Below are positions 1 to 29,871 of a DNA stretch of 29,871 nt, in pieces. This DNA comes from a virus (lineage: Duplodnaviria; Caudoviricetes), in IMG/VR virus record IMGVR_UViG_3300021961_000428, positions 1-29,871 of that record; one strand, given 5' to 3'. A program made the position numbers and the translations under genes. A model generated the notes under the pieces. The model was not told where the DNA came from, searched no databases, and was given only the letters and a program-made list of their open reading frames with translations. Every line of letters starts with the position of its first letter. Position 1 is the first letter of the stretch.

Positions 1-48
1 GGTTGCAAGACCTAGCGCAAAAAAACAGAGCTAGCCCTTTTACAAATC

Positions 49-67
49 TTGACGCGCAATTTTACAA
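49..67 (+). promoter_or_regulatory. Putative phage late-promoter motif TTGACG...TTTTACAA directly upstream of start codon
   Basis: TTGAC at 49-53, 19 nt before ATG 68. Near-identical arrangement (TTGACG..CATTTTACAATG) at 13788-13811, and related motifs 20 nt before ATGs at 5878, 16172 and 19220. Confidence 0.5.
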
Positions 68-664
68 ATGAAACTCGAAACCGTCCCGCTTGATTCAATT
101 TCGTTCGATCCGGCGAACACGCGGAAGCATTCCCGCCGCAACCTTGACGCGATCAAGGCGAGCTTGCGCCGATTCGGTCAGCAGAAGCCGATCGTCGTTG
201 ACGCGAAGGGAATCGTCCTCGCGGGCAACGGCACGCTGGCCGCAGCGACCGAGCTTGGCTGGACCGAGATCCAGATCGTCCGCACCGCGCTCGCTGGCGT
301 GGACGCGACCGCGTTCGGCATCGCGGACAACCGGACAGCCGAGCTTGCGGAGTGGGATGAAAAGTTGGGCGACGTTCTTCTGTCGCTGAGGGCCGAGGAT
401 TTTCCGATGGACGAGATCGGGTTTGAAGAGGCTGACCTAGGCAAGTTCGACGTCGCGGAAGCGTCGATGCCGGAACTTCCGAATGGCGACCGCGCACCGT
501 TTCGTCAGATGACGTTCACGGTTCACGATGACCAGTTCGCGACGATTGAAAAGGCATTGCAGAAGGCGAAGTCCGAGGGCGGCAGCGAATCGCCAAACAA
601 CGAAAATTCAAATGGGAACGCGCTGGCATTTATCGCCGCAAATTTCATCGGAGAAAAATCTTGA
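68..664 (+). CDS. ParB/Sulfiredoxin-like N-terminal domain protein (DNA-modification-associated)
   Basis: N-terminus NTRKH..IKASLRRFGQQKPIVVD..VLAGNGTLAAA..LG..IADNRTAELAEWD is a typical ParBc signature; stop overlaps start of the mom-like gene. Confidence 0.85.
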   Translation: MKLETVPLDSISFDPANTRKHSRRNLDAIKASLRRFGQQKPIVVDAKGIVLAGNGTLAAATELGWTEIQIVRTALAGVDATAFGIADNRTAELAEWDEKLGDVLLSLRAEDFPMDEIGFEEADLGKFDVAEASMPELPNGDRAPFRQMTFTVHDDQFATIEKALQKAKSEGGSESPNNENSNGNALAFIAANFIGEKS

Positions 665-1443
665 GCGAAGCGAAACAGATTCACCTTGCTCCGATCACCA
701 GAGGAGACGCGGAAAAAATTGTTCGCGCCTGCCATTATTCTGGGAAGACCGCATTCGGATCATTTCTGCACTTTGGAGTTTTCCTCGATGGAAAATGCGG
801 AGGAGCGATACAATTTGGGCCACCCGTTGATAAGCGAAAAATACTTCCGCTCGTCAAAGGAACCGGATGGAACGGATTTCTTGAGCTTAATCGGATGGCG
901 TTTGCGGATTGGCTTCCGCGGAATTCAGAGAGTCGCGCTTTGTCGGTTGCGATGCGATTGATACGAAACACCTATCCGCACATTGAGTGGGTAGTTTCCT
1001 TTGCCGATGCGACGCAATGCGGCGACGGAACAATCTATCGCGCAAGCGGATTTGTGCTGACACAGATCAAGGAAAACCGCTCAATGTGGAGAACAGCAAG
1101 CGGAGAGGTCGTCGCTGATTTTGTTTCTCGTCAGTTGCAAGGAGAGAACACGAGAAAGCGAATCGGATTCCGAATCGGCGAAAGCTGGGCTGATTTTGTG
1201 AAAAGAACTGGAGCGCAACGGTTGCCGGGTTTTCAACTGCGATATCTTTACTTCCTCAATTCATCCGCTCGTTCCCGTTTGACCGTTCCGATCATTCCTT
1301 TTAATGAGATCGAACGCCGCGGTGCGGCAATGTATCGCGGCCAAGCAATTTCACGCGCCGGAAGTGACACGAAGGACACGGCAGGCCTCCAGCCTGCAAA
1401 GGGCGGTTCAACCCCGACCCCGGCGCTCCAATCTGACGCATGA
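661..1443 (+). CDS. mom: Mom-like GNAT-fold adenine-modification enzyme
   Basis: Motifs HYSGK, LELNRMAF, PRNSESRALS, VVSFADATQCGDGTIYRASGF match Mu Mom-family proteins; TTG start coupled to upstream stop. Confidence 0.75.
   Translation: MSEAKQIHLAPITRGDAEKIVRACHYSGKTAFGSFLHFGVFLDGKCGGAIQFGPPVDKRKILPLVKGTGWNGFLELNRMAFADWLPRNSESRALSVAMRLIRNTYPHIEWVVSFADATQCGDGTIYRASGFVLTQIKENRSMWRTASGEVVADFVSRQLQGENTRKRIGFRIGESWADFVKRTGAQRLPGFQLRYLYFLNSSARSRLTVPIIPFNEIERRGAAMYRGQAISRAGSDTKDTAGLQPAKGGSTPTPALQSDA
1355..1430 (+). tRNA. Non-canonical tRNA-Gly(TCC)-like RNA embedded in the mom-like CDS
   Basis: 7-bp acceptor GCGCCGG(1355-61)/CCGGCGC(1420-26), discriminator T1427, encoded CCA 1428-30. D-stem GTG/CAC. 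Anticodon stem GCAGG/CCTGC with 7-nt loop CC-TCC-AG. 4-nt variable loop. T-arm GGCGG-TTCAACC-CCG(A)CC. 76 nt total. Confidence 0.75.
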
Positions 1444-2075
1444 GCGACGACGCACCGAATCCAGCCGAGCTGCTGGCGAAGGCGAACGTCGCCAACATCA
1501 CCAAGAAGCTCAAGGCTGGCAAGACGCTCACCGCCTCCGAGCGCAAGGCGCTTTCCGAGTTCGAGGCCGACCGCTCCGGTGGCGAATGGGTTAGCGGGCC
1601 GAAGCAGCTTGCCGAAGAGCTTGGTCTATCGCGGCAGGCGATTTACGATGCCCGCAAGCGATACCCTGACGAGGCTCCGAAGCCGGACGGCAAGCGTGAG
1701 AACGTTCCGGCATGGCGCGCCTTCTGCGCCGAAAAGCTGATCGGCAAGGACACGGCGACGAAGACACTCGCCGAGCTAAAAGCCGATTTAATGCGCGAGC
1801 AAATCCTGCTGGCGCGGTCGAAGAATCGCAGGGAAGAGCAAGAAGTCGTCGAGCGCGAAACCGTGCGCGAGATGCTGCGCCTACTCGGGACCAAGCTCGA
1901 CTTGCTCCTGCGCCTCAAGCTCGAAGTCGAACTCGGCCCGCGAGTCGCTGGCAAATCTGCCGCAGAGGCGAACGTCGAAGGCGCGCTCATCCTCGACGAG
2001 ATCCGCGAAGTGGTGAACGCGAATCTGGCGCGGTTCGAAACGGACGCGATCAAGGCAACGGTCGCCGAGGAATAA
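1440..2075 (+). CDS. Terminase small subunit (Nu1-like, HTH plus coiled coil)
   Basis: HTH (PKQLAEELGLSRQAIYDARK) followed by helical oligomerisation-like region; upstream of lambda-type TerL. Confidence 0.65.
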   Translation: MSDDAPNPAELLAKANVANITKKLKAGKTLTASERKALSEFEADRSGGEWVSGPKQLAEELGLSRQAIYDARKRYPDEAPKPDGKRENVPAWRAFCAEKLIGKDTATKTLAELKADLMREQILLARSKNRREEQEVVERETVREMLRLLGTKLDLLLRLKLEVELGPRVAGKSAAEANVEGALILDEIREVVNANLARFETDAIKATVAEE

Positions 2076-2082
2076 ACGGAGC

Positions 2083-2457
2083 ATGGTCAGACAAGAACAG
2101 ACCGGCGTCCGCAATCTCGACTTTAGCGGCTGGGTGCGTCGAACGCTCACCAGCGAAAAAGGGTTCACCGCATTCGACGTCGATTTCGTCTTCCGCGACT
2201 ACAAGCGGAAGCTCATTCAACTCGTCGAGGTGAAGACTCATTGCGGCAGACTCTCTACGCTCCAGCGGATCGCGCTCGGTGAGTTGGCGCAGATAATGGA
2301 GGCTGGAATCACCGCAGGGAAACCTACTCTCGGATGGCGATGGTGCGGAATGCACGAACTGCGTTTCGAGCATACGTCGCCGGAAAATGGGCGCATGATT
2401 TGGGATGGCGTCGAGGTTTCGGCGGAAGAGCTGACCCGACTGCTAGAAATGCGGTGA
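2083..2457 (+). CDS. PD-(D/E)XK superfamily nuclease-like protein
   Basis: FDVDFVF...QLVEVKT...LSTLQR resembles the D...E-x-K core with downstream S..Q helix of VRR-NUC/restriction-like folds. Confidence 0.55.
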   Translation: MVRQEQTGVRNLDFSGWVRRTLTSEKGFTAFDVDFVFRDYKRKLIQLVEVKTHCGRLSTLQRIALGELAQIMEAGITAGKPTLGWRWCGMHELRFEHTSPENGRMIWDGVEVSAEELTRLLEMR

Positions 2458-2512
2458 GCCGTGAGCGTTTCGGACTGTCCGAAAAAAAGTGCGTTTGGGT
2501 GAAAGATTTTTC

Positions 2513-2541
2513 TTGCAGAACCGGAGCGCTTGGGTTTTGCT
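2513..2541 (+). promoter_or_regulatory. Putative sigma70-type promoter with imperfect palindromic operator in the spacer
   Basis: TTGCAG (2513-18) preceded by an AT-rich tract, 17-nt spacer, weak -10 TTTGCT. AACCGGAGCGCTTGGGTT (2519-36) is an imperfect palindrome. Confidence 0.35.
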
Positions 2542-2583
2542 CTGTCTCGTTAAGTTAATCCAACAACAAAAACAACGACCAAC

Positions 2584-2829
2584 ATGACCACCCGCTCGAT
2601 CAATTTCAGCCTCGAAACCCACCGCAAAGAAGTCCTCTTCTCGGCGCGCAAAGAGATCCGTCGGTTCTGCGAGGAGAACCTGACTCGCGCCGACGTCGCG
2701 GAGATCCTCGCGAAGAAGTTCCCTTCGGCCTTTATCTACGTTGGCGGTTGCCACGTCGCGGTTCACGCCGACGGACCGAAGTTCGCCCGCGACCTGCTCA
2801 TCACCTCCAAGCACGAAGATTGGAACTAA
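2584..2829 (+). CDS. Hypothetical protein (81 aa)
   Basis: Clean ORF after A/C-rich leader AAACAACGAC; GC3-rich codon usage. Confidence 0.7.
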   Translation: MTTRSINFSLETHRKEVLFSARKEIRRFCEENLTRADVAEILAKKFPSAFIYVGGCHVAVHADGPKFARDLLITSKHEDWN

Positions 2830-2830
2830 A

Positions 2831-2881
2831 GGCCGAAACGCCGCAAGGCGTCGCACCGTCACGCGGTGCCTGACGATGGCC
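2831..2881 (+). ncRNA. Type II hammerhead ribozyme
   Basis: Stem II GGCC(2831-34)/GGCC(2878-81). GAAAC 2835-39. Stem III CGCC-GCAA-GGCG. GTC cleavage triplet 2850-52. Stem I GCACCG-TCACG-CGGTGC. Core CTGACGA 2870-76 plus one extra T. Intergenic position. Confidence 0.9.
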
Positions 2882-2912
2882 GTCAGCAACGACAACCAAA
2901 AAAACAACGACC

Positions 2913-3071
2913 ATGACCACAGAACAAATGATCAAACTTCTATCTGGCCGCATGATTATCTACGTCGGTCAACAAGGCGGTTTCCCGCTGCTTGTATTGG
3001 ATAATGGGACAAAGGTTTTGATTTCTTCGGATGATGAAATGAACGCGGCTGGCAGTATCATCGAACTCTGA
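2913..3071 (+). CDS. Small hypothetical protein (52 aa, MTTEQMIKLLSGRMIIYVGQQGGFPLLVLDNGTKVLISSDDEMNAAGSIIEL)
   Basis: Translated by eye (absent from the ORF track). Same AAACAACGAC leader; TGA overlaps next ATG (TGATG). Confidence 0.65.
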   Translation: MTTEQMIKLLSGRMIIYVGQQGGFPLLVLDNGTKVLISSDDEMNAAGSIIEL

Positions 3072-3928
3072 TGTTCACGACCCCACCACCGACCCGTTTC
3101 AATTTTCTTTCTCTGGGTGCTGGCGTGCAATCAAGCACGCTTGCGCTAATGGCAGCACGCGGAGAAATCGGACCAAAACCGGACGCAGCGATTTTTGCGG
3201 ATACACAAGCAGAACCTGCAAGCGTGTATCGCTGGCTCGATTATCTCGAAGCAGAGATCGGGCGAAGCACGTTTTCATTCCCGATTATCCGTATCACAAA
3301 AGGATCTTTGACCGATGAAAGCCTGAAGCTTCGCGAACGGGTTAAAAAACCCGGACCTCCTTGGTCGAAGTCATTGATTCCGGCGTTCATCAAAAATCCT
3401 GACGGAAGCCGTGGAATTTTAGGACGTTCATGCACCTACGACTACAAGGTAAAAACATTGATCAAGCAGCAGAGGAAAATGGCCGGAATCAAACGCGGCC
3501 AAAAAGAAGTCACAGTCACTTCTTGGATAGGTATTTCAATGGACGAGATCCAGAGAATGAAACCAAGTCGAGTTGCGTGGGTGCAACATCGTTGGCCATT
3601 GGTTGAATTGGAAATGACGCGCAACCATTGCTTGGAATGGATGAGCAAGCGCGGATATCCAAAGCCACCAAGGTCGGCTTGCGTTTATTGCCCGTTCCAT
3701 AGCGACAAAGAATGGAAACGGCTGCGAGATGAGGAACCCGAGGAGTTCAAGCGAGCCGTCGCGTTCGAGCGCGATCTGCAAGCGGTGAAAGCAAAAACCA
3801 CCAACATGAAAGGCATTCCATTTTTGCATTCATCTCTGCAACCACTCGACCAAGTCAGTCTTGAAATGATCGACCCTCGCCAAGCAAATCTCTTCGGAAA
3901 TGAATGCGAAGGAATGTGCGGAGTATAA
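3071..3928 (+). CDS. PAPS-reductase-like PP-loop (adenine nucleotide alpha-hydrolase-like) protein
   Basis: N-terminal SLGAGVQSS PP-loop variant, IFADTQAE, CTYDYK, WIGISMDE, PPRSACVYCPFH, C-terminal ECEGMCGV. Confidence 0.7.
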   Translation: MFTTPPPTRFNFLSLGAGVQSSTLALMAARGEIGPKPDAAIFADTQAEPASVYRWLDYLEAEIGRSTFSFPIIRITKGSLTDESLKLRERVKKPGPPWSKSLIPAFIKNPDGSRGILGRSCTYDYKVKTLIKQQRKMAGIKRGQKEVTVTSWIGISMDEIQRMKPSRVAWVQHRWPLVELEMTRNHCLEWMSKRGYPKPPRSACVYCPFHSDKEWKRLRDEEPEEFKRAVAFERDLQAVKAKTTNMKGIPFLHSSLQPLDQVSLEMIDPRQANLFGNECEGMCGV

Positions 3929-3932
3929 TTGT

Positions 3933-4076
3933 ATGACCGATCAATCCTCGAAAAATCCCGCCGCAGTCGCGCTCGGTCGCCTCGGCGGGTGCGTGCGCAG
4001 CGCGGCGAAAGCAAAGGCCGCGCGGCTAAACGGGCGCAAGGGCGGACGCCCGAAAAAGGCAAAGCCTGATGCCTGA
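3933..4076 (+). CDS. Small basic protein (47 aa) with KNPAAVALGRLGG and NGRKGGRP motifs; putative DNA-binding regulator
   Basis: Translated by eye: MTDQSSKNPAAVALGRLGGCVRSAAKAKAARLNGRKGGRPKKAKPDA; fills the gap and overlaps the TerL start. Confidence 0.7.
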   Translation: MTDQSSKNPAAVALGRLGGCVRSAAKAKAARLNGRKGGRPKKAKPDA

Positions 4077-5853
4077 CGCGCCCGACATCCTTGCGGACTT
4101 GCGTCTGCCTCGGCCGGACCGCGCGCCGATCTACGACTGGGCGCGACGGCACGTCCAGTTGCCGGAGAGCTACGCGACGCCGGGACCATTCAACGTGCGG
4201 TTGAGTCCGTGGCTCGTGCCGATCTTCGATGCGCTGCAAGACCCGCTTGTACGACGGGTTCACTTCCGAAAATCAGTCCAGATCGGCGGCACACTTGTCG
4301 CCGACGTCTGGCTCCCGTGGATCATCGCGAACGATCCCGGTCCGATTAGCTGGACGATGCAGACGGACGATATGGTCGAGCGGCACGCGAAGACCCGCTT
4401 GTGGCCGCTGCTGGAGCGATGCCGTCCGGTAGCCGCGATGCTGCCTAAGCCGGGACCGCACCGGACCACGACGGAGATTTTCTTCGGCGGGTTCTTCCTG
4501 ACGTTGAACGCGGCGAACCTTTCGACCCAGCAGAGCCAGTCGATCCGGTACAAAATCAACGACGAATTGTGGCTTCCGCGCTGGCAGGAAATATACGGTC
4601 ACGCCGTCGCGCGCGTGTCCAAGTTCGAGGAGGTCGGCAGGTCGAAGATATACAATGCGTCGCAAGCTCCGGTCATGGACGCCGAGACCGGCAACGTCGA
4701 GGACACGAGCTTTCGCAGCGGCGACCAAGGCGAGTGGCACGCGGAGTGTCCGGCCTGCCGGAAGTTGCACCCAGTTGCCTTCGAGCAGATCACCGAGGGA
4801 AATCAGCGGGCAGGCCTCGTTTGGGACCGCTCCGCGAAGCGTGATGACGATACTTGGGACGTTGCGCGCGTCGTCGAGACCGTGCGTTTCCGCTGCGTGC
4901 ATTGCGGGCATGAGTCGCCGGACAACGATGCGACCCGCGCCGGCTGGGCGAAGACTGGCCGCTTCGTGCCGCAGAACCCGAAGGCGTCACGCGAGGTCCG
5001 CTCGTTCCGCATCGAGGCGATTGTCAGCCGTCCGATGCGCTTGCTCGCGGAGGAGTGGGCGCACGCCGAGAATACACTCGTGCGAACCGGCGACGAGTCA
5101 GCGAAGATCGAGTTTAGAACGAAGCGCGAGGCGCGACCGTGGGTCGTCGAGAAAAAGGTCGTCAATCTGTTCGCGGCAAAGAGCGGATATACCGTCGCAA
5201 CCTATGCAGACGGATCGCCCATAGAAAACGAACGCCTGCGCGTGATGACAATAGACCGGCAGCTCGATCACTTTTGGGTCGAGGTCGGCGCGTTTCTCGA
5301 TGGTCCAATATATCGGCAACTCTGGTTCGGTCGCGTTGAGACTCGCACCATGCTGCGCGAGATTCAGAGCCGCTATCGCGTGCCGTCATTCACCGTCGTG
5401 CAGGATCGCGGATATAAGCCTGCGGAAGTTGACCGCGACTGCGTCGAGTTTGGCTGGCGCGGAATGCGCGGCTATGCGCGAAAGTCGTGGACGATGCGCG
5501 ACGAGGCCAGCGGCACGCTGCTCAATTATCCGTTCTCCGAGCCGCAAATCAGCGATTACGCTGGCGGCGACGCAAATTTCTACAACTGGTCCGGTGACTA
5601 TTTCAAAGACCTGCTCGCGCTCGCACTAGAGGGAAAAGGCGAGTTGAAGTGGGAAATGCCAGACGACGTGAATCCGTTGTATATTGAGCATCTCAAAGGC
5701 GAGGTGAAAACCGAGATCCGTTCCGGCGTCTGGGAGTGGCGCGAGGTTCGCAGCAATGCGCCGAATCACGGCCTCGACACTTCGGCCATGATGCTTTGCG
5801 TCGCGACCATCGCTGGCGTGCTGCGGTACGTGCCCAAAACGGACGCGATGTAA
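4069..5853 (+). CDS. Terminase large subunit, lambda GpA family
   Basis: IYDWARRHV..PGPF N-terminus, deviant Walker A KSVQIGGT, Walker B YKINDE, CPAC/CVHC zinc motifs, nuclease TIDRQ and NHGLD. Confidence 0.92.
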   Translation: MPDAPDILADLRLPRPDRAPIYDWARRHVQLPESYATPGPFNVRLSPWLVPIFDALQDPLVRRVHFRKSVQIGGTLVADVWLPWIIANDPGPISWTMQTDDMVERHAKTRLWPLLERCRPVAAMLPKPGPHRTTTEIFFGGFFLTLNAANLSTQQSQSIRYKINDELWLPRWQEIYGHAVARVSKFEEVGRSKIYNASQAPVMDAETGNVEDTSFRSGDQGEWHAECPACRKLHPVAFEQITEGNQRAGLVWDRSAKRDDDTWDVARVVETVRFRCVHCGHESPDNDATRAGWAKTGRFVPQNPKASREVRSFRIEAIVSRPMRLLAEEWAHAENTLVRTGDESAKIEFRTKREARPWVVEKKVVNLFAAKSGYTVATYADGSPIENERLRVMTIDRQLDHFWVEVGAFLDGPIYRQLWFGRVETRTMLREIQSRYRVPSFTVVQDRGYKPAEVDRDCVEFGWRGMRGYARKSWTMRDEASGTLLNYPFSEPQISDYAGGDANFYNWSGDYFKDLLALALEGKGELKWEMPDDVNPLYIEHLKGEVKTEIRSGVWEWREVRSNAPNHGLDTSAMMLCVATIAGVLRYVPKTDAM

Positions 5854-5877
5854 GATTTTTACGCCATGCTCTAGGGC

Positions 5878-6117
5878 ATGGCGATGGACAATCCATTTTT
5901 GGGCATCGACGCGGCTACGCTATCGACGCTCAAGACCGAGACGCTGGCGGCAATTCGCGCCTGCTTGCTCAACACGAGCTATAGCCTAAACGGCAAATCG
6001 GTCACGCGCGCCGATCTGGGAAGGCTCAATACAATGCTCGGCCAGATTCAGGCCGCGATTGACGATGCCAATGGAGTCACCGACACGGTGACTTTTGTCA
6101 GTTTCAACGGGAATTGA
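5878..6117 (+). CDS. Head-tail joining protein, lambda gpW-like
   Basis: Small gene between TerL and portal; SYSLNGKSVTRADLGRL hairpin-helix pattern typical of gpW-like proteins. Confidence 0.7.
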   Translation: MAMDNPFLGIDAATLSTLKTETLAAIRACLLNTSYSLNGKSVTRADLGRLNTMLGQIQAAIDDANGVTDTVTFVSFNGN

Positions 6118-6124
6118 TACCATC

Positions 6125-8485
6125 ATGGACGCTACGTCTTTCGACTTTCAAAAGGTCATCCAGAATCGTCCTTGGTTCGAGCGTGCAATCGAGACCGTTG
6201 CGCCTGCCTATGCGCTGAAGCGTCTGGAAGCGCGCATCCAGCGCGAGATGTTTTCGTATAACGCGGCGATGACGGATCGTCTATACGCTCCGCGCCAATA
6301 CGGACAGCCGAGCGAATCAACGCAGACGGTGCGCGACCGGATCGTGATGATGTGGGAGGCGCGCGACCTCGTTGAGAATTTCCCGCAAGCGCGCGAGATC
6401 ACGCGCAAGTTTTCGCTCTATTGCACGCCGCAGGAGTTCTCGGCGATGACTGGTGACCGCGCGTACAATAACATCGTCAACGAATACTTTCACGACTGGT
6501 GCAAGCGCGCCGACGTGACTGGGCGGCACTCGTTCCGCAAGCTCGTGCAGATTGGGTGCGAGGAGCGTCCGGTTGACGGCGACTTCGGATTTGTTCTTCG
6601 TCGTCTCGACAAGGAGCTGAAGATCCAGATCGTTCCGGCGACTCGCATCGGCAATCCGAATGCGCTCACGGCGCAGCCTGCGAATTATTATCAAGGCGTG
6701 ATCGTCGATGAGTTCGGTCGTCCGATTGCGTATCAAATATATCGCGTGACGCGGGACGGTGTATATTTCGATCCCGAGGAAATCCCGGCAGCGAATTTCT
6801 GTCACTTCTTCGATCCATTCCGCAGCGATCAATTCCGAGGCGTGTCCGACTTCCACGCCTGCGCGCGATCGGCTCGGATGCTGTATGGCATTCTTGAGGC
6901 CGAGAAGACCGGCGTGCGCTTCGCTGCGCAGCAGGCGGCACTTGTATTCTCGGACAAGGCGGCGGCGAATCCGCGCAATCTGTTCACACCAAATCCGTCG
7001 ATCCAGTTGCCGAGCGGACAGGCGCAGAAAAATGAATTGTCCGAGATCGGCATGATTCGGTATTTCGGCACCGCTGATCGCATCGAGGTCATGCCCTCGC
7101 GTCCGTCGCAGGCGTTCGCCGGATTTGTGCAACACTTGATGCACGAGATCGCAATCGGCATCGGCATCCCGCAAGGCGTTCTGTTCGGCACGCAGGACTT
7201 CAAAGGTCCGAGCGTCCGCGCCGAGTTCGCTGCGGCGGATCGCGTGTTCGTGCGGCACCAAGGCGTGCTCGTGGACAAGGTGCTCGATCCGATCAAGAAC
7301 GCGGTCATCCTCGACGCCATCGCGCGCGAGGAAATTCCGCCGCCGCCGCTACAGACTGGCGAGACTATGGTGCAAGCTCTCCGTCGTGCGACGCGCGGCG
7401 AATGGAGATTCCCGCCGAAGATCACCATTGATGTTGGCCGCGAGAGCGCGGCGAACATGAACGAGAACAGGCAAGGCGCGAAGTCATTGCAGGAGATCGC
7501 AGCCGAGCAAGGCACCGACGCTTTCGGTCGTCTTGAACAAATCGCGATGGAGGCGGCATACGTTAAGGAGCTGGCGCAGAAGTATGAGATCCCTGAGACG
7601 GCAATCCGACTTGTGACTAATTCGCTTCCGAGCACTCCAGCCGCTGCCGCTGCTGCTGGCGATCAGGTCGCAACGTCTGCCGCGCAAGCGCAGCAAGCCG
7701 CATCTCCCGGTCAGTCTGCCTCCACCGAGAACGTCGCCGAAGGTGCAACGCCCGACGCTCCGGTCGAGCAGGTCAACGCCTCGGCCGATCTGATCACGAT
7801 TAACTTCGCGGAGGATTCATACGTGCCGAATGATCGCATGGCCGCGAACGCTCGCCGCGCGCTTGAGGTTCGCGCCAGCAAGCCACCGTCTCAGCGCGGC
7901 ATGACTTCGGTCGGCCTCGCTCGCGCTCGTGATATACAAAACAAGAAGCCGCTTTCAGCCGATACGGTGCGCCGGATGAAGGCATACTTCGACCGGCACG
8001 AGATCGACAAGCAGGGTTCGACATGGAACGAGCAGGGCAAGGGCTGGCAGGCGTGGCAGGGCTGGGGCGGCGACGCTGGCCGCACTTGGGCGAACGCAAT
8101 CGTCGAGCGGCTCAATAAAGCCGAGCGCAAGGAAGCCGCGTCAACCGAGCAGCAGCGCAGACTCGAATCCGCAGACGTCGTTGCGATCACGCTCGAACAG
8201 CGGCCAGCCGATCCGCACGCATGGCTCAATGCTGTCGAGCAATATCGCAAGGAGCTTTCGATCAAAGCAGCGACCGCGACCAATCCGATTCTCGACAAGC
8301 CGCTCGTGCAATTCGCCGAGCCGAAGAAGTTTGATCTGCCGACGCCATCCGCAGGCGAGACGCACGACGACTTCATGGCTCGCTGCATGGCCGATCCTGT
8401 AGCAACCGCAGAGTTTCCAGATGCCGCGCAACGGAGCGCGGTCTGTATGAAACAGCACGAAGGAAAACTTCAGAATAAGAACTGA
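6125..8485 (+). CDS. Portal protein, lambda family, with long C-terminal extension
   Basis: ARDLVEN, DGDFGFV, GVIVDEFGRPIAYQI, DQFRGVS, IAIGIGIP, SVRAEF motifs of lambda-type portals. ATG 6125 preferred over the track start 6095. Confidence 0.9.
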   Translation: MDATSFDFQKVIQNRPWFERAIETVAPAYALKRLEARIQREMFSYNAAMTDRLYAPRQYGQPSESTQTVRDRIVMMWEARDLVENFPQAREITRKFSLYCTPQEFSAMTGDRAYNNIVNEYFHDWCKRADVTGRHSFRKLVQIGCEERPVDGDFGFVLRRLDKELKIQIVPATRIGNPNALTAQPANYYQGVIVDEFGRPIAYQIYRVTRDGVYFDPEEIPAANFCHFFDPFRSDQFRGVSDFHACARSARMLYGILEAEKTGVRFAAQQAALVFSDKAAANPRNLFTPNPSIQLPSGQAQKNELSEIGMIRYFGTADRIEVMPSRPSQAFAGFVQHLMHEIAIGIGIPQGVLFGTQDFKGPSVRAEFAAADRVFVRHQGVLVDKVLDPIKNAVILDAIAREEIPPPPLQTGETMVQALRRATRGEWRFPPKITIDVGRESAANMNENRQGAKSLQEIAAEQGTDAFGRLEQIAMEAAYVKELAQKYEIPETAIRLVTNSLPSTPAAAAAAGDQVATSAAQAQQAASPGQSASTENVAEGATPDAPVEQVNASADLITINFAEDSYVPNDRMAANARRALEVRASKPPSQRGMTSVGLARARDIQNKKPLSADTVRRMKAYFDRHEIDKQGSTWNEQGKGWQAWQGWGGDAGRTWANAIVERLNKAERKEAASTEQQRRLESADVVAITLEQRPADPHAWLNAVEQYRKELSIKAATATNPILDKPLVQFAEPKKFDLPTPSAGETHDDFMARCMADPVATAEFPDAAQRSAVCMKQHEGKLQNKN

Positions 8486-8487
8486 CG

Positions 8488-11400
8488 ATGGACACGCTCA
8501 CTCAAGTCGAACGGCTTATTGAACTGGCGATCATTCAGCGGTCGGAATTGCGCCGACTCGTGGAAGAGTTGCCGCAACTGAAGGCGCATCTCAGCGAGGA
8601 GATCGAGCGCACGTTCGAGGAAACGGAACCGCAACTGCGTGCCGAGCTGGAGGAATGGACGACGAAGCAGACTGCCGACAAGACTGCGGCACTCGGTGCT
8701 GCCCTTGAAGCGAAGATCGTGGAGCTTGCAAACAGCCTCGAACGCAGCACGCAGGCGAGATACAACGCGATCATCGCCGAGCGCGACGAGAACGCACGCC
8801 TTGCGTCTGCGGCAGAAAAGAAGATCGCCGAGCACGCGGCCAACCTTCCCGGCGCGGTGAAGGAAATCGTCACGGCAGAACTCGCTCGCTTCCCGCGTGC
8901 TGGTGAAATCGACAAGCTGCGCAAGGAATTCGCAGAACCGAAGACGCTGAACCCGCGCGGCAAGTGGCGTCCTGATGTTGTCTATAACAAGCTGGATTTC
9001 GTCACGATCAACGGTGATTCCTACGTGTCTGCGAAGGACGACAATCGCACGCGACCGACGCGCAGTTCGTCGGACTGGACTCTTGTCGCCGCGCGAGGAA
9101 CCGGCGGTGGCGGTGGACCGACTTCAATCACCGACTTTCTGCCGACTCCTTCTGATGGCGAGCTTCTGATCGGAAACAACGGCTCGTACTCCGCTGCACC
9201 GCTGACCGCTGGCGTCGGCATCAACATCACTAGCGCGCCGGGATCAATCACCATTGACGCTTCTGGCGCGCAGGAAACGCTGACCGCAACGATCACGAAC
9301 GCCGAATCCGTTGCGATCACTCGTGGTCAAGTCGTGTATGCGTTCGGCGCGTCTGGCAATAGAATGTCCGTCAAGCTGGCATCCAACTTGAGCGATGCCA
9401 CCTCCGCGAAAACCATCGGCATTGTGAGCGACGATTCCATTTCTGCCGGTGGAGTCGGTCAGATCACCTGCATCGGCGTTGTAGACAAGCTAATGCTGGG
9501 CAGCTATAACGACGGTGATAGCGTATATCTCGGAGAAACTCCCGGTTCGTTCACCGCGGTCAGGCCTTTGTCGCCCAAGCATCTCGTGGATGTTGGCATC
9601 GTAGAGCGTGCCAACAACGGGAACGGCGAATTGTATGTTCGCATTCAGAACGGCTACGAACTCGACGAGCTTCACGACGTACAAATCAACGCGCCGAAAC
9701 TGGCCGGTCAGGTCATCGTGTACGATGAAACTGACAACCTCTGGAAAAATGCTCGGCTCAATGCTGGCGCAGGCGTCTCGATCACGAACGGCGACGCCTC
9801 GATCACGGTTGCCGCTGACGTTGTAAGCGTCTTCGGAAGGACCGGCTCCGTCACCGCATCGAATGGCGACTATTCTGCCGCGCAGATCACGAACACGCCA
9901 GCAGGCAGCATCACCGCGACCGACATTCAAGCGGCGATCAACGAGCTAGACTTGGAGAAGCTCGCGAAGGCATCGAACCTGAGTGACCTTGCGGACGTAT
10001 CGACGGCGCGGAACAATCTCGCACTCGGCTCCGCTGCGCTCGAAAGCACGACCTACTTCATCCAGACCGGACAAGCCGCAGGCGGCGACCTAACGGGCAA
10101 TTATCCCAACCCTTCGTTGACGATCAGCGGAGTGATCGCAGGCAACTACGGTTCTGCATCGAGCGTGCCTTCAATCACGATTGATGCGAAGGGCCGCATC
10201 ACTTCCGTCACCGCGCCAAACATTCAGATCATCGAATCGCAGGTCACCGGCCTGACGAGCGCGCTGGCCGGAAAGATTCCCACGACGGAGAAAGGCGCGG
10301 CCAATGGCGTCGCGACGCTTGATGCTGGCGGCAAGGTTCCGACGACGCAGTTGCCGGATTCCGTTCTCGGTCAGCTTTACTACGAGGGAACGTGGGACGC
10401 CTCGACGAACACGCCGACGCTCGTCAATCCTCCGAGCGCATCGACGCGCGGTGATTACTACATCACGAGCGCGGCTGGCTCGTTCGCCAGCATCACCTTC
10501 GACGTCGGCGACTGGATTGTGTCCAGCGGCTCCGACTGGCAGAAGGTGGATAACACCGACGCGGTCGCTTCCGTATTCGGTCGCAATGGAAACATTGTTG
10601 CGGCAAGCGGTGACTATACTGCCTCGCAGGTCACGAATGTTCCGGCTGGAGGTATCGTCGCGACGACGGTGCAGGCAGCGATTGATGAACTCGATACCGA
10701 GAAGCTCGCGAAGGCGAGCAACCTGTCGGATGTATTGTCGGCCTCGACCGCGCGTCTGAATCTCGGTATCGGAACGATGGGCGTGCAGGACGCGAACAGC
10801 GTCGCGATCACGGGCGGCTCGATCAACGGCACGACGGTGGGCGCATCGTCGCCGAATACCGGAGCTTTCACGAGTCTGTCGAGCAGCAGCACGACGACGC
10901 TGAACGGCACGACGATTCCGGCGTCCTCGACTCTGCTCACCAGCGGCGGCGCGCTCGGCACGCCGTCGAGCGGCACGGTCACGAACCTGACCGGCACCGC
11001 CTCGATCAATATCAATGGCAAGGTGGGCGAGACGACGCCGAGCACGGGTGCATTCACGACGCTGAGTGCGACGACAAGTGCGCTTGTTTCGAATAACGGA
11101 GATACCGCATCGGCAAATTATCCTTCGGCCAATACACGCATGGGCGGGTCATTCGATGGTCAGAACATCATGACGATGCTGTCCTATGGATCGAATACGG
11201 GAATCGTGCAGGGTGTAGCAGGTGGAACGAAAGCATCTCCAACGCAGACTACGTCTGGAAGTGCGCTGATGATCCTTGGAGGATACGGCTACAATACAAC
11301 CAACGGTTGGGGTGGCGGCTCAGCGACTTCAAATGCACGCATCGTTTTTGCGGCGACGGAGGATCATACTAACACCGCGCAGGGTACGAAAATCTCGTTT

Positions 11401-11829
11401 GATGTAACGCCGAATACAACGGCTTCACGCATCACCGCGATGACGCTTGATCAGAGCGGCAACGTCGGCATCGGCACGACGAGTCCCGGTCAGAAACTCC
11501 AAGTCAACGGCGATATCAAAATTCGTTCGGCAACGGCTGGCGTTCTTCGCTGGTCGAACGATGACAGCCAGACTTTTGCGTTCGCGCAGTATGATGACTC
11601 AACCGGGAAGATGAGTCTCGGCACTCCGAGCGGTCGTAGCTACGAAACCGAAATACACTACAACGGTGCCGTTCACTTTTCGGCATCGGCTGGAGGCTTG
11701 AAAGTTGCGAGCGGAAAAGATCTCCAACTCGGCAACGCCTACGTCGCTGGCGCACCCACGGCCACCGGCTACGTGGTCATCAAGGACTCGACCGGCACCT
11801 CCTACAAGATTCCCGCTGTCGCTGTATAA
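8488..11829 (+). CDS. Large fibre/appendage protein (coiled-coil N-terminus, Ser/Thr/Gly-rich repeats)
   Basis: N-terminal ~150 aa coiled coil, RGKW..Y..LDFV..NGDSYVS carbohydrate-binding-like motif, VSVFGRTG repeats, KLAKASNLSDL..ARNNL, GAANGVATLDAGGKVP and GNVGIGTTSP fibre motifs. Confidence 0.7.
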   Translation: MDTLTQVERLIELAIIQRSELRRLVEELPQLKAHLSEEIERTFEETEPQLRAELEEWTTKQTADKTAALGAALEAKIVELANSLERSTQARYNAIIAERDENARLASAAEKKIAEHAANLPGAVKEIVTAELARFPRAGEIDKLRKEFAEPKTLNPRGKWRPDVVYNKLDFVTINGDSYVSAKDDNRTRPTRSSSDWTLVAARGTGGGGGPTSITDFLPTPSDGELLIGNNGSYSAAPLTAGVGINITSAPGSITIDASGAQETLTATITNAESVAITRGQVVYAFGASGNRMSVKLASNLSDATSAKTIGIVSDDSISAGGVGQITCIGVVDKLMLGSYNDGDSVYLGETPGSFTAVRPLSPKHLVDVGIVERANNGNGELYVRIQNGYELDELHDVQINAPKLAGQVIVYDETDNLWKNARLNAGAGVSITNGDASITVAADVVSVFGRTGSVTASNGDYSAAQITNTPAGSITATDIQAAINELDLEKLAKASNLSDLADVSTARNNLALGSAALESTTYFIQTGQAAGGDLTGNYPNPSLTISGVIAGNYGSASSVPSITIDAKGRITSVTAPNIQIIESQVTGLTSALAGKIPTTEKGAANGVATLDAGGKVPTTQLPDSVLGQLYYEGTWDASTNTPTLVNPPSASTRGDYYITSAAGSFASITFDVGDWIVSSGSDWQKVDNTDAVASVFGRNGNIVAASGDYTASQVTNVPAGGIVATTVQAAIDELDTEKLAKASNLSDVLSASTARLNLGIGTMGVQDANSVAITGGSINGTTVGASSPNTGAFTSLSSSSTTTLNGTTIPASSTLLTSGGALGTPSSGTVTNLTGTASININGKVGETTPSTGAFTTLSATTSALVSNNGDTASANYPSANTRMGGSFDGQNIMTMLSYGSNTGIVQGVAGGTKASPTQTTSGSALMILGGYGYNTTNGWGGGSATSNARIVFAATEDHTNTAQGTKISFDVTPNTTASRITAMTLDQSGNVGIGTTSPGQKLQVNGDIKIRSATAGVLRWSNDDSQTFAFAQYDDSTGKMSLGTPSGRSYETEIHYNGAVHFSASAGGLKVASGKDLQLGNAYVAGAPTATGYVVIKDSTGTSYKIPAVAV
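9820..10767 (+). repeat. Two diverged ~68-aa internal repeats in the fibre gene (about 9820-10029 and 10564-10767)
   Basis: VVSVFGRTGSVTASNGDYSAAQITNTPAGSITATDIQAAINELDLEKLAKASNLSDL vs VASVFGRNGNIVAASGDYTASQVTNVPAGGIVATTVQAAIDELDTEKLAKASNLSDV. Confidence 0.85.
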
Positions 11830-11835
11830 TTTCTC

Positions 11836-11997
11836 ATGACCCAATCCGAAATCACACCCGTTCAAGCTCTCGAAAATCTCGCCGCCGCCGCCGCCCAGTT
11901 TCGCGGCACTCGCGCCGATCACGAAATCCTCGAACGCTGCGTGCGCGTTCTCGCCGCGATTGTGCAGCCGCCGCAGGTTGAGAAGAAAGCCGAATGA
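11836..11997 (+). CDS. Small helical protein (53 aa), possible fibre chaperone
   Basis: Translated by eye: MTQSEITPVQALENLAAAAAQFRGTRADHEILERCVRVLAAIVQPPQVEKKAE; ATGA overlap with next gene. Confidence 0.6.
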   Translation: MTQSEITPVQALENLAAAAAQFRGTRADHEILERCVRVLAAIVQPPQVEKKAE

Positions 11998-12428
11998 GTC
12001 TGCTTTCATTCCTCGCCTCTGCCGCTGGCGGGACATTGCTCGGCGGCGCAACTCAGTTCCTCGGCTCGCTCGTTGGCGAGGCGAAGGAGTGGAGCGCAAG
12101 CAAGCGACGCATCGCCGAGATCGCCGCGCTGAAGGAAAAGCAGATTGCGGTCGCCGAGGTCGAGGCATTCGCGAAAGCGGTCGAAGGCACGAACAGCACG
12201 ACATATTCGCTGCCGCCCAACGCCGCTTCGTGGATGCACGGCCTGATGACCATCGCCGCCTTTTGCACGCAGATGGTGCGACCGTGTATGGTGGCTGGCG
12301 CGTGCTTGTATATCTGGACGCGACCGAATGAGGAGCTGGCCGGACTGCATGGTGAGATTCTGACCGTGTCTTTCGCGTGCATATATTTCTGGCTCGGCGT
12401 CCGCCATCAACTTTCCAAGAGCAAATGA
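11994..12428 (+). CDS. Holin-like membrane protein (3-TM GTA-holin-like)
   Basis: Hydrophobic N-terminus, coiled segment, VRP..TM, and C-terminal TM ending YFWLGVR. Confidence 0.6.
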   Translation: MSLLSFLASAAGGTLLGGATQFLGSLVGEAKEWSASKRRIAEIAALKEKQIAVAEVEAFAKAVEGTNSTTYSLPPNAASWMHGLMTIAAFCTQMVRPCMVAGACLYIWTRPNEELAGLHGEILTVSFACIYFWLGVRHQLSKSK

Positions 12429-12592
12429 ACAGCCCTCGACCAATGGATTTTCTCGTAGCGTCCCTGCCTACGGTATCGGCAACAATCATCGCGCAGGCAA
12501 ATCAGGTCGTCGGCCTGATCGGATCGCTGCTCGGCATCGCATATCTGCTCTGGCGATGGAAGCGCGAATGGAGCGGAAAAAAGCATGACTGA
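12425..12592 (+). CDS. Small membrane protein (holin/antiholin-like, 55 aa)
   Basis: ATG 12425 overlaps upstream TGA; TM VVGLIGSLLGIAYLLW followed by basic tail RWKREWSGKK. Confidence 0.55.
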   Translation: MNSPRPMDFLVASLPTVSATIIAQANQVVGLIGSLLGIAYLLWRWKREWSGKKHD

Positions 12593-13535
12593 CTGGAACA
12601 CGTTACACCGCGACGAGACGCGGAAGCTATACGAGTCGGAGATTGCCGGTCTGAAGAAGGAGCTTCAGGTCGCGAGGACTGCTCTCGATAACGCGACCAA
12701 GGCACGCAAGACGAAGTTGCCTGCGCCAGCCGCAACACGTCGCAGGATCGGAGGCGACATTGTGCGCGTCGTGATTCCCGACACGCATGGATGCTTGATA
12801 GACAAGTCCGCGATCTCGGCGATGCTGTCGGATATAAAGCTACTCGATCCGCAGGAAATTATCCTGCTGGGCGATCACGTAGACTGCGGCGGGTTCCTCG
12901 CGCAGCATCACGTCATGGGCTATGTCGCCGAAACAGACTATACGTACGAGGAAGATCTTGCCGCAGCTAAGACGTTCCTAGATGCGCTCCAAGCCGCAGC
13001 ACCGAGGGCAAAAGTCGAATACCTCGAAGGCAATCACGAGAGGCGCGTCGAGACGTGGTGCGTGACACAAGTTCTGCGTCACAAGAAGGACGCCGAAGGC
13101 TTGCGACGATTGCTTGCACCGGAGTTTCGTCTTGGCCTGAAGGAGCGCGGCATCTCGTATTATCGACAAGGCGAATTCTATGACGAGCTTCCGGTTCCCG
13201 GCGTCATCAAGCGCGGCAAGTGTTTTTTCTTTCACGGTGTTTCAACCGCGAAGAACGCAGTCGGCGCAACGGTGGACAAGATCGGCGGCAACTGTGTATT
13301 CGGTCACACGCATCGAGCGCAGAGCAATATCGTGCGGCGCATTTCCAGCGGCATCGTCGGCGCATGGAATCCCGGTTGCCTCTGTCAGCTTCAACCTCTT
13401 TGGCAGCATACCGCACCGACCGACTGGTCGCATGGCTATGCGGTGCAGCTCGTAGCCGCAAGCGGAGCGTTCCTGCATCTCAATATACCAATCATCGACG
13501 GCGAGTCGCACTTCGCCGCGCTGCTCAAGCTATGA
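12585..13535 (+). CDS. Calcineurin-like metallophosphoesterase
   Basis: Motifs PDTHG, LGDHVD, EGNHE, FHG, GHTHR in canonical order. Confidence 0.88.
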   Translation: MTDWNTLHRDETRKLYESEIAGLKKELQVARTALDNATKARKTKLPAPAATRRRIGGDIVRVVIPDTHGCLIDKSAISAMLSDIKLLDPQEIILLGDHVDCGGFLAQHHVMGYVAETDYTYEEDLAAAKTFLDALQAAAPRAKVEYLEGNHERRVETWCVTQVLRHKKDAEGLRRLLAPEFRLGLKERGISYYRQGEFYDELPVPGVIKRGKCFFFHGVSTAKNAVGATVDKIGGNCVFGHTHRAQSNIVRRISSGIVGAWNPGCLCQLQPLWQHTAPTDWSHGYAVQLVAASGAFLHLNIPIIDGESHFAALLKL

Positions 13536-13786
13536 ACTGGAAACAGCTAGTCGAAGCGCAGAACCGCAAGACATATATACTGCCTCCCGGCTGGGATTCT
13601 CGCGACAAAATTGCGGAGCAACTTGATTGCAGCGTGGACAACGTGCGCGTGCTTCTCGGTCCTGCATTGCGAGCGAAGACAATCGAGGTCGGGCAATTCC
13701 CGGTATGGGATGATGTAACGAAAAAGGTTGTCCGCATTACTGCTTATAGAAAGCGACCGACTATAGAGTCGGGAAAGGCAAAGTGA
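13532..13786 (+). CDS. Hypothetical protein (84 aa), possible winged-helix DNA-binding
   Basis: ATG 13532 overlaps upstream stop; GWDSRDKIAEQLDCSVDNVRVLL is HTH-like. Confidence 0.6.
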   Translation: MNWKQLVEAQNRKTYILPPGWDSRDKIAEQLDCSVDNVRVLLGPALRAKTIEVGQFPVWDDVTKKVVRITAYRKRPTIESGKAK

Positions 13787-13787
13787 T

Positions 13788-13808
13788 TTGACGAATCCGC
13801 ATTTTACA
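13788..13808 (+). promoter_or_regulatory. Putative late-promoter motif upstream of protease-capsid operon
   Basis: TTGACGAATCCGCATTTTACA-ATG, closely matching 49-70. Confidence 0.5.
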
Positions 13809-14747
13809 ATGGCTGCTCCGACTATCACTTTTGCCGTCTCGTCCGGTCGCGTTGATCGCGAGGCTGGCATCATTCGTGGCGTCTCTCTCATCTCCGAGGG
13901 ACCGGCACTCGGTCATGGCGTGCAGATTGATTCCAGAACGCTTGAACAGGTGAAGGAAGCCGCGTCGCAATATGAAGGCGGACTCAAGGTGAAGCTCGAT
14001 CATTCTGGTGGTGCCGGTGATATCATCGGCTTCGTCGAGAATCTGCGTATTGAGGGCAGCAAGTTACTCGGCGACCTCAACCTGTTGGAGAAGTCGCCGC
14101 ATCGCGATTACGTATTGGAGATCGCAGAGAAGATTCCCGACACGTTCGGACTCTCTATTGCGTTCTCTGGTCCGACAGAACTAGCGAGCGACAAGCGCAC
14201 GGTTCTTCAACGCTGCTCTGAGATTTATTCCGTCGATCTGGTTTCCGAGCCTGCGGCGAATCGTGACGGATTGTTCTCGCGTATACTCTCCAAGTTTAAC
14301 GACGCCAATGGCGTCTCAATCGAAATCGAACCCAATCCCGAAATGAACGATGACATGAAACAAGCCGTCGAGCAGATGATCCAGTCTGCGATGATGGCTT
14401 ATGGCGAGCGTCTCTCGAAGCTCGAAGCGATGCTGCCAAAGGAAGAGGAAAAGGAAGTCGCGATGAGCGCGCAGACCGATGCCGTCAAGCTCGCCGCCAA
14501 CGAAGCCGCAATCGCTGCGGTGAAGGAGTTCTCGAAGACTATCGGTGCGCCTGCCGCTCCGGTTGTTTCGTCCGAGGCCGCTGCGCCGAAGACTGAGACG
14601 AAGACCTTCGAGGCCGTCGTTGCCGAGAAGACTGCCGAGCTGAAAGGCGACAAGGCGGCGGCGATCACGTTCTGCATCAAGAACAATTCCGACCTTTACG
14701 TAGCCTACCGCTCGCGCGTGCAGGCTGGCGAGAAGATCAAACTCTAA
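13809..14747 (+). CDS. Prohead protease with C-terminal scaffold region
   Basis: KVKLDH (His), FGLSIAF (Ser), SVDLVSEPAAN (Asp) pattern; acidic/Ala-rich helical C-terminus; upstream of capsid genes. ATG 13809 preferred. Confidence 0.8.
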   Translation: MAAPTITFAVSSGRVDREAGIIRGVSLISEGPALGHGVQIDSRTLEQVKEAASQYEGGLKVKLDHSGGAGDIIGFVENLRIEGSKLLGDLNLLEKSPHRDYVLEIAEKIPDTFGLSIAFSGPTELASDKRTVLQRCSEIYSVDLVSEPAANRDGLFSRILSKFNDANGVSIEIEPNPEMNDDMKQAVEQMIQSAMMAYGERLSKLEAMLPKEEEKEVAMSAQTDAVKLAANEAAIAAVKEFSKTIGAPAAPVVSSEAAAPKTETKTFEAVVAEKTAELKGDKAAAITFCIKNNSDLYVAYRSRVQAGEKIKL

Positions 14748-14759
14748 AACCAACTAAAC

Positions 14760-15110
14760 ATGGCTACCAACTATATCGGCACGGGAACCCTCCTTGCCAA
14801 CACCACCGTCACCGCCTTTTACGGCGTTGTGCTTTCCAGCAATCGCGGCGTCGGGCTTTCGAGCGCGACCGACTGCGACGGCTTCGCGCAGATCGACGCG
14901 GCTTCCGGCGACTACGTCACGGTCGCGTTCTTGACCAACTTCGGCACCCAGAAGGGCGTTGTCACCGCTGCTCCGGTGACGGTCGGTGACACGCTGTATC
15001 TCGGCGCGTCCGGCCTCGTCTCCACGACCGGGACGATCACCATCGGCAAGTCGCTCACGACGACTTCCAGCAACGGTGCCGTCATCGAGTTCATTCCGAA
15101 GAATCTCTAA
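14760..15110 (+). CDS. Capsid decoration/cement protein (DUF2190-like)
   Basis: 116-aa Thr/Gly-rich beta protein with AAPVTVGDTLYLGASGLV..IGKSL, between protease and MCP. Confidence 0.7.
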   Translation: MATNYIGTGTLLANTTVTAFYGVVLSSNRGVGLSSATDCDGFAQIDAASGDYVTVAFLTNFGTQKGVVTAAPVTVGDTLYLGASGLVSTTGTITIGKSLTTTSSNGAVIEFIPKNL

Positions 15111-15133
15111 CAATTAACTAAAGGACTTCTACC

Positions 15134-16099
15134 ATGTATACGAATGCAGCCGCAGTCTTTCGCGGCGATATCGCTGGTGTGCTTGAGCAGGCTAAGGACT
15201 GGGAATCCGGTCTGGTTGCCACTCGCGTGATGCCGGTTCTCCCGGTGCCGGTTCGCGCCGGCCAGTATCCCTCGTTCCTCCTGAAGGAAGGTCAGCTCCT
15301 GAAGAACGAGATCAAGCAGCGTGCGCCGAACTCCGCGTATCCGCGCGCGACGCAGGCTTACAATCAGGAGACGTACATCGCGCAAGAATACGGCGTTGAA
15401 ATGGGCGTTGACGATACCGTCGCGCTCGATGTTTCGCGCTTCTTCGATGCCGAAGTCGTTGCCGCCAAGCTCGCGCAGCGGAAGCTCCTGCTCGGTCACG
15501 AAATCCGCGTCGCTGGCAAAATCTTCGACGCTGGTACGTTCACGAGCACGAATTCCGGCACGGCCTACACGACGGGCAATCTAGCCTCGTTCGACGTTGG
15601 TGCCGACGTGCAGGAGGCGATTGATCGCCTGCTCGCGAAGGGTGAGAGCGTCAGCAATCTGCGCGTTGTCATGAGCGCGCCGGTCTGGACTCGTATCCGC
15701 GCCAGCACGAAATTCCAGAACCGCCTTCGCGGTGCCGGTCTTTCGAGCGACACGATCCTCAACGCGAGCACGCAGGCCGCTGCCGAAGTCTTCGGCGTCG
15801 CCGAGGTGCTCATCGGTCGCGCCAGCTACGATACCGCGCCGGAAGGCGTGGCGTTCTCTAGCTCGCAGGTCTGGTCCAACACGTACATCTGGGTCGGCAA
15901 TGTCACCGAGGCTTCTTCCGGCTTCTTCGGTGGCGGCGCGGGCTTCACGCTCAACTGGAGCGAGTACGGTCCTGCGGTCGGCGTGTTCACCTATCGCGAC
16001 GAGAGTGTGAAGTCGAACATCGTTCGCGCTTCGCAGTTCGTCGCCGAGAAGGTTGTGAACAGCAACGCGGGCCAGCTTATCGCGACGCAATACTCGTAA
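15134..16099 (+). CDS. Major capsid protein (HK97 fold, lambda gpE-like)
   Basis: Synteny, size 321 aa, VATRVMPVLPV..G.YP motif, strongly biased codon usage, followed by terminator. Confidence 0.82.
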   Translation: MYTNAAAVFRGDIAGVLEQAKDWESGLVATRVMPVLPVPVRAGQYPSFLLKEGQLLKNEIKQRAPNSAYPRATQAYNQETYIAQEYGVEMGVDDTVALDVSRFFDAEVVAAKLAQRKLLLGHEIRVAGKIFDAGTFTSTNSGTAYTTGNLASFDVGADVQEAIDRLLAKGESVSNLRVVMSAPVWTRIRASTKFQNRLRGAGLSSDTILNASTQAAAEVFGVAEVLIGRASYDTAPEGVAFSSSQVWSNTYIWVGNVTEASSGFFGGGAGFTLNWSEYGPAVGVFTYRDESVKSNIVRASQFVAEKVVNSNAGQLIATQYS

Positions 16100-16121
16100 C
16101 CTTTTTGTAGGGTTCATGGGG

Positions 16122-16153
16122 AAGCCGCTCTCGTAACTGGGAGCGGCTTTTTT
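16122..16153 (+). terminator. Rho-independent terminator
   Basis: Stem AAGCCGCTCTC / GGGAGCGGCTT with 6-nt loop followed by a T run, just after the MCP stop. Confidence 0.85.
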
Positions 16154-16171
16154 GACGCCTAGTGCAGAGCC

Positions 16172-17872
16172 ATGCGCTTTTCGCTTTGCGTGATATGCGG
16201 CAACGAGTCGCACCACATAGGCCAGATGCTCGCAGCATTTGCTCCTGCGTTCGACGAGCTTTCGCTCGTGCGCGCAATCGGCAAGCGTGTGCCTGACGCG
16301 ACAAAGGAGATCGCCGAGGAGTGGTGCCGGTCGAACGGCAAGGCGTTTGTTTTCTCCGAGTATATTAACGAGCCGACCGCACGCGATTGGGATCACGTTG
16401 ATTCATTCGCTCGTGCTCGCAATGCCGCATTCAAGCAGGCCAAAAGCGAATGGCTTTTCTGGGCCGACTGCGACGACGTGGTGCGCGGTGCCGAGAATCT
16501 ACGTCGCACGCTGGAGCAAGTCCCGGCAGATGTGCAAATGGTGCGCTTCTCGTATGACGTCAAAGGATCGAACAAGTGCTTGTTCCGCGAGCGAGCGATT
16601 CGCCGAGACGCTTTCCACTCCGGTCGAGTCTGGCATCACGACGTACACGAGAACCTGCTGATTCTCGCTGGCGACAAGCATCTCGATCTCGGCGACGTTG
16701 TCTGGGTTCACGCACCAAAAGAAATCAAGCAGGAGAACCGGAGGCGCAATCTCCGCATCCTCGCAAACTCGGTTCGCGAATGCGCGACGCAGTATTTCTA
16801 TATTCATCAGGAGCATTACTGTAATCAGAACCGCGAAGCCGCGCTGGAGTTTGGTCGCCTCGCGTTGCAGTTCCCGAATCTTCAACCGGCGTTCCGATAC
16901 GAGGCGTTGCTGAATTGCGCTCGTCTGACTAATTCCAGCCGCGAAGCGAAGTCTCTTTTGCTCGAAGCGCACGGCGTTTTCCCGTGGTGCCGAGAGGCAT
17001 TCGCCGGTCTTGTGCTGCACGCCTTCGAACAGAAAGACTATTCGATGGCTGTATACTGGGCGCATCGCATGACGGAATTGCGCGAGCCATTGAGCGACAA
17101 GCGACCGTGGACGCACGAGGCGAAGTGGTACGGCTGGGCCGGATACGATCTTGCCGCTCGCGCATTCCGAGCCGAAGGCAACAAGGCGATGGCGGCGGTT
17201 CTTCAGGCTCAATACTATCTCGGCAAGACTCCGAAGATTTCGCTCCTGCACGCAACGCGAGGTCGCTCCTCAATGGCGGTTTCAACGCGGGATATGTGGC
17301 TGAATGCGGCCAGCGATCCGACGCGCGTTGAGCATATCTTCGCGGTCGATGAGGACGATGCCGTCAGCGTTGAGATGGCGAAGCAGTTCATCTCCGTCAC
17401 TTCGTCGGACAAGTCGTGCGTCGCAGCGTGGAATCTTGCTGCGGCATCTGCGCGCGGAGAAATCCTCGTACAACTCTCGGACGATTGGGTGCCATGCGCC
17501 GGATGGGATGAGAAGCTGCTCGATCTCGTGAGGGATCGCGACGCTCATTCCGAGCCATTCGTGATCGCGCCGAGCGATGGAAGCCGGAAGGACGACTTGC
17601 TCTGCATGGCGATCTTGTCGCGTGCTCGCTACGAGCAGCAAGGACACTTGTTCTTTCCTGAGTATGAGTCTGTATTCAGCGACAACGAATTCTCTCACCG
17701 AGCATGGCGCGACGGCATCGTGATCGACGCGAGAGATCGCCTGCGCTTCGATCACCGGCATCCGGCTTTCGGCAAGGCGAACATGGACAAGACATATTCG
17801 CACACGAATTCCCGCGAGCGATACGTGCGCGGCGAGGCGCTCTTCAAGTCACGCAACCCAGACGCGAAATGA
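16172..17872 (+). CDS. Two-domain GT-A (GT2-like) glycosyltransferase with central TPR-like helices
   Basis: FSLCVICGNE, DSFARARNAAF, WLFWADCDD, VHENL in domain 1; helical middle. ISLLHATRGR, FAVDEDD, VAAWNLAA, QLSDDW, FSDNEF in domain 2. Confidence 0.85.
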   Translation: MRFSLCVICGNESHHIGQMLAAFAPAFDELSLVRAIGKRVPDATKEIAEEWCRSNGKAFVFSEYINEPTARDWDHVDSFARARNAAFKQAKSEWLFWADCDDVVRGAENLRRTLEQVPADVQMVRFSYDVKGSNKCLFRERAIRRDAFHSGRVWHHDVHENLLILAGDKHLDLGDVVWVHAPKEIKQENRRRNLRILANSVRECATQYFYIHQEHYCNQNREAALEFGRLALQFPNLQPAFRYEALLNCARLTNSSREAKSLLLEAHGVFPWCREAFAGLVLHAFEQKDYSMAVYWAHRMTELREPLSDKRPWTHEAKWYGWAGYDLAARAFRAEGNKAMAAVLQAQYYLGKTPKISLLHATRGRSSMAVSTRDMWLNAASDPTRVEHIFAVDEDDAVSVEMAKQFISVTSSDKSCVAAWNLAAASARGEILVQLSDDWVPCAGWDEKLLDLVRDRDAHSEPFVIAPSDGSRKDDLLCMAILSRARYEQQGHLFFPEYESVFSDNEFSHRAWRDGIVIDARDRLRFDHRHPAFGKANMDKTYSHTNSRERYVRGEALFKSRNPDAK

Positions 17873-18507
17873 ACGTTCCCGAGCATTATCAAATCGACGC
17901 GAAGACAGGCGCGCTCCGGTCGAGGGATCGTCGCGTGACTGCGGTTTACGATCACGCCTACGTAGCACGATATGAAAACTATCCACAGCGTGAATTGTCG
18001 GCGATCAGAGCGAAGCTAGTGCATCGCTTTTCCGAATTTGCGATCAATGTTTGCGACGTAGGCTGCGGCACAGGTGCTTTCCTCGAAGAGATGAAACGCA
18101 CGCAGCCGGGAATCGTTTGCTGCGGTCACGACGTTTCTCCTTATCCGCTTCCGTCTTTCATCAATCGAGTCGGCGCAGACTGGCACGAGTTGCAATGGGA
18201 CACGGTAACGTTCTTCGACAGTCTTGAGCACTTCGATTCGCTCGACTTCGTTGAGCATCTGCGCGCTCGTGCGGTGATCGTATCGCTGCCGTGGTATCAT
18301 CCTTACATGGGAGCGAAATGGTTCGCTCGATGGAAACATCGCAGGCCGGGAGAACATCTCTGGCACTTCACGCCGGGAAGCCTGACGAGACTATTCGCGC
18401 AGGCTGGATTCCGTCCGGTCTATGTCGGCAATCCCGAAGATGAAGTGCGCAAGCCGGATGCAGATTCCTGCGCTCCAAACATTCTGACAATGGCATTTCG
18501 CCGATGA
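17869..18507 (+). CDS. Class I SAM-dependent methyltransferase (probable sugar methyltransferase)
   Basis: Motif I CDVGCGTGAFL, VTFFDSLEHF, EHLWHFTPGSL; ATG 17869 overlaps upstream stop. Confidence 0.85.
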   Translation: MNVPEHYQIDAKTGALRSRDRRVTAVYDHAYVARYENYPQRELSAIRAKLVHRFSEFAINVCDVGCGTGAFLEEMKRTQPGIVCCGHDVSPYPLPSFINRVGADWHELQWDTVTFFDSLEHFDSLDFVEHLRARAVIVSLPWYHPYMGAKWFARWKHRRPGEHLWHFTPGSLTRLFAQAGFRPVYVGNPEDEVRKPDADSCAPNILTMAFRR

Positions 18508-19217
18508 AAATCTGCCTCGTATACAGTCAGCGACTCGGAGACATCATCCGCATCCTGCCGATTGCGCGTCATCTCGCGGCTCAAGGTCACGAGGTTTACG
18601 TCGAGTGCTTGCCGCAATACGTCGGAGTTTTCGGTGCCGTTTCCTACGTGCGACCGTCGCTTAGGGAATTGCGCGAATCGGAAGGCTTCGGCAGAGTCAT
18701 CGACCTCGAAATCTGGCCGCATCGCTATGACGAGTTCAGACGCAGCGGAAAATCGTGGGAGGATTTCGTGTTCGGAATTCATTCTGAGTTCTCGAACATC
18801 CATCGCAAACCGCACTTCGATTTGATCGACGAAAACGACGGCCTCGAAAGCTACGGAGTTTCCCGCGAGGTGTGCATTTTTTCTCCATTCGGCTACTCTC
18901 AGGCGAGGCACTATAGGTTCTCCGATCTGCTCGCCGAATGCCGCAGGCTCGCTTCCAAGCCAATCGTGACGCTTGCCGATCCGGCGCAGGCAAAGCATCT
19001 CATCGAAATTGGTTTTCCGAAAAACGAAATCCTGCGCGCTCGATCTCAGGCAGACTTGCCGCGCCTGCTGCGTGACGCTGCGGAGGTCTTCACGATAAAT
19101 TCCGCGCCATGCATCATCGCTGGTGCCGTCCGGCCTTGGTTCTGGCACGTCTTGTCCGGTTGTGCGCAGGATGACCACTACAGCGCAGCGTCGCGCGTTG
19201 TGACACTCGGCACTTAG
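18504..19217 (+). CDS. GT-B glycosyltransferase, GT9 (heptosyltransferase)-like
   Basis: N-terminal QRLGDIIRILPIARHL and C-terminal LLRDAAEVFTINSAPCIIAGA match the GT9 pattern. Confidence 0.7.
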   Translation: MKICLVYSQRLGDIIRILPIARHLAAQGHEVYVECLPQYVGVFGAVSYVRPSLRELRESEGFGRVIDLEIWPHRYDEFRRSGKSWEDFVFGIHSEFSNIHRKPHFDLIDENDGLESYGVSREVCIFSPFGYSQARHYRFSDLLAECRRLASKPIVTLADPAQAKHLIEIGFPKNEILRARSQADLPRLLRDAAEVFTINSAPCIIAGAVRPWFWHVLSGCAQDDHYSAASRVVTLGT

Positions 19218-19219
19218 GT

Positions 19220-19549
19220 ATGGCTGTAAAAGATTTCAACATTGAAAGATTGGCAATAGATGCCCTCGCGATTGGTGGCCCAGATGGGCAGGCGAGCGAA
19301 CCCTTCCTTTCTTCTAGTGTTACTTATTACGGAGTTTTCAACCAACTTAGTCGCGGAATCATTATGGAAGCATCCGGCTTCGTGGATGATCGCAGCATTT
19401 CTCTTTGTATTCCTAGAGCATCTATGACGGTTGGCTTTGAACCGAATACATTCATCTATCGCGTTTTCGATTCGACGACATATCAGATCATAACTATGAA
19501 CGCAGATGAACAATGGCATGACTACGCTTTGCGTAGGCCACTAGCATGA
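19220..19549 (+). CDS. Putative head-closure/head-tail adaptor (lambda FII-like)
   Basis: Size, beta-rich sequence, first gene of the neck cluster. Confidence 0.5.
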   Translation: MAVKDFNIERLAIDALAIGGPDGQASEPFLSSSVTYYGVFNQLSRGIIMEASGFVDDRSISLCIPRASMTVGFEPNTFIYRVFDSTTYQIITMNADEQWHDYALRRPLA

Positions 19550-20310
19550 AAATAAGCATCTCATTTGAGATTGCGAAAGTGCAATACCGAGCCGCGATAA
19601 ACTCTTTTGTGTATCAGCTCGGTGCAGATGGCACAAAGCTGTTGAAGGAAGAAATGCGGCTGCTCTTACGTGACATCATGCGATTCACTCCACCAAAGAC
19701 ACGCAAACAGGGTGAAGATGCAATTTCTGGCGATTTATATCGAGCTGCCTTTCCATTGCGGCCAGAGAAAATCAAATGGAAAAGGATGAAAGAATTGGTT
19801 TTGAGTAGAGATATAAACGCAATTCGCGAATTGTGGATGAAGCAAAGAAAGGGATTCTTTGCATATCGCCGACTTTTGCTATCAGTTGCGGAAATAAAGG
19901 AAAACCATAAGAGACATAGAACGCGATATGGGAGAGTCAGGAGCGATAAAAACAGAATGGCATTTGCTGACCATTGGGACACTTATACTAAAACCGTGCA
20001 GTCATTTGTTGGCTTTGCTAGAGCTGGATGGTCAGCCGCTGCAAATGCAGTAGGATTAAAACTTCCTAAATGGGTTAGTCGTCATTCCGGTAAGGCCGGC
20101 AGTGGCTATAGGCCACCTAGACCAGATAGGCTCGAAATTGAAGCGATCAACAGATCGTCTAAAATTCCGAATTACGAATTTAATGTAGTTAGTGCCGCAA
20201 CAAAAATGCGCGCAGTATCAATGCAAAAAGAATTGCAGAGGATTGTTGCTGGTGGAAAAAGCAGACGCGGATCGCTTGCAGCAACTATTCACGGTCAACC
20301 CGCAGACTAA
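19546..20310 (+). CDS. Putative neck/tail-completion protein (basic)
   Basis: Synteny; Arg/Lys-rich with FTPP and VGFARAGW segments reminiscent of HK97 gp10-like proteins. Confidence 0.45.
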   Translation: MKISISFEIAKVQYRAAINSFVYQLGADGTKLLKEEMRLLLRDIMRFTPPKTRKQGEDAISGDLYRAAFPLRPEKIKWKRMKELVLSRDINAIRELWMKQRKGFFAYRRLLLSVAEIKENHKRHRTRYGRVRSDKNRMAFADHWDTYTKTVQSFVGFARAGWSAAANAVGLKLPKWVSRHSGKAGSGYRPPRPDRLEIEAINRSSKIPNYEFNVVSAATKMRAVSMQKELQRIVAGGKSRRGSLAATIHGQPAD

Positions 20311-20312
20311 AT

Positions 20313-20804
20313 ATGTCAACGCTAGCAGACCTCTGGAACGAAGAAGAGAATTGGGTTGCATCGGTCGTTGCCGTCTTGGCGGCTGGCGGAACAAGCGTTC
20401 CTACCGCTAACATCCTTCCGGCCCAATCTGTCTCGTATTTCACGACTCCACGTATTGAGGTTGACGTTGAAGAAGTGGGACAGGCTTCGGATCAAATGGC
20501 TTATGCCGACGATGAGTGGTATTTTTCTCATCGTTATGCTTCACTGCGTATTGATGTTGTAACGAATCGCGTCTCTGAAACATACCAAGATCACGGTGAA
20601 ATTCGTGGTCGCGTTCGCTATTTGATGTCGCGTCAAGCGCAGTTGCTAACTGCGCCTGCGGTCACATGGTATCAAACATTGGACGTTAATGAAACAGGAA
20701 CATCAACAGGCGTACGCGATCCTGAGCAAAACAGGGAAGATATCACATCCTTTCGTTACAGAATCGAATATGGGATTCTTCCGGCAGTAGTTCCGACAGT
20801 TTGA
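20313..20804 (+). CDS. Putative tail terminator protein
   Basis: Acidic 163-aa protein immediately upstream of the tail tube gene. Confidence 0.5.
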   Translation: MSTLADLWNEEENWVASVVAVLAAGGTSVPTANILPAQSVSYFTTPRIEVDVEEVGQASDQMAYADDEWYFSHRYASLRIDVVTNRVSETYQDHGEIRGRVRYLMSRQAQLLTAPAVTWYQTLDVNETGTSTGVRDPEQNREDITSFRYRIEYGILPAVVPTV

Positions 20805-20834
20805 CATATTCGTTTCTTTTGAACCTCTCACATT

Positions 20835-21203
20835 ATGGCGATTCCTTATCTCTACCCATCCAACTTCCCATACGGAAGTCGCGTTGTTACTTTCACCTTT
20901 AGTGCTGGTGGCACTGGTGCTGCAATTCTCGAAGCGTTTGAATTCAGCGAACCAACCGCTGAAATTTCTCGTCAAAATGAGCTTGGAGCACCGAATGGAT
21001 TTGTGCTCATTGCAGAGCCTCGAACCGCTACTGCCACGGCGCAGTTGGCTACTAGCTCGACCACTTATGTTTCTCGTGGTGATTATCTGAACACGACGAT
21101 CAAAAATGGCACGAGCATCACCTTCGTTGTAACGAATGCTTCGAATCCTGAAGGTCCGCGAGAAGCCAAGAAGCAGACCCTGACGCTTCGCGAGGAAATC
21201 TAA
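20835..21203 (+). CDS. Putative tail tube protein (minimal)
   Basis: Thr-rich beta-sandwich-like 122-aa protein (ISRQNELGAPNG..TATATAQL) upstream of chaperone and tape measure. Confidence 0.55.
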   Translation: MAIPYLYPSNFPYGSRVVTFTFSAGGTGAAILEAFEFSEPTAEISRQNELGAPNGFVLIAEPRTATATAQLATSSTTYVSRGDYLNTTIKNGTSITFVVTNASNPEGPREAKKQTLTLREEI

Positions 21204-21260
21204 CAGCCTGAGGTTGCTTGTGCGGCTTGTGTTGCACCAGCAGTCAGCCAATGACGCCTC

Positions 21261-21890
21261 ATGGATCCACAAAAATTATGGGCGGAAAAATACGCGGCTC
21301 GCTTTGCTGAAGAACGGCAGAAGGAGGAAAGCCGACGCGAGCAGGCTTTTCTCGATCTGCCACACGTAGTATGCGGCGAGCCTTTGCGTGCGATGACGCC
21401 GCGTGATCTACTGCTGCTGAACGGAGTAAATTCTCCGTTCGTGTGTCCTATCGAGCCTAAGCCAGAGGACGTTTTAGTTTTCTTTTGGTTGCTACACGTA
21501 GAGAACGACAAAACGCAATCTTGGCGAACGCTACGAAAGCGTGATAAAATGATTCGTAGGCTAGCTCCTCAACCATATGAGACACTTGTTGGCTCTTGTA
21601 TGAATTACGTTGAGGAAATTTTTATGGATGCTGGCACAAATGGAAGTGGAGGTAATTCCGAGCGTAGGCCACTTGGCACGTGTTTCTTGGCTCCACTAAT
21701 TATCAATATCGCATTAGAGACAAGCTGGAGTCAGCAGGATATTCTCGGGACACCACTTCCCAGATTATTTCAATATATGAAAGCGATTCGGGCGCGTAAG
21801 GATGGTAAAGAATTTGTTGATCACTCGCCCAGCGATCTTCTGACAAGTGAGTTTCTAAAAGAACTAAGCTGCCCTGTGGTGGCGGCATAA
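21261..21890 (+). CDS. Putative tail assembly chaperone
   Basis: Between tube and tape measure; LRAMTPRD and WSQQDILGTPLPRLFQY resemble G and T chaperone segments. Confidence 0.55.
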   Translation: MDPQKLWAEKYAARFAEERQKEESRREQAFLDLPHVVCGEPLRAMTPRDLLLLNGVNSPFVCPIEPKPEDVLVFFWLLHVENDKTQSWRTLRKRDKMIRRLAPQPYETLVGSCMNYVEEIFMDAGTNGSGGNSERRPLGTCFLAPLIINIALETSWSQQDILGTPLPRLFQYMKAIRARKDGKEFVDHSPSDLLTSEFLKELSCPVVAA

Positions 21891-21894
21891 AGTC

Positions 21895-23136
21895 ATGGCA
21901 TTTCTTGCAGAAGTACGAGCGCGACTCGGTTTAGATACAGAAGAGTTCCGGCGCAAGCTGACGCAAACGCAGGCCGAAGTCGGCACTGCGGCAAAAGACA
22001 TGGGCAACAAGCTGAAGGGCAGCTTTGGTGTCGGTGGAGTATTTAAAGGATTTTTGCTAGGTTTAGGAATAAACACGGTTCAATCGGTCGTCGATAAGTT
22101 GGTTTCTGGATTTCGTGAAGCCGCAGAGCAGGCCCAAAAAATCGCCAACCTTACGGAAACGACGGCCGATATCTACGAGCGCATTTTTGCCGGTCGCAGA
22201 ACGGACGAGCAGAATCTGGCGTTGAATCAGCAGAAGCAGGCTAGAACGCTGCGCGAAATTGAGGATACGCGCGCCAAGACTGAGAAGCGAGTGACCATGA
22301 TTTCAACTGGCGTTGGCGGCGTTTCGGAGGTCACGGAAGAGAAGGTAACCAAAGAAGACGATCCATTGAAGCGCGCGGAGCTTGAGCAGCAGCTTGCCAA
22401 GCTGGCCGAAGAAGAAGCCAAGCTGAAGGAAAGGATCGCGAATAAAGCTGAAATCGCTGCTAAGACCGAACTCGACAACGCCGAAAAGGTTTATGCCGCC
22501 GAGCAGCGGATGGGAGAGCTAGAGGCCGCGAACAAAGCCAAGCAGCAAACGACGCTTGAGCAGATCGCAACTACGGAGGAGGAGATTAGAAACTTGCGTA
22601 CTACCATTGCGCTTTCAGGCGACGCCGATTTTTCGCGCCGGATCAGGTTGAAGGAGCTGGAAGGCTCGCTGCTCGACTTGCAAAAGAAGCAGACCGACGA
22701 ACTGGAAAAGCAGAACAAGGAGCGAGACGAAGCGGAAAAGAAATTGCGCGATGCATACTCAGATGCGTCAAAGGCGAGACTTGAAGAAGGAGAGGCAAAG
22801 CGCGAACGGTCAGCACTAACACTTGAAGAGGTAGCATCTGGAGCTTCCGAGAGTAGCCAGACGCAAAGAGCACGCGCGAGACGGGTTATGATGCTGGAAG
22901 CACGAGCAAAGCGTCAACGCGCACAAGGTTTCGAGGCAGAAGCTCTAAAGACGACTGATCAGGCTCTTGAGCTTAGGAAGCGAATCACTGGACTAAAATC
23001 GGCGGAATCTGATCCGCTGAAGTCAATGTCACAGGCAATCGACAAGAGTGAGCAGCACCTTAAAGACATTCGAGGATTTCTAGCACCGTCAGGCGCGAAG
23101 AGCGGCGGCGGAAAATCTGGCGAGGCTAAAAAATGA
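21895..23136 (+). CDS. Tail tape measure protein (short, 413 aa)
   Basis: N-terminal VRARLGLDTEEFRRKL typical of TMPs; long Glu/Ala/Lys coiled coil. Confidence 0.7.
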   Translation: MAFLAEVRARLGLDTEEFRRKLTQTQAEVGTAAKDMGNKLKGSFGVGGVFKGFLLGLGINTVQSVVDKLVSGFREAAEQAQKIANLTETTADIYERIFAGRRTDEQNLALNQQKQARTLREIEDTRAKTEKRVTMISTGVGGVSEVTEEKVTKEDDPLKRAELEQQLAKLAEEEAKLKERIANKAEIAAKTELDNAEKVYAAEQRMGELEAANKAKQQTTLEQIATTEEEIRNLRTTIALSGDADFSRRIRLKELEGSLLDLQKKQTDELEKQNKERDEAEKKLRDAYSDASKARLEEGEAKRERSALTLEEVASGASESSQTQRARARRVMMLEARAKRQRAQGFEAEALKTTDQALELRKRITGLKSAESDPLKSMSQAIDKSEQHLKDIRGFLAPSGAKSGGGKSGEAKK

Positions 23137-24032
23137 GCGTCACCTATTTCACCAAGGCGGGCCAAACGGCATTTAACGTTGCGACTACGGTTGGGCTTCC
23201 CGTGTGGCAACCCGTATTGCCGACGCCGAATGACAAAGTGCTTTTCCGGCAACCTTTCATGCAGACAGCGGCAAGCTACACGCCGCTTGCGCTGGATGCG
23301 GTTTACCCAGCTCAAGGCCAATACGGCGTTCCGTCTTCGCCGACTTACTATCTTGTTGCTGAAGAAAATTTCACGGACGTAAGCGGAGGAATCTTGTCAT
23401 GGGATCGCGTTTACGCGCGCGTTCCGCAGTCGTGGGATGATCCGGAGGAGTTTGTGTTTACGTTCCCGGCCTATCTAGAAAGCGCAACGGCCGGGTCAAA
23501 CTACGCTATCAGCAGCATCACGACTACGGGCGACAACATCGCCGTTTACTCGTCGCTTCCGTTCTCGACGGGTGACGAGGTTTACATTGCGGCCAACTAC
23601 GTTCGCGAATCTGAGACGTACTACATCGGCCAGTTCATCAAGACGGTCGGCGGCACGGATGAATCATTTGCGGTGGTTTCAGACATTTTCTTCGGCTCTG
23701 GCGCGTTCACGTCCGTCACTGGCACGATCACCAAGCGGGCCAAGTATCGCGCGCTTCCGGTGACGAAGGTGGTAGGCTCGCGCATCGTGAACGACTACGC
23801 GCTGACCTCGCCGACCGGGATAAATACCGCGCTGCCGATCATGGCGAAGTTTACGCCCATCGACGCCACGGGTGCCGAAACGGAATTCCTGACCACGGCC
23901 ACGCAACCCGTTTCGGCAACGTATGCGCAGATGGTCGAGGACTCAGTTTTGATTACAGCGGCCGATTCGGTGTTACGCCGCTTCTATGGCAACATCTATG
24001 TACGTTCAACGCGCATGGTGACAGCTTCCTGA
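23133..24032 (+). CDS. Putative tail-tip/baseplate protein
   Basis: Directly after TMP with ATGA coupling; Thr/aromatic-rich. Confidence 0.5.
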   Translation: MSVTYFTKAGQTAFNVATTVGLPVWQPVLPTPNDKVLFRQPFMQTAASYTPLALDAVYPAQGQYGVPSSPTYYLVAEENFTDVSGGILSWDRVYARVPQSWDDPEEFVFTFPAYLESATAGSNYAISSITTTGDNIAVYSSLPFSTGDEVYIAANYVRESETYYIGQFIKTVGGTDESFAVVSDIFFGSGAFTSVTGTITKRAKYRALPVTKVVGSRIVNDYALTSPTGINTALPIMAKFTPIDATGAETEFLTTATQPVSATYAQMVEDSVLITAADSVLRRFYGNIYVRSTRMVTAS

Positions 24033-24038
24033 TATTAT

Positions 24039-24479
24039 ATGCCCGACTCATCGCTCAAGATTGATTCACTGCCTGCCGCGTTTGCCAGCGTCGGCACGGC
24101 ACACAATGCGCTTGTCGATCTCATCAAGAACGCCGAGGGCGCAGGCGGAATCACCGTTTACGCGAGCGACGGCAAACTGCTGATTGATGGGTCGGGCGTC
24201 AGTGTTACCGGAGGACAAGCGGCCTCTCTAGTATTCGACGATGGAAATGTTCTGATAACAATAGATGCTGATGGAGTAAAAGTTTTGAATCAGGTTTCTT
24301 CTGATTATATCCAACTCCATAATGATGCTAGCTTAGAAATTTCGGATCATAGTTCTGGAAATTTCTTGGTGATTCAGCCCTCAGATATGTTTTACGGTAA
24401 TTACGCCATGCGTGAGTATTCTGTCTGCTCTAACGGAACTCCTGCAACTGCTCGTTTTTTATCGAGCACAACGTATTAA
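24039..24479 (+). CDS. Putative tail-tip/spike protein
   Basis: Short beta-strand repeats (LLIDGSGVSV, ITIDADGVKV, IQLHNDASLEI) suggest a beta-helix. Confidence 0.45.
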   Translation: MPDSSLKIDSLPAAFASVGTAHNALVDLIKNAEGAGGITVYASDGKLLIDGSGVSVTGGQAASLVFDDGNVLITIDADGVKVLNQVSSDYIQLHNDASLEISDHSSGNFLVIQPSDMFYGNYAMREYSVCSNGTPATARFLSSTTY

Positions 24480-24497
24480 CAAGCAGCGCGAAGTCGG

Positions 24498-25199
24498 ATG
24501 GGAACCACATCTAGTTTTTTGCATATTGGAAATTGGCCGGAAGCCTTTTGTGGAATGACTGATTCAGCTAGTGGTTTCAATTATATAGATAACCTCAATG
24601 AGTCAGACGTAATGGCGTTCGCATGGAGCACAGAAACCATGACGATCACGACGGCCGGAACGATTAGCAATGGTACGTCAACCGCGAATATAGCCAACAC
24701 CCTTACATTTGATCCATCTGGAATCAATGCCACTTTATATGATGAAGGTGGAGCAAGCGGAATGTGGTGTCCAACGACAACTCTTTGGATCGCATGGGAT
24801 TCTTTTCCTCCTAACAAGATTCCGCGAGAGCGAGTGTGTGCGCCTGAGCTAGTAAGCGGACAGGTAGGAAACATCTTTGCTGTGGAAGGTCGAGATTCAG
24901 GTGATCCATCAACTAGTTTTTTCGGATTATTTTTTTATGTTGGCCCAGACCCTATAAACCTTGGAAAATTCAAACTATACTTTGGGTTATCATTCAACGT
25001 TTATGCCTCTGCTGGTGTAAATGATTACGTGGGCATTTATTTTAACGACAATGACTTTGGCGGTTCATTCGCCAATGGTACTGTTACCCTCGGCGGGTTT
25101 GTTTTTCCGTGGTACGCATACATTTACGGTACTGGCACTCCCGCTGTCGGCACCACTCCGAGCCTAACCGGCAGCACGAGCAACTACACGTACGTCTGA
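24498..25199 (+). CDS. Putative tail-associated/receptor-binding protein
   Basis: Last gene of the structural block; Gly/Thr/aromatic-rich; visibly AT-richer DNA. Confidence 0.4.
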   Translation: MGTTSSFLHIGNWPEAFCGMTDSASGFNYIDNLNESDVMAFAWSTETMTITTAGTISNGTSTANIANTLTFDPSGINATLYDEGGASGMWCPTTTLWIAWDSFPPNKIPRERVCAPELVSGQVGNIFAVEGRDSGDPSTSFFGLFFYVGPDPINLGKFKLYFGLSFNVYASAGVNDYVGIYFNDNDFGGSFANGTVTLGGFVFPWYAYIYGTGTPAVGTTPSLTGSTSNYTYV

Positions 25200-25349
25200 C
25201 CGCGCATTTTTCTCTCCGCGCAATCTGCGCGATTCCAAGCACTTACAAAAGTGCGGGAAAACTTTTGCGCTTTTTGCTTTCCATCCACGGGCGGATCGGG
25301 TTGAGTCGTTGTGTCGGAGGCAATGAGGCCCGAGACGAAACAACGACAC

Positions 25350-25760
25350 ATGAACATAAAAATCAGCAAAGCCAACGAGCCGCGCATCGTCGCCGCGCTC
25401 GCGAACGTCAACGGTCGCGCCACCGCCCACACGGCGAGTTGCGCGGACATTTTCCGCGCTGCCGAGGATGCCGAGCAGAAGCTCGCATCTCTCGGTCTTA
25501 CGAAGGCCCAGCGGGCGGGCGCACGGTGCGTCTTTGCCTCTGGCGGCACGGTGCCGCAGTCCTACAAATACAAGAGGGTCGTCAACCGCGTGACTCTCGT
25601 CCGCTCGACGAGCGGCTGGTCTCTCGCGGAGATCGTCCTCTGCGAGGTATGGCCGAGCACGCGCGGCGGGATCACGATCTCGCTCACGCCAGCGCAGGAC
25701 GCTCTCGCCATCGTCAAGCTCCGCGACGGCTACGCGGTGCAGAAGGAGGTGGCGTCGTGA
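25350..25760 (+). CDS. Hypothetical protein (136 aa)
   Basis: ATG 25350 follows the AAACAACGAC leader; GC3-rich codons; first gene of a new operon. Confidence 0.7.
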   Translation: MNIKISKANEPRIVAALANVNGRATAHTASCADIFRAAEDAEQKLASLGLTKAQRAGARCVFASGGTVPQSYKYKRVVNRVTLVRSTSGWSLAEIVLCEVWPSTRGGITISLTPAQDALAIVKLRDGYAVQKEVAS

Positions 25761-25984
25761 CCTGCCTCGATATCGACGCCCTGAAAATCAAGGCAACTGC
25801 CATCCCGCGCGCCGGGAACCTTGTTGCCGTAGACGCCTGCACCGCTGACGGGCGGAGGTTGAGCGTCGTCTGGGATCGTGACGGCACCGGCTACCCGGTG
25901 CTGGACCAGCTCGACGACGCCGAGTCGGACCTCGTCTGGACTTCGGTCGAACTGCAAATGCTCGAAAGCAAGCTCTGGTCATGA
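25757..25984 (+). CDS. Hypothetical protein (75 aa)
   Basis: GTG 25757 with GGAGG at 25745-49; GTGA and ATGA overlaps on both sides (3' part of track ORF 25109..25984). Confidence 0.65.
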   Translation: MTCLDIDALKIKATAIPRAGNLVAVDACTADGRRLSVVWDRDGTGYPVLDQLDDAESDLVWTSVELQMLESKLWS

Positions 25985-26370
25985 TCCGCCTCGCTCTCCT
26001 CCTCGCGCTCTGCGCGACAGCGCACGCCGCGCCGCCGGAAGCATTCTGGCGCGCTCTCCACGTAGTCGAAACCGGCGGCCGTCGAGGCGCAATCCTCGGC
26101 GATGGTGGCAAGGCTCTTGGACCGCTCCAGATCCACCGCGCATATCACGCAGACTCGCGCGTCGCTGGCGACTACTCGCGCTGCGCTGACCTCGCTTACT
26201 CGCGCCGCGTGGCCGAGGCTTATCTCAAGCGATACGCGCCGAAGGCGTGGGCCGCAGGCGACGTAGAGACGCTGGCGCGTGTTCACAACGGCGGTCCGGC
26301 CGGCGCGCGAAAGGCCGCGACACTGGCTTACGCGGCCAAGGTCAAGCGGGCGATGGGAGGTGCGCGGTGA
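25981..26370 (+). CDS. Secreted lysozyme-superfamily protein (i-type/destabilase-like or lytic transglycosylase)
   Basis: Signal peptide MIRLALLLALCATAHA; ALHVVETGG catalytic Glu; GPLQIHRAY; LARVHNGGPAG; TLAYAAKV. Confidence 0.78.
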   Translation: MIRLALLLALCATAHAAPPEAFWRALHVVETGGRRGAILGDGGKALGPLQIHRAYHADSRVAGDYSRCADLAYSRRVAEAYLKRYAPKAWAAGDVETLARVHNGGPAGARKAATLAYAAKVKRAMGGAR

Positions 26371-27734
26371 ATTACGAGACTTTCCTCGACGCCAAGCGGC
26401 ACGTCGGAGCTAGGCACGGGTTCGAGCCTACCTTCATACCGTCCAAATTATTCGAATTTCAGCGGGCGCTTGTCTCGTGGTCAGTCGAGCGCGGCCGGTC
26501 CGCTATCTTCGCTGACTGCGGGCTGGGTAAGACAGCGATCCAGTTAACCTTTGCCGAAAATGTCGTGCGGCATACGAACCGTCCGGTCCTTGTGCTGACT
26601 CCGCTCGCCGTGGCGCGGCAAGCTGTCGAGGAGGGCGAGAAGTTCGGCATCGATTGCGTGCGGTCCTCGGATGGCAAGTTCCCGCTAGGCGCGCGCGTGG
26701 TCGTTACCAACTACCAACGCCTTCACCACTTCGACCGGACGCAATTCGCGGGCGTCGTCTGCGACGAGTCATCGATCCTCAAGAACTTTGACGGGATGAC
26801 GAAGGCCGCGGTGACGGACTTCGCGCGTAAAATTCCCTACCGACTGCTCTGCACCGCGACCGCCGCTCCCAACGATTACATCGAGCTCGGCACGTCGAGC
26901 GAGGCGCTTGGCGAGATGGGCTTTTCAGATATGCTCGGACGCTTTTTTAAGAAGCAAGGGCCGACTACGTCGCGATCCGACGAGCACCGCGCTGGAGTCT
27001 GGCGCTTTCGCGGCCATGCCGAGAAGGAGTTCTGGCGCTGGGTCTGCTCGTGGGCGCGAGCCGTTCGCAGGCCGAGCGATATTGGTTGCGATGACGGACC
27101 GTTTAAGCTGCCGAAGCTCATCACGCGCGAACACGTCGTGGTTGCGCGGAGCCAGCGCGACGGGATGCTGTTCGACTTGCCAGCGATGACGCTCGCAGAG
27201 CAACGCGAGGAGCGTCGCCGCACGCTGGCCGAGCGATGCGAACTAGTCGCCAATCTTGTCGGCAATACCGGCAAGCCTGCGGTCGTCTGGTGTCATCTTA
27301 ATGACGAGGGCAAGGCTCTCTCAAAGCTGATCCGAGACGCAGCCGAGGTATCCGGCGACGACGAGGACGACAAGAAGGAGGAGACGTTTGAGGCGTTCGC
27401 GAATGGCGAGTTGCGCGTGCTGATCACTAAGCCGCAAATCGCGGGCTTTGGGCTAAACTGGCAGCATTGCGCGCATCAGACCTTTTTCCCATCCCACTCC
27501 TTCGAGCAATGGTACCAAGCCGTCCGCCGATGCTGGCGCTTCGGACAAAAGCGCGACGTTTTCGTCGATGTCGTCGCATCCGAGGGCGAGTCAGGCGTCG
27601 TTTCGAATCTGCAACGCAAGGCCGACCAAGCCGACGCGATGTTTAAGCATCTGGTATCACTCATCAACGACGAGCTTCGCATCGAAGGATCGAAGCACGT
27701 TTCCTTCAAACCCGCTTTTCCTTCATGGCTATGA
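26367..27734 (+). CDS. SNF2-like superfamily 2 helicase/ATPase
   Basis: FADCGLGKT, VVCDESS, CTATAAPND, GFGLNWQ, YQAVRRCWRFGQ; GTG 26367 with GGAGG at 26356-60. Confidence 0.9.
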   Translation: MNYETFLDAKRHVGARHGFEPTFIPSKLFEFQRALVSWSVERGRSAIFADCGLGKTAIQLTFAENVVRHTNRPVLVLTPLAVARQAVEEGEKFGIDCVRSSDGKFPLGARVVVTNYQRLHHFDRTQFAGVVCDESSILKNFDGMTKAAVTDFARKIPYRLLCTATAAPNDYIELGTSSEALGEMGFSDMLGRFFKKQGPTTSRSDEHRAGVWRFRGHAEKEFWRWVCSWARAVRRPSDIGCDDGPFKLPKLITREHVVVARSQRDGMLFDLPAMTLAEQREERRRTLAERCELVANLVGNTGKPAVVWCHLNDEGKALSKLIRDAAEVSGDDEDDKKEETFEAFANGELRVLITKPQIAGFGLNWQHCAHQTFFPSHSFEQWYQAVRRCWRFGQKRDVFVDVVASEGESGVVSNLQRKADQADAMFKHLVSLINDELRIEGSKHVSFKPAFPSWL

Positions 27735-28720
27735 ACAACGATAATCAACACATCACAGACCGCTTCGCACTATACAACTCCGATTGCATCGACGTAATGC
27801 GCGCGATGCCAGATGGATCGATTGACCTCTCTGTTTACTCGCCTCCGTTCTGCGGGCTGTACAACTACAGCAGCAGCGAACGCGATCTTTCGAACTGCCG
27901 CTCCTACTCGGAGTTCTTCGAGCACTATGACTTTGTGATCTCGGAGATCGCGCGGCTTACTAAATCTGGCCGGATCACGGCGGTGCATTGTATGGACGTT
28001 GCTGGCACCGGCAATGGGCCGACCGCCAAGATGGGCATTGCCGCAAACGTAGGATCTGGGCTGATCGACTTTCCCGGTGACATCATCCGCGCGCACGAAA
28101 AGCACGGATTCCAGTTCTGTATGCGCCGCGTGATCTGGAAGGAGCCGCTCGGCGTTCGATTGCGGACGATGGCAAAAGGACTTGCCCACGCACAGATCGT
28201 CGAGGACTCGACTTTGTGCGACGTTGCTGGAGGCGACTACCTGCTTTGCTTTAGAAAGAAGGGCGAGAATCCGGTGCCAGTCGCGCACCCGACTGGGCTC
28301 CACTCTTACGCCGGAGAGCGTCAGATGCCGCGCGAGTTGCTTGAATGGAAGGGACACGAAGGCAAGCAGACCGAGAATCGTTTCTCACATTGGATCTGGC
28401 GGCAATATGCATCGTGTGTCTGGGATGATATACGAATCGACAACGTGCTCGCCTACGAGGAAAGCCGCGATAAGGACGATGAGCGCCATGTGCATCCTTT
28501 GCAACTCGACGTGATCGAACGCGCAGTAGTGCTATGGTCGAATCCCGGTGAGGTAGTCTTTACTCCTTTCATGGGCGTTGGCTCAGAAGTTTACGGCGCA
28601 GTATTGAACGGGCGCAAAGGCATTGGCGTCGAACTTAAGTCGAGCTATTATCGGCAAGCGGTTCGCAATCTATCAGCGATTGGGCGGGATCAGAAAACGC
28701 AGGAGCTTTCCTTCGAATGA
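27731..28720 (+). CDS. DNA N4-cytosine/N6-adenine methyltransferase (beta class)
   Basis: Motif IV SVYSPPF precedes motif I FTPFMGVGSE; HVHPLQLDVIER; GIGVELK. Start 27725 or 27731. Confidence 0.88.
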   Translation: MNNDNQHITDRFALYNSDCIDVMRAMPDGSIDLSVYSPPFCGLYNYSSSERDLSNCRSYSEFFEHYDFVISEIARLTKSGRITAVHCMDVAGTGNGPTAKMGIAANVGSGLIDFPGDIIRAHEKHGFQFCMRRVIWKEPLGVRLRTMAKGLAHAQIVEDSTLCDVAGGDYLLCFRKKGENPVPVAHPTGLHSYAGERQMPRELLEWKGHEGKQTENRFSHWIWRQYASCVWDDIRIDNVLAYEESRDKDDERHVHPLQLDVIERAVVLWSNPGEVVFTPFMGVGSEVYGAVLNGRKGIGVELKSSYYRQAVRNLSAIGRDQKTQELSFE

Positions 28721-28911
28721 CAACCGATCTTCGCACCGCACTCAATATCGCGCTCAGCCAAGGCAAAAGCCCGAAGGAATTTGCGCACGAGGCTGGCATC
28801 TCCGTCTCGTGGACCTACCGGCTCTCGTGGGAACTTGGCTGGCGCGCGATGCACCTCTCGGAGCACGAGCGGCAACTCATCAGGCAACTGCGCAAGGAGG
28901 CGACGACATGA
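28717..28911 (+). CDS. Small HTH protein
   Basis: GKSPKEFAHEAGISVSWTYRL helix-turn-helix pattern; ATGA coupling. Confidence 0.65.
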   Translation: MTTDLRTALNIALSQGKSPKEFAHEAGISVSWTYRLSWELGWRAMHLSEHERQLIRQLRKEATT

Positions 28912-29099
28912 ACCTCTCGCGCTCAGAACTCCTGCGCATGGCGCGCTGCGGAGCCGCAGACGGACACGACGACGACTGGCACGCGACGATGACTACTAGC
29001 AAGCACCGCCTCCGCGAAATGCGCGACGTGGCGGAAGCAGAACGCGCCGAGCTGCGGCGAATCGAAGAACAATTCGAACCCACAAAAAATGACAAATGA
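28908..29099 (+). CDS. Hypothetical protein (63 aa)
   Basis: ATG 28908 with GGAGG at 28896-28900; overlaps neighbours. Confidence 0.55.
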   Translation: MNLSRSELLRMARCGAADGHDDDWHATMTTSKHRLREMRDVAEAERAELRRIEEQFEPTKNDK

Positions 29100-29493
29100 A
29101 CAATATAGCGAGCTTCTCGCTGAGATTAAAGCGATCCGAATCGCGCTGATGGCTAAGGCCAGCGACGCTCCGCAGGCCAAGCCGCAACCGCGCGGCGAGG
29201 TGCCGATGCCGACCGAGATCATCGAGGGTGCAGTCGACGTGCTCGTGCATTTCGGAAAAAATAAAGGCACGCGACTGGGCGATCTCGCGCCGAAGTCGGT
29301 CGAGTGGTACGCGCAAGAACCGGAGCCGCGCCTGCGCAACGACGGCACGCCATTCCCGCCGCGAGCGGAGGACGTGCGACTGCGCAACGCTGCGCGGACG
29401 ATTGTCCACCGCCGCTCTGGCAAGCTGGCCGCTCCTGCGAACGAGCCGGTGCTGCGAAATGCGCCGGTCAACGAAGACCAAGTTCCGTTCTAA
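29089..29493 (+). CDS. Hypothetical protein with FGKxKG module and SSB-like acidic tail
   Basis: VHFGKNKGTRLGDL..WY motif and C-terminal EDQVPF. Confidence 0.6.
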   Translation: MTNEQYSELLAEIKAIRIALMAKASDAPQAKPQPRGEVPMPTEIIEGAVDVLVHFGKNKGTRLGDLAPKSVEWYAQEPEPRLRNDGTPFPPRAEDVRLRNAARTIVHRRSGKLAAPANEPVLRNAPVNEDQVPF

Positions 29494-29504
29494 ATTTTTC
29501 ACCC

Positions 29505-29792
29505 ATGAAAAACAAATATGTCATTATCAGAACACGTTCAGCGGGAGTTTTCGCTGGCGTTTTGAAAAGCTATAAGGCTGGCGAGGCCATTCTTAAGAAC
29601 GCTCGGCGCATTTGGTATTGGTCGGGCGCAGCGTCGTTGAGCCAACTCGCGGTCGATGGCACGTCAAAACCAAATGAATGCAAGTTTCCGGTCATCGTTG
29701 AGGAGATTCTCTTGCCGGAAGTCATTGAAGTCATTCCAACGACCGCAAAAGCGCGCGAGTCGATCGGCAGCGTGAAAGTGTGGTCGGCGTGA
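29505..29792 (+). CDS. Conserved phage protein (DUF6948-like, Sm-like beta fold)
   Basis: YVIIRTRSAGVFAGVL..LKNARRIWYWSGAASLSQLAVDG is a recurrent phage family; ATG 29505 preferred. Confidence 0.65.
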   Translation: MKNKYVIIRTRSAGVFAGVLKSYKAGEAILKNARRIWYWSGAASLSQLAVDGTSKPNECKFPVIVEEILLPEVIEVIPTTAKARESIGSVKVWSA

Positions 29793-29871
29793 AAGGCTAC
29801 GGCTACGGCGACGGCTCCGGCTCAGGCGACGGCTACGGCGACGGCTACGGCTCAGGCTACGGCGACGGCTA
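29789..29871 (+). CDS. Gly-rich (G-Y/D/S) repeat protein, truncated by window end
   Basis: GTG 29789 overlaps upstream TGA; reads MKGYGYGDGSGSGDGYGDGYGSGYGDG. Confidence 0.55.
   Translation, partial: MKGYGYGDGSGSGDGYGDGYGSGYGDG
29795..29871 (+). repeat. Hexamer tandem repeat GGC-(TAC/GAC/TCC/TCA)
   Basis: Every second codon is GGC from 29795 to the window end. Confidence 0.9.

Follow-up and report, generated by a model that had tools for sequence, protein, structure and literature searches.

A tRNA-Gly-like RNA embedded in a phage mom gene, a candidate glycine donor for DNA modification

A conserved RNA inside the 3′ end of mom

The 3′ end of a mom gene in the window (the whole 29,871-nt stretch of viral DNA analysed here) resembles a tRNA-Gly that departs from translating tRNAs at several positions, which raises the question of what such an RNA is for. 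The original prediction was that these departures fit selection for an RNA that is charged but escapes EF-Tu and the ribosome, rather than a random pseudo-tRNA. All five features that it listed, an extra A at 1417, C33, a C32-G38 pair, A8 and a 3-bp D-stem, are present (Table 1), and the acceptor stem and glycine determinants are intact as it had stated, with a fully paired stem in the window copy and identity bases that are invariant in 46 homologues.

The window copy has the glycine identity bases G1-C72, C2-G71, U73, C35 and C36 (the identity set used here follows the available text of PMC9976931). At the places of the canonical U8, U33 and G18-G19 it carries A8, C33 and A18-A19, and the regular T-stem of 5 bp is interrupted by the extra A1417. 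The GG of the D-loop lies outside the 18-19 register, position 14 is C and position 48 is G, which makes loss of the usual tertiary core likely as well. A structure descriptor found 1355-1430 as the sole site in the window and no site in 40 shuffled windows; since the descriptor requires the identity bases, its counts are not evidence for those bases. The single-sequence fold is modest against shuffles (z -1.8), and the model score of the element, 90.8 bits, is high by construction. ARAGORN called no tRNA gene in the window and made a call at 4 of 43 homologous loci, Rfam (including RF00005) missed the element and gave as its sole match a chance snoRNA elsewhere in the window, and a promoter and terminator scan of positions 1-3100 found none near the element. 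Among sequencing runs, no holder of the RNA came up, a result that weighs neither way.

Table 1. Features of the mom locus and of the embedded RNA
Feature	Position in window	Strand	Details
ParB-like gene, overlaps mom start	68..664	+	PHROG 620, E 1e-33
Mom-family GNAT gene, 260 aa	661..1443	+	Pfam PF25680, E 8.6e-50, residues 7-214; PHROG 1384
Probable terminase small subunit gene	1440..2075	+	PHROG 57, E 7.8e-5
tRNA-Gly(UCC)-like RNA, 76 nt, encoded CCA	1355..1430	+	Long (D-hairpin) class of the mom-linked family
Acceptor stem	1355-1361/1420-1426	+	7/7 Watson-Crick; G1-C72, C2-G71 and G3-C70 are glycine identity pairs
A8-A9 linker replacing U8	1362..1363	+	A8 = 1362
Remodelled D-arm hairpin, G18-G19 out of register	1364..1379	+	D-stem 1364-1366/1377-1379, 3 pairs plus A13.A22; outer 3 pairs paired in 100%
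Anticodon arm, 6 pairs including C32-G38, 5-nt loop	1381..1397	+	Stem 1381-1385/1393-1397; C32 = 1386, C33 = 1387, UCC = 1388-1390, G38 = 1392
T-arm, G49-C65, G50-C64, C51-G63, G52-C62, G53-C61 plus extra A	1402..1419	+	1402-1406/1414-1416 plus 1418-1419
Extra (bulged) A between positions 63 and 64	1417	+	Inside the stretch read by EF-Tu
Discriminator U73 and CCA	1427..1430	+	U73 = 1427, CCA = 1428-1430

We aligned 46 distinct homologues (alignment A1), dropping one sequence that is a base longer (L032). Pairing holds in 94.8% of the cells overall, in 99.4% for the acceptor stem, 99.6% for the anticodon stem and 100% for the T-stem in the bulged register, and the whole 6-pair D-hairpin is paired in 81%. 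No variation is seen at G1, C2, G3, C35, C36, G71, C72, U73 or the extra A, and the defects are thus distributed non-randomly, as had been anticipated. The covariation score is 0.541, compared with 0.147 for shuffled alignments and no more than 0.110 when the register is slid; acceptor pairs 4-7 covary, and positions 32 and 38 are paired in 46/46. These results confirm that 1355-1430 is a real, conserved non-coding RNA.

The protein encoded by the enclosing gene is 35% identical to Mu Mom, with H25, Y26, R78, S91 and D116 corresponding to Mu H58, Y59, R111, S124 and D149, and with Q119 at the place of the essential Mu R151. Its residues 232-257 are translated from the RNA gene. The AlphaFold model has a confident core and pLDDT < 50 for residues 227-260, and the tail holding the RNA is likely a disordered segment, being modelled at low confidence. 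Downstream, the probable terminase small subunit gene starts 10 nt past the CCA, with an ATG that shares bases with the mom stop codon; upstream, the order parB-mom recurs in a Dehalococcoides module, as described in the available text of PMC3146451. According to the available text of PMC13219725, Mu Mom moves glycine from Gly-tRNA-Gly to adenine, giving N6-carbamoylmethyladenine, and takes all three E. coli tRNA-Gly isoacceptors while refusing Gly-tRNA-Ala.

Elsewhere in the window, further DNA-modification candidates lie at 3071-3928 (PAPS-reductase-like; PHROG 424, E 1.6e-45), 27725-28720 (N6/N4 methylase) and 26247-27734 (helicase-like). A GT2 glycosyltransferase, a methyltransferase and one further gene follow directly after the probable capsid gene (16172-19217), where they perhaps serve virion glycosylation. 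Positions 2520-2930 hold two similar A/C-rich leaders (about 2560-2590 and 2885-2915) preceding short genes, with a small inverted repeat at about 2830-2870; the leaders may be phage promoter or anti-termination leaders.

Association with mom and structural classes

The RNA is present in 80/80 of the best Mom relatives on viral contigs, which hold 47 distinct sequences and include one locus identical to the window. Since the first query contained the RNA-encoded tail, the search was repeated with Mom cores alone; Mom loci were gathered with single-protein queries. Using Mom-core queries, we found the RNA in 78/80 loci, in 15/42 loci of one clade and in 9/9 cellular contigs, and another such query gave 74/80 loci plus one antisense copy. 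The Mu-like clade carries it in 9/80 loci by the descriptor, to which the model adds two among the loci tested, and metagenome Mom hits, mostly distant, in 5/80 plus one antisense. Among 24 named-phage mom loci, four have the RNA on the sense strand (Psychrobacter phage Y8A with two D-armless copies, Salinibacter phage B2_17 with a bulged one, and the Arthrobacter phages Martha and Wyborn with bulge-less ones) and 19, Mu included, are without it; plasmid mom loci carry it in 0/4. A BLASTN search of the element against named phages returned 18 records, with Salinibacter phage B2_17 as the only real match.

Searches were also made in the other direction. A DNA pattern of the bulged stem matches an estimated 1200 or so stored stretches in IMG/VR, and Mom-like open reading frames accompany 75/80 of the pattern-found loci with long flanks and 36/40 of those with short flanks. 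As a control, 120 loci were collected with a general tRNA-Gly pattern: of the 104 with a regular T-stem none has mom nearby, and in the remainder one clearly bulged locus and 2 of 13 unparsed loci have it. Taken in both directions, these locus counts indicate that the link from the RNA to mom is tight and the link from mom to the RNA optional. The R151/Q state of Mom was rejected as a predictor of the RNA, as both states occur with and without it.

Several individual loci deserve mention. In Microbacterium phage Appa, the strand opposite to mom holds a near-canonical tRNA-Gly(CCC) with A8 that faces mom (L519:1327-1401, minus strand) and is predicted to bind EF-Tu tightly, and locus L691 (minus strand) has a bulge-less element antisense to mom. 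Two loci with near-identical mom genes differ in that L316 (1741-1790) lacks about 100 nt of L298 (1761-1890), comprising the final conserved codons together with the entire RNA; this is either a true loss or an assembly artefact. A free-standing tRNA-Gly(GCC) at L455:898-971 (minus strand) and about 16 similar loci among L455-L501 share the family's T-stem sequence, unbulged, with an odd T-loop; mom was not seen within their fetched flanks, and they are possible relatives of the ancestor of the mom-linked family. The Mom homologue of Arthrobacter phage SWEP2 (L502:768-1634) is annotated as an endolysin, probably wrongly.

The RNA occurs in three layouts: a long class of the window type, a short class without a D-arm and a 5′ class that overlaps the mom start. 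Among 180 elements, 8 lie at the 5′ end of mom, 12 contain the mom stop codon and 7 follow it. Most elements of the 3′ type lie wholly within the open frame (140/159), and 50 of these 140 fully embedded elements come with a 4-nt stop-start overlap with the next gene. The frame in which the RNA is read differs between classes, being one frame in 73/92 long elements and another in 58/80 short ones. Conservation of the tail peptide was rejected in view of the differing frames, the stops and the pLDDT below 50, and the comparison of homologues indicates that the conserved entity is the RNA rather than the peptide.

The D-arm is absent from 72/144 bulged elements. In 23 sequences of one length from the short class, its place is taken by an extended anticodon helix that pairs with the variable region (93.5% paired). 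An encoded CCA is found in 72/72 short and 56/72 long elements. Three very short variants (L259:1788-1854, L311:1752-1818 and L320:1785-1851) keep the acceptor stem, CCA and bulged T-stem, and their anticodon stem is seemingly eroded. A tree of 142 Mom cores, quick and unfinished and built without the cut contigs L217 and L308 or near-duplicates, interleaves the long and the short forms; its well-supported branches force a minimum of 14-15 changes, so that an exchange of cassettes is suggested. Psychrobacter phage Y8A has two tandem copies past the mom stop codon, and two divergent tandem copies after mom occur in L102, L147, L183 and L201 (L201:2162-2302). The tandem copies suggest selection on dose.

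The T-stem and predicted binding to EF-Tu

The extra base is A in 144/144 distinct bulged elements from protein-found loci and is present in 0/123 control tRNA-Gly. The controls are phage tRNA-Gly from which three mom-linked sequences (L370, L388 and L390) and the misregistered L417 were left out, and because the control pattern fixes positions 34-37 and the T-loop, the comparison is fair only at positions 8, 32, 33 and 38 and at the T-stem pairs. Within the 144 elements the T-stem pairs shift in step, 50-64 being G-C in 133 and A-U in 11 and 52-62 being G-C in 117 and A-U in 27, with compensatory changes at 50-64, 51-63 and 52-62. A 6-bp T-stem with a G.A mismatch, including G1401-C1419, is possible in the window copy alone; it pairs in 81.5% of cells across the family, compared with 100% for the bulged register, the covariation at 50-64 favours the bulge, and the 6-bp register was rejected for the family. 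A descriptor left free in its register and run on the first 214 loci chose the 63/64 bulge 176 times and an equivalent neighbouring register three times, with a single spurious hit and not one regular stem.

Whether homologous loci conserve the bulge had been raised as a check. It is conserved, with its invariant A, among the bulged elements, but is not a universal mark of the family, since 29 distinct mom-linked elements are bulge-less. These have A51-U63 in 22/29 cases, compared with 9/123 ordinary phage tRNA-Gly; the Wyborn element, also bulge-less, has G50.U64. When scored with single-pair EF-Tu energies for the T-stem (available text of PMC3239215), bulge-less elements have a predicted mean of -9.56 kcal/mol, compared with -10.43 (SD 0.53) for the 118 scorable controls, a difference whose nominal p of 5e-12 is overstated because only a few lineages are represented. 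For reference, the energies available to us from the published sources are -9.5 kcal/mol for the staphylococcal non-proteinogenic tRNA-Gly and a mean of -10.8 for Gly-UCC; against the latter, the three T-stem pairs of the window copy, taken without the bulge, give a predicted -10.0.

We found no published measurement of how a bulge at 63/64 affects EF-Tu. In the initiator tRNAs of fungi and plants, binding of the elongation factor is blocked by a bulky group at position 64. The strongest new evidence is what appears, from these comparisons, to be convergence of the bulge and of A51-U63 on T-stems predicted to bind EF-Tu weakly, with counts that overstate the number of independent events because the sequences are related. 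Elements of the 5′ class keep U8 (19/22) and U33 (22/22) yet are bulged, in a set selected by pattern for which protein-found examples exist, and we infer from this that the T-stem change came first.

Not all of the remaining departures support avoidance of translation. U8 is replaced by A in most bulged elements (A in 132/144 and U in only 6/144; U in 116/123 controls). The proposed loop-closing pair is also borne out, as 32-38 covaries and is Watson-Crick in 136/144 elements (CG, GC, AU or UA) compared with 32/123 controls, nearly all of them U-A. C33, in contrast, cannot be kept as an anti-translation mark: position 33 takes any base (U in 60, A in 36, G in 36 and C in 12 of 144) and is therefore relaxed rather than selected as C. 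The 3-bp D-stem fails in the same role, being ordinary in tRNA-Gly(UCC), for example in L339; the real change on the D side is, by comparison of the homologues, remodelling or loss of the D-arm. Features needed for decoding are lost in many elements, with A34 in 62, C37 in 34 and the T-loop UUC in only 23 of 144. To our knowledge A34 is not used by bacterial tRNA-Gly, and position 37 is normally a purine in tRNA. G34 occurs in 0/144 bulged elements, in which U, A and C are common, and in 1/29 bulge-less ones. The compensatory changes in all stems, together with the weak EF-Tu pairs of bulge-less relatives, lend comparative support to the view that this is not a random pseudo-tRNA.

A proposed glycine donor and its relation to known systems

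Given that Mu Mom uses Gly-tRNA-Gly, the best reading is that the RNA is a dedicated, predicted non-translating glycine donor for the adenine modification of phage DNA by Mom, and we consider this moderately probable on the comparative evidence. The RNA would be cut from the late mom transcript by RNase P and 3′ trimming and loaded with glycine by the host GlyRS; the charged RNA would be bound poorly by EF-Tu, owing to the extra A, and by the ribosome, and the Mom of the window would draw glycine from it. The consistent presence of CCA in the short class and in most of the long class fits the need for a free CCA end. Sequestration by EF-Tu inhibits FmhB, according to the available sources, and is thus a real limit for such transferases. 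As Mu works with host tRNA-Gly, the donor RNA would be an optional booster and not a requirement. The open frame across the RNA may serve translational coupling, which the 4-nt stop-start overlap of 50/140 embedded elements makes possible.

Several results speak against a donor. Mu Mom accepts every host tRNA-Gly isoacceptor and Mu has no such RNA, and the RNA is missing from 19/24 named-phage mom loci, 27/42 in one clade, 71/80 in the Mu-like clade (by descriptor) and 4/4 on plasmids. The T-stem sequence is more fixed than avoidance of EF-Tu alone would need. Q119 replaces the essential R151 of Mu, and the near-canonical tRNA-Gly beside mom in Appa is a predicted tight binder. In addition, C50-G64 is reported to be among the pairs that Thermus GlyRS recognises, so that some hosts could charge the RNA less well.

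The RNA might instead be a glycine donor whose bulged T-stem serves Mom first of all as a positive handle, with escape from EF-Tu secondary or a result of the lost elbow, which we think unlikely. Near fixation of the T-stem (G49-C65 in 144/144, C51-G63 in 137/144) would suit a handle, as would the reported preference of FmhB for non-proteinogenic tRNA through D and T determinants and the pairing of bulge-less RNAs with Mu-like Moms that keep R151. However, a single Mom clade has both bulged (52) and bulge-less (22) RNAs, the same bulged stem accompanies Mom clades that are only 20-25% identical, and bulge-less forms converge on weak EF-Tu pairs. We likewise assign a low probability to a cis-acting mRNA element with no donor role, be it a tRNA mimic to which Mom or GlyRS binds or a site for RNase P, whose cut in the mom-terminase transcript would limit a toxic enzyme. 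In favour of a cis element, 140/159 elements of the 3′ type lie wholly in frame and those of the 5′ type overlap the start region; in either layout the mom mRNA would not survive excision, and the mom stop overlaps the next start in 50/140. Translational coupling to the next gene also accounts for the open frames, and a free, charged RNA is in keeping with the copies fully outside the open reading frame in Y8A and B2_17, the tandem copies in L102, L147, L183 and L201, the invariant C35-C36 and the distribution of CCA.

That the RNA is a decoy, drawing off anticodon nucleases, TacT-like acetylases or other host defences that target tRNA-Gly, seems to us very improbable. TacT is reported to read U73 and G71 of tRNA-Gly, both of which are kept, and escape from EF-Tu would leave a decoy exposed, but the near-exclusive link to mom would go unexplained and the anticodon loop, which is what anticodon nucleases read, is remodelled. 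Least credible is a decaying pseudo-tRNA, an integration-site remnant or an ordinary decoding tRNA. Annotation tools do miss the RNA or call it tRNA-Gly or pseudo-tRNA, and the clean deletion in L316 relative to L298 would suit decay; the compensatory changes in all stems, the invariant bulge, the covarying new helix of the D-armless class and A34 or C37 in many copies do not, and the conservation data appear largely to refute this reading.

If the donor reading is true, the element would be a non-proteinogenic tRNA encoded by a virus and also a tRNA reserved for the modification of DNA, neither of which we found described for Mom. It would account for the supply of glycyl-tRNA to Mom despite sequestration by EF-Tu, would give a function to the 'pseudo-tRNA' noted in 2011 and would reveal a family of about 1200 IMG/VR matches mostly missed by annotation. 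The bulged T-stem and D-armless forms would allow the requirements of EF-Tu, GlyRS and RNase P to be probed on natural variants, and would be possible scaffolds for amino-acid delivery outside the ribosome. Since cultured phages with non-pathogenic hosts carry the RNA, these ideas are directly testable. A broader proposal, that of a widespread family of amino-acid carrier RNAs for DNA modification inside the gene of the enzyme, with at least two independent T-stem devices (the bulged A at 63/64 or the weak A51-U63), swaps of cassettes, D-armless forms that are still charged by GlyRS and excision that silences the mom message, has in our judgement an even chance of holding. A donor role, the bulge and an EF-Tu signature were not found in the literature searched, which included few subscription papers, or in the main text and two supplements of PMC13219725.

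Embedding of a tRNA-Gly-like locus in mom is already in print. McMurdie et al. (2011; PMC3146451, available text) described a conserved 76-bp tRNA-Gly-like 'pseudo-tRNA' that Dehalococcoides ssrA genomic islands carry inside mom homologues, within their first 150 bp and beside a ParB gene, with the anticodon DCC, variable in its first base, and with highest conservation at its 3′ end; that text proposes no function, T-stem bulge or EF-Tu link. The window family has the anticodons U/A/C-CC, and the window copy, with UCC and 76 nt, matches this description. The Dehalococcoides locus lies in the 5′ region of mom whereas the window copy lies at the 3′ end, and 5′-type relatives with the same bulged stem exist. 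Compared by description only, the Dehalococcoides locus is probably the 5′ type of the same family; no Dehalococcoides record was among the plasmid hits listed (best 40 of 78). Mu Mom (Silva et al. 2026; PMC13219725, available text) belongs to the same family as the window Mom, with H58, Y59, R111, S124 and D149 matched, and differs in using host tRNA-Gly, in having no RNA beside mom and in having R151 where the window Mom has Q. The short class, with its extended anticodon helix, resembles mitochondrial tRNA-Ser(AGY) in having no D-arm, in contrast to the window copy, which keeps a D-hairpin. Mitochondrial tRNA-Ser(AGY) is D-armless and decodes on mitochondrial ribosomes.

A parallel in predicted working is with the Staphylococcus non-proteinogenic tRNA-Gly NP1-NP3, which are donors for FmhB, FemA and FemB (available text of PMC7826273 and PMC3239215). 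These also keep glycine identity, have an altered T-arm and serve an aminoacyl transferase of GNAT fold. Their T-loop UGC is found in 58/144 family members, and the bulge-less members share A51-U63 and a predicted energy of about -9.5 kcal/mol. The staphylococcal combination of A49-U65, U50-A64 and A51-U63 with a UGC or UGU T-loop is absent from the window RNA, which has G49-C65, G50-C64 and C51-G63, the bulge and UUC. As described in these sources, NP1-NP3 are free-standing chromosomal genes with a regular T-stem and D-arm that act in cell-wall synthesis, whereas the phage RNA overlaps the gene of its enzyme, shows a bulge in the T-stem or lacks the D-arm, and would supply glycine to the modification of DNA. 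By analogy, we suggest that the window RNA resembles the staphylococcal non-proteinogenic tRNA-Gly in its predicted working and is not a member of that group.
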